From a virus (lineage: Duplodnaviria; Caudoviricetes): a stretch of DNA of 64,000 bases. The stretch spans positions 13,102 through 77,101 of IMG/VR virus record IMGVR_UViG_3300023070_000001; one strand, 5' to 3'. The first letter of the stretch is position 1, and each line of letters begins with the position of its first letter. Below, piece by piece: positions 1-64,000 of the stretch. Below the pieces are notes generated by a model. The model was not told where the DNA came from. It saw only the letters and a program-made list of their open reading frames with translations, and ran no database searches. Position numbers and translations under genes: made by a program.

Positions 1-97
1 CCCGGTAGATGAATAGTCAGCCTTGACTATTAGATGCCCGCAGTTCTTACAGCTTTTCTTTCGTTTATTTATTTTATCCCAGTACTTAGCGTCAAAC

Positions 98-514
98 TTA
101 TCCATAGATATCAAACTCGTTTTCATATAGGAATGTTTCTGTAGCTATTCCAGCAGCTTTAGCTAGGTCTCTACAACTAGTAGCGCCCTTGGACTTGTTC
201 CTGATGAAAGCGAGACATATATCTGGGTTAGTATTAACCATAAGTTTATTACGTCTAAACCCTGCGCTTTTACCGAAGCTAGCCCAATTAGCATCATGCC
301 TTTCGACATTCACACGCATTACTTGAGTAGCAAAGTTATCTGCTATAGCATCTGCACCACGAGGACAGTTACCATGTACGATAGTTAACCAATCAATCGG
401 ACCTTTCTCAAGCCCTGGATGATCCTTGATCCAATCTATCACAGCTTCAACGATTCTACCAGAAACACTTTCATATAGGTCCCAGTCTCGGGAGCCTGTT
501 ATCAGTAACCTCAT
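98..514 (-). CDS. SLOG-family (DUF2493/YspA-like) protein
   Basis: LLITGSRDW, IVHGNCPRGAD and AGFRRN motifs; start moved to ATG 514 (ATGA overlap with the upstream stop). Confidence 0.8.
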   Translation of the reverse strand: MRLLITGSRDWDLYESVSGRIVEAVIDWIKDHPGLEKGPIDWLTIVHGNCPRGADAIADNFATQVMRVNVERHDANWASFGKSAGFRRNKLMVNTNPDICLAFIRNKSKGATSCRDLAKAAGIATETFLYENEFDIYG

Positions 515-738
515 GTACCACACCTTAGACATGCATACTCTACTAGATCGCCACAATCAACACATAGAGCTTTTTCGCATACAGGGCAGTTACCTTTAGC
601 ATCTAAATATCTAACTCCGCAAGGGCGCTCTTTATAAGCTCCGCATAGAGTTAGCTTAGGGCTACACAGGCAAACAATATGGCAGAATGAAACATTGTCA
701 TCTGTAATTTGTGGCTTATCTAATACTGCACCTTGCAT
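511..738 (-). CDS. Cys-rich hypothetical protein (probable Zn-binding)
   Basis: ORF with AGGTG RBS; multiple CxxC pairs. Confidence 0.6.
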   Translation of the reverse strand: MQGAVLDKPQITDDNVSFCHIVCLCSPKLTLCGAYKERPCGVRYLDAKGNCPVCEKALCVDCGDLVEYACLRCGT

Positions 739-820
739 TATAGATCACCTAATACCCATAAAATAATTAAGGTGCCCAACCCAATTACTATGAGCGAGAC
801 ACCTATACCGACAATCATAC

Positions 821-1009
821 TTAAATATCAAATTCCCCAGCTTTAACGCCTGCAATAAAAGCTTTCCACTCATCTTCAGTGAAAAGTACTTTAACATCAG
901 GAGCGAGGTTGTTTCGAACAGCAATCCAAATAGGATTAGTTTCCAAAACAGTTACCTCAACACAGGCGTTAGTACCGCAGTAGCTTGATTTTACCCAAGT
1001 TGTATTCAA
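821..1009 (-). CDS. DUF397 (BldB/AbaA-like) protein
   Basis: WVKSSYC...NACVEV...AVRN...FTEDEWKAFIAGVKAGEF matches the DUF397 pattern. Confidence 0.9.
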   Translation of the reverse strand: MNTTWVKSSYCGTNACVEVTVLETNPIWIAVRNNLAPDVKVLFTEDEWKAFIAGVKAGEFDI

Positions 1010-1099
1010 CTATGACCTCTCAATAAGCCACTTAGCAGCCAAAGTTATCAGAATAGCTACTCCGATAGCTATTGGAATCGAAATTATAAATTCCCACAT
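1010..1099 (-). CDS. 29-aa single-TM micropeptide (MWEFIISIPIAIGVAILITLAAKWLIERS)
   Basis: Hand-translated; ATG lies 1 nt after the tRNA-Glu discriminator; stop abuts the DUF397 start. Confidence 0.6.
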   Translation of the reverse strand: MWEFIISIPIAIGVAILITLAAKWLIERS

Positions 1100-1100
1100 G

Positions 1101-1174
1101 TAGAGCGAATGGGATTCGAACCCACATTTTCCAGATTGAAAGTCTGGCATCCTAAACCATTAGACGACCGCTCC
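1101..1174 (-). tRNA. tRNA-Glu(UUC)
   Basis: Cloverleaf; CCAGA-CT-TTC-AA-TCTGG anticodon arm; GGTTCGAATCC T-arm; CCA not encoded. Confidence 0.95.
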
Positions 1175-1240
1175 AGGCTGGCAAGAAAAATACTTTTATT
1201 GTTACGTCTGCCATTCGCAACCGCTAGATGTTGCGCAGAG

Positions 1241-1314
1241 TACTCCGTACGGGATTCGAACCCGTATTCTCTTCCTTGAGAGGGAAGCGAGATAAACCAT
1301 TACTCTAACGGAGC
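1241..1314 (-). tRNA. tRNA-Glu(CUC)
   Basis: Cloverleaf; CTTCC-CT-CTC-AA-GGAAG. Confidence 0.95.
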
Positions 1315-1318
1315 ATGT

Positions 1319-1362
1319 TGTAAGCGACTCTGTTTCCAGCTTTCGGGTGTCCGTCGCTTACA
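1319..1362 (-). ncRNA. Promoter-proximal stem-closed leader RNA L1
   Basis: TGTAAGCGAC...GTCGCTTACA closing stem with internal CTG-GAAA-CAG hairpin; ends 4 nt before tRNA-Glu(CUC). Confidence 0.6.
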
Positions 1363-1368
1363 AGTACT

Positions 1369-1397
1369 ACCTTACCTTAAAACTTTACCCCTGTCAA
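1369..1397 (-). promoter_or_regulatory. SigA/HrdB-type promoter P1
   Basis: TTGACA-N17-TAAGGT. Confidence 0.85.
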
Positions 1398-1399
1398 GC

Positions 1400-1888
1400 T
1401 CAGTAATCTGAAGAACTTGAACTAGATCCTGAATCTGAACTGCTTGAGCTAGATGATCCGCTATCTGAACTGTAGCTTGAAGAGTTACCTGAATCAGATG
1501 ATCCACTAGAGTAGTTAGATCCTGAATCAGAGCTGCTTGAAGAAGGTGCCTCATATGAGCTACTACGATCAGGCTCAGAGTAACCTGAATCAGAACCCCA
1601 GTAACCAAAGTCAGCAGGCTCAGATACGGCTACATAATCATCTGAGGGGGAGTCATCATACTTCTTACGAGGCTTCTCTACAACAGGCTTAGTACGGGTT
1701 ACAGGCTTGCGAGGCTCAGTAACGATATTACGGGAGGTATAAGCACTACCGGTATAGGTGTGAGGCTGTGAATACACAGATGCCTGCACCTTGTTAGGCT
1801 TACGACTCTTAGACTTAACTACCTTGTATACTACAAAGGCAATAATAGCAAGAGCTAGGATTACTAGAAGAAACTTCATGATTCTCAC
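1400..1888 (-). CDS. Membrane-anchored protein with Ser-rich low-complexity tail
   Basis: N-terminal hydrophobic helix followed by Lys residues; SSSSDSGS repeats at the C-terminus. Confidence 0.75.
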   Translation of the reverse strand: MRIMKFLLVILALAIIAFVVYKVVKSKSRKPNKVQASVYSQPHTYTGSAYTSRNIVTEPRKPVTRTKPVVEKPRKKYDDSPSDDYVAVSEPADFGYWGSDSGYSEPDRSSSYEAPSSSSSDSGSNYSSGSSDSGNSSSYSSDSGSSSSSSSDSGSSSSSSDY

Positions 1889-1920
1889 ATTCCGTGAAGG
1901 TTGTCTTACTTACTGACATT

Positions 1921-1949
1921 ATCCTAGCAGACTTGCTCTAGCGATGCAA
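1921..1949 (-). promoter_or_regulatory. SigA-type promoter
   Basis: TTGCAT-N17-TAGGAT with extended TG. Confidence 0.6.
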
Positions 1950-2270
1950 GCCTAGAGTTTCACGCTTCATCTCTTCAGTCATAATGCATTTAAGATCCTT
2001 GAATACCCAATTAGGTACCTTAACTCCATAGCAGACATCACCATCATAGTTAAGTGCCTCTACCCTGACCTTAATATGACCTTCAAGTAGGCCATCAGAA
2101 TCCTTGAAGGCGTGAAGAGCATAAAGCTTAGCCATCACAGTAGGAATCTCATCATAGTAGACTCTATACCATGAGCCTCTATTCTGCCAGATAGTACCTA
2201 AGCCATAAAAGTCAGTAAAGAATGCCAGCACTAAAGCAATTAGGGCTGTAATCCAAATCCAATCAGGCAC
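1938..2270 (-). CDS. Hypothetical membrane protein
   Basis: N-terminal TM (WIWITALIALVLAFF); GTG start overlapping the Nudix stop chosen. Confidence 0.65.
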   Translation of the reverse strand: MPDWIWITALIALVLAFFTDFYGLGTIWQNRGSWYRVYYDEIPTVMAKLYALHAFKDSDGLLEGHIKVRVEALNYDGDVCYGVKVPNWVFKDLKCIMTEEMKRETLGLHR

Positions 2271-2694
2271 AGTCGTAGAACCTACTTCCACCTGATGCTG
2301 CATTAAGAATGCGCTCTACAGTTGCAAAAATAGGCTTAGGTAGATTATAGATTGAATGCCACTTCCAGCTCTCTACCTTATCGGGCTCCATAACTTCAGG
2401 AACACCACCATCATAATAAGCTACCATACCAATATCGATATAGTGCTTGGGATAGTACTCGATGAGGTTGATTACTGAAACAACATGAAGACCACTGTAC
2501 TTTACACTAGAGCCAAGTTCCTCTTCAAGCTCACGCTCAGCACAAGCCTGGAAACTTTCATTAAATTCAAGGTGTCCCCCAGGAAGAGCCCACTGGCCTT
2601 CACCATGAGATCCCTTACGCTTACCCAGAAGAATACGATCCTCTCGGTCGATAAGTGCTACACCTACGCCAACCTTAGTAATGTTATCTGTCAT
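2263..2694 (-). CDS. Nudix hydrolase (MutT/NUDT15-like)
   Basis: Nudix box GGHLEFNESFQACAERELEEELG. Confidence 0.92.
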   Translation of the reverse strand: MTDNITKVGVGVALIDREDRILLGKRKGSHGEGQWALPGGHLEFNESFQACAERELEEELGSSVKYSGLHVVSVINLIEYYPKHYIDIGMVAYYDGGVPEVMEPDKVESWKWHSIYNLPKPIFATVERILNAASGGSRFYDCA

Positions 2695-2700
2695 GCTCTC

Positions 2701-2729
2701 ATCCTAGTAGAGTCACACAAGTCTGTCAA
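2701..2729 (-). promoter_or_regulatory. SigA-type promoter, leaderless Nudix mRNA
   Basis: TTGACA-N17-TAGGAT-N6-ATG. Confidence 0.85.
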
Positions 2730-2734
2730 GTAGA

Positions 2735-2760
2735 AAACCCACACCATCTGGTGTGGGTTT
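2735..2760. terminator. Intrinsic terminator hairpin
   Basis: AAACCCACACCA/TGGTGTGGGTTT 12-bp inverted repeat. Confidence 0.75.
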
Positions 2761-2765
2761 ATCAA

Positions 2766-2930
2766 TTATCCTTCGAACTTATATTTCTTGAAGGGTGAAT
2801 TTGAAGGCAACTTATCAAAAGCCTTGCGGGCCTTTTTTCTGTTATCTGTAGATGGCATACGAGCTGATGCCTCTGCTGCCCTTACAAATTCTTTCTCTTC
2901 TTTAGTTGTAGGCTCATGATCTGTTGGCAT
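2766..2930 (-). CDS. 54-aa basic microprotein (MPTDHEPTTKEEKEF...)
   Basis: Hand-translated; AGGAG RBS. Confidence 0.65.
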   Translation of the reverse strand: MPTDHEPTTKEEKEFVRAAEASARMPSTDNRKKARKAFDKLPSNSPFKKYKFEG

Positions 2931-2952
2931 TTAATTCTCCTAGAGTAATGGG

Positions 2953-3027
2953 TACCTGTAGTGGGACTCGAACCCACACTGAACGGATTTTAAGTCCGCA
3001 TCCTCTAACCGATTGGGATACACAGGC
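2953..3027 (-). tRNA. tRNA-Leu(UAA), short variable loop
   Basis: GCGGA-CT-TAA-AA-TCCGT; 5-nt variable region. Confidence 0.92.
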
Positions 3028-3058
3028 TTGATTGGCACTGTGTTAGCGCCAACGTTTA

Positions 3059-3214
3059 TCATAAAGTGAAATCGATGTGCCTTGTTTTACATTTGCAACT
3101 AGTGCAACCATTTTTGTCATGCTGACTACGCCCGTGGCCACAAGGCGGTGGACAGATTTTCTCTTTACGAGGGTAATCTAGTCTACCTTTGTCAGGCTTT
3201 TTAGGCTTAGTCAT
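3059..3214 (-). CDS. 51-aa Cys/His microprotein (CPPPCGHGRSQH...CTSCKC)
   Basis: Hand-translated; TAATG coupling with the upstream ORF. Confidence 0.65.
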   Translation of the reverse strand: MTKPKKPDKGRLDYPRKEKICPPPCGHGRSQHDKNGCTSCKCKTRHIDFTL

Positions 3215-3387
3215 TAGCTCTTGCCGCCTCTTAGATAATTTTCATACGCTGCAATAGCATTTTTTAAATTATCTCTAAGCTTCTTAGGGACAGGAACTCC
3301 ACGTTCCTTCTCTTCTTCTTTTGCTCTCATTAAAGCATCATTTGCTTTAACTACACTACGAGAATAAGCTTTTAACTTATCATCCAT
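3214..3387 (-). CDS. 57-aa helical microprotein, paralog of 3387-3536
   Basis: Hand-translated MDDKLKAYSRSVVKANDALMRAKEE...; TAATG coupling on both sides. Confidence 0.65.
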   Translation of the reverse strand: MDDKLKAYSRSVVKANDALMRAKEEEKERGVPVPKKLRDNLKNAIAAYENYLRGGKS

Positions 3388-3536
3388 TACGATTCATATT
3401 CCTTAATGGCATCTCTAAGTTCTTTAAGTACACTATCAGGTACTTGTTTCCCTTTCAGCCTTTTTTCTTTCCTAGCTTTTGCTACAGCAGCATCAGCGTC
3501 TTGCACTCTTTTCAGAGTATTAGCATTTTTGGGCAA
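3387..3536 (-). CDS. 49-aa helical microprotein
   Basis: TTG start after GAAAGA; MPKNANTLKRVQDADAAVAKARKE...AIKEYES. Confidence 0.6.
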   Translation of the reverse strand: MPKNANTLKRVQDADAAVAKARKEKRLKGKQVPDSVLKELRDAIKEYES

Positions 3537-3565
3537 AATAATTCTTTCTATTTTCAAAAATGATA

Positions 3566-3644
3566 TGGTTGAGGAACCGACGATCAGGCGTCAGACTTCT
3601 GTCCCGTAAGGGCAGTGTTCTGTCTACTCTTAAACTATTCCCCA
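3566..3644 (-). tRNA. Atypical tRNA-Val(UAC)-like gene lacking a canonical T-loop
   Basis: 7-bp acceptor TGGGGAA/TTCCTCA, A73, encoded CCA, anticodon loop CT-TAC-GG; T-arm loop GCCTGATC instead of TTCGA. Confidence 0.6.
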
Positions 3645-3646
3645 AG

Positions 3647-3721
3647 TACCGATGAAAGGATTCGAACCTTCAACATCCTGATTCTAAGTCAGGCACCTCT
3701 AGCCATTTGGGTCACATCGGC
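3647..3721 (-). tRNA. tRNA-Leu(UAG), short variable loop
   Basis: CCTGA-CT-TAG-AA-TCAGG. Confidence 0.92.
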
Positions 3722-3749
3722 ATAGCCCCGAAGGGCTTACTATTAATAA

Positions 3750-3947
3750 TTAAACTTCTTCTCTATCAACTTCGATAGTTACGTTAAGAACCTTGCCCTC
3801 ACGTACCCAAACTGGCTGCTCTCCCTGTCCACCAGCAGTGAACTTAAGGGTAGTATCGCCATCCTTAGCAGTGATTGCGCTCTGCCAATGGCCCTCATCA
3901 GCAGGCTTTGGCTTTACAGTAGCTACTGTAACATCTCGCATGAACAT
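3750..3947 (-). CDS. Hypothetical protein
   Basis: ORF track; plausible small beta protein. Confidence 0.6.
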   Translation of the reverse strand: MFMRDVTVATVKPKPADEGHWQSAITAKDGDTTLKFTAGGQGEQPVWVREGKVLNVTIEVDREEV

Positions 3948-3999
3948 TGTCTAGCTCCCATCGATATACCTGAATACGAACATCTAGTATATCGGCTGA

Positions 4000-4167
4000 C
4001 TAGCCATTCTTGTTGATAGCAGCAAGGACAGCTTTAGCATCTTGAAGTTCTTTCCTCAGAGCCTTTAGCTTCTTTGCATCTTTAGTAGTTAGCTTTTCAA
4101 CAGCGATCTTATTCATAATACGTTCAATAACACGTTCGGCATCAGTTCTAGTTGTAATCTTAGCCAA
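4000..4167 (-). CDS. 55-aa basic coiled-coil microprotein
   Basis: Start moved to TTG 4167 after AGGAG; the longer ORF overlaps a tRNA. Confidence 0.65.
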   Translation of the reverse strand: MAKITTRTDAERVIERIMNKIAVEKLTTKDAKKLKALRKELQDAKAVLAAINKNG

Positions 4168-4227
4168 TTGAATTACTCCTATGTCAGTTAAATACAGGGG
4201 TATGAGATGCGACCTCATACCCCTAAG

Positions 4228-4308
4228 TGCTCGTAACAGGAGTCGAACCTGCATACCTCTCGGCGTCACGTTCTAAGCGTGATGTGTATTCCGTTCCACC
4301 ATACGAGC
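4228..4308 (-). tRNA. tRNA-Leu(UAG), long variable arm
   Basis: TCACG-CT-TAG-AA-CGTGA; GCC-GAGA-GGT variable hairpin. Confidence 0.95.
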
Positions 4309-4315
4309 ATGAAAC

Positions 4316-4909
4316 CTATTTAAAATGATTCCTTACCTCTGCTACCTGAGTATTAAGATTTGCTACGGTAACAGTTAATTCTGATAGCTTAGCTACCGCC
4401 TTGTTCAACTCTACCAGACTAGCGGCCACCTTAGCAACCTCAGTAGATAACTTACTGATAGCTAAAAGATCCTCATCTACATAAGGCCAAGGGTGCTGTA
4501 CACCTAGTCTAGCATCTGGTAGGTACTGCTCGTAAGGGGCAACACCACTTGCGTTTTTGGTGAATACAGACCAAGAAGTGAAGGTACGCCCTGCACCCTT
4601 GAAGATTTCATATGCTGCGGCAGTATTTACTACAGGATCTCTCCATCTACCACCAGCAGCCTGAATCTTAGGATATTGCCAACGCCCTGAGAGCTGAAAG
4701 ATTCCATGATCTCTCTGCCCAATACTAGCAGGATCACTAGTAATAGGTGCAGTAGTACGAGAAATGGATTCTGTGTCTGCACTAGATTCGGCAAAAGCTA
4801 CCGCCACAGCAACAACAGCCTCGGTATCTGTTGTACCGGGTACAATTGTAGTTTTACTGAAGCCAGCCTTAATAACAAGGTCAGCAATTTCATGTGGTGA
4901 TAGCTTCAT
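4316..4909 (-). CDS. Lysozyme-like/lytic transglycosylase protein with C-terminal coiled coil
   Basis: AVAFAESS catalytic Glu, DHGIFQL and NTAAAYEI...WSVF motifs. Confidence 0.8.
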   Translation of the reverse strand: MKLSPHEIADLVIKAGFSKTTIVPGTTDTEAVVAVAVAFAESSADTESISRTTAPITSDPASIGQRDHGIFQLSGRWQYPKIQAAGGRWRDPVVNTAAAYEIFKGAGRTFTSWSVFTKNASGVAPYEQYLPDARLGVQHPWPYVDEDLLAISKLSTEVAKVAASLVELNKAVAKLSELTVTVANLNTQVAEVRNHFK

Positions 4910-4931
4910 AATTAGTCCTTAATTCAGAGAG

Positions 4932-5004
4932 CACCGGTTGCAAGAATCGAACTCGCACAGACGCGGGTTTGGAAGCCGCCGCACTACCATTATACTAAAC
5001 CGGC
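4932..5004 (-). tRNA. tRNA-Trp(CCA)
   Basis: Loop TT-CCA-AA, G73; C31.C39 mismatch. Confidence 0.85.
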
Positions 5005-5258
5005 ATTAATTCGGAGATTCAATAAGGAGGGTTGCGATCCCTCATATCATACTTACTTGCACTCCTAGGTTTGGTCAAGCCGCGCAAAGGACTTACGCTA
5101 GTCTCATCTGAACCCTAACAGATGACTCTGTCAAAATCAACAGACACCAAGTGTTCCAGGGGAAGCTCATGCTTCTCGTATACCCGCTCGCCTCGACGAG
5201 ACCCCTTGGATTACTATGATTCTAGTAGCTTGCATCAGAGGCTATCTAAAATCTTACG

Positions 5259-5330
5259 TGGCGGATACCTGAGTCGAACAGGTGATTTCAAGCTCATGAC
5301 GCTTGCGAGATACCACTTCTCCAATCCGCT
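5259..5330 (-). tRNA. tRNA-Met(CAU) with 1:72 mismatch
   Basis: CAAGC-GT-CAT-GA-GCTTG; A1.C72 unpaired. Confidence 0.85.
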
Positions 5331-5332
5331 AG

Positions 5333-5403
5333 TACCGAGTGATGGTAACGATCCATCTTCTATGCCTTATGAGAGCATCGTTCTACCTTTAAACTAACCC
5401 GGC
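5333..5403 (-). tRNA. tRNA-Met/Ile2(CAU) with atypical T-loop
   Basis: ATGCT-CT-CAT-AA-GGCAT; T-arm GATGG-ATCGTTA-CCATC. Confidence 0.8.
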
Positions 5404-5414
5404 CTGCTCCTACC

Positions 5415-5443
5415 AGCTTAGCAGAGCAGTTAAACCTTGTCAA
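5415..5443 (-). promoter_or_regulatory. SigA-type promoter for the CAU tRNA pair
   Basis: TTGACA-N17-TAAGCT. Confidence 0.85.
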
Positions 5444-5593
5444 CTACTTTGCCTTGTAGAATCCGCTGTTAGGATCTGAAATATGAGATTTATGAATCCA
5501 CTTACCACTTGCAATTCTTACAAGTTTATTAAGTGGTGTGGGTTTATGTCCACATGCTGCACAGTTAGCAGGTGCCTTCTTATCCGTCTTCAT
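5444..5593 (-). CDS. 49-aa Zn-binding microprotein (CAACGH...HKSH)
   Basis: Hand-translated; ATGA overlap with the upstream ORF. Confidence 0.6.
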   Translation of the reverse strand: MKTDKKAPANCAACGHKPTPLNKLVRIASGKWIHKSHISDPNSGFYKAK

Positions 5594-5787
5594 ACCAGCA
5601 AGTCTACAACAGGCTTATTGGTTGAGTCAAGCTTAGGCATTCCACCATACTGATCAGGATCAACGCCTGTCATTAATGCTATAGCAGATTCACTACTCCC
5701 GTCAAGGCGCTCAAGATGAACTTGTACCATGGAGTAGTAAGGTCCACAATAATCAGATAGACTCTCGCTTGAGTCGCTTTCTATCAT
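5590..5787 (-). CDS. Hypothetical protein (start uncertain)
   Basis: ORF track. Confidence 0.45.
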   Translation of the reverse strand: MIESDSSESLSDYCGPYYSMVQVHLERLDGSSESAIALMTGVDPDQYGGMPKLDSTNKPVVDLLV

Positions 5788-5902
5788 ACTTCTTCCTATT
5801 CTTATGCTTAGAAGATGCGTTAGAGCGGCGAAGTTCTAGGAGCTGACGTAGTTCCTCAGCATCCATCTTGCGCTTATAAGTTTGCATGTCAGCTCCCTTC
5901 AT
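5753..5902 (-). CDS. 49-aa basic microprotein (LRRSNASSKHKNRKKYDRK)
   Basis: Hand-translated; leaderless ATG 6 nt after the -10; alternative ATG at 5887 with SD. Confidence 0.7.
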   Translation of the reverse strand: MKGADMQTYKRKMDAEELRQLLELRRSNASSKHKNRKKYDRKRLKRESI

Positions 5903-5908
5903 GACTTC

Positions 5909-5937
5909 AATCTATCAGAGTAGGTCTGAGGTGTCAA
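5909..5937 (-). promoter_or_regulatory. SigA-type promoter (leaderless)
   Basis: TTGACA-N17-TAGATT-N6-ATG. Confidence 0.85.
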
Positions 5938-6122
5938 GCGTCGTAGTAATTATCGTTTCTAATATTTACATCGACTACAGAAATCAACTCTTGAGCACGA
6001 ACCTTAAAGCCCTCTAGCTCTGATCTCTTATACAGGCTGGCATTTTCAGTAATGTCTTTAATAACAAAGATTAGCTCGCTCATTAATTGAGCTACATAAG
6101 GTGTTGTGGATTCACTCATCAT
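5934..6122 (-). CDS. Hypothetical protein
   Basis: ORF track; coupled to neighbours. Confidence 0.6.
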   Translation of the reverse strand: MMSESTTPYVAQLMSELIFVIKDITENASLYKRSELEGFKVRAQELISVVDVNIRNDNYYDA

Positions 6123-6324
6123 CCTGCCATTCTACTACGGTCTTACCGCCATGACCGTGAATAATAATTACATCAGCAATACTTTTATAGAAACAGACAG
6201 AACTGGTAGATGTCATCCACCTCATAGCGCAGGAACCATCAGTAAACTGAACACCTTCAGTTACTATACCTACTCCTGAGATTCCTGTCTCATCATCTAA
6301 TCTACGGAGGTTGAATCTACGCAA
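6112..6324 (-). CDS. Small phage hypothetical protein (R.D.TG.SG.G...EGV.F.DG)
   Basis: RBS GAGGA; pattern recalled from widespread small phage proteins. Confidence 0.7.
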   Translation of the reverse strand: MRRFNLRRLDDETGISGVGIVTEGVQFTDGSCAMRWMTSTSSVCFYKSIADVIIIHGHGGKTVVEWQDDE

Positions 6325-6449
6325 GGTTCCTCTTCTTTCTTAGTATATTTATTAAACAGTTCTTGAAGCTCTTCATAAAGTTTCTGAACTTTATCCTTAT
6401 CTTCATCAGATAAGTTATCCCAATCTAGTACACCATCATCATTAGGCAT
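6297..6449 (-). CDS. 50-aa acidic microprotein (MPNDDGVLDWDNLSDEDK...)
   Basis: Hand-translated; fills the gap between two ORFs. Confidence 0.5.
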   Translation of the reverse strand: MPNDDGVLDWDNLSDEDKDKVQKLYEELQELFNKYTKKEEEPCVDSTSVD

Positions 6450-6717
6450 TTCTTGCCCTCATAACTACAATAAGCCATTCATCAGGATTATCCTGCTGTA
6501 GAAATACTAATTCCTCTACTGACAGATCCCTGGCTTCGAAATCATAATTAGCAGCTTCAGCCATACGCATAACCATCTCAGTACAATCTGATGTAATAAC
6601 TGCTTTAACTACTGCTACATCATCACTGAGGCAAGCCCAGATTTCACCACAAGCAAATCCCCTTGCAAATTCTGGGTCCTCAGAGTCAAATACCAAGAGG
6701 AATTCCTCAGAATCCAT
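6442..6717 (-). CDS. Hypothetical protein
   Basis: Start moved to ATG 6717. Confidence 0.6.
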   Translation of the reverse strand: MDSEEFLLVFDSEDPEFARGFACGEIWACLSDDVAVVKAVITSDCTEMVMRMAEAANYDFEARDLSVEELVFLQQDNPDEWLIVVMRARNA

Positions 6718-6736
6718 ACTCTTTTTGATTCCTCTA

Positions 6737-7063
6737 TTATCCTTGGATCTCATTAGATTCCGCCAATCTAATACCGTAATCTTGATATTTCTTAACAACC
6801 ATCCAGTGCATCTTATGCGTTACGCCTTCAGAAATCTCTGAGACCTTAATAAGTTCTACCAGCTCTGTAAGAAACATCGGATAGCATAAGCCAGTATCCA
6901 CATCTTTAAACCTGACTGCACTAGGCGCTAACCAACCATCCAATTTTAGCTTAGCGAGGAATGGAGTATTAGCTCTCCACTCTTCAGGTACTGCCCAGCG
7001 ATGAACAGACTTCATCAAATCGCCAGCTTCATTGTAAGGAACTTTGAAATTACCCTTTGGCAT
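6737..7063 (-). CDS. Hypothetical protein
   Basis: Start moved to ATG 7063 after AGAGG. Confidence 0.6.
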   Translation of the reverse strand: MPKGNFKVPYNEAGDLMKSVHRWAVPEEWRANTPFLAKLKLDGWLAPSAVRFKDVDTGLCYPMFLTELVELIKVSEISEGVTHKMHWMVVKKYQDYGIRLAESNEIQG

Positions 7064-7064
7064 T

Positions 7065-8003
7065 CTACTTAACCTCTTGGTGACATAGTGGGCATTGCCC
7101 TGCATTAGTTAATAGTTTGTGTAGTTCGGTTTCGATATCTGATATGGCATGATCTAGAGTATTTATTTGATCGACTAACTCTTGAATCTTCTTTGTAGCT
7201 AGGATAGCAGACTTTAGGGCAGCTTTAAAGCCTCTGAGTTGATCCTGCACCTCTACTAGCTCAGACATACTAGGAGGCTCTGGAATTATTCTAACCTTGC
7301 TGAGGGCATCTGAGGCTTGTTGTGCCCTATCTACAGAGCTAGCTAGGTTGAGTTGCCAAGCATTGATATCTGAAAGTTCCTCCCAGATATCCTCTACCTC
7401 AGTCATCGTGCTAGCCTGAGCTTTAATATCTGTATATTCAACAATCTGCTTCATTACTGCTTCCTGGTCCTTCTTACGCAGGTTCAGTAATGTAGATGCT
7501 GCCTTTGCTTTCTTACTAGCTTTACTAACTGCTGCAAAGATAGTAGAGACATTTGTCAATTCCCCTAGAATCCTTGCAGCATTGCTAGATGTCTCAGTCA
7601 ATAGATAAGGTGCATCATGTTGACTAGCGAAACTTATCGACTTTACTTCTTTTGTGCTCGGCGGGATACCAAGAACTTCTGTAACTTGGGAAGGTACTTG
7701 ACGATTAAGCTTAGTAAAGCTGGATTCTTTGCTACCAATCTCAGTAATCTTGTAAACACTAGATCCTCCTACGCTTCTTTCAATAGTTACTGTAGCATTA
7801 TCTGTGGTAACCGCTACAGATGCATGTTTAGTTCCTTGCATTATATTATCGGAGTTCAATGAATTACTAGCGATGGCCTCGATAGCTCTGATTAAAGCTG
7901 ACTTTCCACTACTAGATGCACCGACAATTACAGTAAACTTTCCCAGTTCAATTTCTACATCTTGTAGACTCTGGAAATTCTTACATGATATAGAGTGAAT
8001 CAC
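7065..8003 (-). CDS. SbcC/Rad50-like ATPase N-terminal half (Walker A, coiled coil, terminal zinc hook)
   Basis: NFQSL, IVGASSSGKSALIRA, coiled coil, CPLC at the C-terminus. Confidence 0.85.
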   Translation of the reverse strand: MIHSISCKNFQSLQDVEIELGKFTVIVGASSSGKSALIRAIEAIASNSLNSDNIMQGTKHASVAVTTDNATVTIERSVGGSSVYKITEIGSKESSFTKLNRQVPSQVTEVLGIPPSTKEVKSISFASQHDAPYLLTETSSNAARILGELTNVSTIFAAVSKASKKAKAASTLLNLRKKDQEAVMKQIVEYTDIKAQASTMTEVEDIWEELSDINAWQLNLASSVDRAQQASDALSKVRIIPEPPSMSELVEVQDQLRGFKAALKSAILATKKIQELVDQINTLDHAISDIETELHKLLTNAGQCPLCHQEVK

Positions 8004-8020
8004 TAATCCTCCATACGCTA

Positions 8021-8054
8021 AGAGCCACCGAACCCTGTTCAGGCTGGTGGCTCT
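8021..8054 (-). terminator. Hairpin/terminator
   Basis: AGAGCCACC/GGTGGCTCT inverted repeat. Confidence 0.6.
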
Positions 8055-8063
8055 AGTATAGCA

Positions 8064-8246
8064 TCATTTTGCTATGATGTAACCCTTGCCCTCGCAAGGT
8101 CCACAATCTACAGCAACAAATTTATCAGAAGACTTAATAAACTTAACGTCTTTAAGTTTAGCCCTTGGAACTAAAATCTTTCCATCTTTACATGCTAAGC
8201 ACGTAACTCTGGAACCCTTTAAGGGTTTAGGATACTTACTACTCAT
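8064..8246 (-). CDS. DnaJ-type Zn-finger microprotein
   Basis: CLACKDG...CGPCEGKG. Confidence 0.7.
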   Translation of the reverse strand: MSSKYPKPLKGSRVTCLACKDGKILVPRAKLKDVKFIKSSDKFVAVDCGPCEGKGYIIAK

Positions 8247-8254
8247 TTAATTCC

Positions 8255-8551
8255 TCAGACTACGAAGTATCGTTTACCCTTACAGCCCTTGCAAGTATCT
8301 TTAACTGCAAGTTCACCTGTCTTCTTGTTAGCAGGTCTGACAAGAACAATACCCTTACCTTTACAGCCAGCACAAGTGATTTTATCACCCTTTTTAACTG
8401 TAGGGTATTTATCTTTCTTAACTCGCTGAACTGCATTTGCAGTGTTTACGCCAGGACGCTTGACCCTAGCAATAATATCATAGCAATCCTTACATCGTAG
8501 ATTATCTTGCGCATCTACAAACATGTTAAGGCCGTGCTTTTTACACTCCAT
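8255..8551 (-). CDS. Two-module Zn-finger protein (CxxH...CxxC plus DnaJ-type)
   Basis: CKKHG...CKDC; CAGCKGKG...CKGCKGK. Confidence 0.7.
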   Translation of the reverse strand: MECKKHGLNMFVDAQDNLRCKDCYDIIARVKRPGVNTANAVQRVKKDKYPTVKKGDKITCAGCKGKGIVLVRPANKKTGELAVKDTCKGCKGKRYFVV

Positions 8552-8669
8552 TATTTTTAGGTTTTCCCTTAATATGATTTGGAGTTAGGGCTCTACCACA
8601 GTGATAACATCGAGTAATACCCTTAGTAATAATTATTCTTTCGCCATGTTGTTCACATTTTTTAGGCAC
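8541..8669 (-). CDS. 42-aa Zn-finger microprotein (CEQHG...CYHC)
   Basis: GTG 1 nt after the tRNA-Arg(UCU) discriminator; similar to the N-terminus of the next gene. Confidence 0.6.
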   Translation of the reverse strand: MPKKCEQHGERIIITKGITRCYHCGRALTPNHIKGKPKNNGV

Positions 8670-8670
8670 G

Positions 8671-8743
8671 TGCCCCAGGAGGGATTCGAACCCCCAACCT
8701 GACGGGTAGAAACCGCCTGCTCTATCCATTGAGCTACTGAGGC
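8671..8743 (-). tRNA. tRNA-Arg(UCU)
   Basis: GGCGG-TT-TCT-AC-CCGTC. Confidence 0.93.
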
Positions 8744-8891
8744 ATTAGTTAACAGGGTGCCAGCCCTGCTTTTACCATTACGGTCCCCAAGGTCTCCCGA
8801 CCCTGAATAACGAATGCTGGCACATAAGTTTTTGGCCAACCGTACTTGCTAGTTCCATACATACGGGAAGTATACTAGCACCCCACCTGCG

Positions 8892-8967
8892 TGATCCATG
8901 TAGGATTTGAACCTACGCACTTCGGATTAAAAGTCCGCTGCTCTATACCAGACTGAGCTAATGGATC
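8892..8967 (-). tRNA. tRNA-Lys(UUU)
   Basis: GCGGA-CT-TTT-AA-TCCGA. Confidence 0.95.
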
Positions 8968-9038
8968 ATTAAATGAAATTGTTGGGAAAGGCTATGCCCT
9001 TTATTCCAAGGGGATGTCTATGCCCATACAATTTCAAG

Positions 9039-9113
9039 TGGTTCATCTCGGATTCGAACCGAGGATCTTCGGATTAAGAGGCCGCTGCTTTAGCCAGGCT
9101 AAGCTAATGAACC
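9039..9113 (-). tRNA. tRNA-Lys(CUU), mismatched anticodon stem
   Basis: GCGGC-CT-CTT-AA-TCCGA (C31.U39, G27.A43). Confidence 0.9.
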
Positions 9114-9181
9114 ATACATGATTTATCCATCACCAACTTAGGGTGGCACCCGCTTTATAATGGATTCGTTCACAGACGAGG

Positions 9182-9258
9182 TGGTGGATCGAGTGGGATT
9201 CGAACCCACGACCAATGGATTAAGAGTCCACTGCTCTATACCGCTGAGCTACCGATCC
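9182..9258 (-). tRNA. tRNA-Lys(CUU), CCA encoded
   Basis: GTGGA-CT-CTT-AA-TCCAT. Confidence 0.96.
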
Positions 9259-9274
9259 ATAATTGCCTTTCAAG

Positions 9275-9345
9275 TACCCGGTGACAGAATCGAACTGCCG
9301 TCTGCACGGTGTAAACGTGCGGCCCTCCCATTAGACGAACCGGGC
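9275..9345 (-). tRNA. tRNA-Val(UAC)
   Basis: GCACG-TT-TAC-AC-CGTGC; A73. Confidence 0.9.
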
Positions 9346-9346
9346 T

Positions 9347-9709
9347 TGGTGCCGTGGAAATTTTCAGATCAGCAAGAGCTTAAGTTAACTGACCCTATAT
9401 TCTAGACCGCATTATCGTTACCCACAGCTATAACAATCTAGAAGCTTAGCATAAATCGTAACACGGACTCCCACCGTTAGTCTAGCACACTTTCCCAGAT
9501 CCAAGATTTATGTATGTTAGAGTACATCTAGCACATTAGCATTTAATTAGCGCCCACATGGACAAGTAACTTACTGTGTACTCTAAATCTGTAAGAGTAA
9601 AGTGAAAGGAATTGAACCTTTCCAGCGGGTGCCCCCAATTTGGCTTAGCCTTAGTACCATACCTAAGCAGGAATCGAACCTGTTACTGCCATTTACTTCA
9701 CTCTTTACG
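9347..9709 (-). ncRNA. ~360-nt structured non-coding insert between tRNA-Ala and tRNA-Val (tRNA-like modules)
   Basis: No minus-strand ORF of note; two TTC(G/A)ATT T-arm hairpins, several long stems, 3' CCACGGC-A-CCA. Confidence 0.55.
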
Positions 9710-9782
9710 TGGAACCGGACGGATTCGAACCGTCATCCTCCTGATTGCAAAACAGGCGCTCTACCGTTGGAGCTACGATCCC
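9710..9782 (-). tRNA. tRNA-Ala(UGC)
   Basis: G3.U70; loop TT-TGC-AA; U31.U39. Confidence 0.95.
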
Positions 9783-9786
9783 ATAA

Positions 9787-9844
9787 TGTAAGTGGGCCGT
9801 CACCGCCAGGTGTCTGAGCTATGTACTCAGGAACATCACTTACA
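9787..9844 (-). ncRNA. Promoter-proximal stem-closed leader RNA L2
   Basis: TGTAAGTG...CACTTACA; internal CTGAG/CTCAG and CACC/GGTG hairpins; ends 4 nt before tRNA-Ala. Confidence 0.6.
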
Positions 9845-9850
9845 TCTACT

Positions 9851-9879
9851 ACCTTACACCATGTCTTACAGGCTGTCAA
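9851..9879 (-). promoter_or_regulatory. SigA-type promoter P2
   Basis: TTGACA-N17-TAAGGT. Confidence 0.85.
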
Positions 9880-9887
9880 GTACTTAT

Positions 9888-10097
9888 TTAGTCCTCGTCA
9901 GCCATGTTGTCATCCCAGCACTTACTGTCAACACCCGTAATCAGAAGTTCACGAGTATCAGCGGATAGCCCAGGAAAGGCAACCTGCACAAACTCACCTG
10001 ATTTCCACTTGTTAAAGCCATCCTCAGGTAGGTCGATCTTCTTCGACTTACCACAGAACATACACTTCTTAGTGGTGTAGCTTACTGTCTTGGTCAT
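9888..10097 (-). CDS. Hypothetical Zn-binding protein (leaderless)
   Basis: CMFCG; ATG 6 nt after the -10. Confidence 0.7.
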   Translation of the reverse strand: MTKTVSYTTKKCMFCGKSKKIDLPEDGFNKWKSGEFVQVAFPGLSADTRELLITGVDSKCWDDNMADED

Positions 10098-10103
10098 GTA
10101 AGT

Positions 10104-10132
10104 AGCTTATCCTACTCTGTCAGATTCGTCAA
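10104..10132 (-). promoter_or_regulatory. SigA-type promoter (leaderless)
   Basis: TTGACG-N17-TAAGCT-N6-ATG. Confidence 0.8.
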
Positions 10133-10135
10133 GTA

Positions 10136-10255
10136 CTACAGGAGAGTACAGAAACCATCTTTACTCTTGTGACCAGGGCAACCTTGTGCCTTGCATCGAT
10201 ACTTGCCCTTGCGGTGTGCTCCACCCTTGGGCTCTTCCCTCTTATCTTTTGCCAT
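10136..10255 (-). CDS. 39-aa Cys/His microprotein (CKAQGCPGH...FC)
   Basis: Hand-translated. Confidence 0.5.
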   Translation of the reverse strand: MAKDKREEPKGGAHRKGKYRCKAQGCPGHKSKDGFCTLL

Positions 10256-10264
10256 GAGATGAGC

Positions 10265-10888
10265 TTACTCTACTGTGGAGCCTTCGTCAACGGGGTAGAC
10301 ATCATAAATCTTGAAGTTCTCATGAACCTTGCTAGCGGTAGGGCCGCTCTGGTTTTGGTAGTGCGAGCCAGCAAATCTAGATCCATAAAGAATAGTAGAT
10401 GGCTGAGGTAGCTTGAAAAAGCATAACTGAGCAATCTTCATTCCAGGATACAATAGGATTGGTGTAGTACCGTTATTAGATAATTCTAGTGTAACAGTTC
10501 CCTCAAACCCTGGATCGATAAAGCCAGCAGTCGAGTGAATTTGTAAACCTAATCTACCTAAACTTGACTTACCTTCACACCTTGCAGTTATATTAGCTCC
10601 TAAAGCAATAGCCTCATGAGTTGAAGCGAGAATAAAGCTATCAGGCTTTATCTCAATAGCTGAACCCTTGGGTACGGTAACAGCTTGGAAATGATTAGAG
10701 CTATCTACTTTAGGATCTATTACATCATTGAAGGCTAGGTAATCAGGGTGAGTACGCCTCTGTACTAAAAATTCGCAGCTCAGAGTTACATCATAACTAG
10801 ATGGCTGCATTAATTCAGGATGGAAGGGCTCTATGACAATATTGTCAAATCGCTTCTCTTCTAAGATATCTCTATTAGATAATAGCAC
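10265..10888 (-). CDS. dcd: dCTP deaminase
   Basis: QPSSYDVTL, EGKSSLGRLGLQIHSTAGFIDPGFEG, TLELSN. Confidence 0.95.
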   Translation of the reverse strand: MLLSNRDILEEKRFDNIVIEPFHPELMQPSSYDVTLSCEFLVQRRTHPDYLAFNDVIDPKVDSSNHFQAVTVPKGSAIEIKPDSFILASTHEAIALGANITARCEGKSSLGRLGLQIHSTAGFIDPGFEGTVTLELSNNGTTPILLYPGMKIAQLCFFKLPQPSTILYGSRFAGSHYQNQSGPTASKVHENFKIYDVYPVDEGSTVE

Positions 10889-10979
10889 TCATGTCTCCCC
10901 ATGAAAATAGAGACCTCATCGACAGGCACCATAAAAGGTCTCGGCTAAATACAGCACCCTAGAGCTTGGTCTCTATTTT

Positions 10980-11354
10980 CTATTTAGTATGGCCTGCTTG
11001 AATCATAAGTGTAGCAATATCTTGACCATCTGGCAAGGTTACTGACGCTAATGTTCTTCCCATAGTAAATCCATACGACACAAGAGAAACAATTGTCCCT
11101 TGAGGAATTATTGCTTTCAAGTATGAAGTAGCTAATTTAGAGCGGGCCTTATCCTTAGTCTCAGGAGCGTCATACCACCCGCCATCAGGTAATGTAATTC
11201 TGATAGAGCAGTGACCTGGCTCACCTTCATCTATAGGATAGATCCTAACACCCCAGCCTAAATCTAAATATTCCATAGTGAATGTATCACCATCATGAAC
11301 AGATTTTACTGGACCTACAGCTACACGGACTCGTGTCTTGCGTATTTCTGACAT
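10980..11354 (-). CDS. SNase/thermonuclease-like nuclease
   Basis: VHDGDTF, DAPET, GRTLA motifs; start moved to ATG 11354 after GGGAG. Confidence 0.8.
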   Translation of the reverse strand: MSEIRKTRVRVAVGPVKSVHDGDTFTMEYLDLGWGVRIYPIDEGEPGHCSIRITLPDGGWYDAPETKDKARSKLATSYLKAIIPQGTIVSLVSYGFTMGRTLASVTLPDGQDIATLMIQAGHTK

Positions 11355-11494
11355 AAAAATACTCCCATCTATGTGATAGGAGTATCGGTTAAATATAGTA
11401 GGCAGTCCTGAGAGCATAGCACTCTACCAATCGGGTTTCCTCTACACTTCTGTAAGGGCTTCAGACTTTTCTCTAGTGCTAGACCTACTATAAG

Positions 11495-11574
11495 AGCCCA
11501 TAAGCGGAATCGAACCGCAGACAATTAGACTCGTTTTGCAGACGAGCAGCAGCCACCAGCTACTTTTTATAGGC
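11495..11574 (-). tRNA. tRNA-Cys(GCA), atypical (A8, expanded variable loop)
   Basis: CTCGT-CT-GCA-AA-ACGAG; U73. Confidence 0.85.
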
Positions 11575-11705
11575 ATTAAAATAAGGCTCCCCCGCTAACG
11601 GCTGAGCGACGGAAACTTTCAAGGCATTAGCTTATCCGAATTCAGCATATCCTTGACCGCTAGGTTCCCTTATTTAAGATTTACCCTTATCTTGTAATCA
11701 TAAAG

Positions 11706-11780
11706 AGCCGTCAGTGTGGCTCGAACACACTACTCATCGCATACCAAGCGAGGGCTTTAACCTGATTAAGCTACGACGGC
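11706..11780 (-). tRNA. tRNA-Thr(GGU)
   Basis: Loop TT-GGT-AT; acceptor GCCGTCG/TGACGGC; U73. Confidence 0.9.
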
Positions 11781-11973
11781 AAAACCTAAGGATATCTATT
11801 TGTGTATTTGATATCAATCTGTTAAATAAAACCTACAGAATAACTTAGGTAGTTGTTGCAAAGATTATGGTCTCTGTCCTTAGCAGCTTTGTCAGAGACT
11901 TGCTGGGGATCGCTATAGCATACATAAGCCCTTCCCCTCCAGCGACATTATCCGGTCTGCATAATCTATTGCG

Positions 11974-12044
11974 AGCGGATAGCCGGGTTCGAACCGGCGA
12001 GAAATGATTGGAAATCACTTATGTTACCACTACATCATATCCGC
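11974..12044 (-). tRNA. tRNA-Gly(UCC)
   Basis: AGTGA-TT-TCC-AA-TCATT; U73. Confidence 0.93.
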
Positions 12045-12116
12045 ATAAACGGTTTTTCAGCGGCGTACTAGACGTGGTGGGACTTGCTCCGCTGAGCTGC
12101 AACCGAAAATCTCCCG

Positions 12117-12187
12117 AGCGACATAGGGGAATCGAACCCCTGTATACTGCATGGCAAGCAGTCGCACTACCATTGTGCTAATATCGC
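12117..12187 (-). tRNA. tRNA-Gly(GCC)
   Basis: ACTGC-TT-GCC-AT-GCAGT; U73. Confidence 0.95.
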
Positions 12188-12192
12188 ATCTT

Positions 12193-12378
12193 TCAATCTA
12201 GCAAAGTGCTAGAGCTTAAAAACATCCAAGCTTTAAATTCATTGCTTGTCATATTGTCTTCATCATGACGACGCTTCAATTCTAAAGCTGAGATACCCAT
12301 TCTGTCAAGCATATCTTTTACCAGAGAATCCCACTCGTCTTGAGTTAACTCAACTACATTAATAGGTTCATTACTCAT
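12193..12378 (-). CDS. Hypothetical protein
   Basis: ORF track; ATGA coupling. Confidence 0.65.
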   Translation of the reverse strand: MSNEPINVVELTQDEWDSLVKDMLDRMGISALELKRRHDEDNMTSNEFKAWMFLSSSTLLD

Positions 12379-12509
12379 ACTGTCCCCATATTTACCTTGC
12401 CTTTATTACACTTAGCATGGCACTTAAGTTCTTTCCATTTTCCAGGTTTTATTTCTTTTTGAATCACACCATAACCTTTACAGGTCTGGCACATTATCCA
12501 CTTGGCCAT
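12375..12509 (-). CDS. 44-aa DnaJ-type Zn-finger microprotein (CQTCKGYG...CHAKCNKG)
   Basis: ATG 1 nt after the tRNA-Asp discriminator; the longer ORF-track start overlaps the tRNA. Confidence 0.65.
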   Translation of the reverse strand: MAKWIMCQTCKGYGVIQKEIKPGKWKELKCHAKCNKGKVNMGTV

Positions 12510-12510
12510 G

Positions 12511-12583
12511 CGCTCCCGAGGGGAAGTCGAACCCCCACCTGTTGATTGACAATCAACTATGCTAACCTTTACACCACGAAAGC
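12511..12583 (-). tRNA. tRNA-Asp(GUC)
   Basis: GTTGA-TT-GTC-AA-TCAAC; G73. Confidence 0.95.
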
Positions 12584-12687
12584 TTGACTGGACCGATAGC
12601 TCTTCAGCATGTTTTGATTCTGCTAGATTGGAGCCTAGCATACTCTCCACAAATATAACACCTGCTCGGTCCTACACAGGCTTAATG

Positions 12688-12760
12688 TATCCACAAAGGG
12701 ATTTGAACCCCCGACCTCTTCGTTCGTAGCGAAGCGCTCTATCCACTGAGCTATGCGGAC
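12688..12760 (-). tRNA. tRNA-Arg(ACG)
   Basis: CTTCG-CT-ACG-AA-CGAAG. Confidence 0.95.
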
Positions 12761-12764
12761 TTGA

Positions 12765-12830
12765 TGTAAGCGATCCGGTAGTCTGCTCATTCGCGGCTTT
12801 CCGTCTTAAGGGCTTCTAACCTCGCTTACA
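12765..12830 (-). ncRNA. Promoter-proximal stem-closed leader RNA L3
   Basis: TGTAAGCGA...TCGCTTACA; ends 4 nt before tRNA-Arg(ACG). Confidence 0.6.
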
Positions 12831-12836
12831 AGTACT

Positions 12837-12865
12837 ACCTTACCTCATCGGTAAGTCTTTGTCAA
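12837..12865 (-). promoter_or_regulatory. SigA-type promoter P3
   Basis: TTGACA-N17-TAAGGT. Confidence 0.85.
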
Positions 12866-12871
12866 GTGGCT

Positions 12872-12977
12872 TATTAGCGAGATCGAGTAACCCCTGCCAC
12901 TATATGCAGAATACGGGTCCTCAGCGCACCTCGTTCCTCACAAGGTCGCCACACCTTGCTTCACTACCTCGCTAACA
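12872..12977 (-). ncRNA. Promoter-proximal stem-closed RNA L4
   Basis: TGTTAGCGAG...CTCGCTAATA; internal CAAGGT/ACCTTG and CTGC/GCAG hairpins. Confidence 0.6.
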
Positions 12978-12983
12978 AATACT

Positions 12984-13012
12984 ACCTTACATCAACTCTA
13001 GCAGAGTGTCAA
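12984..13012 (-). promoter_or_regulatory. SigA-type promoter P4
   Basis: TTGACA-N17-TAAGGT. Confidence 0.85.
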
Positions 13013-13014
13013 GC

Positions 13015-15270
13015 CTAGGAAACTGCTGCCCATCTTGCGATGGAATCACCTGTTTGTGTACCAATAGTACCAGGTGCACTAGCTAATGTGGTAACTCCTG
13101 TATCTGCTGTAGCATACCTGAAGTTAGGAGCTGATAGTCCTGCATTCAGGATAGCAGATGATGAGCTTAGCGCACGAGAGAAGGTTGGTCCAGTAGTTCC
13201 ATTGAACCAGAACCTAATTTTATACCAGTTACCGGGAGTAGTTACCTGTGCAGCTACTAGTGGATGAGTCTTAAGTCCACCTGTCAGCCATCCGTTAGTA
13301 CCTGATCCAGATAGATCAGATGTAACAGCACTAGCTGCAAGCAATACTCCTGAATCATCATGAAGCGTAGCAAAGCACTGACCTGATGTCAAGGTAGCAC
13401 CAGGAGTAGTAATATGGAAATGCAGGTTGGTTACTAATGCACTCATGATACGTAAACGAATGACATAAGTAAGACCTGAAGTAACTACTAAACCATTACC
13501 CTGAACCATAGCAGGATCAAATGTCCATCCGCCATAGTTATGATCTGATGCTCTTACGTTAGCAGCATTAGCTACGGCCTGTAAAGCACTAATAGGCTTA
13601 GCTGAATCTGATGTGTTATCAACGTTGGCTAACCCTACCATAGACTTGGTAATACCTGCAACTGTTCCTGTAAATGTAGGGCTCGCAAGGTTAGCCTTTA
13701 AATCCAAAGCTGTTTGCTGCGCAGTAGATACAGGCTTTGCAGTATCAGCGGTATTATCTACGTTAGCTAGGCCAACCATAGATTTAGTAATTCCGCCTAC
13801 AGTACCAGTAAATGTAGGTGATGCAATATTAGCCTTTAGATTTAATGCTGTTTGCTGAGCTGTACTTACTGGCTTAGCTGTATCTGCTGTGTTATCAACA
13901 TTAGATAGGCCAATAGCTGTTTTATCAACAGTCACCCAAGTACCAGGAGTACCAGCTACAGAACACCTCCACAAGCGCCCCAGAGTGTCCAGGACGAGAT
14001 CATTTAATGTCCAGGTACCTGATGCAGGTGAGGTGTTGGTTGCTGTGTAGCCACAAAAACGTAGATTACCTAAACCATTCTTTGCGCCAATTCTAGCCTC
14101 ACCAGATCCAGCATCAATTACCTGCTCTTCACCGTATGCTGATGCACTGAAAGATGTCTTACCTACAAAGGTAGTTCCATCATTTCTCCAACGCTGGATA
14201 TTAGTTTGTGTTCCTGAGAACCCGGGGCCAGCGAAGGACCCAACAATGATGTCACCATTCATTTTATCAAAATCAACAGCACCACCTGATGAGCGCATAC
14301 GAATACCAGAGCTGTTATCGCCCTTGCGGACAGTAATAGTAGAATCTACAATCTCGCCACCAGCTTTATCGAGCTTAAGAGCTAAACCACTAGTTAATGC
14401 ACTTGTAGTTGCTAGGTTAGCAATATCAGCAGCTACTAAATAACTTCCTGCTGGCTGCAATCCATTAAGTGCTACCTGCAAACCTGTAACATCAGAGATT
14501 GCATGGCTGTGAGATACAGGAGCATACACTCCCGCATGGTTATGGTTAATAGGTGCATATAAAGTATCGTGGTTATGACCTAGTGGTGAATAAGTAGCGT
14601 CATGGTTATGATTAACTACTGCATAAACTCCATTATGGTTATGAATTAGTGGAGCATATACAGCATCATAATTATGAGTATGGTCACCAGCAGCTACCTG
14701 ATTAGATCCTACGCCTACAGGAAGTCGAGCTATTGCAATAGTACCAGATACAATAGCTGATGCTGCATGAGTATGACTAATCGGAGCATAGTTAACTAAT
14801 TCTCCAACTAAAGCATCAGCAACAGCATCCTCTACAACTGCACCAACAGATGCCTCTACGATTTCAGTAACATCATCCTCAGTAACAAAACCCATATGGG
14901 TGTGAGAATAAGCTGCATAAAGCCCTGACCCGCCTGAGGTTACTGGTAGTAGATCATTCATAAAGACCTCTCCACCAGGAGCGTTATATGGAATTACAGT
15001 CTGGAATACAGAGTAATCTCCACTAACCTTAGTCGATACAGTATAGCGCCACCCTACAGGAGTCCAGTCAGGGTCATTAGATGCCGGTAACTCTAATTCG
15101 AAGCTACCGTTTTCATCTAGAATAGCTGTCTTTGAACTAGGTACTACGGAAAATTCATCCTCTGAATAAAGAACGTATACCTTAGAAGTAAATGTGATAG
15201 AACCTGTCTCTGGCGTACCATCTAATTTCAGGTAGGTACCCTTGACAGTAATTATAGTTGGCAGCGCCAT
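13015..15270 (-). CDS. Tail-fibre-like protein with HxH and LANVDNTAD repeats
   Basis: Adapter-like N-terminus, H(N/S/T)H...YAP repeats, three VGL(A/S)NVDNT(A/S)D repeats. Confidence 0.75.
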   Translation of the reverse strand: MALPTIITVKGTYLKLDGTPETGSITFTSKVYVLYSEDEFSVVPSSKTAILDENGSFELELPASNDPDWTPVGWRYTVSTKVSGDYSVFQTVIPYNAPGGEVFMNDLLPVTSGGSGLYAAYSHTHMGFVTEDDVTEIVEASVGAVVEDAVADALVGELVNYAPISHTHAASAIVSGTIAIARLPVGVGSNQVAAGDHTHNYDAVYAPLIHNHNGVYAVVNHNHDATYSPLGHNHDTLYAPINHNHAGVYAPVSHSHAISDVTGLQVALNGLQPAGSYLVAADIANLATTSALTSGLALKLDKAGGEIVDSTITVRKGDNSSGIRMRSSGGAVDFDKMNGDIIVGSFAGPGFSGTQTNIQRWRNDGTTFVGKTSFSASAYGEEQVIDAGSGEARIGAKNGLGNLRFCGYTATNTSPASGTWTLNDLVLDTLGRLWRCSVAGTPGTWVTVDKTAIGLSNVDNTADTAKPVSTAQQTALNLKANIASPTFTGTVGGITKSMVGLANVDNTADTAKPVSTAQQTALDLKANLASPTFTGTVAGITKSMVGLANVDNTSDSAKPISALQAVANAANVRASDHNYGGWTFDPAMVQGNGLVVTSGLTYVIRLRIMSALVTNLHFHITTPGATLTSGQCFATLHDDSGVLLAASAVTSDLSGSGTNGWLTGGLKTHPLVAAQVTTPGNWYKIRFWFNGTTGPTFSRALSSSSAILNAGLSAPNFRYATADTGVTTLASAPGTIGTQTGDSIARWAAVS

Positions 15271-15287
15271 GAAAGATACCTCACAAT

Positions 15288-15335
15288 AAAAAGAGCGAAC
15301 CGATACGTCTATTACAATATCGGTTCGCTCTTTTT
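15288..15335. terminator. Bidirectional terminator containing CCGAT
   Basis: 17-bp inverted repeat AAAAAGAGCGAACCGAT. Confidence 0.8.
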
Positions 15336-15337
15336 AT

Positions 15338-15514
15338 TTAGTTCTTAAAGATATGGCTTTCACTATGGTCTCTAGATACTTCATGTATTTCATGATCATG
15401 GGTATGCCACTCTACTAGATATTCTATAGATTTAGAATTAGCTGAACTTGGCTTCATATAATGAGGTTTAGCAATCAAATGCTGTCTAAATTTAGCAAGC
15501 TCTTGTTCTGTCAT
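15338..15514 (-). CDS. 58-aa His-rich microprotein
   Basis: Hand-translated MTEQELAKFRQH...WHTHDHEIH; TAATG coupling to the HNH gene. Confidence 0.55.
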   Translation of the reverse strand: MTEQELAKFRQHLIAKPHYMKPSSANSKSIEYLVEWHTHDHEIHEVSRDHSESHIFKN

Positions 15515-15972
15515 TATGCTTTCCTCTTATAAACATCTGACCAGTCAGGAACCTTTGGTGCGAACATCAAGGGCATTCTAGCCTGATCAGGAGTTCTGTC
15601 AGCCTTCCTGTTATTACATGGAGAACATGCAGCAATAGTGTTCTTCCAACTATTGCCTCCACCTTGAGCCTTAGGCTTTACGTGGTCGATAGTAGTTGCT
15701 TTACCTGCACAGAATGCACAAGTGTAGTTATCCCTTTTCAGAACACCATTCTTACTCCATTTAGGTTGCCTTTGATACCTCCACTGCATCTTTTGGTATC
15801 TGACCAACCTAACTGCAACAGGGCGAAAAAAGTTCCCGATCAGCTCTTCAGTCTCTTCGATTACCTCCGCAACTTCACGAATAACCATTCTGATAGCGTG
15901 AGCTACAGATACGGTGTGAAGAACGGTAACACCATCTGTGTTATATACTGTTACACTTCCAGTTAACATCAC
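15514..15972 (-). CDS. HNH endonuclease
   Basis: RDNYTCAFC...TIDHVKPKAQGG...N...CSPCNNRK. Confidence 0.92.
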   Translation of the reverse strand: MMLTGSVTVYNTDGVTVLHTVSVAHAIRMVIREVAEVIEETEELIGNFFRPVAVRLVRYQKMQWRYQRQPKWSKNGVLKRDNYTCAFCAGKATTIDHVKPKAQGGGNSWKNTIAACSPCNNRKADRTPDQARMPLMFAPKVPDWSDVYKRKA

Positions 15973-16044
15973 CGCTCTCCCTTCGTTTAGTTGCGGTGTA
16001 ATTATAGGGAAAGCCTAGCAGATTCACTAGGCTCCCGTCAAGAC

Positions 16045-16356
16045 TTAAATCCTCGCTAGGTCTGCAAGGTACTCAGTACGGTCAGCACCCTGGGGGCGAA
16101 GTGAATAGATCGAGCTATCATTGATCCACTCACTAAAAGCACGCATAAGTTCCTGCTTGCTACCACGAATAAAGTCACTCTTTGACATTATATCTTCAAG
16201 AGGGCCAGTACATGAACAACCATTTTCAAATACCCAGTAATAGTAGCCAGTGTCAGCTTCCTTGAAGATAGTAAAGATATCCCACTCATAATCATAAGCT
16301 GCGGTCTGAAGAACCATCTCTAGTCCCCAGTCAGCATAATCAAAGTTGTAATCCAT
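16045..16356 (-). CDS. Hypothetical protein
   Basis: ORF track; ENGCSCTGPLE motif. Confidence 0.65.
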   Translation of the reverse strand: MDYNFDYADWGLEMVLQTAAYDYEWDIFTIFKEADTGYYYWVFENGCSCTGPLEDIMSKSDFIRGSKQELMRAFSEWINDSSIYSLRPQGADRTEYLADLARI

Positions 16357-16637
16357 TACAGTTTCCTTTCAATGTATACGCTCAGAGTTTCCTCTGCTGT
16401 TAAAAGTCCTCTATATTCCAATTCATACACAATAGCTGGAACTACCTGTACCCAGTAACCTTCAACGTGCGTACACCATGTTTCAGGTTCGCTACCTTGA
16501 GCTACTGTCCTTTCATATTCGGCTATATCCAGATACACCGATTGGGTGCCTTCCATGGCCAGAAGCCTATCAGAGGACACCCAATCAGTCAAGCTTAAAT
16601 CAGTGCTGGTGATCCATGAACCTGTGGCAAGAGTCAC
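16356..16637 (-). CDS. Hypothetical protein
   Basis: ORF track; TAATG coupling downstream. Confidence 0.55.
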   Translation of the reverse strand: MTLATGSWITSTDLSLTDWVSSDRLLAMEGTQSVYLDIAEYERTVAQGSEPETWCTHVEGYWVQVVPAIVYELEYRGLLTAEETLSVYIERKL

Positions 16638-17709
16638 AACGACCCTCAGCTACAAGAAGAGGAATCTCTCCACCTGCACGCATAAGGCTATCTACAATGT
16701 GAGGCTTTACATCTGCACTGTTAGCGGCCTGAGTTACAGCCTGCATAAGTGAGTACATAGTAAGAGTATCCTCATTAACCATTGTACTAGTGATACGGTT
16801 ACGCTCAGCCTGAGGAATCTTGAATGTATCAAATACGCCGCGAAGAGCCTCAACGGCAGTACCCTCAATACTCACATCAGTTAGAGACTGTACTGCATCA
16901 AATGAACCCTCAAGACCTGATAGCGCCTCATCAACTGCATCCTTAGCCCAATCAAATACTGCATCACCCTTACCAACAGCGCCACGACGAGACCAAACGC
17001 TATTACTAGCATTCATAGTATCGATAGCACCATTAGTACACCAGTAACGGAATAGGTAAGCATTGATTTCAGTCTGCTCATCACCGTTAAGTGAGTTCTT
17101 TAGCTGAAGACCTGCTGACCAGGTATCATTTTCTGTACCTGTATTCTGCATTACACGAATGTGCTCAGGAACGATAAGACGAAGGTGAGTCTGCTTAAGA
17201 TTATGAACAAACTTGTAATCTGCCCATACCTCACCGCTACCGTACTTCTTCTCAATAGCCTCAAGAGCAATCTCAAGGAAGCGAAGGTTTGAATAAGGTT
17301 GTAGAGCACCACGAGTAATAGCTGCTGCCTTACGATTACCTACAGCAAGGATCTTGAAGTCCTTACCAGTTAGCCCAGAATTGTACTGATGGTTAAGGGC
17401 ATCTTCAATGACTTCAGCAGGATAGTTCTGTACGAACCCCTTAGTCATGAATGCCTCACCAGCTAGACCATAAAGAGAGTCAGGAGTTAGCTGAAGCTCA
17501 GTACCACTGACAGTAACAAAACCCTCTAGAGGTGCATCTGCCTGGGTAGCCTTTAGCTCATGATTGAAACCCTCAGTTAGCTTGAAAGCAACCTGGTTTC
17601 CACCTACCTCAAAATCATAGGCACGAACAGGCTCAGTAGCGGCTAGGGTTTCACGAACAGTGTCAAGCGTAAGTAGCTTATCTTTTACGTCATCGATTAG
17701 GATGGTCAA
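16600..17709 (-). CDS. DUF932-like protein
   Basis: GLQLKNSLNG...AYLFRYWCTNG and TMYSLMQAVT motifs; TTG start after AAGGGAG. Confidence 0.7.
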   Translation of the reverse strand: MTILIDDVKDKLLTLDTVRETLAATEPVRAYDFEVGGNQVAFKLTEGFNHELKATQADAPLEGFVTVSGTELQLTPDSLYGLAGEAFMTKGFVQNYPAEVIEDALNHQYNSGLTGKDFKILAVGNRKAAAITRGALQPYSNLRFLEIALEAIEKKYGSGEVWADYKFVHNLKQTHLRLIVPEHIRVMQNTGTENDTWSAGLQLKNSLNGDEQTEINAYLFRYWCTNGAIDTMNASNSVWSRRGAVGKGDAVFDWAKDAVDEALSGLEGSFDAVQSLTDVSIEGTAVEALRGVFDTFKIPQAERNRITSTMVNEDTLTMYSLMQAVTQAANSADVKPHIVDSLMRAGGEIPLLVAEGRCDSCHRFMDHQH

Positions 17710-17780
17710 AATATCTCCCTTAAAGGATGGATGGGTTGGACTTTCGCCCTTGCCCATCCATCCTATCAGAATCAGTGCGG

Positions 17781-18866
17781 TCAGTCAACAGGTTCAGTGC
17801 CAGTAGCCTTCTTGGCACGATCATCAGCGAGGATCTTTACAGCAGCGTCAATAATTTTTTGACGCCATTCAGGATTCTCTGTAGCATGTTCAACTAGTTT
17901 AGCCATACCATTAAAGTTGTCTGCACCTAAAGAGTCATCTATTTTATACCAAGCACCTGACTTCAATACAAGTTTATTGTATTGAAGTACTTTAAGTGCG
18001 GCCCAAAGATTATCAAAGCCAATACCGTAACGAACGAGGGCTTTAGCTTCGCGCTGAGGCATAGATACTTTATTTTTAGTACAAATCATTTTTACTTCAG
18101 TAGCTACTGCAACATCAACCTCTTCACCGAAGACATTGACAACAGTTCCTTTCTCCTTACTGGTTCCAATAAACTCAGCCATCTGTGAGGAGTAATAAGT
18201 TAATTTCTCTCCACCTGGACGAGTTTTCTGAGGTGGGCCAAATCCTGGCATTCCGCCGATAGCGGAATGTACGTGGTTAATGAAAATAGCCGTAGTGTTA
18301 GTAGTTAGCAGAATTGAATTAAGAATCCCTAGGAATGGAGACATTAGTCTAGCTAGTGGAGCTACGGCAGGCTTACCTAGGTCATCCTCTACCTGGCTTG
18401 AGGGCATTGCTGCGGCTACAGAATCCCATACTAGTAGTCTAACCTTACCTGTTTTAATAAGGTCTCGTGTAAGGTTTGCGCCTGTCTCAAAATCCGTAGG
18501 ACGAAATAGACCAAAAGAAGGATCATGCACATCAAGACCTAGACTACGTGCATATGCCTCATCCAAAGCACATTCATAATCCATGTAAAGGATAATGTCA
18601 TCAGAGTCTTCTGCTAAAATATCCTTCTGAACGCCTGCTGCTGTCTGTAGAGCTGCGGTAGTCTTACCTGACTGAGACTTACCATAGAATTGAGCAATGC
18701 GACCTACAGCAACGCCACCACCTAAAATATCATCTAGGCCAATATTACCAGTTGGTAGGAAGTTTACATCAGCTACAAAGCCCTCAGTGTATTTCCCTGC
18801 ATATTTCTTACTAGCTTCTGCTAGAATATCTGCAATACTTGCTTTAGCTTTTTCCTTTGGTGGCAT
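17781..18866 (-). CDS. recA: RecA/UvsX-like recombinase
   Basis: PTGNIGLD..LGGG, GKSQSGKTT, VWDSVAA, IFINH, PGGEKLTYYSS, KNKV. Confidence 0.93.
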   Translation of the reverse strand: MPPKEKAKASIADILAEASKKYAGKYTEGFVADVNFLPTGNIGLDDILGGGVAVGRIAQFYGKSQSGKTTAALQTAAGVQKDILAEDSDDIILYMDYECALDEAYARSLGLDVHDPSFGLFRPTDFETGANLTRDLIKTGKVRLLVWDSVAAAMPSSQVEDDLGKPAVAPLARLMSPFLGILNSILLTTNTTAIFINHVHSAIGGMPGFGPPQKTRPGGEKLTYYSSQMAEFIGTSKEKGTVVNVFGEEVDVAVATEVKMICTKNKVSMPQREAKALVRYGIGFDNLWAALKVLQYNKLVLKSGAWYKIDDSLGADNFNGMAKLVEHATENPEWRQKIIDAAVKILADDRAKKATGTEPVD

Positions 18867-18869
18867 ATG

Positions 18870-18995
18870 CTATTCCGTCTCTTCTTTATTTGGGCACCAT
18901 TCTGGACAAGGTAAAATAATGATTTGTTTATTTGGTGCTGGGCATCTACACTGAGCTATTAAAGTACCATGCTTACATTCTTGCCTTTTATGCAT
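18870..18995 (-). CDS. 41-aa Cys-rich microprotein (CKHG...CRC...CPEWCP)
   Basis: Hand-translated; GAGGAG RBS. Confidence 0.6.
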   Translation of the reverse strand: MHKRQECKHGTLIAQCRCPAPNKQIIILPCPEWCPNKEETE

Positions 18996-19054
18996 ATTAC
19001 TCCTCAAATGTAATATTGACATTAGACCTGGTAAGCCAATAACGATCAGCTTTA

Positions 19055-19507
19055 CTACTCACGAATCTTCTCCAATAGTTTCTGCGCAGGTGGGTTCTTA
19101 GCGTAATCTCGGATCTTATCGATTCTATCAAACAAGTGCCCCGATGAGTCTCCAAGCTCTCCTAATAAACTATTGCAACGAGAGCAAATAAGCCCTCTGA
19201 TACATTTACCACAGATTGGAGTAGTCGGGCAGCAGGAGTGATCATGATCGACAGACAGCTTCTTACTAAGACCTCTATTACCTGTCCACGGACCACAAGT
19301 GTAGCACATTCCGCCCTGTGCTTCATAGAGAGCGTCATACTCCCCTGGTGCCAACTTGTAATCCTTGAGCATTCTGCTAGAGTGACTGTTAGCTCTTAAT
19401 AACTTCTTCCTAGCTCTAAAGCAGGTAACACAGCGAGGGCCAGGATGCGGCAACTTCCTAGTTGTAGAACCACAATCTTTACATGATTTTACTTTAGGTT
19501 GTGCCAT
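19055..19507 (-). CDS. Endonuclease VII-like protein with N-terminal Zn finger
   Basis: YEAQGGMCYTC, LSVDHDHSCC, IRGLICSRCN. Confidence 0.88.
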   Translation of the reverse strand: MAQPKVKSCKDCGSTTRKLPHPGPRCVTCFRARKKLLRANSHSSRMLKDYKLAPGEYDALYEAQGGMCYTCGPWTGNRGLSKKLSVDHDHSCCPTTPICGKCIRGLICSRCNSLLGELGDSSGHLFDRIDKIRDYAKNPPAQKLLEKIRE

Positions 19508-19563
19508 TATCCTGACCCTCAATCGTATTAGTCGCTATGAAGTTATCAGTATATCATATAATC

Positions 19564-20448
19564 CTAGAGACCGTTAAGTAGATCCTCTAGGTCTACAGCA
19601 TCCTGCTTATTACGAGGCTTCTCTTCTACCTTAGTAGCTGATGCCTTAGTGTCGTTATCTAGTAGGCCCTCAAGACCAGCATCTAGATTACGCTCAGCGC
19701 CTACTAGATTATCGCTATTAGTCTCACTTGCCTGGCCGTTAACTACACGCCAGCGAGCACGAATCTTATCTAGGTCATCCTCAAGGTATTCAACCTTCTT
19801 GACAACGCGACCTAGGAATGGCTCAAGGTCTTCAACCTTATTCTCTTCAATAATCTCATCAAAGAGATCCTGGTTCTCATCCTTCTTTACCATACTAGAA
19901 GGAATGATCTTGTACTTCTGGAATAGCTGGTTCTCACAAGGACCGAGAATAACATCGATCTTAGATAGATCCTTGTTAGGTGCCTCATCACGAAGGTCAG
20001 CAATTTCATTGAACTTCTTATCAGTGAATGCCCAAATCTTAACTGAACCCTGGAAGCTCTTAGTAGGCTTTGAAGTTCCGTTAGTTGCGTACTGGAAAAC
20101 GTGCATTGCGAAACGACGCTTAGGACGCTGGAACTGGTCAGGGTTAGTCTCTGCTGCCTTACATGCAGGGCAGTTCTTGGGGTCCATACCACGATCCTGA
20201 AGAATATCAGGCTTACCTAGGCAGATGGGATTTCCTACAAAATCAAATTCCATCTCTTCACCCTTAGGGCCTGACTTGTACTTAGGCATACCATTTACTA
20301 GAGTAGGCATACGTAGGTTGTGAACATAACCTACATCAGGTGCCTCGTAAATGTGAATACGAGCTGTCTCATCCTGGACTAGCTTTAGTCGGGGAAACTG
20401 CTCTGAACTTGCTGACTTGTTCTCTGAACTGAAGGACATCTTAGCCAT
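19564..20448 (-). CDS. Single-stranded DNA-binding protein (gp32-like)
   Basis: FPRLKL..DE.ARI, CPAC Zn site, acidic C-terminal tail DLEDLLNGL. Confidence 0.7.
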   Translation of the reverse strand: MAKMSFSSENKSASSEQFPRLKLVQDETARIHIYEAPDVGYVHNLRMPTLVNGMPKYKSGPKGEEMEFDFVGNPICLGKPDILQDRGMDPKNCPACKAAETNPDQFQRPKRRFAMHVFQYATNGTSKPTKSFQGSVKIWAFTDKKFNEIADLRDEAPNKDLSKIDVILGPCENQLFQKYKIIPSSMVKKDENQDLFDEIIEENKVEDLEPFLGRVVKKVEYLEDDLDKIRARWRVVNGQASETNSDNLVGAERNLDAGLEGLLDNDTKASATKVEEKPRNKQDAVDLEDLLNGL

Positions 20449-20531
20449 AAAATTAATCTCTTTTCTTCTCTTTGATTCGAGCGAACGCTTCTGGATCGCT
20501 ACATCTATTCTACCACAGTCTTGATCTTGGA

Positions 20532-21014
20532 TCAAGCTGAGAGAATATCTAGTCTCTTACGTAGATCCTGTCGTACCTTATCTAGCCCATAATAGTGTAG
20601 ACGAATGACCTCTACTGCTTCAAGAGCAAAGGCTTGAGTGTCCTCTACCTTGCGTAGCTCACGAGCACTGTTTAAGGTAGCTAGATTAGCCTCTGCGGCC
20701 TTTTCCTTACCTGTTGCATACTCACTGAAGGCTACACGCTTAGATGGCGCAGAAATTGCCCTATCCCACTGTTCTTGATGGTTCATCTTGAAAACAAATA
20801 CTTGCCTATCAAGTTTAGCCTTAGCCCTGATTGCCTTACTGAGTAACATTTCAATTCCTGTCAATGCACCTTGACACTTAATAAGTTCAGTATGAATTTC
20901 AGGAAACTCAGCGTCAGCATCTAGGGTACTAACTGACATACGAAGTTTGATAGTTTCATTGATCAGATTACCAAGTTCAGTATGTAATGTATTCTCTTCA
21001 CTCAATAGGATCAA
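20532..21014 (-). CDS. Helical protein, possible UvsY-like recombination mediator
   Basis: All-helical sequence next to SSB; function inferred. Confidence 0.45.
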   Translation of the reverse strand: MILLSEENTLHTELGNLINETIKLRMSVSTLDADAEFPEIHTELIKCQGALTGIEMLLSKAIRAKAKLDRQVFVFKMNHQEQWDRAISAPSKRVAFSEYATGKEKAAEANLATLNSARELRKVEDTQAFALEAVEVIRLHYYGLDKVRQDLRKRLDILSA

Positions 21015-21570
21015 TTCCTCTCATGAACATCATCAACCTGATATCTTCATGTAGCTCTTCTACTGTCTCATCATTATGAAGAATTACTGAAGCTAGATCA
21101 CGAATAGCAGTTGACTCTGATGCATGACCATCTGACTGTAATCCAGGTCGTTCGACCCAAGTAACTATTCCGCCATTGTTGCGAACAAAATCTACTTCGT
21201 TATCAAATCTGCAATCAGTAATAACATAACGAGATTCTTCATCAACAATGTCAGGAAACTTTGCAGCTATTAAGTCTACCCACACATTAGTACCGAAAAG
21301 CATTCTACCAACTTCAGTACCAAATACTTGCAGAAGTCTACGAACCTCAGGAACATTATTCTTAGCCCAATCCCATCCAGCATCGTCAATCAATTCTGAG
21401 AGTGGCAAAGTTCCGTACTGCCCGTAATGAGGAATCCAAGGATCAAGAACTAAAAGTGATTCACGTAGAGCATCAGCAAAAGCAATTCTAGTGAAACCGT
21501 ACTCATTAACAAGGACTTTAGCAGCAGTATCCTTACCTGAGCCCTTAAGGCCACTAAACGCTATCAACAT
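20998..21570 (-). CDS. Deoxynucleoside monophosphate kinase
   Basis: IAFSGLKGSGKDT, RRLLQVFGTE, VITDCRFDNE, HASE. Confidence 0.93.
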   Translation of the reverse strand: MLIAFSGLKGSGKDTAAKVLVNEYGFTRIAFADALRESLLVLDPWIPHYGQYGTLPLSELIDDAGWDWAKNNVPEVRRLLQVFGTEVGRMLFGTNVWVDLIAAKFPDIVDEESRYVITDCRFDNEVDFVRNNGGIVTWVERPGLQSDGHASESTAIRDLASVILHNDETVEELHEDIRLMMFMRGIDPIE

Positions 21571-21838
21571 GAGGCATCCTACTAATGAGGGAACTTAACT
21601 CTGCCATAAGTAAACGAGATGACTTCTCGCCCGTAAGGTTTTGACCTTCCATCTGCAATGTTACCAGGATTTCAGCTTGAGAGACAAGTAGTTGGTACTT
21701 CTGACCAACTGTCAGCTTATCTGCATCAAGGCCATTCTTGATAACAATTGCCTGAAGGTCTGACTCATCTAACTCAATATCAAACTTAAACCATTTATTC
21801 GATGCTACTTCAGCGCTTCCGCCTCTTAGAACTCTCAA
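21554..21838 (-). CDS. Hypothetical protein
   Basis: ORF track. Confidence 0.6.
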   Translation of the reverse strand: MRVLRGGSAEVASNKWFKFDIELDESDLQAIVIKNGLDADKLTVGQKYQLLVSQAEILVTLQMEGQNLTGEKSSRLLMAELSSLISRMPHVDSV

Positions 21839-22095
21839 TCTTCTTCCTCCAAAAGCATTTCATCATCTTCAAATTCGATGAATAGGTTTCCTGTAAAGTC
21901 TAAAATTCTGACTAAGCCTGTACGAACATCAACTTGCCAGTCGGGGAAGTCAATGGAGCATCCACATGATAAGTAAATTGTCTGAGCACCTTGAACTGAT
22001 CGCTCAGCAGTTAACGTATAATGAATGTTTTGATACCATCCACTGACTTCCCCATTACAATTATGACACTTAACTGAAAACTCATCGCTGCTCAT
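21835..22095 (-). CDS. Hypothetical Zn-binding protein (leaderless)
   Basis: CHNC...CGC; ATG 6 nt after the -10. Confidence 0.65.
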   Translation of the reverse strand: MSSDEFSVKCHNCNGEVSGWYQNIHYTLTAERSVQGAQTIYLSCGCSIDFPDWQVDVRTGLVRILDFTGNLFIEFEDDEMLLEEED

Positions 22096-22101
22096 CAGTC
22101 A

Positions 22102-22130
22102 AGTCTAGCAGTGTCTTACTTAGAATGCAA
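22102..22130 (-). promoter_or_regulatory. SigA-type promoter (leaderless)
   Basis: TTGCAT-N17-TAGACT-N6-ATG. Confidence 0.75.
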
Positions 22131-24543
22131 TGTCAGCAGCAAGATCATCAAGCGCCTGCTCAGAAACCTTGTAGTAGGTCTCAGCATCACCGAACAAGTT
22201 ACGAATAACAGATGCATACTTTTCAGGAGTTAATCCTGTAGTAATAGGAATTGCAGCTACACCTACAGGAGTCTTGACTTCGATAGTGTTAGTTCCCTCT
22301 ACCTTAGTCGCGTAATCAATGAAAGCCTTGAACTTATCCTTGGTAGGCATATTCTTCAGCTCTACAATGATGTGCTTAGACTGCTGCTCATCCTCAGATC
22401 CAAGTGTAGGTAAGTATGTATCCCTACTAGGTTCCTCTACTGCTACCTCTTCATTTTCAAGTGTAGGTAAGTATCTAGTCCCTAGGGTAGGACCATCCTT
22501 AACTCTTACTGTTCCATCTGAATCTAGCTCTAGTTCCTTTACTGATCCCCAACGCTTTCCAATATGCCAGTCAGCTACCATCTTAGGCCAACCAGGAACA
22601 TCAAAAATTACTGCTGGCTGTAGAGCATGGATTACCTCTACTGGATCAAGGCTGCGGTGAACATAGAATTCAAGAGCGTCGTGAACGTTCATGAACAGCC
22701 GAACTTTATCCTGCCAACCATTCTGCTGAATTACTTTACGGGCTCTAACCATTCCAATACGAACATAGTCACCTGTAGCACCACCTTGGACAGGATAGTT
22801 GAAGCAGGCACGCTCTCCACCCTCACGAATCCAGCGGCGAGAATCCTGTAATTCCCAAATAGGAATCTTACGGCCAAACTTAGTTACTACATAACCATGC
22901 TCATAGCCGTATTCGATCTGCTTATCTGTCCAACGCTTAAGCTTAGGAAATGCCGCGAAGTACTGGGCAAACAGATCCTCAGCCTCTTCAATAGAGCAGT
23001 TAAGCCTTTTTGCTAGGGCTGATGCAGTCATACCGAACAATAGACCGAAGCCCAGAGTCTTAGCTTTTGACCTAAGTTCCTTAGTGACTTTATCCATAGG
23101 AACTTTGAACATCATAGCAGCTACCTTAGTGTGGACATCCTCATCATTAGCGAATGCCTCAATAAGAGCTGTCTCATCTGCAAGTCCTGCGGCAGCACGA
23201 TACTCAGCCTGTGAAAGGTCGAATCCAAGGATGTAAAAATCCTCTGGTGCAATTACCGCATCCCTAAAGTTCAGCTTAAATTCAATTCCATTATTAAGCG
23301 TGTACCAATAGCTTAGGTACTTACCCTCTGGTGTCTTAATGTTAATTGATGGCTGATTCTGCTGGTTTGGATTAGCTGATGAGAATCGAGCAGTACGTAC
23401 ATAACTCTGGTTAAGTGATGGGTGTACCATTCCATCAGGAGCATATCCATAATCTTTTGCATACTTATCCAGGAATGACCCGGTAAGACGCTTAAGATTC
23501 TTATACTGAGAAATCTTCTTAACGACAGGATGCTTCTCAGCTAGCGCATCAAGAGCCATTTTACCTGTAGACATCTTCTTATCAGCCTTAGCCGCACCCT
23601 TAGTACTTGTGGTGTAGATGTTGACTACCAAACCTAGGCGGTCGTACAGGATCTCAGATAGCTGTTTAGGGCTTGCCAGATTTACGTTGAGCTTAGTTTC
23701 ACCCATACCCAGTAGGTGAGCTAGTTCAGTTTGAATCTCGTCGTTCAACAAAGCTGTGAAGTCTTTAGCCCTTGCTGATGCCTCCTGCATAAAGAACCAG
23801 TCATAGCGGATACCACAATCCTCCATATCACAAATGACATAACAGATTTCCATATCCACTTTATACATAAGCTGATCTTTAACTTTAGGGTAAGCATCTA
23901 GATGAAGACCTAAACACCAGAGTGCATCCTCACAAGCATACTTAATAACCTTATTTGTCAGGTCAAGTACATTGAATCGAAATGCCTTCTTGTTCTTCTC
24001 AGTTAGCTTATCGAATAGCTCTTCGAACTTGATCATCTGGTGCTGGAATTTATTAAGTACCAGATCCTTCAGACCAAACTCTTGGAATTCTCTGAGAATA
24101 TATGCCTCTACCTGGGTACAAGAACGAACAGGAAAATATCCTTTAGCCTCTGTAACTTCTTTACTATATAGAGGGTGATCAGATAGCATCTCTCGAAAGA
24201 ACCTAGCCATACGCCTAAGTTCGAACCCTACATTATGTGCTACTAATAGTTTTGTCTTGAATGCTGACCATAGAATCTCAGCTACTCGTAAATGATCTGT
24301 AATATTTTCTGCAAAATCATGAGCAAGAGGTACATACCTAGCCCAGTTAAGAGAATTAGTAAAGCTAAAACCTACAAGTAAATTTGTCTCTAGCTTAAGC
24401 GAACCTCGATCATCATCAGGGCCATGATACCCAGTTTCAATATCGAAACCAAATGGCTTACCCTCTGCGACAATCTTATCGAAAAATTCCTTTAGCTCTT
24501 CGGTGGAACGTACTACATCATAATTCTTATTAACTGTAGACAT
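22120..24543 (-). CDS. polA: Family A DNA polymerase (3'-5' exonuclease + polymerase) with C-terminal extension
   Basis: GFDIETG, YACEDA, FSSANPNQQN, GFDLSQAEYR (motif A), RSKAKTLGFGLLFG (B), NVHDAL (C). Confidence 0.95.
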   Translation of the reverse strand: MSTVNKNYDVVRSTEELKEFFDKIVAEGKPFGFDIETGYHGPDDDRGSLKLETNLLVGFSFTNSLNWARYVPLAHDFAENITDHLRVAEILWSAFKTKLLVAHNVGFELRRMARFFREMLSDHPLYSKEVTEAKGYFPVRSCTQVEAYILREFQEFGLKDLVLNKFQHQMIKFEELFDKLTEKNKKAFRFNVLDLTNKVIKYACEDALWCLGLHLDAYPKVKDQLMYKVDMEICYVICDMEDCGIRYDWFFMQEASARAKDFTALLNDEIQTELAHLLGMGETKLNVNLASPKQLSEILYDRLGLVVNIYTTSTKGAAKADKKMSTGKMALDALAEKHPVVKKISQYKNLKRLTGSFLDKYAKDYGYAPDGMVHPSLNQSYVRTARFSSANPNQQNQPSINIKTPEGKYLSYWYTLNNGIEFKLNFRDAVIAPEDFYILGFDLSQAEYRAAAGLADETALIEAFANDEDVHTKVAAMMFKVPMDKVTKELRSKAKTLGFGLLFGMTASALAKRLNCSIEEAEDLFAQYFAAFPKLKRWTDKQIEYGYEHGYVVTKFGRKIPIWELQDSRRWIREGGERACFNYPVQGGATGDYVRIGMVRARKVIQQNGWQDKVRLFMNVHDALEFYVHRSLDPVEVIHALQPAVIFDVPGWPKMVADWHIGKRWGSVKELELDSDGTVRVKDGPTLGTRYLPTLENEEVAVEEPSRDTYLPTLGSEDEQQSKHIIVELKNMPTKDKFKAFIDYATKVEGTNTIEVKTPVGVAAIPITTGLTPEKYASVIRNLFGDAETYYKVSEQALDDLAADIAF
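22393..22476. repeat. Two copies of CAAGTGTAGGTAAGTAT inside the polymerase linker
   Basis: 22401-22417 and 22458-22474; third copy at 37620-37636. Confidence 0.85.
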
Positions 24544-24582
24544 CTGCTCTCCTGATCTGTGGTTTGCTTAAAGGATAACCAC

Positions 24583-25005
24583 TTAATTCCCATATAATAA
24601 TTCATCCTCCTTGGACTTAGTATTATGACAAGTAGAGCATAATATCTGTAAGTTATCAGGATGATGTTTGCAACTAAACCTTGACTTATCGCCCCTACGT
24701 GGGATGATGTGATCGCAGGTTATCTCGTCGCCTCGTAACCTTACCACTACTTCACAGCGTCCACAACTAGCGCAGCAGCTATGACGCTGCCCATTCTCAG
24801 GTCTGTGGCACATACACTTACGTCTTGATCGCTTCAGGGCTAATTGTCGCGCCAAAAAATAACGGTGGTGCAATCGCCATGTATTAAGACATGTGCCACT
24901 ACACCACCGCTTTTGTACTGCATCTAATTTAGAACTACACCAGCGGCATTCATCATCTATTCCTGACCACTGAGATAGACTACAATTTAATGGATTCACT
25001 GTCAT
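24583..25005 (-). CDS. HNH endonuclease with N-terminal Zn finger
   Basis: CRWC...WCSGTC; CDHIIP...NLQILCSTCHNTK. Confidence 0.85.
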   Translation of the reverse strand: MTVNPLNCSLSQWSGIDDECRWCSSKLDAVQKRWCSGTCLNTWRLHHRYFLARQLALKRSRRKCMCHRPENGQRHSCCASCGRCEVVVRLRGDEITCDHIIPRRGDKSRFSCKHHPDNLQILCSTCHNTKSKEDELLYGN

Positions 25006-25014
25006 AGGCTAAAC

Positions 25015-25440
25015 CTACAGACAGGCAAATAGCAGTGCTGAAATCCACAAACAAAAGTAGTGCAAACTCTGGTCAGCTAAGTACATACCGCAGATAGGTG
25101 TTTGTATTTCCGCAAAGTTAGATGCCCCTACATGATTCAAGAACCACTTAACAGGCCAACGCCTATCTAGGAATGCATGACTAACCCCTGAGAATAGCAA
25201 TGATGAAAATACTCCAAGTAGTGTTACAGGTACATTAAGAAATACACATGTAACAAGAAGCATAATGAACATTACTATATGATATACAAACACATGCTGT
25301 AAAATATGAGACCAGCCAGTACGACCTGGCTTTGCTTTGTTACTTGCCATCTTATCAGTCTGAAATAAATGATCAGCTACCTGATGGGCAACAATAGCAG
25401 TCCCCAAGAATACAGCAAAAAGAATTGCTGAGGTAAGCAT
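25015..25440 (-). CDS. DUF3307 membrane protein
   Basis: HQVADHLFQT, HAFLDRR, DQSLH; TAATG-coupled start. Confidence 0.88.
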   Translation of the reverse strand: MLTSAILFAVFLGTAIVAHQVADHLFQTDKMASNKAKPGRTGWSHILQHVFVYHIVMFIMLLVTCVFLNVPVTLLGVFSSLLFSGVSHAFLDRRWPVKWFLNHVGASNFAEIQTPICGMYLADQSLHYFCLWISALLFACL

Positions 25441-25607
25441 TAGAACCCTGCCGAAGCTTCCTTGCCTAGTCGCATCCACTTCTGGTGGACTTCCTTGGCC
25501 TCAGCGGGTGTTAGTTCACCCTTAGCGCCAAAATGATAACGACCAGACCAATCCTGGAAAATCTCATCGTAGCTCATTTCCCAAGTTGGCTTCTTGTTCT
25601 CGCTCAA
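25440..25607 (-). CDS. 55-aa hypothetical protein (MSENKKPTWE...)
   Basis: Hand-translated; AAGGAG RBS. Confidence 0.65.
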   Translation of the reverse strand: MSENKKPTWEMSYDEIFQDWSGRYHFGAKGELTPAEAKEVHQKWMRLGKEASAGF

Positions 25608-25636
25608 GTTATTTCTCCTTTTTACATATTACAAAG

Positions 25637-25719
25637 TACCAAGGAAGGGAATCGAACCCTCACGCCCTTTCGGACACTCGATTTTGAGTCGAGCGCGGCT
25701 GCCGTTACGCCACCCTGGC
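25637..25719 (-). tRNA. tRNA-Leu(CAA), long variable arm
   Basis: CTCGA-CT-CAA-AA-TCGAG; GTCC-GAAA-GGGC arm. Confidence 0.96.
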
Positions 25720-25836
25720 ATGTGTTCCTTACCTACATGCTTAGTTACCTTATAACTAAGTCTTACAGTCCACCTATGCTGTAGAGTCTATAGCCTCAGA
25801 ACAGCCCACCCTCAGGAACAACTCCATCTTACCACA

Positions 25837-26229
25837 TCAATCGGTCAGGCGTCCAGGGTTGACTTTCTCAACACTGTAGGAACCCAACTCATTGGTGTAG
25901 ACGATTTCTTTAATGCCTGCTGAGATAATAGCCCACATACACCAAGTACAAGGTCGAGACATTTGAGTATCACCCCTACTATCAACTCTAGCAATATAGA
26001 TCGTGCAACCCCTCAAGTCATCCCTAACCTTCAGAAGTTCTCGAAGAGTTGCACGCTCAGCATGATCACTAACATTATGCTCATCAATTGCAGGAGCATT
26101 ACGAAATTTGTTAGGCGCAGACCCTAGTACTTTATTACCCTTAGCTACTACTGCTCCATGCCTCCATCGATAAGTACTCTGCTCAGCAACCCGAACAGCT
26201 CGTCGGATCAGGTTATCATGTCGCTTCAT
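25837..26229 (-). CDS. Zinc-dependent CMP/dCMP/tRNA deaminase-fold protein (leaderless)
   Basis: HAE and PCxxC motifs. Confidence 0.88.
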   Translation of the reverse strand: MKRHDNLIRRAVRVAEQSTYRWRHGAVVAKGNKVLGSAPNKFRNAPAIDEHNVSDHAERATLRELLKVRDDLRGCTIYIARVDSRGDTQMSRPCTWCMWAIISAGIKEIVYTNELGSYSVEKVNPGRLTD

Positions 26230-26235
26230 ACCCAG

Positions 26236-26264
26236 AGCCTAGCACTCTAGTAAGCTCTTGTCAA
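26236..26264 (-). promoter_or_regulatory. SigA-type promoter (leaderless)
   Basis: TTGACA-N17-TAGGCT-N6-ATG. Confidence 0.85.
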
Positions 26265-26555
26265 CTCAGCATAGTTGCAGTAAGTAAGGAAGTTAGCGCC
26301 TATATTCTCAATGTAACTCATTGCTACAACAGAATCGTACCAGGCATTGTGCACAAATGCAATGTGCTTAGCTTCATATGCTGTCATAAAAGACCCCAGT
26401 TCGAACTTACCGGCATAGGGATTTAGTTCTGATACAGGCTCGGGGACATTACTGATAGCCCATCCACCAATAGTATCATCTATGACAGCATACCACCTAC
26501 AATAAATAATTTCTTCTTGCGTGAGTGGATTTTGTTGAAAATTGCGCTTTACCAT
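26247..26555 (-). CDS. Hypothetical protein
   Basis: Start moved to the ATG overlapping the upstream stop. Confidence 0.6.
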   Translation of the reverse strand: MVKRNFQQNPLTQEEIIYCRWYAVIDDTIGGWAISNVPEPVSELNPYAGKFELGSFMTAYEAKHIAFVHNAWYDSVVAMSYIENIGANFLTYCNYAELTRAY

Positions 26556-27505
26556 AATGTTATTAACGTCTCCCATAATCCTACTTTGACACCATTGTTG
26601 AGGCTTGAGTCTATCATGGCAAGCACCTGCCTGCAATACTTGATTTTTGCATCTGTGTACTCTTTTGTTACAGGTAGAAACCTTTTCACTAGGAAAATCT
26701 TAATTCCTGTTGTCGCAGCAATATCAGTAGCGTACATACGTTTACGTACACAACGTGAGATTTCCATCATAGTATCAAGCCTATAATCTAAATGAGAGAT
26801 AATTTTAGCCTTATCCTCATGAGACATAGTAGACAGCGCAATATAGGCAGTTCTCTTATCACGTAGCATCAAGTAATCAGCGAAGGAGTCAAGTGCTTGC
26901 TCTTCGCATAAAAGGTCTAATGCCTTAACGCTAGGTGAGCCATTCCAGATATGAACCTTGCGGAGAACATCAAGCATCATATTAGTATCACCTGATGTAC
27001 GCTCTACTAAGTACTTAGATGCTTGCTCAGTAAGCCCATAACTACGGCCCCACTTGACAAGATCCTCATCATTAGGTTGAGAGCATTTGACAAACTTACC
27101 TTTAGCTCTAATAATTTCAATATGCTCAGTATACCCTACTCTCTTCCCTTTAGCATAAACACTAGGGGCATCAGTATTGTAGGATACAAATAGAATGTAG
27201 TTGGTTTTGTTATTCCTGGTTTGTGCTAGCCAGGGGTCTAGTTCATACCAGTTATCGATAGCTTCAGCATTGCGAACTACTATAAGCCTATTACTACTAG
27301 GATCTAGAGGGTACTGGCTAGCACGATCCCAAACGGATGAATCTTGCTTAGCATCAATATCAATAAAATCAGTTACAGGTACTTGCAGTAGATTCTTAAC
27401 ATCTTCAACTACTAATTCAACGAGAGCTGATTGATCCCCACAGCAGTAGATAATTTTAGGTAGAGATCCTTTATCTACAAAACCCTTCCACTGATTAAAA
27501 TTCAT
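26549..27505 (-). CDS. DNA polymerase III delta (HolA)-like subunit
   Basis: LPKIIYCCGDQSAL, NRLIVVRNAE, YLVERTSGDT pattern typical of delta. Confidence 0.7.
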   Translation of the reverse strand: MNFNQWKGFVDKGSLPKIIYCCGDQSALVELVVEDVKNLLQVPVTDFIDIDAKQDSSVWDRASQYPLDPSSNRLIVVRNAEAIDNWYELDPWLAQTRNNKTNYILFVSYNTDAPSVYAKGKRVGYTEHIEIIRAKGKFVKCSQPNDEDLVKWGRSYGLTEQASKYLVERTSGDTNMMLDVLRKVHIWNGSPSVKALDLLCEEQALDSFADYLMLRDKRTAYIALSTMSHEDKAKIISHLDYRLDTMMEISRCVRKRMYATDIAATTGIKIFLVKRFLPVTKEYTDAKIKYCRQVLAMIDSSLNNGVKVGLWETLITLW

Positions 27506-27508
27506 GAG

Positions 27509-27838
27509 CTACTTCCCTGGTGTGATCAGTTTACTTCGAGCGGCAGCTACACCTTGAGTAAGCTGCATCTGACGAATCTCTTTTAGTAGATCCTCAATAA
27601 AGTTCTTCTTACGAGTTTCAAGGTTATGCTGGAAAATCAACTTTGCTTCACGGGAGGCTAGTACAGTCTCAACAAGAGCCTCCACCTTAAGAAGAGCTAA
27701 GATTTCAGGCCCCAGCGGAATACCCTGATTAGCTAGATTCTCGATTCTAGCAACATTACTTTGGCTTAGCTGGTCTATTGTTTTTTGAGCTTCATCTAAA
27801 TCTGCTAAGAATTTAGCAGTGTTTTCCTTATCTGACAT
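27509..27838 (-). CDS. Hypothetical coiled-coil protein
   Basis: ORF track. Confidence 0.6.
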   Translation of the reverse strand: MSDKENTAKFLADLDEAQKTIDQLSQSNVARIENLANQGIPLGPEILALLKVEALVETVLASREAKLIFQHNLETRKKNFIEDLLKEIRQMQLTQGVAAARSKLITPGK

Positions 27839-27841
27839 ACA

Positions 27842-28627
27842 TCAGCCTCTCATAATTGATTCTAGTGCTGCTCTGACTGCCAGCTTAGGGCGTGCAGCAG
27901 AGACATTACTCCATGATGATAGCACAGCTAGCGCTACTCTGCGATCAGCAAAAGCTCCTAGATACTCAGGATTGAATAGCTTCCATTTCTGGGATGCTGA
28001 CTCTTCCATGATATTAAGAATTACTCTCGCTGTGTTATCATCTACTGCTTTATATGCTTGTGCAAATAGAATATAATCATTGCTTATTGCTGCCTGTAGA
28101 ACTGTTAAAGCTGTTGTCCTCGATGCGATACCAGAACACGCCTCAATAGCGAGATCCACTCTACCAAGCTTACTAACTTTAGATGCATCTTTTTCATCGA
28201 TTCCCTTACTTACTAGAATCTCTAGTAACTCATCTTGAGATAATAGACCTACAGTAAATTTAGCTGCGCGCGTACGTAATGTTCTAGGTACACGACTAGA
28301 AGAGATCAATGAGAATCTAGCATAGCTAGGAGGATTCTCTAATGCTACCAGTAGATCATTTATCGCTGGAATACTAGCATTATCCAAATCTATCAATGCA
28401 AACTTCAATTGTTGCATAGGGCTGACAGACATGAAACTTTTGATTCTACTAGCTTCGCTAACTGTAAGCTTAGGCACCTCCGTGAAATCTACGCGAGAAA
28501 TATTATTAGTCATCGCAGCATGAGCTGCGATAAGTCTTTTGCCCACAGATGGTGGACCTGTAATGATAGAAACCGGGGGCAACTGAGAACTTAATGCCCC
28601 AATTACCCCCTGGTGACCTACTAACAT
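27842..28627 (-). CDS. Clamp-loader delta' (HolB)-like AAA+ protein
   Basis: LVGHQ, IITGPPSVGK, LLVALENPP..ARFSL, TLRTR. Confidence 0.75.
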   Translation of the reverse strand: MLVGHQGVIGALSSQLPPVSIITGPPSVGKRLIAAHAAMTNNISRVDFTEVPKLTVSEASRIKSFMSVSPMQQLKFALIDLDNASIPAINDLLVALENPPSYARFSLISSSRVPRTLRTRAAKFTVGLLSQDELLEILVSKGIDEKDASKVSKLGRVDLAIEACSGIASRTTALTVLQAAISNDYILFAQAYKAVDDNTARVILNIMEESASQKWKLFNPEYLGAFADRRVALAVLSSWSNVSAARPKLAVRAALESIMRG

Positions 28628-28630
28628 GTA

Positions 28631-29011
28631 TTAAGCCTTCTGATCTGCGTTAGGATTATCGTATGTTGGTCCTGCTTGAGTTATCTGCTGAGCATCATCT
28701 GGAATATCTCTTGATGCCCACTGTTCTGCCTGCTCAAGCGGTTGTGCCTTACGCGGCCTTCCACGCTTCCTGGTCGCAGGCTTCTCAACCGCACCACTAT
28801 CAGCTAGTTTATTAAGGAGTGACTTGCCTACTACAATGTGCATACTACCATCTGTAGAGACTAGACGCCAACCACTCTTAACTTTATATCCTAATGGAGT
28901 CTCCTGAGGCTCTTCATTCTTGAATTCAGATTCAACAGTAAATTGCTTACCATCGAAAAGCTCTTTCATTCGAGCCTCACGAGTTTCATGCCACTTGCTT
29001 GACTGTGCCAT
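28631..29011 (-). CDS. Hypothetical protein with AT-hook-like RKRGRPRK
   Basis: ORF track; motif seen. Confidence 0.6.
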   Translation of the reverse strand: MAQSSKWHETREARMKELFDGKQFTVESEFKNEEPQETPLGYKVKSGWRLVSTDGSMHIVVGKSLLNKLADSGAVEKPATRKRGRPRKAQPLEQAEQWASRDIPDDAQQITQAGPTYDNPNADQKA

Positions 29012-29025
29012 AACCTTACCTCATC

Positions 29026-29232
29026 TCAATCAGGGCTTGTATTTAGCCACTTATTAAGAATCGGTGGAATGTACCTTACTCGATCGATTACACGCAACTC
29101 TTCCAGATGATAAAAAGTAATGTGAGCTAACGTACGCCACTTTACTTCCTCAGAATCGTGAAGTGCTGCCTTGCGACAGAACAGTAAGTAAAGCTCAAAC
29201 TCCCTTGTAATAAGCTCATCCACAGTTAACAC
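29026..29232 (-). CDS. Hypothetical protein
   Basis: ORF track. Confidence 0.5.
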   Translation of the reverse strand: MLTVDELITREFELYLLFCRKAALHDSEEVKWRTLAHITFYHLEELRVIDRVRYIPPILNKWLNTSPD

Positions 29233-29239
29233 AAGTTTC

Positions 29240-30094
29240 TCATTCCCCTATAGTTAGGATCTCCCACACATCATTTGCGCGCCAATCAGTTCCGGATTGA
29301 TTGAAGTTAGGTACATCAGCACCAAGTCCTTCAACTAGTGTATATGCATTATCGTCACCACAGCGAATAGTATCTCTATAGCGTACATGCAAGTGTCCAT
29401 GCACAAACATCTTAGGCTGAAGAGTATTTACAGCCTTCTGCAATCTGCGCTGGTTAGGAATTGTTTCTGGAATAGTTAGAAGTTTAATCATTGGATTACT
29501 AGAGATAGGCTTATCGTGAGCTAGAATAACATCTACTCGCTCGTCCTTAACCTCATCTAGGATTCTATCCAAATCACTATCTGACATTTCTTCCTCTGGG
29601 AACCAAGAAGTTCCAGCAGTTTTCTGACGAGCCTCATCTAGGCAACGAGCCCAAGGATATCCACTCTTAGCGAACAATACCTTAGCATCCTGATGAGCTT
29701 TAATGTCCTCATCCTCTAGACGAATATCCTTATCTACAGAGTAGGCTCCACCGAGAACTAGAAATGATGTACCGTGGAAATCCCAGAAGGTTCCATTAGG
29801 TGCATACCATAGTCCTGGGCGAATAGAATAAAACCCCTGCATTGAGCTGTACTTTTGTGGAATCAAAGATACCTTATCATGATTACCCTGAATGAACACT
29901 AATTCAATTTTGGCATCCATCAGAGCTTGGCTGACAGCATTTAGATAAAGTGCTCCCCAAGGGGAGTGTTCCCAGTACCCGAAATCTCCTACCTGGTAAA
30001 TCCAGGAAGCACCTTGAGACTTAGCTTCTTTTATAGCCTGTAGAATAAACTTGGTGTTGCCGTGAGTATCACCAAGCAACATAATCTTAGACAT
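29240..30094 (-). CDS. Calcineurin-like metallophosphoesterase
   Basis: GDTHG, VGDFG, GNHD, LAHDKP, HGHLH. Confidence 0.92.
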   Translation of the reverse strand: MSKIMLLGDTHGNTKFILQAIKEAKSQGASWIYQVGDFGYWEHSPWGALYLNAVSQALMDAKIELVFIQGNHDKVSLIPQKYSSMQGFYSIRPGLWYAPNGTFWDFHGTSFLVLGGAYSVDKDIRLEDEDIKAHQDAKVLFAKSGYPWARCLDEARQKTAGTSWFPEEEMSDSDLDRILDEVKDERVDVILAHDKPISSNPMIKLLTIPETIPNQRRLQKAVNTLQPKMFVHGHLHVRYRDTIRCGDDNAYTLVEGLGADVPNFNQSGTDWRANDVWEILTIGE

Positions 30095-30096
30095 AG

Positions 30097-30510
30097 TTAT
30101 TCTTTCTTTTCCATTGCAACTACCGTCTTGAGATAATTGCTAATTTCTTTATTGTCCCAGTCATTAGCGACGCACACAAGCATGTAAATGTAATAAGCAA
30201 TCTCTGCCTGTGTCTGCTCTTCTGTGTGTAATGCTAATGCACCGATCGTTCTACTATGCATAATCCAGTGCTTAGCACACATCTGAGCTGAGACGAACTC
30301 TGAGTCTACCACCTCAGCATTAAAGGCGTCAAGGTAACCCTCATCCATCCCAATCTGCTGTAATGCTAGTAGTAGGTGCTCAAGAGCAGGGCCACCAAAT
30401 GCTAAAGTAGTAATAGGCCCACAACAAGCTAACCTATCAGTATCCATAGTCATCTGAGCAAAGAAATCATATTCCTTCTGCCCTCGTGCTACTGTTTCAG
30501 TACATGGCAT
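30097..30510 (-). CDS. Hypothetical protein
   Basis: ORF track. Confidence 0.6.
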   Translation of the reverse strand: MPCTETVARGQKEYDFFAQMTMDTDRLACCGPITTLAFGGPALEHLLLALQQIGMDEGYLDAFNAEVVDSEFVSAQMCAKHWIMHSRTIGALALHTEEQTQAEIAYYIYMLVCVANDWDNKEISNYLKTVVAMEKKE

Positions 30511-31085
30511 TATAGGTCTCCTAAAGTTTTAGTCATTACCTGCTTACAGACGTTAAGCCACTTTGCAGCATCCTCATCTGATTTTACTGCATCAAGTAAG
30601 TCCAGGCATTGATTAAGTTTAGTACCTACCTTATCATCTAACTGAACTATATTCCAATCTGTCCTAACTCCTGAGCAGAACATCTTCAAGGCATCAGCCA
30701 GAGCTAATAAATCCGGCTCTACTTTTTCTGTAGCTACTGCATCAGCCCAGCGCTCTTCTAGGCTCTTAGGCTTAAAACCAGAGTCCTCTAAGAGCCTCAT
30801 AGCGGCTGCTGGCCAAGAGATGTCCCACGCAGCAGATGCCAGCGAGACAGGGCTATATCTTTTACTGCACGAGAAACACCACACTGTGTTATTCGTCAGG
30901 TATACACGCATAGCTTTGGCATACCCACCATCTGAATGATAAAATCCAAATGGGCAGTGGATCTTCTTATTTCCACCATTGAGAATAGTAGAAGGTACGA
31001 ATACTCCTATACTTTCTAGAACATCAGTTATCTTAATACTAGTATTGGCTTGGTCAATCCATGATGTTCTCTGACCTAGTTTCAT
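30510..31085 (-). CDS. Primase-type CHC2 zinc-finger protein without TOPRIM domain
   Basis: IHCPFGFYH...VWCFSC; only 191 aa. Confidence 0.75.
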   Translation of the reverse strand: MKLGQRTSWIDQANTSIKITDVLESIGVFVPSTILNGGNKKIHCPFGFYHSDGGYAKAMRVYLTNNTVWCFSCSKRYSPVSLASAAWDISWPAAAMRLLEDSGFKPKSLEERWADAVATEKVEPDLLALADALKMFCSGVRTDWNIVQLDDKVGTKLNQCLDLLDAVKSDEDAAKWLNVCKQVMTKTLGDL

Positions 31086-31291
31086 TAACTTACCTCTGCA
31101 CCTACTGGCCTACGAGTTAGAAGATCACGAGTATCTACTGATACGGTCCAGCCTGCTGCCTCAAGTGAGGTTGCTAGTTTGGCGTAATGGTGTCCACAGA
31201 AAATAAAATCTGAGTAGCCCTCTCTTACGACAACTACATACCCTTGGGCGTAGCAACTGTCACACCTATCAGAACTAGTTAGTGATTCCAT
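31085..31291 (-). CDS. Small Zn-binding protein (DRCDSC...FCGHH)
   Basis: Pattern common in actinobacterial small proteins. Confidence 0.7.
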   Translation of the reverse strand: MESLTSSDRCDSCYAQGYVVVVREGYSDFIFCGHHYAKLATSLEAAGWTVSVDTRDLLTRRPVGAEVS

Positions 31292-31346
31292 TATTTAAGC
31301 CCCTTTCAGTGGCGTGTACCTCATATTAAAATTATCGGATATGAAG

Positions 31347-31382
31347 CAAGGTCAGTCTAGTGTATCAGACTGACCTTGTCAA
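31347..31382 (-). promoter_or_regulatory. SigA-type promoter overlapped by a 12-bp inverted repeat
   Basis: TTGACA-N17-TAGACT; CAAGGTCAGTCT-N8-AGACTGACCTTG. Confidence 0.75.
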
Positions 31383-31387
31383 CGTAC

Positions 31388-32851
31388 CTACAGACCACCA
31401 AAGACGGTATCAGGTGATAGAAGGAAGTTACCTACACTATTTCCAGTACTTCTTCTATCTGTAGAAAAGAAGCTAGTTGCGTAATCTACACTAACATCAA
31501 TTCTATTAGATTTCTCACCATCACGATTCTTTACTACCTGCATAATCAAATCAGTGTAACGAGAGTCCACACCCTCTGGCTCAAGTAGAGAAATTACAAC
31601 ATCAGATGATGAGGTAGCCTCAGAGGTTTCTGCAAGAGCTGATGAATTATAACTACCAGCCTTCTGAGCTTCCTTCCATGAATCACGATTAACCTGCCAA
31701 GGACTCACTACAGGAATACCACGACCATCATCAAATGTAGTAGCCATCTGCTTAGCTTCCTGCACAATAGCTGAAAGCTCTTCACGCATACTAGAACGCT
31801 TACGATCTGATCTTAGTAGAGCAAGATAATCTACGATAGCCAAATCTACTTGGAACTCTCGCTGATATCTGAGTAGTTTACCCTCTACTGTACCGATTGT
31901 AGCACCTCTAGGAATCTGAACGATAACTAGTTTACCATAATTAGGATTATCAGATGTATAATCATCTAGGATAGCAGGAAGAATAGCTTCCTCTTCAGGC
32001 TTAAGATATCCCTTACCTCGCTTTAGGTCTCGTGAATTGATTCCTTCATCAAGCCCAAATTGAGGTAACTTACTATGCCTACAGATTAGCTTACGCCTTA
32101 CCTGCGGGCGTAGTGTCTCTGAGGTGCAGATAACTACATTCTTTCCTTGCATGATAGCTGCGTGCCAAGCTAATTGAATAGTTGCAAGGCTAGTCTTACC
32201 AGATGATGAATAGCCTACTACTAGATCCAGTTCACCATTCTGTAAACCTCCACCAAGCTTATCATCTAGTTCAGGAATACCAAACTTGATACCACCGAAT
32301 GTCCTAGCTGATAAGTACTCTTGCATAATCTCTTCAGCCTCAGTACGTGAATCACCCTCAGGAGATTCTTGCATACTGAGGTCTCTATCGATTTCAGCAA
32401 ACTTAGTGAGGATATGTTTACGTGCATCATCGTGCCCGAATAAATCCTCACCTCTAGAGTCTTTAGCTCCACGGTTAAGGATTTCCATACCCTCAGTAAT
32501 TGCCTGAGCAGTATCCTGAGCAGCAGCTAATTCCTTAAGCTGCTCGACACTCCACTTAAAATCAGATTCATCTACCTCTGATGCAGCAAGTACATCATAA
32601 GTAGTCTCATATAGAGCAATCTTACCTGCATCTACATTCCTCTTACTAAGCTGCTCAATCAATGCATTCTTAGTAAGTACACCACCAGCAGTTTCTAGGT
32701 AGCGCTCCATAAGCATGTAAAGAGCTTTATACTGAGGATCAGGGAAATGATCTACAGTAAGCTGAATCAAAGCCTTATTGAGAAGGTCTAGACGCTTAGG
32801 AAGAATTGCTCCAAGTACTACCTTACTATGCTCTAACGAGGTACGAGCCAT
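31388..32851 (-). CDS. dnaB: DnaB-like replicative helicase
   Basis: VGYSSSGKT, AIVDYLALL, PWQVNR, VVKNRDG. Confidence 0.92.
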   Translation of the reverse strand: MARTSLEHSKVVLGAILPKRLDLLNKALIQLTVDHFPDPQYKALYMLMERYLETAGGVLTKNALIEQLSKRNVDAGKIALYETTYDVLAASEVDESDFKWSVEQLKELAAAQDTAQAITEGMEILNRGAKDSRGEDLFGHDDARKHILTKFAEIDRDLSMQESPEGDSRTEAEEIMQEYLSARTFGGIKFGIPELDDKLGGGLQNGELDLVVGYSSSGKTSLATIQLAWHAAIMQGKNVVICTSETLRPQVRRKLICRHSKLPQFGLDEGINSRDLKRGKGYLKPEEEAILPAILDDYTSDNPNYGKLVIVQIPRGATIGTVEGKLLRYQREFQVDLAIVDYLALLRSDRKRSSMREELSAIVQEAKQMATTFDDGRGIPVVSPWQVNRDSWKEAQKAGSYNSSALAETSEATSSSDVVISLLEPEGVDSRYTDLIMQVVKNRDGEKSNRIDVSVDYATSFFSTDRRSTGNSVGNFLLSPDTVFGGL

Positions 32852-33147
32852 TAACTTCCTTTCTTAACGAATGCCTTAAGGATATCACTCTCATTAATAA
32901 AATGAGTTTTAGTTATAGGCAATCCAACCTCAAGGACAATCTCACCTCGACATGTTGGTGTGGTAGATACCACAACACCCATACCCGCTACTGTATCACC
33001 TTCGACAAGATCCTGCACCTCTACCTCACGCCACTCCCTTGTCACACCTGTACGATCTAAGTCAACCTTAGGACGAGAGAGGTCAGGCTTTACTGTCTTA
33101 TTCCTAAATCCTGCTGGCATTGAAACCTCCTGTAGATCCATGCCCAC
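32851..33147 (-). CDS. Hypothetical protein
   Basis: ORF track. Confidence 0.55.
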   Translation of the reverse strand: MGMDLQEVSMPAGFRNKTVKPDLSRPKVDLDRTGVTREWREVEVQDLVEGDTVAGMGVVVSTTPTCRGEIVLEVGLPITKTHFINESDILKAFVKKGS

Positions 33148-33556
33148 CTAAACCACGAACAGATTCATTTAATTCGTCTACCTCTTCAAAGTCAGCGATA
33201 CCGACTTCTTGAAAGATAATCTGAGCAATTCTATCGTGAATGCAGAATGAGTATGGTGTTACGTTAGTGTTATGTAAATTGATTTTAATTTCTCCACGGA
33301 ATCCTGCATCGATAGTCCCCGGAGAGTTCAATACAGTCACACCTAGCTTAGCTGCTAGTCCAGACCTAGGATGAATAAGACCAACCCAGCCATAGGGAAT
33401 TTCAATGGCAATTCCTGTAGAAATTAGCCTTTGCTCTCCTGGTTCTAATACTCCATACTCGATAGAGTAAATATCTGCACCGGCATCTCCATACTTAGAG
33501 TATGTAGGAATTTTGGCTAAATCATGTAGCCTTTTAATTTTAATAGGTAGTGACAC
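33104..33556 (-). CDS. dut: Trimeric dUTPase
   Basis: AGADI, PRSGLA, GTIDAGFRGE, RIAQII, RGLGGHGSTG. Confidence 0.96.
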   Translation of the reverse strand: MSLPIKIKRLHDLAKIPTYSKYGDAGADIYSIEYGVLEPGEQRLISTGIAIEIPYGWVGLIHPRSGLAAKLGVTVLNSPGTIDAGFRGEIKINLHNTNVTPYSFCIHDRIAQIIFQEVGIADFEEVDELNESVRGLGGHGSTGGFNASRI

Positions 33557-34285
33557 TTATCCTCTTTCTACTGCTGCGTATAATAATGCTTCTTTAACTG
33601 AAGAGACTGCTGATGCATGGAGTTGAGAAATCTTAGCTTCAGCTAAATCAAGTTCCTCTGAAATCTTCCTAAAATCTAATCTACTGTAGTAATGTAATAC
33701 CAATACAAGCTGCTCAGCCATTGGAAGATTGCGGACAGTGTCAATGAAAATATCTGTCATCTCTCTTGCAAAGACTGAGCCCTCTGTATCGATTTCATCC
33801 TTTACTTGATTCTCATTAGAGTTACCTGGTTCATATCCTGATCCAGATGTATTAAGGTGTGCATCTAAGCTAACTGGCCTGGCAGCTAATCTAGCATTAA
33901 CCTTATTGATTTCAGATACAGTCATCTCAGTACGTTCAGCAAGTACCTCTACAGGTACTCCCTCATCCTGACCTGCCTCTTTTAGTTTCTTAGATTTGCT
34001 TCTCAGAGTTCTAGTAGCCCAATCATCTGAGCGGATACTATCCCTGATAGTACCACGAATCCTCAAGCTAGCAAAGACCTTAAAGTACTGCACAGCACTA
34101 GGCTCATATCCTTTACGTTCACAATATGATTCCCAGCGATTAGCCGCATCAGTAAGCCCTAAATAAGCTAATCCTAGCATGTCATCTTTATCTAATGCAT
34201 GGGTAGCAGTGCGCCACTCTCGCAGCGCAATCTGTTTAGCCAAACTAAGATGCTCTAGGATCAGAGTATCTTTATCGTAATTCAC
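33557..34285 (-). CDS. FliA/WhiG-family (sigma-28) RNA polymerase sigma factor
   Basis: AYLGLTDAA, FASLRIRGTIRDSIRSDDWATRTLR, region-4 LVLVLHYY...ISQLHASA. Confidence 0.92.
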   Translation of the reverse strand: MNYDKDTLILEHLSLAKQIALREWRTATHALDKDDMLGLAYLGLTDAANRWESYCERKGYEPSAVQYFKVFASLRIRGTIRDSIRSDDWATRTLRSKSKKLKEAGQDEGVPVEVLAERTEMTVSEINKVNARLAARPVSLDAHLNTSGSGYEPGNSNENQVKDEIDTEGSVFAREMTDIFIDTVRNLPMAEQLVLVLHYYSRLDFRKISEELDLAEAKISQLHASAVSSVKEALLYAAVERG

Positions 34286-35889
34286 CTACTACTACCCCCG
34301 ATCATTTGAAGCAATTCAAGTGGAGATAGTGCAGCAAACAATTCACTACGAGAATCCCAGATATGATCAATAAGGGCCTGCTCACGCTCAAGAGCAGGAA
34401 GATAACCTTCCTCCTGCGTACCTATAGTAAGAAGGTTATGAACGTAAACTGACTTATGAGCTGAGCCATCTCGCCTTACACGCCCGGCTAGCTGTTCCAT
34501 TCTTGAAGGATTCATAATCATATCCACATTTACTAGATGCCTAGCAATCTGTAGGTTTAGTGACTGCTCAATTGAGGTTGTACCAATCAATACTCTACAA
34601 TCAGGGTTCTGCCAGAATTCTTGCTGTGCCGCATAGCGCTCAGCATTATTCTTATTCTCTCCCCAAATAGTAACGTATTGAACTCCCGCCCTATCTAGCC
34701 TTGCCTGAAGAGCACGAACATTATTTCTAAAATTGATAAAGGTTACTACTTTATCTTCACTAAGGTCACCATCTACTAGTTTATCCTCAAGCCAATCCAG
34801 CTTAACTGATGTTCTTGGCCTATCAGCCTCACCTAATGCTGCAAGTCCTCCACAGATTTGTGCTCCGTAAATGAATTTAGCAATAGCTGTAGCTCTTTTG
34901 ACCTCTGTACCCTCAGCCTTAATAATCCTCAATACACCGGCTTTTAGGTCATTATACTTTTCCATCTGTAATGGATAAGGATCAAGAAATACGTTAGTAG
35001 AAATTACAGCAGGTAGATCAACGTCATCAATGTCTGCTGCTGTACGCCTTAGAGTTAAGTGAGCAATCTTTTCCTTGAACTCATCAAGATGTCTATAACC
35101 TACTACACGCTTACTAGTAATCATCTTACCATTAGATGTTTCAGTTACAGTTTGCTTATCCAGGTATCTTCTCTCAAAGGAGATGGGTGAGCCTAAGATA
35201 TCTCTAATATTGAGAGGTTGCAGTACGTGATAAAGGTCATTCAGCCTTTTCTGAAGAGGCGTTCCTGTAAGAATAGGAATACGTGCACTCTTACGGGTAA
35301 TTCTATTGATCGCATATGATGTTGCAGTATCTCCATTACGGAGAGGATCAACATCATCAATAAATACAGCACGGAAATTAAAGGCAAGTTCTAGTGCCTC
35401 TAAATCATTGATAAGCATCTGATAGCTAATGACGCAGATATTCCAATCTGCCGCTAAGTACTTATCAATACGCTTCTTCTTAGGACCATCACCTACAATT
35501 ACCTTTACGTCCTTGAGAAGCCTATTTAGCTGATCTTCCCACTGAGGTACGGCAGCAGGTCTACAGATTACTAATACTTTATCCTCTTCAAGCTCACCGG
35601 CCTCTTTCATAATAGCGAGCATTCCAGCGGCTTGAATAGTCTTTCCTGTTCCGACAGAATCAGCTAGCAATCCTTTTTCAGCTAAGAATAGCCAGGCTAC
35701 CCCCACTCGCTGATGAGCGCGAAAAATAACCCCGCACTGTTGGCAGGCAGGGTTTGGGACCTCATGGTTAGCACAAGGATCACTATTAAAGTATTTTAAA
35801 TCTGGTAGCTTTACGTCTTTTAGTGTTCTAACTCTATTGGCTGCGGCTGCCTTTTTTGCCGCTGGCAGCTTACTAGCCTCAAACAGCAC
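34282..35889 (-). CDS. SNF2-family helicase
   Basis: ADSVGTGKT, LTGTPLQ, QSLNLQ, QLAGRVRRDG. Confidence 0.9.
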   Translation of the reverse strand: MLFEASKLPAAKKAAAANRVRTLKDVKLPDLKYFNSDPCANHEVPNPACQQCGVIFRAHQRVGVAWLFLAEKGLLADSVGTGKTIQAAGMLAIMKEAGELEEDKVLVICRPAAVPQWEDQLNRLLKDVKVIVGDGPKKKRIDKYLAADWNICVISYQMLINDLEALELAFNFRAVFIDDVDPLRNGDTATSYAINRITRKSARIPILTGTPLQKRLNDLYHVLQPLNIRDILGSPISFERRYLDKQTVTETSNGKMITSKRVVGYRHLDEFKEKIAHLTLRRTAADIDDVDLPAVISTNVFLDPYPLQMEKYNDLKAGVLRIIKAEGTEVKRATAIAKFIYGAQICGGLAALGEADRPRTSVKLDWLEDKLVDGDLSEDKVVTFINFRNNVRALQARLDRAGVQYVTIWGENKNNAERYAAQQEFWQNPDCRVLIGTTSIEQSLNLQIARHLVNVDMIMNPSRMEQLAGRVRRDGSAHKSVYVHNLLTIGTQEEGYLPALEREQALIDHIWDSRSELFAALSPLELLQMIGGSSR

Positions 35890-35897
35890 GCTTACTC

Positions 35898-36068
35898 CTA
35901 AAGTTTAGTTCGCTTGTTTTTCTTAGTGGAAATCGAACGAGCCGACTCCACTACCTGCACGACGTAGATCACGTCTTCTTGGAATGCCAAGTATGCATCT
36001 TCTAAGAGTGTAGCATACCTGTCCCAGTTAGGGGAAGCGGCAGGTGAATGTAGGAGTCGGCTCGTCAA
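35898..36068 (-). CDS. Possible 56-aa protein overlapping a highly structured RNA
   Basis: TTG after AGAGGA; MTSRLLHSPAASPNWDRYATLLEDAYLAF... Confidence 0.4.
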   Translation of the reverse strand: MTSRLLHSPAASPNWDRYATLLEDAYLAFQEDVIYVVQVVESARSISTKKNKRTKL

Positions 36069-36076
36069 ATTATCCT

Positions 36077-36406
36077 CTACTTTTCGTAAGTGTCAGGTAC
36101 CAACTTAGGTGCTGCCTCTGTCTGGTTATTGTCAAGGGCCTTTAGGGCATCCTTACCAACAGATCCAACTGAACCTACTAGAATACCTAGAACAGTCTGT
36201 GTCAATAGTCCCATCTGGTCTAGAGACATGTTTGCAAAGCTGACTGCTGAAGCGAAGTCTACGTGAGCAGTTAGGTATACAGCCACAATTCCAAGTACCC
36301 AAGCTAGTAGCTGAGTAACAATTGCACTTGTATCCTTACCACGTAGCTGACGTACAAAGTCAACAAACTTCTTTACTACAGCAGCAATAAGAGCTAGGGT
36401 TCCCAT
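36077..36406 (-). CDS. Putative holin
   Basis: 109 aa, 2-3 TM segments, charged C-terminus; downstream of tail genes. Confidence 0.65.
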   Translation of the reverse strand: MGTLALIAAVVKKFVDFVRQLRGKDTSAIVTQLLAWVLGIVAVYLTAHVDFASAVSFANMSLDQMGLLTQTVLGILVGSVGSVGKDALKALDNNQTEAAPKLVPDTYEK

Positions 36407-36423
36407 TTCTTTCCTCCTTGTGG

Positions 36424-36479
36424 AGATAAGTAAAACAGTTACTTATCTTAAGTATAATTGATCTTGTTACTTTAGTCAA
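36424..36479 (-). promoter_or_regulatory. SigA-type promoter plus 10-bp leader hairpin upstream of the holin
   Basis: TTGACT-N17-TATACT; AGATAAGTAA/TTACTTATCT. Confidence 0.7.
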
Positions 36480-37557
36480 TTTTTCTGACTAACATAAATG
36501 AATTGGCTCTTAATGTAGTTACCGCAGCATTAGATGTGTTCTGTGCCCACTTCAATTGGAAATTACCTGCTGTTGCACCATTAAGGACAATAATTGTTTC
36601 TTTCGCTCCACTCCATGAAGTATCTGAGAATACTCCGAATGCTGGTTCTGAGGCTGGTACGTGAATACTAGTTCTCATTGTTACGTTAGAGTTAGATGTT
36701 GCAGCTACATCAGGACCAAGAGACCAACGATAAACCGTAGATCCAGCAGGTGCATTCCAAGCAAGTTTAAAGTCTCCTGCTGTTCCTGAGATCATCATAT
36801 AGAATTCGATAAGATAGTTAGTGTTTGCTGCTAATGCTACAACCATATCTGGATCTACTGAAGTTGTAGCAGTAGATGTCCTTGTTGCATCAGTAGTTTT
36901 TCGAATTACCTGGGTGTAGCCTTTACCTGTCCCTGAAATATCTCCTACGACATTTAAATCGGTAACTACGTCTCCACCAAGGTTTAAATCGCCTGCCACA
37001 TCTAAATCATTTACACTCGTAGCACCAGTTACATCAAGAGTACTACCTAGTGATAGACCTGCCCCCGCTAGAGCTAGCTGAGCTGTTGTAGGGCGGTACA
37101 AGTGCACCTCTGGTAGAGCGTTACCAGGTCCGAACTTGATTCCATCATGATCAAGCTGCATACGTGATTGAGTATCTGCTGCCTGCCTAAATCTTAATAG
37201 AGTAGGTTGTGCTGCAATTGTAGCTACAACAACATCGATTACTGAGTTAGGTACTAAAGTTCCGATACCAATCTTCTTAGCGGTATCCATAAGAATATCT
37301 CCTACGAATGCCGCACCAGCAGATAGAATCTGGGTCCATACACCAGCCTTGTTATAGCTTACTTTACCAGTATCAGTATTGTACCTACCCATACCATTGA
37401 ATGTAGTTGATGGTGGAGTAGATTCCAGAGCAGGAACAAACCCCATAGTAGCATCTATCTTCTCTAAGTTGTCGTTTAGATCCGTAGCTACATTGATTGG
37501 TTCACTACCATCATCTGCTGGTAAGTAAAGTCCCACTCTGGGGGTTGTTCCTGACAT
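36472..37557 (-). CDS. Minor tail/fibre protein
   Basis: TTPRVGLYLP...DLNDNLEKID N-terminus; C-terminal domain paralogous to 43122-43937. Confidence 0.75.
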   Translation of the reverse strand: MSGTTPRVGLYLPADDGSEPINVATDLNDNLEKIDATMGFVPALESTPPSTTFNGMGRYNTDTGKVSYNKAGVWTQILSAGAAFVGDILMDTAKKIGIGTLVPNSVIDVVVATIAAQPTLLRFRQAADTQSRMQLDHDGIKFGPGNALPEVHLYRPTTAQLALAGAGLSLGSTLDVTGATSVNDLDVAGDLNLGGDVVTDLNVVGDISGTGKGYTQVIRKTTDATRTSTATTSVDPDMVVALAANTNYLIEFYMMISGTAGDFKLAWNAPAGSTVYRWSLGPDVAATSNSNVTMRTSIHVPASEPAFGVFSDTSWSGAKETIIVLNGATAGNFQLKWAQNTSNAAVTTLRANSFMLVRKID

Positions 37558-37611
37558 CTGTACCTCCTAGGTTACACGTTAAGTCTTACTACTAAATCGG
37601 TACTCTCTCCA

Positions 37612-37638
37612 CTCAGATCCAAGTGTAGGTAAGTATCT
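37612..37638. repeat. Intergenic copy of CTCAGATCCAAGTGTAGGTAAGTAT(CT)
   Basis: 25-bp identity to 22393-22417. Confidence 0.85.
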
Positions 37639-37643
37639 GTCCC

Positions 37644-38558
37644 TTAGAACATCGCTCTCAAGACATCATGCTGATCTGTAATAATTGCATCTACACCAGC
37701 GTTGTTAAGAGCAGTCCATTTTGCAGGAACATCATCAGCAGCATTATTAGTAGTCCAAGTAAATACCTGAAGACCGTATGCGTGATAGTAATTGACAAAG
37801 TTAGTATTAACAGCAGGCCAGTTTACAGTAATTCCTGAAGCTCCCATAGCTTGAATTGATTCTCCTGTGCGCATAGTTCCTGATGCAGGAGTCTCAAACA
37901 AGTAATAAGTTAGGTTATTGTAACCATAGCTCTTCATAGCTGCAATACTTGCGGCAGTTCCCTGCCAGATAACCTTGGACTCATACCCGAAGCTAGTGAT
38001 ATAGTAGTACAGGTTCTCTGCCTGCTCCTGTGTGGGAGTTTCCTTAATGTCCATGAGTAATTTGATATTATCTACTGAAGCAGCATTAAAGAATTCCCAA
38101 CCATAAGGTGGGTGAACCTTAGCTTTTACATCGCCACCATCACCTACATAGGTACCATGGTACTGAGGATATACCCAAGTACCATTAGCATTCTTATCAT
38201 CCCACTGATCATAATCAGCAGCATCTAAATCATTGATAGGTCCAAGCCAATAACTATTCAGTAGACCTGTTCCATTAGTAGTAGGATCTACCTCTGCATT
38301 GTGCATAGCGATAGGCATATTAGACCTGTTCCATCTAATATCAATCTCTACCCAGGTAGCGCCTAATGACGCTGCCTTATCAATTCCCTGAATAGTATTT
38401 TCAGGTGCATCACCCTTACCTGTAGCGTGAGCAATAGATTCTACAGTAGTAGAGCTTACTGTTACAGGTACCTTAGGCTTAGCGGATACTGGTGCAGCAC
38501 TGAAGAGAGTCATCACTGTAATTGTCGATGCTGCTAGAATACTCTTAAACACTTTCAT
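37644..38558 (-). CDS. Glycerophosphodiester phosphodiesterase with Sec-type signal peptide
   Basis: IAHATG...PENT, WVEIDIR, IAMHN, LMDIK, FTWTTN, AIITD; N-terminus MKVFKSILAA...VSA. Confidence 0.88.
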   Translation of the reverse strand: MKVFKSILAASTITVMTLFSAAPVSAKPKVPVTVSSTTVESIAHATGKGDAPENTIQGIDKAASLGATWVEIDIRWNRSNMPIAMHNAEVDPTTNGTGLLNSYWLGPINDLDAADYDQWDDKNANGTWVYPQYHGTYVGDGGDVKAKVHPPYGWEFFNAASVDNIKLLMDIKETPTQEQAENLYYYITSFGYESKVIWQGTAASIAAMKSYGYNNLTYYLFETPASGTMRTGESIQAMGASGITVNWPAVNTNFVNYYHAYGLQVFTWTTNNAADDVPAKWTALNNAGVDAIITDQHDVLRAMF

Positions 38559-38561
38559 CCT

Positions 38562-41500
38562 TTACTTGACGTATACGATAGTTAGGACAGGCTCGTTAGA
38601 CTGTCCATTACCATTGAATTTACCGTACTGAGTTTTAGAGCCTGAGGTAGGACCCAAGGCAATACCCTTAGCTGCACCAGACTTGAAATCATTTCCAATT
38701 CCAGTACCAAGGCTTACTTTACGCTTTCCAGGCTTAGGCCAGTTAGATGATGAAACTCTTTGCTCATCTACTCTTGAGCCCGACCATGATCCCGGCCTAC
38801 CGGTATAGTTATGTGTACCGATACGAGCGGTTCCTCCATCATTCCAGTACCAATGGTTTGCATACAGTGTAACATAACATGCCTTAATTGTCGCGCCCTT
38901 AGTATCCTTCATAATCTGAGCATAGTTGAATCCACACAATGATCGTGCATCGTTTAGCCATGAATCAGCTCCGGAATCACCTTGTACCATTTGTGATCCA
39001 TGAGATGATGAATAGTCACCGTTTGAACGATAAGTTCCAGACCAGGTAGCTGAATATGTTTTAGTGTATTCAACCTTAGGCTTTGGCTTAGGTGGCTTTG
39101 ATACATTGTTAGTAGGATCTGTAGGCGCTGGTGCATTGTAAACATCAATTCCAGCATCGTTGAGAATTACTGTATCTGTCTTAGGTAGACCTACATCCTC
39201 AACCCAAATCAGGGTAGTGTTTTCTGGCTGGCCAGATCCACCAGGAGGGTTAAGGGTAGCAATACCATTAGTGCAGTAGAATGATACAAGTACTCTATGT
39301 AGCCCTGGTGTGAATGTACCTGAGTAAATAATCTGAGCGCCCTGGTTAGCGGCAGGACCATCAACGCCTGGTGCGATAGCCTGCTGAAGATATGGTAATG
39401 CAAGAGATGGGTCATCTTCACCAGCATCTCTTAAACGCAATACCAATCTATCTGTTGCTACAGTAGATTCCCATTCAGTTACGAAACAGATCATATAAGT
39501 TCTAGATTCCTCAGCGATGAAGCTGATCTCCATGAAACCTCGTTCAATGTTTACACCAGCACCTACATAAGATGCACCGGTATAGCTACCGATTGAGATA
39601 ACTCCCTTAGAGCGAGGGTTGATGATTTCTTCTAGAAGTAATTCTCCTTGAATAGTAATATCATCAGAGATAGTAGCGCTCTGGAATGAACCTCTACCTG
39701 TACCATCAATTCCTGCTAATGTTTGAGTAGGATCTTCTAGATCCTTGATCATTAGGAAGTTACCGTTTTCAGCAGGGTTACCTAGAAGGCTAACAGTAGC
39801 ATCCTCATCCTCTGAGAAGATCCTGAATCCTTCAAAGTTCATTTCAGCGCGAGCACCTGTCTCCGCTGTCTTGATAACACCTGCCAAAATAATAGATGAG
39901 CTGATAGTACCGGCAGTAATCTTTGATGCTGTCAGATCACTGATATGTGCATCATCGATTAGGTTAATAGTAGATGTAACAGCAGGAGATGGGCCAGACT
40001 TGTTTCCAGCCTTATCTACAGCAATTACTCTTACCCAAATATTATCTGTACTTTCCAAATTGAATGTCTGGATTACAGGAGTCCCTGACCTAATCATACC
40101 CTGATCAGCAATAATCTTTCCTACTCTGGTAGATTCATCAGGGTAGAATGATGGGCCACCTACGTGAATTTCTAGGTGAGACATATCAGGAGGTAGGTTG
40201 AACTGTCCTCCATCAAATCTACCTAAGAAGTGCTGCACCTGAATACCTAGTAAACTAGATGCAATTACAGGTGGTGCAGGCATAGGTGGAGCGATCGTAT
40301 CTCTATTGGCTGAAAATGTGTAAATATCTGACCACTCAGAGAAATGCTGAGGTGTTGAAGAATCAACTGCACGAATCTGAACTTCATAATCAACACCAGG
40401 GCTTAGCTCCTGGATTACTGTACTAAGATCATCCCAGCCTACATAAAGTACTTGCCACCCTGAATTAGTAATAGGTGGAATTGTAGGCTGACCCCAAGTG
40501 TAAACCTCATTCCAATCATACTGGTGAGCTTCCTCCCATGTTGCAGGGTAATCAGCACTTACATCAGGACGGTACCTTAATTCAAAGTGGTGACCATCAC
40601 TGATAATAGATCCATCAGTATTGGTAGGAAGTGTCCATGATAATTCAGCCTGAGCGCGGACAGATACTCCATCAGCAGGGTAGTAAACATTACTGAATAC
40701 TGAAACAAATTCAGGAGTCATAGGTACAGTTTTATCACCCGGCGCAGCAGGTACCCAGAATCCATTTGCGTAAGTAAGTACATCACCCTCTACAGGGTTT
40801 GGAATTACTACATCTTTCAATCCTGCTAGAGTAGCCTGCTCAAGTAATACGGCAGCACTAATAGCACTTCCTAGTGTTGTTCCACCAGAAGCGCTTGAAG
40901 GTGACATATTGTCAACTTGAGACTTAAGTCTTTGAGCTAGTAGCTCCATTCGTGATTGTAGAGTTAGTTCTACAGTAGTAATTCCATCGCTAACAACCTG
41001 AACAGCAATCCCGACAACTCTCCACTGACCAACAGTGATGTTATTCTTGGAATCGATATTTTCGATTGAGATCCAATCTCCTACATCGTAATCCTCAAAT
41101 ACTCGCCTACCTGGCTGGTCAGCAGCAACTACTACCTTCCAAGATGTTTTTTCACCCTTTAATTCTTCCAGGGATGAATCAAGTACTAGAGCTAGATTAG
41201 CTACATCATCAGCGTTTCCGGCCTGAATAAATGCCTCACGCCTCTGAAACTTATCGATAGAGTCAGCATCCTCAATGTAAGCATATTCTCCAGCAGCATT
41301 CTTACCAACGATAGAGTTAGCAATCTGGTCTCTACTGCGAGAACGTTCCTTACTGATCTGTGATCCCGCCTCATGAAATACTACATCTTCCTTAGCGAAG
41401 AATACAGGAGGAATAACAATATCACCCTTAGTACGCTGGTAAATCTTCAGCTTGAAATCAGGGTCCATAATCCAGTCAGCCTGCTGGATTTGTGCAAGGT

Positions 41501-43103
41501 CATTTAATGCTAGAGATAGCTTAGTACCTTCTTGCACATCAACGATAGGCTTACCAATCCAAGCTAATCCACGAGAATCAACTGCATCAGTAAAGTCAGG
41601 ATCTACGTAAGGAATTGTTCCACGACTTTGGGCAGCACCCAACAACTCTAAGAACAGTGCCATTACAGGCTCTACAGCAGGAATAGCAGTCAGGTTCATC
41701 TTAAAGAAGTATGCTGATAGAGGTAATGCAATTCCTACGTTACCGATAAGGTCAAGTCCTAGTTGAGCTACAACAGGTGAAGCATCCCAGGTGTAAGCTG
41801 ATCTGAACCTCTCAGTCCATACAGTGTCATCAGGTGAAGTGTCAAAGACTACAAATCCGTTATCTTCACGGATTCTCCAATACTTCATTGCGCCCATATT
41901 CATAGCCCAGTCCTCAATGGCTACGCTTGAGTTATTAGATACTTCAGCAATCATTCTTAGCTCATTGTTTACTCTAGCAGTATACATACGAGCATAATTG
42001 TTAGATGACCCTGCATAGCTAAGCTTCAGTACAGTATGGATCTGTCCATCTGCTGCTGGATCTGATGGGGCGACATCTACACCAATGGAGATACCAGAGC
42101 TATCAAAGTCGTACTCGCCTGAGCGCACATAAATAGATCCTGCTGAGGATAGAGTTAGCTTAAGGTGTCCAAAGCTGTCATCTGTAACAATACCATTAGC
42201 AAATGTATCTCGTGCTAATGCCCATACAGTTAGCTTATCATTAACTACCTTGGCTGCCTTAGCCTTATCTAGGGCTACCTTAGCCTCATTAAGCTGCTTA
42301 GTAGCTTCCTTCTTCTCAGCGGCAGTAGATGTTTTATCCTTATACACTGCCGCATAATCAACCTTCTCAGCATTGTATGCAGCAGTAGCTTGAGTAACAT
42401 CTTCAGTTAGGTTTTTATTAGCTTCAACAAATCTATCGTGATCTGCTGATGCCTCCTGCTTAGCGCCAAGGGAGGTTAAAGAGATTCCAGTACGGTAACC
42501 TGTATTTTCCCAGATGTCAGTATTAAGTGTCTCTCCGGTAAATGGATCAACCAATGTCTCTAGCTTGGTGATAATGTTATCCGGGAATCCTGTAGGGTAT
42601 ACGCTAGCCCATTCAAGAACCTTACCTGTTCCTGATCCTGAGACAGTAGCGGAACGGATCTCTGCATCATTAATCTGGGAATCTACTACAGCAGTACCTA
42701 AAACCTGGAAACGAATCTTTCCATCGAAACGGATTTCCCACAGATTCTCATAATCAAAAAGCTCTTCAATAGATGAACCATTAGCTAGAGTATTCTGAAA
42801 CAGTGGATGATCTAAGTTAAGTGAGAATGATGATGCACCGAATGCACTTAGTTCACGAGAGAATGTAAGGCTAGTAAAGTCATTGGTCCTCAAAAGCTCA
42901 GTTTGAAAATCATCATGAGCACGGCAAATAAGCTCCCACCCAATACTTCCATACGGAATTTCTGGTTCCGATACGAGAGCACTTAAAGTAAATGGAAGCC
43001 TTTTTGGCAATACGCCAGTGAAACCATATGCCTTCACGGTCCCTGGGCGAACCAGGCCACCTAAATTGAAGGGGATCTTATGAGGTAGTGATGCTAGACT
43101 CAC
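38562..43103 (-). CDS. Large tail-tip/baseplate hub protein with FN3-like domains
   Basis: Follows Dit; Tal-like N-terminus, FN3 motifs (YEVQIRAVD, WVRVIAVDKAGN). Confidence 0.8.
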   Translation of the reverse strand: MSLASLPHKIPFNLGGLVRPGTVKAYGFTGVLPKRLPFTLSALVSEPEIPYGSIGWELICRAHDDFQTELLRTNDFTSLTFSRELSAFGASSFSLNLDHPLFQNTLANGSSIEELFDYENLWEIRFDGKIRFQVLGTAVVDSQINDAEIRSATVSGSGTGKVLEWASVYPTGFPDNIITKLETLVDPFTGETLNTDIWENTGYRTGISLTSLGAKQEASADHDRFVEANKNLTEDVTQATAAYNAEKVDYAAVYKDKTSTAAEKKEATKQLNEAKVALDKAKAAKVVNDKLTVWALARDTFANGIVTDDSFGHLKLTLSSAGSIYVRSGEYDFDSSGISIGVDVAPSDPAADGQIHTVLKLSYAGSSNNYARMYTARVNNELRMIAEVSNNSSVAIEDWAMNMGAMKYWRIREDNGFVVFDTSPDDTVWTERFRSAYTWDASPVVAQLGLDLIGNVGIALPLSAYFFKMNLTAIPAVEPVMALFLELLGAAQSRGTIPYVDPDFTDAVDSRGLAWIGKPIVDVQEGTKLSLALNDLAQIQQADWIMDPDFKLKIYQRTKGDIVIPPVFFAKEDVVFHEAGSQISKERSRSRDQIANSIVGKNAAGEYAYIEDADSIDKFQRREAFIQAGNADDVANLALVLDSSLEELKGEKTSWKVVVAADQPGRRVFEDYDVGDWISIENIDSKNNITVGQWRVVGIAVQVVSDGITTVELTLQSRMELLAQRLKSQVDNMSPSSASGGTTLGSAISAAVLLEQATLAGLKDVVIPNPVEGDVLTYANGFWVPAAPGDKTVPMTPEFVSVFSNVYYPADGVSVRAQAELSWTLPTNTDGSIISDGHHFELRYRPDVSADYPATWEEAHQYDWNEVYTWGQPTIPPITNSGWQVLYVGWDDLSTVIQELSPGVDYEVQIRAVDSSTPQHFSEWSDIYTFSANRDTIAPPMPAPPVIASSLLGIQVQHFLGRFDGGQFNLPPDMSHLEIHVGGPSFYPDESTRVGKIIADQGMIRSGTPVIQTFNLESTDNIWVRVIAVDKAGNKSGPSPAVTSTINLIDDAHISDLTASKITAGTISSSIILAGVIKTAETGARAEMNFEGFRIFSEDEDATVSLLGNPAENGNFLMIKDLEDPTQTLAGIDGTGRGSFQSATISDDITIQGELLLEEIINPRSKGVISIGSYTGASYVGAGVNIERGFMEISFIAEESRTYMICFVTEWESTVATDRLVLRLRDAGEDDPSLALPYLQQAIAPGVDGPAANQGAQIIYSGTFTPGLHRVLVSFYCTNGIATLNPPGGSGQPENTTLIWVEDVGLPKTDTVILNDAGIDVYNAPAPTDPTNNVSKPPKPKPKVEYTKTYSATWSGTYRSNGDYSSSHGSQMVQGDSGADSWLNDARSLCGFNYAQIMKDTKGATIKACYVTLYANHWYWNDGGTARIGTHNYTGRPGSWSGSRVDEQRVSSSNWPKPGKRKVSLGTGIGNDFKSGAAKGIALGPTSGSKTQYGKFNGNGQSNEPVLTIVYVK

Positions 43104-43121
43104 GGCCTTACACTCCTAAAA

Positions 43122-43937
43122 TTAACCATTGATTAGCTTAGTAACTGTCATATATGAAGATGCTCGCATAACTGTCTGAGCAGCGTTAGATGTATTCTGA
43201 GCGTGCTGAAGAGTTACGTTCCCAGGTGTAGCACCAATAGAGATTACGAACCTCTCCTGAATAGATGTCCAGAAGTTATCATCACTGTTCAAACCATATG
43301 CGATACTGGCGCCATAACCATGAGCACCAGTTCTCATATTAGTATCGTCTCGGTTAGTAGATGCAGCAGTAGGGCCAAGAACTGATCTTAATCCACCGGC
43401 GCCAGATGGTACTGACCAAGCTAATACAATGTCTCCTGCACCACCTGAACAGATAGCATATAATTCTACCTTGTACTTTGTATTGGCTACAGCAGCAAAC
43501 TTCAACACGGTATCGTCATTCAAAGTTACATCACTAGAATAACCCTGATCTACTGACTTATATACGGTGAATGTAGATTCCCATGCTGATTCGGGTAATC
43601 CGTGCACACCAGCAGGTGTAGTGTTAGCCATGTGGTCCTGAGGTTCTTGGAAGTCACGAGCAGATACACCATGAACAATAGCTGAACCTGATGCATGAGT
43701 TTTGGCGGTAGTACCGTCAGATGCACGAGTAATGATTAAAGTACCAGGAGATCCGCCCTTAGGGCCTGTAACTGTTACCAATTCCTCATTTGAGGTATCT
43801 GGTTCTAATCTAAGAGTATATGGGTACTGTGAAGGGAAACCTGTTGTTGAGGCAGGAGTGATTTCGGTAGCACCTGTAGAGATACCACCTACGTTAGATA
43901 GAGTAGTAAGAACTGCAACGTTGCTGTAGTAACGCAT
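43122..43937 (-). CDS. Minor tail protein
   Basis: ITRASDGTTAKTHASG motif; position after Dit. Confidence 0.75.
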   Translation of the reverse strand: MRYYSNVAVLTTLSNVGGISTGATEITPASTTGFPSQYPYTLRLEPDTSNEELVTVTGPKGGSPGTLIITRASDGTTAKTHASGSAIVHGVSARDFQEPQDHMANTTPAGVHGLPESAWESTFTVYKSVDQGYSSDVTLNDDTVLKFAAVANTKYKVELYAICSGGAGDIVLAWSVPSGAGGLRSVLGPTAASTNRDDTNMRTGAHGYGASIAYGLNSDDNFWTSIQERFVISIGATPGNVTLQHAQNTSNAAQTVMRASSYMTVTKLING

Positions 43938-43948
43938 TTATAAACCTT

Positions 43949-44788
43949 TCACAGATATGCTGGTCTGAATGTAATGACCGCGTTCCCGGAACTATTACCG
44001 AGAGATGTTAATTTCAAAGTATTATTACCTGGCGCTAATCTCATCCAAGCTCGGAAACCTGAGTGAGTAACTGAACCTACCAGGTTACTGTTATCGAATG
44101 TATTAGTAACTGTAAAATCACCAACACTCACGTTTACCTCATCGGCTACTACTGCGGTATTTACTCTAAACCAGGTATGAGGATTGGTAGTCTGATTGGT
44201 CAGGGTAGGAGAAACTAATTCACCATATAATTCAATATTTAAAGTCAACCAGGCATCAATGTCTCCAGGGTTGTTCACTACTACCAGATCCCCTACTTCG
44301 AGCGTCTGCGTTAATTCTGGGCCGTAGAAATAGGGGTCTGAGAGTAGTAGGTCAACTGCGAAGTCAGCTCTTGTACGACCTGTCATAGTAGGGTCCATAG
44401 TTCCCGCTAATTCACAGAGTGCAGTAGCCTCTCGCAATACTGGGGCTGAGGCATTCTCCCACCAACGACGAGTCAAAACTAATTGCTCATCAGGTGACCA
44501 GAATGCCTTCTGCAATGCTCGCCAGTTATCATTGAATTGGGTAAGTTGATTCTCACCTGGTTGATCTGTATCAGGATCAATTCCCGCAACCCACATAGCT
44601 AAGGTAATGATTCTAGAGTCAGCTTTTTTGGCTCTGAATGATCTACCATCACGGAAGGGGTAAAGAACGTTATCCCCTCTTAGCTTAGGTACAGCTAAAC
44701 GTGATCCTCCAACTGTTTTAATAGAATGGCAATACTGGTTGAGAGATATTCCACCAATCTCCCAATACTCATCTGAACTGTTAGACAT
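43949..44788 (-). CDS. Distal tail protein (Dit)
   Basis: Directly after the tape measure; DPYFYG, NPGD, LAPGNN motifs. Confidence 0.82.
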   Translation of the reverse strand: MSNSSDEYWEIGGISLNQYCHSIKTVGGSRLAVPKLRGDNVLYPFRDGRSFRAKKADSRIITLAMWVAGIDPDTDQPGENQLTQFNDNWRALQKAFWSPDEQLVLTRRWWENASAPVLREATALCELAGTMDPTMTGRTRADFAVDLLLSDPYFYGPELTQTLEVGDLVVVNNPGDIDAWLTLNIELYGELVSPTLTNQTTNPHTWFRVNTAVVADEVNVSVGDFTVTNTFDNSNLVGSVTHSGFRAWMRLAPGNNTLKLTSLGNSSGNAVITFRPAYL

Positions 44789-44802
44789 TCTTTACCTCCC
44801 TC

Positions 44803-47800
44803 CTAGAATAGTAGATTAGTCCTGTAAAGGGCATCTCTGATTGAATCTCCTGCACGCTCTGGTACAGGGTTGTTAATGATAACGTCACCAAATGTCCTTG
44901 AAGTATCTGTTGAATTATTAACTACTGCGCTTGCAGCAGGTGATAGAGTTCTTGGAGTTGAAGGAAGTGGAGTTTGCTGACTTGGTGCCAGGTTATCCAT
45001 TCCCATCATCTTCATAAGGTCTACCAGACCACCATCCTTGAAAGCCCAGTGATCGTGAGCATTTCCACCAGCGAAGTTGTGCTGATTCCAAATTGCACCA
45101 GTATAACGATGTGGCTTACCATTGTGTAGGTTAAGATCGTTATATGGAGTAATAAGTTCCTTGGTGCGGGCACCATAGTTAGCACGAATCCACTGAGCTA
45201 CATCTCTACGTGGCGGAAGGTCAACGGCTCTACCTACAGAGTGATAAGACCTGTTTCCTGATAGTGTTCTAGCTCCTGGGCGGAAACCAGAGATAAGCTG
45301 CAAGCCAGGGAATGCCTGACGAAGTACTGCCATCTGCCACTTATAACCATTTCCACCTGCCGCACCACCAAGGCCACCTAAATCATTAGCCCATGCCTTC
45401 TTGATCATAGTGTCTGATGTATCTACAGGGAATGGCCATCCAACACCTCCACCCTTAGCGAAGTTATGACCACCTGAAGCACATGCAGGACAATTCTTAC
45501 TATGTGAACCTCCACTAGCGAATCCATGACCATCATCAGGTAAAGCCTCCTGAATAACTGCCTTATCAAGCTTACGAGTTCTTAATGCTTCCATCAAAGG
45601 CATACCGTAATACTCTACGGCATCAGTAGGCTGAACAAACTCACCGTTAGATAGCCATGCCTGAATAGAGTCAGAGGTACGAGTACCCTGACCATAAACG
45701 GGACCACCAGTAGCATAACCATGAGCATTAGCACGAGCCTTAGACTGCTCTACTTCCTTAGCAGCCTCATCTAGACTCTTACCACTCTGTAGGGATGCCT
45801 GCAATGCCTTAAGATCCTGCATTTGCTGGTAAACCTTAACGTATCCCTGAGTTTCAATGTTAGTCTTAACATCATCAGGTACGTCACCATAAGCATCAAT
45901 AAGTTTACGAGTTTCAGTCTTGCTCAAGTTAGCCTTATCAGCCTCTCTCTGCAACTCCTTAATTCTAGCCTGGTGGCGCCTTAATGCCTGATCCATAGGA
46001 GTACCAGATGCGATATCCTGTAAATAAAGCTCACGTGTAGCCTTTGCTGCTTCCTCAAGGGCATCACGGTTACGTAGACCTGCTCTACTATGAACGTCAA
46101 GGCTTCTACCGTTAGCAGAAATAGAATCCTTTAAATCAAGCATTCTACTAGACCATGATTCAGTTGCCTCAGTGGCATTGATCATAGCACCCTTTTCATC
46201 ATTGATGATATCCCTAAGGGCACTACTCTTGTTCTCAGCAGATGAGGTAGCGCTAGATAATGTATCAAGAGCTGAAGATAGCTTTTGGATTCTACCCTGG
46301 ATTTCTCCCGCAGCAGTAGCGCTGTTTACTTGCTCTTGAGTAAGTCCACTCAACCTATCCTGATAAGTTCTACTGATATCAGCAGCATTACTCATGACAG
46401 CATTTTGACGAGTCTGAGCATCAGCTACCTCGTTAATCTGCTTCTTATATGCAATAGCCGCATTCACAGCATCCTGAGGACCCTGCTTACCAGCTAACTT
46501 ATCAGCTTCACCCTGGCCACCAATACTATTGTAGTTCTCAGGAACTTGTGCCTGAAGATACTTGATCTGAGCATCAAGCTGAGCGTTAACTCTACTCAAG
46601 CTCTGAGACTGGTTATTTAGCGCACCAGAAACATCCTTTACGCTAAGGCCATAACTCTTAGAACTTTCAAGAATACTTCTAAGCTTTTCATCAGTCTGAG
46701 CAAGCTGGTCAATTCCAGAGGAATCTCCCTGTGATAGGTCAGAGTATGCATTCTTTAGTGCTAGGAATGCATCCTTAGTATCTTGTGCCTCCTGCTTGTT
46801 ATTAGCTAATTCAGATGTGATAGCTCCTACTAGAACTGTAGCTCCAATTAATGCCACACCCCATGGCCCGCCAACAAATGATGACAGGCTACTTAATGCA
46901 CCTCTTGCTACACCTCCAGCGGCACGTACACCATTAAGAGCACTTGCGAATCTACCAGTTTGAGTAGCAGCTCTAGTAGATGCATTACCTACTCGTTCAG
47001 TTGCCTTAGCCTGCTGATCTAATACCTCAGACCCGATTGCACCAACTGATCCAACAGTGCTTGGAATATTCTTAGGTAATGCTTGCTGTCCACCAACAGT
47101 AGATAGTCCGGCAGCTCCACGTGCAGCATCGGCAAAGGCACCTGATAGATTACCCTTGTTACGAGTCATCCATGTAAAGAAGTCCCATAGCTTGAATAGT
47201 CCTGTAAACCTAGCAACTACAGATACCGCAGCAATAGCAGCAACTCCAGCAGCAACAGATCCTAGAACATTACTAATACCAGGAAGAGCTGCGATGTTGA
47301 ATAATAATTCTGCAAAACTAGCCAGTACAGTTACGAATACACTAAGAGCCTGTGTTGCTCCACTATCCAAGAACTTAGCGATAGCATCTAGAAGATCACC
47401 AATTGCCTCTGTAACTGTTACAGCAATTCCTGACTCATTTAGCTGACGTAGAATTTCAAGAATAGGTGGAAGAACTCTAGTACGTAGAGTATCTAGCAAT
47501 GCAACCATTGTAGAGATACTATCCTGGTCAGATGCTAGTCCAGCAATTCCACGAGCTAGATCACGGATAAGAGCACCAATACTTGTTAGCACTGGCTGAA
47601 TATCCTGCATCCACTTACGTAGAGGTGAGTTAGCTGCTTCCTGCTGCTCAGCTACATCTGCCCATCCACCAGTGATATCCTCAAGAGTTCTTAGGTAATC
47701 CTGTCCCTGATCTACTGTAGACTGGAAGAATGAATTAACTACATTACCTAGGTTCTTAAGGATCTGCCATAGAATCTGAGCGGATTCAGTTGTCTGATCA

Positions 47801-49635
47801 AGGAATGTTAAAATAGTTCCATCAGAGCGAGCTTGAGCTGACCATTCCGCAAATGCTTCAGCGCCATCCTTTAATGCTCCTGTTACCCAGCGAGTAAATG
47901 GTGCAGCAGCCACGGCGATATTACGGAACACGTTAATTAACGCGAAACCGGCCTTACCCATATTCTCAATGTTCTTAGCATTTTCATTAGCGATGATACC
48001 AAAGTCACGCTTCCACGGACCTGAGGTAAGCATTCTAATACCTTCATCAGCAAGTCTACCTACAGCAGAGGCTGACTTACCAAAGAAGTTCTCTGAGATA
48101 GGAAGTAGCTTATTAAGACGTTCAGTCTGATCAGCAATTTCTACAAAGAACTTTTCGCTAACACGTCTCTGTCCTTCAGCATATGCTTCGGTGAACGCTA
48201 CAAACGCCTCAGTAACCTTCTGTGTTGCCGGATCAAGGTTCTTTAGGGCAAGCTCATACTTCTGAGTAGCTGTAAGAGCCTTCTCAGTTCCTAATCTTGC
48301 CTTTTCCTCAGCTTCAGCCTGCTGCTCTCTAGCCTGACGGGCATTCTTTAGAAGCTCAGCCATTCCACCAAGAGCTTGCTTAGTTCCTCCAATAGCTCCA
48401 ATAAATGCAAAGATCAATCCAGGACCAGCAGCTAGTAATCCAGAAAGTGATCCTAGTGCGCTAGCAGTTCCTAATGCTCCACCACCAAGAGCACCAATTC
48501 CTGAAACAAGTGCTGGAATAGCAGATACGATTACACCGATAAGTCCAGGCATTCTATATAGCTCGCCAGATACTCGACTTAGGCGCTGTAGTAGCTTAGA
48601 GCTTGCCTCTGAGAAGTCATCGAATCCAGAAACAAATGACTGGATAAAGTTTCCTCCACCACCGCCTCCACCTGCCGCAGCGGCTCTACGTAGCCTTTCG
48701 AATACAGTAGTTCCCTTCTCGGCCTCACTGAATACACGAGACATATCAGATAGCGCAGTTAATGCCCAGAACTTGAATGCTCTACCTGAAGGGAGCCCAT
48801 CAATAATCTTAAGCTCATCCTGGATTCTCTTAGATTCCTTGATGATGTCTTCAGCAACTTCATCCTTAAATAGCTTTTGAATAGCACGTAGACTATTCAA
48901 TGCTCGGGTTGTATCGATAGTAACCTGAGGATTAGCTGATTCATGTCCTAGCTTACGAAGTTCTAACTCTACAGACTTCATTGCCTGCTTGGCATCTTCA
49001 GTGTCTACATCTAAATCAAGCTTATCGAAACCAAGTACGCTTAGTGTTGCATTCAAATCTCGTAGCTTAGTAGCAAAGCCTTGTACGAATGCATTACCTG
49101 TACTAGTTCCCTCCTTAGAGAACTTATCTTGAATCTTCTTTAGCGTAGTACTGAATGTAGAGTCATTACCTAATTCGGGGGCATCCTTGGTAATCTTCTT
49201 CTTAACATTACCTACGAAACCTGCTCCGGATTCATCTCCAGCTTTAGCAAATGCCTGGCTTAATGCCTTTGTTGCAGCAGATAGGAATTGAGCATTAGAT
49301 CCACTCTTGGAATCCTGCTCTAGCTTACGACCCATTCCCTTAGTAAAGGATGCGCCAGTATCTTCACCAGCCTTTTCGGCTGTAGCCTTATTCTTACCTA
49401 GATCCTCTACAGACCTCTTAGCAGAATCAGCGCTCTGCTTTTCAGCCTTAGCTCTGTCTGCTTTTGATGCTGCAACTTTTTTATCCTCAGCCATAGACTG
49501 AGCATTTAGCTTAGCTTCCTCTTCACGTAATTCACGTAGGGCGCGCTGAGCCTTCTTAGCCTCGCGGATAAGGTTGTCGAACTCTGCGAGGGCACGATAA
49601 CGAGATACATGCTCTGAGCCTGATGGGCTAGTCAC
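44803..49635 (-). CDS. Tape measure protein with C-terminal M15-like peptidase motif
   Basis: 1610 aa, Ala/Gly-rich helical repeats; GYATGG; SYHSVGRAVD...DHWA. Confidence 0.92.
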   Translation of the reverse strand: MTSPSGSEHVSRYRALAEFDNLIREAKKAQRALRELREEEAKLNAQSMAEDKKVAASKADRAKAEKQSADSAKRSVEDLGKNKATAEKAGEDTGASFTKGMGRKLEQDSKSGSNAQFLSAATKALSQAFAKAGDESGAGFVGNVKKKITKDAPELGNDSTFSTTLKKIQDKFSKEGTSTGNAFVQGFATKLRDLNATLSVLGFDKLDLDVDTEDAKQAMKSVELELRKLGHESANPQVTIDTTRALNSLRAIQKLFKDEVAEDIIKESKRIQDELKIIDGLPSGRAFKFWALTALSDMSRVFSEAEKGTTVFERLRRAAAAGGGGGGGNFIQSFVSGFDDFSEASSKLLQRLSRVSGELYRMPGLIGVIVSAIPALVSGIGALGGGALGTASALGSLSGLLAAGPGLIFAFIGAIGGTKQALGGMAELLKNARQAREQQAEAEEKARLGTEKALTATQKYELALKNLDPATQKVTEAFVAFTEAYAEGQRRVSEKFFVEIADQTERLNKLLPISENFFGKSASAVGRLADEGIRMLTSGPWKRDFGIIANENAKNIENMGKAGFALINVFRNIAVAAAPFTRWVTGALKDGAEAFAEWSAQARSDGTILTFLDQTTESAQILWQILKNLGNVVNSFFQSTVDQGQDYLRTLEDITGGWADVAEQQEAANSPLRKWMQDIQPVLTSIGALIRDLARGIAGLASDQDSISTMVALLDTLRTRVLPPILEILRQLNESGIAVTVTEAIGDLLDAIAKFLDSGATQALSVFVTVLASFAELLFNIAALPGISNVLGSVAAGVAAIAAVSVVARFTGLFKLWDFFTWMTRNKGNLSGAFADAARGAAGLSTVGGQQALPKNIPSTVGSVGAIGSEVLDQQAKATERVGNASTRAATQTGRFASALNGVRAAGGVARGALSSLSSFVGGPWGVALIGATVLVGAITSELANNKQEAQDTKDAFLALKNAYSDLSQGDSSGIDQLAQTDEKLRSILESSKSYGLSVKDVSGALNNQSQSLSRVNAQLDAQIKYLQAQVPENYNSIGGQGEADKLAGKQGPQDAVNAAIAYKKQINEVADAQTRQNAVMSNAADISRTYQDRLSGLTQEQVNSATAAGEIQGRIQKLSSALDTLSSATSSAENKSSALRDIINDEKGAMINATEATESWSSRMLDLKDSISANGRSLDVHSRAGLRNRDALEEAAKATRELYLQDIASGTPMDQALRRHQARIKELQREADKANLSKTETRKLIDAYGDVPDDVKTNIETQGYVKVYQQMQDLKALQASLQSGKSLDEAAKEVEQSKARANAHGYATGGPVYGQGTRTSDSIQAWLSNGEFVQPTDAVEYYGMPLMEALRTRKLDKAVIQEALPDDGHGFASGGSHSKNCPACASGGHNFAKGGGVGWPFPVDTSDTMIKKAWANDLGGLGGAAGGNGYKWQMAVLRQAFPGLQLISGFRPGARTLSGNRSYHSVGRAVDLPPRRDVAQWIRANYGARTKELITPYNDLNLHNGKPHRYTGAIWNQHNFAGGNAHDHWAFKDGGLVDLMKMMGMDNLAPSQQTPLPSTPRTLSPAASAVVNNSTDTSRTFGDVIINNPVPERAGDSIRDALYRTNLLF

Positions 49636-49657
49636 CGTGCAACCTCCAAGGTTTCAT

Positions 49658-50664
49658 TTAATCGTGGCCCGGCTTACCCTCTGATAGTTTCATTCCGAAC
49701 ATGGCTAACATATCCATACTGTTCCTATCAGCAGCAGCCTCATAGTTCTTTTGGGCCTGAGCTTCTTGAGTTTGTGCGTTAACGGCTACCTTCTTATCTA
49801 TCTGTACGGGTTTGAAATCACCCTGACCGAATAGCTCGAACTCTTCTTTATCTATCGTCAGATTAGCTGCAAACTTCATTAGTTCCTCAGAGCTGTTTGA
49901 GCCTGCCGCAGCCATTACCATAGCTAGATTTCTAGTCTGCCAGGATAGCTGAAGTCTTTGATCTCTTTGTTCCAAGAATCTAGCCTCAGTAATAGTCGCA
50001 AGTATCTGCCTTATACGACGTAAAGTGAGATCGAGAATAATGTCATCAGTCCACCCATAGGTAGAACTGATGACATTAAACGCTCTTGATATAGGGCCTA
50101 CTAGATCAATTCCAGGAATATGCGGAACTACTCCGCTACTGGTGCTTGCTCTGTCATTGTCTGAGGTACTTGGCCTGTCTTCTTCGCTAGATCGAACATG
50201 CTCATTAGACGTTTTCCCAGTGCCTGCAAGTCTTCAGCTTCGCGCTGTACGATTGCCTCAATGATGGTAATAACATCTTCTAGCTCTGGGTTATAAAGCT
50301 CTTCAAACAAGGACTCAGTAAGTTCTTTATTTGTCTGCTTCTCTTCCTTGCTAAGGTTACGGCCTGCCTTTACTCCCTCAGATTCAACCATTGCTAGAAG
50401 GAAGTCGATAACCTCATCTTCAGCATCAGGGATAGCAAAACCAACTAGAGCAAATAGCTTTGCGCCAAACTCTTCAGGGGTATCGTCACCTGAGAATTTA
50501 ACGTTAAGAAGCATTCCACCAGCACCGTGGGTTACGATACGTAGTAACTTGAAGAACTGTCGTGCCTTTAAAGGCTGAATAACGACTTTAGTTCCTGAAG
50601 ATAATACTACAGAATCTCCTGCATTGATAATTACATCTACATCTTTTGGACTTGCTTTTGCCAT
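49658..50664 (-). CDS. Tail assembly chaperone, -1 frameshift product (~335 aa)
   Basis: G-GGA-AAA at 50218-50212; -1 frame open to 49658 and contains STYGWTDDIILDL. Confidence 0.85.
50128..50664 (-). CDS. Tail assembly chaperone (short form)
   Basis: Between tail tube and tape measure. Confidence 0.88.
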   Translation of the reverse strand: MAKASPKDVDVIINAGDSVVLSSGTKVVIQPLKARQFFKLLRIVTHGAGGMLLNVKFSGDDTPEEFGAKLFALVGFAIPDAEDEVIDFLLAMVESEGVKAGRNLSKEEKQTNKELTESLFEELYNPELEDVITIIEAIVQREAEDLQALGKRLMSMFDLAKKTGQVPQTMTEQAPVAE

Positions 50665-50700
50665 TTTGGACTCCTGGTCTCAGTGGGCTTTAAGTTTTAA

Positions 50701-51258
50701 TTACGCTGCACGGTTAACTACGCGGCCAATAGCACGCTTAGCTAGGGTTACACCCTTTTCGTTCTTGTCTGAAATAACTGCTCGACCTGTGTAGTTAAGT
50801 AGAAGTCCAGACTTGTAAGATGGTCCTGTGAAGTTAATAGGACCAAAGATTACCTTGTATAGAATGAAGTCCATTACTCGAATCTGGCCATCGCTATCCT
50901 TTGATGGAACACGAATAAGCATCGGACGAGCTGGCTGGTTTACGGAATCTTCTTCCCATAGACCCATTTCATATGTAGTTCCCTGGCCTGTACCTGAAGA
51001 GGTTAAAGTTGCACCAGATAGAAGACCAATAGTCCTGAATGGAAGATAACCAGCTTCAACGGTAACTGTGGCGAAGTTCAGCCAGAACCATGATGATAGA
51101 ACGTAGTCATCACCAGTGTTATCATAGTTACCTGTATCTGCGGCAATCGTTCCAGAACGTACACCGAAAATGTCACCGAACTCTTCCTCAGTACCGTCAG
51201 TTCCATCTAGGATGGCTGCGTGGCTAATTGAGAAGCCTTCGAAATTTGATCCTGCCAC
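50701..51258 (-). CDS. Major tail (tube) protein
   Basis: Position and composition; GTG start after GAAAGGGA. Confidence 0.82.
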   Translation of the reverse strand: MAGSNFEGFSISHAAILDGTDGTEEEFGDIFGVRSGTIAADTGNYDNTGDDYVLSSWFWLNFATVTVEAGYLPFRTIGLLSGATLTSSGTGQGTTYEMGLWEEDSVNQPARPMLIRVPSKDSDGQIRVMDFILYKVIFGPINFTGPSYKSGLLLNYTGRAVISDKNEKGVTLAKRAIGRVVNRAA

Positions 51259-51367
51259 TGTCTTTCCCTTTCTGTCCAAATAAAATGGAACGTGAGAGGG
51301 AAATGTAACCCTCTACTAGTATTCTTTTATATCATCGGTCAAACCCTTATTGTTCTGATGTAATTAA

Positions 51368-51712
51368 TTAAGAACTAGTTGCCTTACTAGCGACGCATTT
51401 ACCTGTAGTATCGTAGTAATGTAGTAACCTCTTAGTTCCTGGTGCTCCGTTTGCTCTTGCCCACTTGGCACAATCAGCACAGGCAATCTCCATATAGGTA
51501 CCTGGCTCGGGCATATGGTCCTGAAGCAATACCAGAAACAGCTTCTTGAATTTACCTGGGCATCGTATTTCAATACCATCTTTTACAAATACTGGACCCT
51601 TTTCAGAGAAGGGAGGTAATCTCCAAATCTCTTTATCTTCATTCATTATTAGCTCCTGACATAAGTGATCTCTGATAAACTTCTGTACCTTTGCCAGGGA
51701 TAAGCTGACCAA
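51368..51712 (-). CDS. Hypothetical protein (Cys-containing)
   Basis: ORF track; true start probably later. Confidence 0.5.
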   Translation of the reverse strand: MVSLSLAKVQKFIRDHLCQELIMNEDKEIWRLPPFSEKGPVFVKDGIEIRCPGKFKKLFLVLLQDHMPEPGTYMEIACADCAKWARANGAPGTKRLLHYYDTTGKCVASKATSS

Positions 51713-52757
51713 CCTTCTGGTATAAACGATTTACTACACTATCCCAGCTCATCATTTGAGGAATGATCTCTGCTGCGAGATCAGCCTTCTGCTTTACCTC
51801 TGCACGATTTCTGAAGGTGTGAAGCATGAGCTGCTTCATGTGATCCTTATCAGCCCTGGCATTGTAGGTATCAGGAAAATCAAAATCTACAGGAGCTAAT
51901 CTATAATCAAGAGGATATGCATATTCTGAAGATAACCATCCAGTATGTCCACCCCAATTAGTGGCGATAACTGCTCCACCCATAGATTGGAATTCCAATG
52001 CTGGCATATTTTTACCTTCTCCGCGAGAGGGGGCTAATAGTACGTGCTGCATACTATAGAACTCTTTAAGGACATCTTCAGGCCAAGATGCATAATGTAC
52101 GCGAAGCTTAGGTACCCACTGCTCCATAGCTGAATGTAGACCTGGTGCTACTGTCTTTAAATGCAATTCAGCGGGTTCAAACTCCTCAGGATATTCTTCC
52201 TTAAGTTCCTTGAATGCCATAATTGATACAAACGGATCTTTACGATCGTTAAGAACTCCACACATAGCAAACCCAAAGCGATTACTGAACCAATCACGCT
52301 CTACCTTAGGCCAATTCTCAGGTAGGTATCCACCCTGTAGAACTCCTAAGGTATTGTTCGGACCTGCATAAGGTTCAAAGCAAGCCTTTGTTACTTCGTC
52401 ATAACCAAAAATAACATCATAATTTCTTAGGGCCTTCTTTAGCTTAGAGCGACCCTTCATATTTTTAAGGTTGGTATATTCCCACATTGTCCACCCCACA
52501 GTGACCTTAGAACCTCTACGCTCTTCAGGCATAAGGCCAAGCTGTGCTGGATCTACATGGTGAATCATCAAATCAAATGGAGCTACTAAACGCTTCGTCA
52601 GAAGCATCGCAATATCCTCTGGTAGCGGAGCATCTACATGCGTAGGTTGCAAATATACATCTGCACCACTACGCATTAAGGCTCTAGCAATTCCAATTCC
52701 GTCATTACCATAACCTGTATACACAGACATAGGTGTCTTCAATAATACCTTTAGCAT
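51639..52757 (-). CDS. GT-B (GT4-like) glycosyltransferase
   Basis: TGYGND, RKDPF, PSRGEGKNMPALEFQSMG..VIATNWGG. Confidence 0.9.
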   Translation of the reverse strand: MLKVLLKTPMSVYTGYGNDGIGIARALMRSGADVYLQPTHVDAPLPEDIAMLLTKRLVAPFDLMIHHVDPAQLGLMPEERRGSKVTVGWTMWEYTNLKNMKGRSKLKKALRNYDVIFGYDEVTKACFEPYAGPNNTLGVLQGGYLPENWPKVERDWFSNRFGFAMCGVLNDRKDPFVSIMAFKELKEEYPEEFEPAELHLKTVAPGLHSAMEQWVPKLRVHYASWPEDVLKEFYSMQHVLLAPSRGEGKNMPALEFQSMGGAVIATNWGGHTGWLSSEYAYPLDYRLAPVDFDFPDTYNARADKDHMKQLMLHTFRNRAEVKQKADLAAEIIPQMMSWDSVVNRLYQKVGQLIPGKGTEVYQRSLMSGANNE

Positions 52758-52796
52758 TTATCCTCCTGGGATCTCGTCAGCTAAAGGTATTATCGG

Positions 52797-53273
52797 TTAG
52801 AAAAATACTGCATAGTTTACTGTAGCGATTTGAATTCCGTCACCATCAATAACAGATACAGGTTCAGAGATATCTCCGATTCTGTCAGAACTGATGGTAC
52901 GTAAATCATGCCACATTACAGTAGATGAATCAGTTCTATGCAAGTACTTATCAATAACTAAGAAAGTCTCATTGATTTTATCTTTAACTGATCCTGGGTT
53001 AGTAAGGTTACCTAAAGGATCTCTAATACCATTAGCCCAGATAGTTACACGAAGTCTACGTGCTCTAAATCTTGTTAGAGTATTAACCGCTAAAGGTCCA
53101 CCATCCTCTAACACTAGAGCACTAACCTCTGAATACTGATCATGTTCTAGATTGACTAGAATTTCATCTCTGAAAATGAATGGGATACCATCATCAGTTT
53201 CACCTACTACAGCAACTACATCTGGTTTAGTCAGCAAGAATAGTGATGCTGCCTTTTGTACTGTGTCAGCCAT
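52797..53273 (-). CDS. Tail terminator protein
   Basis: Position; RLRVTIWA pattern. Confidence 0.7.
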   Translation of the reverse strand: MADTVQKAASLFLLTKPDVVAVVGETDDGIPFIFRDEILVNLEHDQYSEVSALVLEDGGPLAVNTLTRFRARRLRVTIWANGIRDPLGNLTNPGSVKDKINETFLVIDKYLHRTDSSTVMWHDLRTISSDRIGDISEPVSVIDGDGIQIATVNYAVFF

Positions 53274-53275
53274 CT

Positions 53276-53638
53276 CTACCCCTTAAAGAAATCTTGCATA
53301 GCTTGAATGTATCCTGAGCTTAAACGCTCTGCTGGTGCTAGGAAATCGTGAGCACCTTCGCGCTCTCTTTCATACTCAGCATAGTCAACTGGATTATTGA
53401 TTCCGGTAGTTGGGCCACCGTATGAAATCTCACCCTGCCAGGAATTATTATCCATTTTAAACTCAGACCTACCTGAACCCTTCAGGGATCTAGTAATAAC
53501 GTGTACGGCCGCCTGAGTGGCCCTAAACTGGTCCTCTAGAACGATCTCGAAGGCAAGTAGGTCAGCACTAGATGGTCCATCAGCTAGGCGATTAACCTCA
53601 GCCTCGATCCCAGCATAAGTACGTTCTATCTTGATCAC
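53276..53638 (-). CDS. HK97 gp10-like tail completion protein
   Basis: VHVITRSLKGS, VDYAEYE, HDFLAPA. Confidence 0.75.
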   Translation of the reverse strand: MIKIERTYAGIEAEVNRLADGPSSADLLAFEIVLEDQFRATQAAVHVITRSLKGSGRSEFKMDNNSWQGEISYGGPTTGINNPVDYAEYEREREGAHDFLAPAERLSSGYIQAMQDFFKG

Positions 53639-54051
53639 TTCAACGCTCCTGATGGATATGCAAATCCCGCCTGGTTTACTTCATTAACCTGGACTTCAAT
53701 ATGATGAGTAGCATTGAATCCTTGAGCTTCATCGGGGCGCATCTTCAATAGAAACATAGAACCTAGATGCGGGCCATCGATTACCTTAATAATTTGCCCA
53801 CCTTGAAGTGCGGGAGTGTAGCTACAAAGCATTACTCCCGTACGATCTGGACTTCTTCCCGCTACTACAGGAGCAGGTGCATCTTTTCCTGGGCGCAAGA
53901 AAATAAGATCAAGTCTGCATTTCATTTCGCCTGGTGCGCATGTTGGATCAAAGTTATCATCTGATTTAGCCCAGGTCTGCACTCTCGCAGCATCTACTAC
54001 TGTAGTAACCGACTCTAGGATCTCTACACGAGAAGCAAATAAATGTCTCAT
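53635..54051 (-). CDS. Head-closure/stopper protein
   Basis: Position; HHIEVQV. Confidence 0.7.
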   Translation of the reverse strand: MRHLFASRVEILESVTTVVDAARVQTWAKSDDNFDPTCAPGEMKCRLDLIFLRPGKDAPAPVVAGRSPDRTGVMLCSYTPALQGGQIIKVIDGPHLGSMFLLKMRPDEAQGFNATHHIEVQVNEVNQAGFAYPSGALK

Positions 54052-54060
54052 TGTAATCTC

Positions 54061-54600
54061 CTAGGGTAATGGGTGATGGTGAATTACTTCAGGCCAAGTA
54101 TCAATTTCCCAGGCACCCCTAAAATCATCATTATATGATCCTGTTGCGCCTACGATCTTGTTTTTTCCGTTCCTGCCTGATCCCTCTTCTAACCCATCCC
54201 ATTCCATACCCTCAATAGATCCAGATGAGCCGATTGCAGATCCTCCTGCACGTAATTTACTTACGGCAAGATCAAACCAGGTTACTCCGGTATCATTGCC
54301 CTTCTTCACAGACTTAGTAAGCCTAGTGTAAGAGTAAGATCCGATTGTCTCAGATTGGAATGGTGAGGATGTAGATTCCTTATATGGCTGACTTAAGTAA
54401 AGACTGTCAGCCATATCCAGGATTCCGTACTTAGCTAAATTGAATAGGTTAGGATCTGTCGGATACTCATCTATTTCAGTAGCTAAGTAAAATAGCAGGG
54501 TAGCTTGAGTTAACGCCTCTGAAGCAAAGTCGCCAAATGTGTTGCTGGCCCTACCTGTAAAAGTAGCTAAGTCCGCTACAGTTGGTGGCGTTAAACTCAT
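54061..54600 (-). CDS. Head-to-tail adaptor
   Basis: SETIGSYSYT motif; position. Confidence 0.78.
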   Translation of the reverse strand: MSLTPPTVADLATFTGRASNTFGDFASEALTQATLLFYLATEIDEYPTDPNLFNLAKYGILDMADSLYLSQPYKESTSSPFQSETIGSYSYTRLTKSVKKGNDTGVTWFDLAVSKLRAGGSAIGSSGSIEGMEWDGLEEGSGRNGKNKIVGATGSYNDDFRGAWEIDTWPEVIHHHPLP

Positions 54601-54605
54601 GCTAG

Positions 54606-55151
54606 TTACCTTCTTTCAAACTTTACAGCGCCGAAACGACGCTTCTGCTCTTCATCGCCCATACTCATCCAAGGCTTTTCCTTAGACTTATGAACCTGAA
54701 CAAATTCACCCTTCTTCCACACAGTCTGTGCATAAGTAAGTCCACTCTCAAGGAAGTTAATAGTGAAATAATCTTCATCATCTGTAGGCTCACTGCGACC
54801 GTCTAGAGCTGCGGTAGTCTGACGAACACGATTCTTCTCTTCCTCTCGATCCTCCTGTACTAGCTGAGGGGATGGCCCCTTGCTTACATCATAAGCAATA
54901 CCAGCAGAATCAGTTACGATCTGTGGCTCTGGGGTACGATCAACTGCAAAAGTTCCAGGGTTCTCCTGGTTTACTACAGTCTCATCTACAGGAAAGGCTG
55001 GTGCCATCTTAGGTGGAACGGCAGCCGCATCTGTATCTGTTTCAGTAGATGGACGTTCCTCTTCAGAAGTTCCAGGATTTTCCTGATTCTCTACTGTAGG
55101 ATCTACAGCCTTTGTAGCTGTCTTCCTTGGCTTTGCTGGCACAACAATCAC
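54606..55151 (-). CDS. Hypothetical acidic protein
   Basis: ORF track; internal QENPGT repeat. Confidence 0.6.
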   Translation of the reverse strand: MIVVPAKPRKTATKAVDPTVENQENPGTSEEERPSTETDTDAAAVPPKMAPAFPVDETVVNQENPGTFAVDRTPEPQIVTDSAGIAYDVSKGPSPQLVQEDREEEKNRVRQTTAALDGRSEPTDDEDYFTINFLESGLTYAQTVWKKGEFVQVHKSKEKPWMSMGDEEQKRRFGAVKFERR

Positions 55152-55513
55152 TACCTCTCTACTTCAGCGTTATCGCTATTTCTTACATCGGAATATCTCT
55201 TCGCTAAACGCTTCCTAATTCCTGCTCCGCGTTTACCAAATTGTACTTCTAGGAATCCAATAACCGCAGTCAGCATGGAAATACCTAGTACCCAGAACAT
55301 GGTAAGCCTTACCCATTCAACTCCTGGTACCTGAATATCCCAAATACGAAGTGATAAATAAGTGCATAGAAATACTACACCTACCATATAAATCGCAATT
55401 AATGTAGCGGTAAATGACTTATACCATCTTGATAGAGTCAAGAAGAGCAAAGTGAAAACCATTGAACATGCAGTAAAGACAAGGAAGCCAATATCGCCCC
55501 ATAGCTCTATCAT
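55151..55513 (-). CDS. Multi-TM membrane protein
   Basis: Three hydrophobic segments. Confidence 0.7.
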   Translation of the reverse strand: MIELWGDIGFLVFTACSMVFTLLFLTLSRWYKSFTATLIAIYMVGVVFLCTYLSLRIWDIQVPGVEWVRLTMFWVLGISMLTAVIGFLEVQFGKRGAGIRKRLAKRYSDVRNSDNAEVER

Positions 55514-55525
55514 TGTTGCCTCCCC

Positions 55526-55711
55526 CTAATCATTGAAAATCTCTTCTAGCATAAGCCTAAAGTGATTCTTTCGCCTAAGTTCCCTAAACCTACTAGTTAA
55601 ATCGTCAACCTTCTCTGAGCGCTCACTAGTAGATTTCTTAGCTTGTTCTATTCTGTGCTGGATCTCATCAAGATCCTCGCCACGCTTTTCGTCCTCATTG
55701 TGGATAGTCAT
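55526..55711 (-). CDS. Small coiled-coil protein
   Basis: RRKNHFRLMLEEIF C-terminus. Confidence 0.65.
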   Translation of the reverse strand: MTIHNEDEKRGEDLDEIQHRIEQAKKSTSERSEKVDDLTSRFRELRRKNHFRLMLEEIFND

Positions 55712-55713
55712 TT

Positions 55714-56091
55714 CTATCCCTCCCTGCCTGGACGCACTACGTGAGTTGTGCGAACCTTCTGCTCTTCAGCTACGCCATTATATCTGCCGTGAACTGCCTC
55801 AAGCAGTTTAACTGAGGTCTCCCCTAATTCGGTTACCACGTCAAGCTGCTTTCCCTGTAACTGCACAATAGCGAGAGTTTCATCTGCCTTAATCTTCCAT
55901 TCTCTCTCACGCTCTTTGGCATCTGCAATTCTTGCATCAGCGTTAGCTTTAGCTTCTTGAATTCTAGCCTCTTGCGACTCGAATGCCTTTTGCATACCGG
56001 CTGGCGTTAATAGCCAACCACGAGCAAGCGCAATGAATAGCAAAGGCAAAGGACCGATTGTACCGATCCATGGACCAATTGCATCTAGCAC
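55714..56091 (-). CDS. Membrane-anchored coiled-coil protein
   Basis: GTG after GGAGG; LLFIALARGWL then coiled coil. Confidence 0.65.
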   Translation of the reverse strand: MLDAIGPWIGTIGPLPLLFIALARGWLLTPAGMQKAFESQEARIQEAKANADARIADAKEREREWKIKADETLAIVQLQGKQLDVVTELGETSVKLLEAVHGRYNGVAEEQKVRTTHVVRPGREG

Positions 56092-56127
56092 ACCCTGAAC
56101 CTCCACCGTGACCTGCCTAATAAAGAA

Positions 56128-56160
56128 AATAGCCGGAACGCTCGTAAGCGCCCGGCTATT
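56128..56160 (-). terminator. Intrinsic terminator
   Basis: AATAGCCGG...CCGGCTATT followed by a T-rich tract. Confidence 0.7.
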
Positions 56161-56263
56161 ATACACTGCTTACTATTAAGTTAATCGGTTCATTTATGGC
56201 TTATATAGTCAACAGTGTACTTGTTCAGTTTTTAGAACTACTTAAGAAAACTGAACAATTCTA

Positions 56264-57577
56264 TCAGATTACAGAAAGCTCAGTCCATCCACGCTCGCCA
56301 GCAGCAGATCCTACAGCCATACCTAGCATACCTGGCCTTGACCATACACCAGATCCATCATAGAACCACCTACTTGACTTCTCAGCTTCAAGGGCTGGGC
56401 AACCGAAGAAGGTACGTCCACGATCCTCTAATGTATTGAAGTGATGATAATGAGCTGTAAAGAATAGTTCAGTATTACCAATCTCTTCGAACCTACCAAG
56501 AATTTGCTTCTCGATAGCATTCTTAGAACTGATTCCACCAGTCTTAGTACCAGAACCATGTGCAATGTGTCCATGAGTAAAGTTAGCCTTAATACCACTA
56601 AGGTCTAGGTTAGTATCCTGACGATCCTCTGCAATGTGCCACGTTAGTAGATCATTGACGTGAGTACCTTCAAATACCTTCTTGGCCAGGCTAGCTACCA
56701 TAGTAGAGCTGTTATCATAGATACTAGTGAGAACCTTATTAGATCCGAAACGAGTATGCTCACCATGGTTAGATGGTACAGAAGAAATCTGCATAGGTAG
56801 ATTAAAACCTAGAAGCTGCCTGATACTCCATACTCGCATATCAAAATCTAGCTCGATCTGCTTTGAGTACCCCATTTCAACTTCATAAGGCTGAGATGAG
56901 TAGTTACCTACAGCACCCTCATGCTCATCACCCATGAAGGCAAGAGCAATACCATCAATAGGCATTCCTGAATCGATAAGATTGCGAATCCTATCTGAAT
57001 GACCCTCGATACCGTTTGACCAGTTAGCTAGAGCCTCTTGAGTACCTGGCTTACCGATCTGAGGATCTGCTACCAGGATGGTATAAGTAAGCCCAGTTCC
57101 ATTATAAATCTTACTGGCAGGATTACTAGACATAGCCTTTAGGGTTTCGCGCCACCCTGCAATGTCAAGAGTATCTTCAATAGGCTTAGCTACTTCCTCC
57201 TTCTTTTGGATTCTAGCAGCGTAGCTATATCTGAACTCTCCTGGCTTCCCCCAAGCCTTCATCGTTACGGGCTGAATTACTTCAAACTGCTCAGGGTCAA
57301 GACCCCACAGCTTGATAGTATCTGTCCAGTCAGTAATAGGCTCAGGTACAGCACCAGTCTTAATTACACCAGTATCGCCAGTAAGAGAAATACTTCCTTG
57401 CTCAGCAATTTTATCAATTTCTTCTAAGTGAGTATCCAGAAGATTTCTAAATTCACGCTGACGGCGCTTTAGTGTTTCAACATTTCGGCCTGGAAAAGCA
57501 AGTTCAAAGTCCTCCACAGTTGAACACTGAAGAAGCTTATTCTTGTTTTCATCAGTCCATTCGGTAGGTTGTGACAA
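56264..57577 (-). CDS. Metallophosphoesterase-fold protein with N-terminal extension
   Basis: ADPQIG, GDEHEG, SNHGE, THGH, AHYHH. Confidence 0.8.
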   Translation of the reverse strand: MSQPTEWTDENKNKLLQCSTVEDFELAFPGRNVETLKRRQREFRNLLDTHLEEIDKIAEQGSISLTGDTGVIKTGAVPEPITDWTDTIKLWGLDPEQFEVIQPVTMKAWGKPGEFRYSYAARIQKKEEVAKPIEDTLDIAGWRETLKAMSSNPASKIYNGTGLTYTILVADPQIGKPGTQEALANWSNGIEGHSDRIRNLIDSGMPIDGIALAFMGDEHEGAVGNYSSQPYEVEMGYSKQIELDFDMRVWSIRQLLGFNLPMQISSVPSNHGEHTRFGSNKVLTSIYDNSSTMVASLAKKVFEGTHVNDLLTWHIAEDRQDTNLDLSGIKANFTHGHIAHGSGTKTGGISSKNAIEKQILGRFEEIGNTELFFTAHYHHFNTLEDRGRTFFGCPALEAEKSSRWFYDGSGVWSRPGMLGMAVGSAAGERGWTELSVI

Positions 57578-57696
57578 AGTTTATTCCTTAATGTGAGCGC
57601 CCGTAATAATCGAGCAGCTTAAGTTAGTGTAGCACAGGGCGAATCATGTATCCAACAACTACTGTGCGTAGATTTCTTATACTCATACTACAGCAA

Positions 57697-57727
57697 GAAG
57701 CCACCCAGTGCAATACTGGGTGGCTTC
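57697..57727 (-). terminator. Terminator after the major capsid gene
   Basis: 13-bp inverted repeat GAAGCCACCCAGT. Confidence 0.8.
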
Positions 57728-57744
57728 AAGATGGATCAGGCAGA

Positions 57745-58767
57745 TTAAGGAGTTACGTCTGCAATTACGAACTGCTCAGGACGAGTAACAATCGGTAGGA
57801 AGTTGTACTCAATTAGGATCTGACGACCTGAAGGGTCTGGCTCAGTCCAGCTCTTTGAGAAACGACCAATGAAGTTAGCAGGTGCGCTGAAGTCGGCAGT
57901 TGGACCTTCAACAAGTTCAACTGGGCGGTTAGTGTCGAAGTTACCAAGGATGATTGTGTCATCTGCTAGGTATCCGATTTCATCACCGTTATCAGCCTCG
58001 TATACATGCTCTACAGCAGTCCAGTCAAGTCCTAGGAATCCTGGTAGAGTACCTGTAGCTACGTATGCATCCTTCAGACGGTCAGATAGTAGCGCTCCAC
58101 CAGCCTGTAGTACAAGAGATCCGTTTACATCTGCGTTAGCTGCGAAGCTGTGCATAATGCGGTCAAGAGTCTTCTGTGTAGCATAAGCCTTGTTTGCGTT
58201 TACACGACCATGGTTCAGGATAAGCTTACGCCATGCCTGAACATCTTCAATAATATCAGATGGTGAAGCAGTTGCCCATGCAGTAGTTGCGTTAACCTTG
58301 TGATCTGCTGGGAACTTGTAATCAATACTTGCCTGAACATCTGGGAAGTCAAGAACTAGGTTACCACCAATTGCCTTCCATAGAGTGTACTCTACGAATG
58401 CATCGATACGGCTGTTTAGGTCCTGAAGCTCACGAACAACTTCACGCTCTGCATTAACCTTACCGTTTACAGTTCCAACCTCACGTAGCCACATTAGAGT
58501 AGTAGGCTCGAAAACCTTCTTCTCACGAACGTATAGCAAGCTAGCACTTGCCTGCTCGCGGCCTAGACGACCTACGATGTGGGCTTCAGAGTTAGGAACG
58601 TTTGGCTTTGCCATCATACGAGAACCACGAATGATGTCCCATGAGAATGTCTGTGTTGGTACCTGGCGCTTTGGTGTACTATTCATCAGAATCATGTTCT
58701 GAGCGGCGGGTAGCTTTTCTACGACGCCCAATAGAACCAAAGGCTCCAATAGACTAATATCTGGCAC
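57745..58767 (-). CDS. Major capsid protein (lambda E-like)
   Basis: SWTEPDPSGRQILIEYNFLP; IDYKFPADH; size and position. Confidence 0.9.
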   Translation of the reverse strand: MPDISLLEPLVLLGVVEKLPAAQNMILMNSTPKRQVPTQTFSWDIIRGSRMMAKPNVPNSEAHIVGRLGREQASASLLYVREKKVFEPTTLMWLREVGTVNGKVNAEREVVRELQDLNSRIDAFVEYTLWKAIGGNLVLDFPDVQASIDYKFPADHKVNATTAWATASPSDIIEDVQAWRKLILNHGRVNANKAYATQKTLDRIMHSFAANADVNGSLVLQAGGALLSDRLKDAYVATGTLPGFLGLDWTAVEHVYEADNGDEIGYLADDTIILGNFDTNRPVELVEGPTADFSAPANFIGRFSKSWTEPDPSGRQILIEYNFLPIVTRPEQFVIADVTP

Positions 58768-58951
58768 TTTGAGTCTCCTTTTTAATTAGGGGCCGCAGTT
58801 TTTGCTTTCCCAAAAAAATAAGTAGCGACCTCAAAGAGGCCCGACCTGCACCGCCATTACTTTGGCTCTTCCAGTTGGTCTGTGTCTAATTTAAGTATCG
58901 GCAAGTTTTCTTTTGAAAGTAAGAAAACATAAACAACTAATTCTAGATAAC

Positions 58952-58975
58952 AAAAAAGGAGCCTCGAAAGGCTCC
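58952..58975 (-). terminator. Terminator after the decoration gene
   Basis: GGAGCC-TTTCGA-GGCTCC followed by T6. Confidence 0.7.
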
Positions 58976-58993
58976 AAATTTGTAAAGCATATA

Positions 58994-59386
58994 CTAGAAT
59001 ACGAATGTTCCCATTGCTGCACTAGTACGTGCGTTAAGGTCAGTGATAGCGGAAGCATCTGCACCTGAAACAAGTGAGAGCTTTAGGGCTCCACTGATTA
59101 CGATATTACCCTGCTGCTCGCCTGTACGAGTATCAGCGGCACGACGCAATACGCCTACAGCAGTATCTAGTCCGTTAGAACCAGCGTTGTTGTATACGTG
59201 ATAGCGCTTAGTTGTTGAATGCTGTGCTAGAACTGTACCTGCTGGAAGAATTCCCTGGTTAGCAGCTAGTGTCACACCCTTCTGACGCAGACCAACTGCT
59301 GAGTAAAGAATCTCAGTTGGAGCATATGAATGGGTAGGGCTACTGTAACCTGGTGAAGGAATCTTCTCAAAAGAATCCGTTGCCAT
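58994..59386 (-). CDS. Head decoration protein
   Basis: LPAGTVL...GLDTAVGVL; position before capsid. Confidence 0.85.
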   Translation of the reverse strand: MATDSFEKIPSPGYSSPTHSYAPTEILYSAVGLRQKGVTLAANQGILPAGTVLAQHSTTKRYHVYNNAGSNGLDTAVGVLRRAADTRTGEQQGNIVISGALKLSLVSGADASAITDLNARTSAAMGTFVF

Positions 59387-59417
59387 GTCTAATCAACCTC
59401 TCTCTATTATAATTTCT

Positions 59418-60560
59418 TTAGACGCCTAGAGCGCTTAGACGGGCTACTTCAGCGTTTACATCTAGCTCTACCTTTGAATCTTCAGCATCAGTTGAAGTAC
59501 CTACAGCCTGGCCACTTAGATTAACCTTTGGCTCGGCTGGTAGAAGCTTGTTATATAGATCAGTATTACTCATGTAAAGCTCGATCATTGCATCTGCGCT
59601 AGCAGGGTCAATGAATCCTTCAGCTACCTTAGCCTTAACTTCAGCCTTGGCATCCTTCTCACGGTTTGATAGCTCAAGAGCATCAATTCGGTTAGTTAGC
59701 TTTACGTTATCGCTAGCTAGCTCTACTACAGCGCCAACAACCTGCTCAACAGGGGCAGAAGTGTCATCAGCGGATAGCTTTACAACACCTGCATCTGTTA
59801 GAGCTGCTACAAGCCTGTTTGAAAGCTCGGCAGTTGAGTCGGTAGCGGCTGGCTTAGCTGCCTCAGCCTGAAGAGCTACAACATCAATGCTGTGCTCATC
59901 CTTCAGAGCTGCAATAAGCTCTTCCTTAGTCATTGTTTTGTGCTCCTCTACCTCTGGTTCGTTCTCTGAACCGGAATCGTCGTTTACAACAGTTTCAACC
60001 GGTTCAGTTAGTAGAACCGCCTCTTCTGAATTATCGGCTGATGCTTTAACTATTTCTTCATAATCCTCTAAATTAGTAATGTACGGTCTATTAGTAACCG
60101 CAACATGACATAATGTAGGACCAGACTTCTTACCTGTTGAAGTATCTGTGTAGTCAAGTGAAAGCATTGCAGAGGCACCAATGTAAGTCTTGTTCTTGAA
60201 ATTATCTACAGACTTACGTGCATCAATAACTGCATATACCTTGTCACCACTGATCTCTACGTCAATTACTTCTCCAACATTACGATCAGGATCTTCTACA
60301 TGCTGGTTAGAGTCGTTAGCAAGAGGTACTTGAACGATAGGGCATACCTTATTATCGAAGTTACTCTTCAACTGCTTTACGAAAGCATCATCAATCTTAA
60401 TCTTCTTACCTGTTGTAGGATGAATCAGGTCACCCTTAGATAGGATATGCTTCCTGAATAGGGTTCCTGTACTCTTGCGAGATAGCTCAATACGAGCTTC
60501 ATCCATCTCATCGTAAGCTACAGAATCCTTACTAGGAATAATTACTAGATCGCTCACCAT
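59418..60560 (-). CDS. Prohead protease/scaffold (Mu gpI-like)
   Basis: PTLCHVAVTNRPYI; helical scaffold C-terminus. Confidence 0.82.
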   Translation of the reverse strand: MVSDLVIIPSKDSVAYDEMDEARIELSRKSTGTLFRKHILSKGDLIHPTTGKKIKIDDAFVKQLKSNFDNKVCPIVQVPLANDSNQHVEDPDRNVGEVIDVEISGDKVYAVIDARKSVDNFKNKTYIGASAMLSLDYTDTSTGKKSGPTLCHVAVTNRPYITNLEDYEEIVKASADNSEEAVLLTEPVETVVNDDSGSENEPEVEEHKTMTKEELIAALKDEHSIDVVALQAEAAKPAATDSTAELSNRLVAALTDAGVVKLSADDTSAPVEQVVGAVVELASDNVKLTNRIDALELSNREKDAKAEVKAKVAEGFIDPASADAMIELYMSNTDLYNKLLPAEPKVNLSGQAVGTSTDAEDSKVELDVNAEVARLSALGV

Positions 60561-60600
60561 ATACCTCCATTGTCATAACAATAGATATCATCGGCAGAAT

Positions 60601-60891
60601 TTAAATTTCTCCCAAATAAGTTGACATTCCAGCATCCCAGTGAGTAAGGAATGCCTTCTCAGTAAGCCTTTTGCTTACGTCTCCATGCTTATTCTGGTAA
60701 TAAGTTAAACCATCAGAATCAACTATAAGGAATGCCTTAGCATATCCTTTAGCTCTGCCATACTTTCCTGGCTTCAACTCTTTACCAGCAAACTTAACAA
60801 ACTCGGGCTCCTTGGCCTCTGGGTTAGGTGTCCAACCTTTTGCACCAAGTTCCACCAGAGCATCACGAAACTCCTGTGTGAACTGATTCAT
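60601..60891 (-). CDS. Hypothetical protein
   Basis: ORF track. Confidence 0.6.
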   Translation of the reverse strand: MNQFTQEFRDALVELGAKGWTPNPEAKEPEFVKFAGKELKPGKYGRAKGYAKAFLIVDSDGLTYYQNKHGDVSKRLTEKAFLTHWDAGMSTYLGEI

Positions 60892-60894
60892 AAC

Positions 60895-62700
60895 TTACTT
60901 AACACCCTTTTCCTTCTTGCTTACGCCCCAGCCTGTACTCTGGAACTTCTTCCAATCAAACTTCTTACGCAATGACTTGGTACCATTAGAGAATTGGAAT
61001 TGAACTGTCCCATCTGCATATACCAGAAGCTTAACTCCTGGAAGCTTAGGGCTAGATAGAATTCTTAATACAGCAGAATTGCTTGTAGCATTCTCACCCT
61101 TAGGTGCTGGATCTCCTGCTGTACCTTGGCTTACTCGTGGATCTGATGACTTAGCATATGACCCATCAGCAGGTGCTCTAGTTGAACTACGTGGCTGCGG
61201 TGCTCCACCCTGGCCTGTACCTAAAGGTGTTCCAATAGGTAATCCGTAACGACGAACACCTTCTTGTGAATTAACCTTTCTAATTCCAGCCAATTCAACC
61301 AGCCCCATATCATTTAGATGGCTTAGAGTAAATCCTTCAGGAAGCATATCTGTTGGAATAGTATCAGCAGGTGATACCTCCCCAGCAGGTGAAATCTGAC
61401 CAGTAGGGTCTACTGCCTCAGCCTGCTCAAGTTCATCCTCTTCCCTCTCGATAGTCTCGTAGTCAATTTCAAGACCTAGCTGATCTGAAATCTTCTTCTC
61501 AATCTCACGAGCAAACTCAGGTGTAAAGTTTCCACCCTGGATACCAGCAATTGCCTTGAAGATTTCCTGAATAGCATCCTTATCATCATCTGTGAATGGA
61601 CCCCAACGAAATTCAGGATACTTACCTGACTTGAAGTTCCAATCGATGAATCGAGGAATGATGTAGTGATTAATGATAGATGCAATTTCTGTCATAATAG
61701 TCTGAAGCATCATTACAAACAATGAGTCAGTCTGCTTACCAAAGTCTACAAGTGATGCATCTCCACCTGTTCCCTGGTTCTCATCAAAGAATGCAGCAAG
61801 GATAGACTTAGACATCTGAGAGTTATGATGGTTGATGTATGAAAGGAAATCAAAGTTACCTGTTTCCTTTAGAAGCTCTACAAGATAAGTCTCAGGCTTT
61901 GTCATCCACTGAGCTACACCAATATCAGAAATACCCTGACGGAATGCTGCAAGCTCTGCTGGATCATGGTCTTCAGGAACAGTACCAACACGAGTACCTA
62001 CTGCTGAACGCTGAGCTGCAAGGTGCATTAAGTAGTAAAGCTTTACCTTCTTATCGTAATGGTAATAAGCTGACTCGAAATAGCTTAAACCATAGAACTT
62101 ATTCTCTTCCTCTTGAGCTGCATAATATACGCAAGCCTCTCTAGGAATCTTTACATCGAGAATCTTTCCACCAGGCTTCTGTGTTACCTGTCTGAATCCA
62201 TCGAAGCTACCATCCTCGGTTACTAAGAACTTAACTGTATCTGCCGGAAGGTAATTAAGCTTCTTCAATGTCCACTTATTTTTCAATGGACCAGTCTTAG
62301 GCTGCCAGAAAACCATTTCAAACGGTGAGTATCCATCGAATACTGCCTGAAGCATCTGAGCAATAACACGAGTAAGAGGGACACTCATTCCACCAGCATT
62401 AGGCGGTAATGTGAATAGTTGCTCAATAAACTCAGCCTCGGATTCTCCACCCTCTTCAATCTGAGCTGGTACGAATGTCGCTGTTTGTAGGGCAGCACGA
62501 ATCGGCAACGTCACCAAACGATAGAGGGCTCTAGCCTGGCCATCTGTGCGTCGCATTCTTACAAGTTGCTGAACTGTAACCTCTGAGTGCTTATGCACCA
62601 GGTGAGAACCATTATAAGGTTCTGTGAATGGCATATTATCATCGAAACCTACTTGAACCATAGAACGTGGTTTCGGAGTTGCCATATCATCTCTTGCCAT
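60895..62700 (-). CDS. Portal protein (DUF935/Mu gp29-like) with C-terminal extension
   Basis: AVFDGYSPFE, FYGLSYFESAY, HNSQMSKSILA. Confidence 0.88.
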   Translation of the reverse strand: MARDDMATPKPRSMVQVGFDDNMPFTEPYNGSHLVHKHSEVTVQQLVRMRRTDGQARALYRLVTLPIRAALQTATFVPAQIEEGGESEAEFIEQLFTLPPNAGGMSVPLTRVIAQMLQAVFDGYSPFEMVFWQPKTGPLKNKWTLKKLNYLPADTVKFLVTEDGSFDGFRQVTQKPGGKILDVKIPREACVYYAAQEEENKFYGLSYFESAYYHYDKKVKLYYLMHLAAQRSAVGTRVGTVPEDHDPAELAAFRQGISDIGVAQWMTKPETYLVELLKETGNFDFLSYINHHNSQMSKSILAAFFDENQGTGGDASLVDFGKQTDSLFVMMLQTIMTEIASIINHYIIPRFIDWNFKSGKYPEFRWGPFTDDDKDAIQEIFKAIAGIQGGNFTPEFAREIEKKISDQLGLEIDYETIEREEDELEQAEAVDPTGQISPAGEVSPADTIPTDMLPEGFTLSHLNDMGLVELAGIRKVNSQEGVRRYGLPIGTPLGTGQGGAPQPRSSTRAPADGSYAKSSDPRVSQGTAGDPAPKGENATSNSAVLRILSSPKLPGVKLLVYADGTVQFQFSNGTKSLRKKFDWKKFQSTGWGVSKKEKGVK

Positions 62701-62709
62701 TGTTAATTC

Positions 62710-62744
62710 CTCCTGCCGTTAGCTTTTTAAACTATCGGCAGGAG
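62710..62744 (-). promoter_or_regulatory. Putative sigma-28-type late promoter (-10 GCCGATAG) within an RBS-occluding hairpin
   Basis: CTCCTGCCG/CGGCAGGAG 9-bp stem covering AGGAG. Confidence 0.65.
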
Positions 62745-62748
62745 AAAC

Positions 62749-64000
62749 TTAAAATTGTTCTGGCATCATCAAAGTATGGGACATACCTATTGGTAATTCT
62801 ACGCGAGGACCCATAAAAATCTCAGCTTTCTTATAAAAAGCTTGTTCTCCATCCTCATTTTCTCTACCGCCCTGCTCTACGGCTCCAAAAACTGCACATG
62901 CTAATGCATCAGCCTCATCTTTAGAACCTAATCTAGGATGATCAACTTTACCGTTCGGTAGAACTGTTAAACCTAGCAATTCATCTACTAGTAATTCTCG
63001 ATGTGCTGCAATTAATCTACCGTCATACATTACGTCCATAAGGTTACGCCATGGCTCATTAGATCGATCTGTAGATACCTTCTTGGATTCTACACCCATC
63101 TTTTCAAGCTGCTGCATAGAATCCCTAGATTCATATCCATCGAATGTGAATCTCTTAATCCTGAAACCTCTACGGCGAAGTTCATATGCTAATTCACGAG
63201 CCCATCGAATCTGAATCTCTCGTGGAGGATTAACACCCTTAGATGCCTCAAATGAGAATACGAAATCTACCTTGATGATAGGTCTCAACTCCCTTGAAGT
63301 ACTTACTGTTCCATCCTCTAATGTTACTTGAGATTCAAATTCTTCCTTTCGTACTGTGTGAGCCATAGCAATTCCTGCTCGGTCACCAGTTACCGCAAGA
63401 TCACCATGCATTGCATATTGAGCACCCTTAATAGGTACTAAATCAGGTGAGATATCATATTCAACCTCCCAACCATCACCATCACGCCTATAAGATACTT
63501 CAATAGGCTGACGAGCTGCTGGCTTGAATGAACTTCTTACTAAGAACTCATTTCTGAAGAATGGGTTAGATGCCTTGCTAGGCTTACATTCATACTTAGC
63601 CTTTGCCATGTTTGCATCTTCTTCATAATCAGATACATAAACTTCCGGTACAAGCTCATCAGTTCCCTCTACAGCAACCAATTCAAACTGCTTGAAGTTA
63701 GGGTTAACTACCCAGGTAGGAAGAGGACCAGATACATAGTGACGTGACTTATCTCCACGCTTTTCAATATCCTCACGACTCTGCGCAGTAAGCCTCTGAA
63801 TAGCAGATCCAAGATAACGAGGATAAGAGATACGAACATTCTTAAAAGTTCTAGGGAATCGAGTAGATGATGAGGTACGCATCATATCAAGAATACCCTC
63901 TACAGTATTCTGTGGGACTCTTCCTGTAACATTTCCTCTAACTTCCTCCTTGGATCTGAAACCGTCAATCTCATCAGCTACACCGAGAAGTAAGTTTAGA
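62749..64000 (-). CDS. terL: Terminase large subunit (5' part outside the window)
   Basis: Frame open to the window edge with LLGVADEIDGF Walker B; nuclease motifs MHGDLA, FTFDGY, KVDHP...KDEADA. Confidence 0.92.
   Translation of the reverse strand, partial: LNLLLGVADEIDGFRSKEEVRGNVTGRVPQNTVEGILDMMRTSSSTRFPRTFKNVRISYPRYLGSAIQRLTAQSREDIEKRGDKSRHYVSGPLPTWVVNPNFKQFELVAVEGTDELVPEVYVSDYEEDANMAKAKYECKPSKASNPFFRNEFLVRSSFKPAARQPIEVSYRRDGDGWEVEYDISPDLVPIKGAQYAMHGDLAVTGDRAGIAMAHTVRKEEFESQVTLEDGTVSTSRELRPIIKVDFVFSFEASKGVNPPREIQIRWARELAYELRRRGFRIKRFTFDGYESRDSMQQLEKMGVESKKVSTDRSNEPWRNLMDVMYDGRLIAAHRELLVDELLGLTVLPNGKVDHPRLGSKDEADALACAVFGAVEQGGRENEDGEQAFYKKAEIFMGPRVELPIGMSHTLMMPEQF

What the first reader, a model, noticed from the sequence alone, without database searches (positions are those of the whole stretch)
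9591..9708. tRNA-like RNA with two T-loops inside a long closing stem
Seen: GTA(A)AGAGTGAAGT pairs with ACTTTACTCTTAC (13 bp with one bulge). A T-arm, GAAAGG-TTCAATT-CCTTTC, stacks directly on the 3' strand, as in an acceptor/T coaxial helix. A second T-arm, CAGG-TTCGATT-CCTG, and CTTAG/TAAG and GGG-GGCA-CCC hairpins replace the D and anticodon arms. There is no anticodon and no CCA. Inference: a tRNA-elbow mimic (compare YrlA-type Y RNAs), possibly a decoy for tRNA-targeting toxins or modifying enzymes.
Basis: partly seen in the sequence, partly recalled or inferred. Interest (0 to 1): 0.7.

Follow-up and report, generated by a model that had tools for sequence, protein, structure and literature searches.

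The report
Phage tRNA mimic with two T-arms
The 118-base fold is a real, conserved RNA gene in a phage tRNA operon: it belongs to an undescribed, apparently phage-only family of anticodon-less tRNA look-alikes with two T-arms, whose upper half is built like the tRNA-like end of tmRNA and whose function is untested.

Summary
Observation confirmed. It starts right after tRNA-Ala, inside a 21-tRNA array of an uncultured tailed phage. ARAGORN and Rfam 15 do not call it.

It is neither chance nor tRNA debris. A divergent relative (L003) keeps the fold through compensatory changes. Pattern scans and two covariance models placed it in a family of 36 distinct sequences from phage contigs, metagenomes and one cultured phage (Limnohabitans phage DC31, where it is unannotated). 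Across the family 89% of pair cells are paired, against 66% in shuffles, and 26 of 28 pairs show double changes. A model built without the window type still finds the element (49.7 bits).

The shared plan is an acceptor-like stem, AAAUGG, a short helix P2 enclosing T-arm 1, a GUAUGGUAC hairpin and a tetraloop hairpin, then T-arm 2. The upper half has tmRNA-TLD topology. Most 'open' relatives carry G3:U70, A73 and an encoded CCA. The window copy is a 'closed' variant with a 13-bp stem and no CCA.

It is not a YrlA, tmRNA or tRNA member. Function is inferred only: a non-decoding mimic of the tRNA upper half. The scan had noted other anticodon-less phage tRNA mimics, but not this two-T-arm family.

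The parts
9591..9708 (-). Whole element (118 nt RNA; RNA position p = 9709 - window coordinate)
   Evidence: R1 scores it 68.7 bits. R2, built without the window type, scores it 49.7 bits at 9593-9701.
9695..9708 (-). P1 5' strand. The distal extension GUAA(A)GA is also the spacer after tRNA-Ala. The proximal 7 nt GUGAAGU (9695-9701) equal the acceptor 5' strand of the family.
   Evidence: pair probability 0.9-1.0. L003 carries three double compensatory changes in the proximal 7 bp.
9591..9603 (-). P1 3' strand: ACUUUAC (9597-9603, acceptor-like, with G.U at the third pair) plus UCUUAC, which pairs with the leader.
   Evidence: helix 1 is 97% paired in the family, and all 7 pairs show double changes.
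9689..9694 (-). AAAUGG, a single-stranded D-loop analogue with no D stem. It sits in the same place as AUUCUGG, AACGG or CAAUGG in tmRNA TLDs.
   Evidence: UGG is invariant in the A-type alignment A5. DS6A has CAAUGG. In this copy it can alternatively pair with GCCA at 9641-9644.
9685..9688 (-). P2 5' strand, CAG(U).
   Evidence: It pairs with (G)CUG at 9623-9626. The family has GAG/CUC, GGG/CCC, GAGG/CCUC and GAGC/GCUC. RNAalifold predicts it independently on A5.
9623..9626 (-). P2 3' strand, (G)CUG, directly abutting T-arm 2.
   Evidence: Forcing P2 costs only 1.3 kcal/mol relative to the MFE.
9668..9682 (-). T-arm 1: CAGG-UUCGAUU-CCUG.
   Evidence: The stem covaries in the family: at the third pair, GC 16, AU 12, UA 5, CG 3.
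9650..9667 (-). P3 hairpin carrying GUAUGGUAC. This is either a D-loop-like 7-8 nt loop or a UGG triloop on a GUA/UAC stem.
   Evidence: It follows T-arm 1 with no linker.
9637..9649 (-). Insertion specific to the window type (GCUAAGCCAAAUU). It may pair with UGGC of the AAAUGGC segment.
   Evidence: Alignment A3. MFE and pair probabilities are 0.5-0.83. It is conserved in L003, and L393 has one C-to-U change that keeps the pairing.
9627..9636 (-). P4: a 3-bp hairpin with a GNNN tetraloop (GGG-GGCA-CCC).
   Evidence: The family has NNC-GACG-GNN with covariation (GGC/GCC, UGC/GCA, GCC/GGC, GUC/GAC, UCC/GGA). L003 and DC31 have a GAUA loop.
9604..9622 (-). T-arm 2: GAAAGG-UUCAAUU-CCUUUC, stacked on P1.
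   Evidence: Helix 6 is 98% paired and 4 of 5 pairs show double changes. L003 has a two-sided 1-bp deletion.
9709..9782 (-). tRNA-Ala(UGC), directly upstream in the same transcription direction.
   Evidence: ARAGORN. Rfam tRNA 63.2 bits.
9517..9586 (-). Second conserved hairpin downstream (UUAGAGUACA ... UGUACUCUAA). It is possibly part of the same transcript and is not part of the family core.
   Evidence: It is conserved in L003 with one G-C to A-U double change. The fold is weak, z about -1.

Best explanation
The element is a genuine small-RNA gene, transcribed with the phage's tRNAs on the minus strand.

It belongs to a phage-specific family of anticodon-less tRNA mimics. Their upper half (acceptor-like stem, stemless AAAUGG 'D-loop', short helix P2, T-arm stacked on the acceptor) has the topology of the tRNA-like domain of tmRNA. 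In place of an anticodon arm, P2 carries a compact three-hairpin module: a second T-arm, a GUAUGGUAC hairpin and a GNNN-tetraloop hairpin. That gives two T-loops and two UGG segments, so potentially two tRNA 'elbows'.

Shown here: the fold, its conservation and covariation, family membership, its tRNA-like position in tRNA arrays, and its absence from cellular genomes by one strict motif scan.

Inferred:
- It is cut out of the operon transcript by the tRNA-processing enzymes.
- Both T-loops are good TrmA/TruB substrates.
- It acts as a non-decoding mimic that occupies or titrates a host factor reading the tRNA upper half or elbow. Candidates are SmpB/EF-Tu as for TLD-only tmRNAs, RNase P, T-loop enzymes, or a tRNA-directed defence nuclease.

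The 'open' relatives, with a 7-bp stem, mostly G3:U70, A73 and CCA, are probably alanylated. The window copy is a 'closed' variant whose leader and trailer extend the stem to 13 bp. It therefore probably works without being charged, unless RNase P and 3' trimming open it.
For: - Fold: MFE z = -3.0 and minus-strand specific.
- Relative L003: three double compensatory changes in proximal P1, a paired but different distal P1, and a two-sided indel in T-stem 2.
- Family of 51 hits, 36 distinct, scoring above 42 bits. Ordinary tRNAs score no more than about 35 bits.
- Covariation: 89.4% of cells paired against 66.5% shuffled and 40-52% in slid controls. 26 of 28 pairs show double changes.
- RNAalifold on an unfitted MAFFT alignment recovers P1, P2, both T-arms and P4.
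- Leave-out model R2 finds only this site in the window: 49.7 bits, E about 1e-11.
- Pair 3:70 is G.U in 12 of 16 A-type sequences, with A73 and mostly CCA.
- Members sit 1-10 nt from flanking tRNAs on the same strand.
- No member is among the 7 motif hits in 185,579 genomes.
- Rfam has nothing for the window element or for 6 relatives.
- The DS6A TLD-only tmRNA shares the acceptor-CAAUGG-P2-T-arm plan. A TLD-only RNA is reported to inhibit tmRNA whether or not it is chargeable (PMC4131195, PMC11915505, citing Mao 2009).
Against: - There are no expression, end-mapping, modification or binding data.
- The window type has no free CCA end, and L003 lacks G3:U70, so charging cannot be the shared function.
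- The tmRNA motifs around P2a (UUCGAC/GGAC) are not present, so SmpB binding is unsupported.
- No conserved protein neighbour points to a partner.
- Several motifs (T-loop 1, UAUGGUA, AAAUGG) were used to retrieve relatives, so their apparent invariance is partly circular. Alignment A4 is fitted to the model.
- In this copy an alternative inner pairing (UGGC/GCCA) is slightly more stable than P2.
Confidence: 0.5

Rival explanations
1. Processing punctuation or end-protection element. The tRNA-like fold exists mainly so that RNase P, RNase Z or exonucleases cut or stop there. This would shape the 3' end of tRNA-Ala and the 5' end of the downstream RNA, like t-elements and tRNA punctuation. It would have no trans-acting role.
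For: The element starts 1-2 nt after tRNA-Ala. Family members occupy tRNA-like slots 1-10 nt from neighbours. The leader and trailer pair in the window type. T4 has unexplained stable RNAs in the same position after tRNA-Arg. Earlier scan notes read other phage mimics this way.
Against: A cleavage signal needs only an acceptor/T-arm minihelix. Here a second T-arm, the invariant GUAUGGUAC hairpin and a covarying tetraloop hairpin are also conserved. The open forms also keep G3:U70, A73 and CCA. Adjacent tRNAs in these arrays are processed without such spacers.
Confidence: 0.22
2. The window copy itself is opened by RNase P at G8 and by 3' trimming, receives CCA, is charged (G.U at the third pair), and acts as a tag-less mini-tmRNA. 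It would either rescue stalled ribosomes or block host trans-translation.
For: The proximal 7 bp begin 7 nt after tRNA-Ala, the usual spacing. This copy has G.U at pair 3. The phage's own tRNAs also lack encoded CCA. Open relatives look chargeable. There is precedent in the DS6A TLD-only RNA (PMC4131195).
Against: The closest relative L003 has U-A at pair 3 and C73. The discriminator here is U, not A. Leader-trailer pairing is conserved in L003, L411, L401 and L044, which argues for a closed end. There is no SmpB gene on the contig. The Rfam tmRNA models give only E 0.36-1.1 partial matches.
Confidence: 0.13
3. A YrlA-type Y RNA that tethers an Rsr (Ro60) protein to an effector.
For: It has a long closing stem with one bulge, a T-arm followed by a stem-loop, and a size of about 118 nt. 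YrlA RNAs are known in phages (PMC4201824).
Against: There is no Rfam match. No TROVE or RtcB gene is on the contig. There is no GNCGAA(N)G motif. T-arm 2 stacks on the closing stem as on an acceptor stem, which is a different topology. Open relatives end in ACCA.
Confidence: 0.04
4. Non-functional debris of two decayed or fused tRNA genes.
For: It has two T-arm sequences with tRNA consensus loops, inside a tRNA array where duplication and decay are common. One relative (L152/L251) looks degenerate in its 5' part.
Against: There is compensatory covariation in all six helices across 36 distinct sequences from many environments. A fixed architecture is shared by phages that have no other sequence similarity. 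A leave-out model detects it.
Confidence: 0.03

Closest known systems
tRNA-like domain of tmRNA, especially the TLD-only (CDS-less) form of mycobacteriophage DS6A (JN698994 28478-28560; PMC4131195, PMC11915505 citing Mao et al. 2009)
   Same: Both have an acceptor stem followed by a stemless xAAUGG segment, then a helix P2, and a T-arm stacked on the acceptor. Neither has an anticodon. Both are phage-encoded. Most open relatives have G3:U70, A73 and CCA.
   Different: DS6A has one T-arm and a plain 6-bp P2 with a loop. It scores only 29.5-30.8 bits on the family models, which is the tRNA range. The family has a second T-arm plus two more hairpins on P2 and lacks the UUCGAC/GGAC tmRNA motifs. 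The window copy has a closed 13-bp stem and no CCA.
YrlA-type bacterial and phage Y RNAs (PMC4201824)
   Same: Both are tRNA-mimicking non-coding RNAs of similar size with a real T-arm, likely tRNA-type modifications, and a long terminal stem.
   Different: YrlA lies next to rsr, carries GNCGAA(N)G in its stem, and its terminal stem corresponds to the anticodon stem with a looped-out acceptor. None of these was found here.
Phage T4 small stable RNAs rnaD (species 2, 119 nt) and rnaC (species 1, 139 nt)
   Same: Both are stable RNAs of unknown function encoded directly after a tRNA in a phage tRNA cluster. rnaC ends in a T-arm plus an acceptor-like strand.
   Different: There is no sequence or model similarity: rnaC scores 18.7 bits and rnaD gives no hit. 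T4 has no second T-arm and no AAAUGG or GUAUGGUAC motif.
Canonical tRNA
   Same: Both have an acceptor/T-arm coaxial stack, the T-loop consensus, a place in tRNA arrays, and the same strand and spacing as tRNA genes.
   Different: The element has no D stem, no anticodon arm and no variable region. It is not called by ARAGORN or by the Rfam tRNA model.

Membership tests
Two-T-arm phage tRNA-mimic family (defined here, models R1/R2) | Order P1 - (A)AAUGG - P2 - T-arm 1 - GUAUGGUAC hairpin - small tetraloop hairpin - P2' - T-arm 2 - P1' | tested here: met
   R1 68.7 bits. R2, built without window-type sequences, gives 49.7 bits with E about 1e-11 and no other window hit.
Two-T-arm phage tRNA-mimic family (defined here, models R1/R2) | 7-bp acceptor with a free N73-CCA end (the open form) | tested here: not met
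   The window has a 13-bp closed stem and the tail UCUUAC. It shares this with L003, L411, L401 and L044 as a closed subtype.
tmRNA | G3:U70 acceptor, A73 and a CCA end (alanine charging) | tested here: inconclusive
   G.U is present at the third proximal pair here. However, the discriminator is U, no CCA is encoded, and L003 has U-A. 12 of 16 open relatives have G3:U70.
tmRNA | mRNA-like domain with a resume codon and tag ORF, plus pseudoknots | tested here: not met
   The element is 118 nt with no ORF. ARAGORN calls no tmRNA. The Rfam tmRNA models give only partial matches at E 0.36-1.1.
tmRNA | TLD topology: stemless D-loop analogue, P2, and a T-arm on the acceptor | tested here: met
tmRNA | Binding of SmpB | not testable with these tools
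   No SmpB gene is on the contig. The host's SmpB is unknown.
YrlA / Y RNA | Encoded next to an rsr (TROVE) gene | tested here: not met
   There is no PF05731 or PF01139 match on the 77-kb contig, which is 57% complete.
YrlA / Y RNA | GNCGAA(N0-1)G motif in the terminal stem, and the order T - acceptor-like loop - D with the terminal stem at the anticodon position | tested here: not met
   The motif is absent from the sequence. T-arm 2 abuts the 3' strand of the terminal stem. There is no Rfam hit.
tRNA | Cloverleaf with a D arm and an anticodon arm | tested here: not met
   ARAGORN and Rfam RF00005 do not call it.
T4 species 1/2 RNAs | Sequence or structure similarity to rnaC/rnaD | tested here: not met
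   R1 gives 18.7 bits on rnaC and nothing on rnaD.

The most novel reading that the evidence does not exclude
These RNAs form a new phage-specific class of 'double-elbow' tmRNA-TLD-like molecules. The open forms would be alanylated and enter or block the host's SmpB/EF-Tu ribosome-rescue pathway. The closed forms, such as the window copy, would use the same two-T-loop core to sequester a tRNA-elbow reader such as RNase P, a T-loop enzyme or a tRNA-directed defence nuclease. This would be an RNA-only counter-measure carried inside phage tRNA arrays.
Probability: 0.25. Interest if true: 0.85.

Novelty: new variant of a known kind. Interest (0 to 1): 0.66.

Why it matters
Large phage tRNA arrays are usually explained by codon supply or by replacing tRNAs cut by host defences. 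A conserved, covarying RNA in those arrays that cannot decode but keeps two complete T-arms, and in many relatives alanine identity and CCA, points to another use of tRNA mimicry by phages.

The family is invisible to ARAGORN, Rfam 15 and GenBank annotation. It is unannotated in the cultured Limnohabitans phage DC31. That phage and its cultured Limnohabitans host make the family experimentally testable.

It also extends the single reported 'TLD-only' phage RNA (DS6A) to a structurally richer and widespread group.

Tried and rejected
- Rfam: the gathering scan of the whole window and the E<=10 scan of 9350-9900 gave only tRNAs and chance partial hits. Six relatives also have no Rfam match.
- blastn of 9400-9900 against 50,697 phage records hit only tRNA-Ala.
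- Exact 19-mer scan of IMG/VR: 3 loci, one of them unrelated.
- The pattern AAGTA..TGG..T-loop was too unspecific. The first metagenome pattern found nothing.
- Genome-collection scan: 7 motif hits, none a family member. They lie in a stretch shared by several Bacteroidota genomes.
- Rsr, RtcB and SmpB genes on the contig: none.
- Conserved protein neighbours within 4 kb of 31 members: none shared across subtypes.
- Sigma-70 promoter scan: none. The only 'terminator' call is T-arm 2 itself.
- Microbacterium phage Magritte, the nearest cultured relative by DNA polymerase at 37% identity, has no member.
- Considered and dropped: a permuted tRNA, a tRNA with an intron, tRNA-Sec or allo-tRNA, and T-arm 1 as an anticodon arm (CGA). 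The loop is a fixed T-loop consensus in every member.
- Literature searches for two-T-arm or anticodon-less phage RNAs found no description of this family.

Full report
**Where it lies.** The window is part of a 77-kb IMG/VR phage contig, about 57% complete. It encodes DNA polymerase, helicases, a portal protein and tail fibre-like proteins. The nearest cultured relative by DNA polymerase is Microbacterium phage Magritte at only 37% identity. ARAGORN finds 21 tRNA genes, all on the minus strand. The finding lies on that same strand. Its RNA begins 1-2 nt after tRNA-Ala(UGC) at 9709-9782 and runs from 9708 down to 9591.

**The observation.**
- P1 has 13 bp, with one bulged A and one G.U.
- T-arm 2 (GAAAGG-UUCAAUU-CCUUUC) directly abuts the 3' strand of P1.
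- T-arm 1 is CAGG-UUCGAUU-CCUG.
- A CUUAG/CUAAG hairpin and a GGG-GGCA-CCC hairpin are present.

The minus-strand MFE is -37.4 kcal/mol (z = -3.0, 0 of 200 shuffles as good). The plus strand gives z = -1.5. Two complete T-loop motifs at this spacing occur only here in the window and never in shuffles. Neither ARAGORN nor any of 4227 Rfam models calls the element, even at E up to 10. The missing CCA is uninformative, because only 2 of the 21 tRNAs encode CCA.

**Relatives of the window type.** An exact 19-mer scan found a near-identical contig (L002) and a divergent one (L003). In L003 the element again follows an Ala-type tRNA. The differences from the window are as follows.
- The proximal 7 bp of P1 change from GUGAAGU/ACUUUAC to AAUAAGU/ACUUAUU, which is three double compensatory changes.
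- The distal leader-trailer pairing is kept with different letters.
- T-stem 2 loses one pair on both sides.
- The P4 loop changes from GGCA to GAUA.

A metagenome variant (L393) has one C-to-U change that preserves pairing.

**A wider family.** Motif scans of IMG/VR and of metagenomes returned many loci with the same order of parts. From 15 of them I built model R1. A search of held loci gave 51 hits above 42 bits, 36 of them distinct, while ordinary tRNAs reach at most about 35 bits.

The common plan is:
- P1, a 7-bp acceptor-like stem.
- AAAUGG.
- P2, 3-4 bp: GAG/CUC in most members and CAG/CUG in the window.
- T-arm 1.
- A hairpin carrying GUAUGGUAC.
- P4, a 3-bp hairpin with a GNNN tetraloop, commonly GACG.
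- P2', which directly abuts T-arm 2.
- P1'.

Pair counts on the family alignment show 89.4% of cells paired, against 66.5% in shuffles and 40-52% when partners are slid. 26 of 28 pairs have double changes, and every helix covaries. That alignment is fitted to the model, so two independent checks matter.
- RNAalifold on a plain MAFFT alignment of 16 'open' members recovers P1, P2, both T-arms and P4 on its own.
- Model R2, built from those 16 with no window-type sequence, finds exactly 9593-9701(-) at 49.7 bits (E about 1e-11). It finds nothing else in the window.

The element is therefore a true member of a selected RNA family, not the debris of two tRNAs.

**Open and closed forms.** The 'open' members are about 95-100 nt and have a 7-bp stem. 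Pair 3:70 is G.U in 12 of 16, position 73 is A in nearly all, and most encode CCA. This is the alanine-identity signature shared with tmRNA. Other members, including the window, L003, L411, L401 and the L044 group, extend the stem to 9-20 bp and have no CCA. One variant (L402) has three T-arms.

Whatever the core does, it is shared by chargeable-looking and non-chargeable forms. The window copy happens to keep G.U at the third proximal pair, but L003 does not. I do not claim alanylation for the window copy.

**Context.** Members sit like tRNA genes, on the same strand and typically 1-10 nt from flanking tRNAs of varying identity. A few subtypes occur without nearby tRNAs. No protein family recurs next to them.

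One cultured phage has an open member: Limnohabitans phage DC31, at PQ492658 46508-46602, directly after its tRNA-Met. It is unannotated there. A strict motif scan of one genome from each of 185,579 bacterial and archaeal species gave 7 hits, none of which the model accepts. By this test the family is phage-specific.

**Comparison with known RNAs.**
- *tmRNA TLD.* The upper half has the topology of the tmRNA tRNA-like domain. The TLD-only RNA of mycobacteriophage DS6A reads acceptor GGGGCCG, then CAAUGG, a 6-bp P2, a T-arm, then CGGCUCC-ACUA. It scores only 29.5-30.8 bits, so it is an analogue and not a member. A TLD-only molecule is reported to inhibit tmRNA whether or not it can be charged, perhaps by titrating SmpB (PMC4131195, PMC11915505, citing Mao et al. 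2009).
- *YrlA.* Membership fails on gene neighbourhood, motif and topology (PMC4201824).
- *T4.* Its two unexplained stable RNAs sit in the same place after tRNA-Arg. rnaC has one T-arm, but there is no model similarity.

**Inner fold of this copy.** The window type has a 13-nt insertion between P3 and P4. In the MFE, GCCA of that insertion pairs with UGGC of the AAAUGGC segment. Forcing the family's P2 instead costs only 1.3 kcal/mol. Covariation favours P2 at the family level, but the two window-type sequences cannot decide between them.

**Mechanism.** The fold, selection, family membership, tRNA-like placement and phage restriction are shown. The rest is inferred.
- Maturation would be by the tRNA-processing enzymes.
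- Both T-loops fit the T-loop consensus (G53-C61, U54, U55, C56, R57, A58), so they should be modified like tRNA.
- Each T-loop may dock one of the two UGG segments, giving two elbows.
- The RNA cannot decode.
- I consider a trans-acting mimic of the tRNA upper half, occupying a host factor, the most likely role.
- The main rival is a pure processing or punctuation role. Against that rival, a minihelix would be enough as a cleavage signal, yet the inner module and the identity elements of the open forms are also conserved.

No expression or binding evidence could be obtained.

**Earlier notes of this scan** describe other anticodon-less, TLD-like phage RNAs and the DS6A and T4 comparisons. Sequence look-ups found no earlier report of this two-T-arm family.

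Noticed in passing
window 9517-9586 (-): A second conserved hairpin lies directly downstream of the element (UUAGAGUACA ... UGUACUCUAA, with a conserved ACUUGUCCAUG(U/C)GGGCG inside). L003 keeps it through a G-C to A-U double change. The fold energy is unremarkable (z about -1), and no conserved ORF is present.
   Followed up: partly
window 9787-9844 (-) and three other sites noted by another first-stage entry: A leader hairpin closed by UGUAAGUG/CACUUACA ends 4 nt before tRNA-Ala. Another note (e1-5898181) describes four such promoter-launched leaders. The element would then lie in the unit leader - tRNA-Ala - element - hairpin.
   Followed up: partly
L003:3373-3443 (-): The Ala-type tRNA upstream of the L003 element has G3:U70 and anticodon UGC, but two U.U mismatches in its acceptor stem. 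ARAGORN does not call it.
   Followed up: no
window, all 21 tRNA genes: Only 2 of 21 tRNAs encode CCA. ARAGORN's called 3' end is a C after the discriminator base in 20 of 21. The exception, tRNA-Lys at 9182-9258, ends in a full CCA. The element's proximal stem is likewise followed by U-C.
   Followed up: partly
L402:881-1016 (+): A family member with three T-arms: an extra GGCGGUUCGACUCCGC hairpin is inserted after the GUAUGGUAC hairpin. Its acceptor is G3:U70-like and it ends in ACCA.
   Followed up: no
L260:2226-2318 and 2617-2709 (+); L044/L185/L401: A subtype has a 16-20-bp closing stem (AUAUAUGAAGUGGG...). It occurs away from tRNA genes and is present twice, 391 nt apart, on one contig.
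   Followed up: no
L048, L017, L042, L062, L077, L070 (coordinates): Further two-T-arm, anticodon-less elements sit in phage tRNA arrays. They score 36-39 bits and lack the GUAUGGUAC hairpin. They may be more distant relatives or independent inventions.
   Followed up: partly
L408, L398, L420-L424: A stretch shared by several Bacteroidota genomes matches the AAATGG..T-loop..TATGGTA motif by chance. It is not a family member (best R1 score 25 bits).
   Followed up: yes
window 10265-10888 (-): A dCTP deaminase/dUTPase-like gene (PF22769, E 4.5e-42) lies inside the tRNA array, between tRNA-Ala and tRNA-Cys.
   Followed up: no
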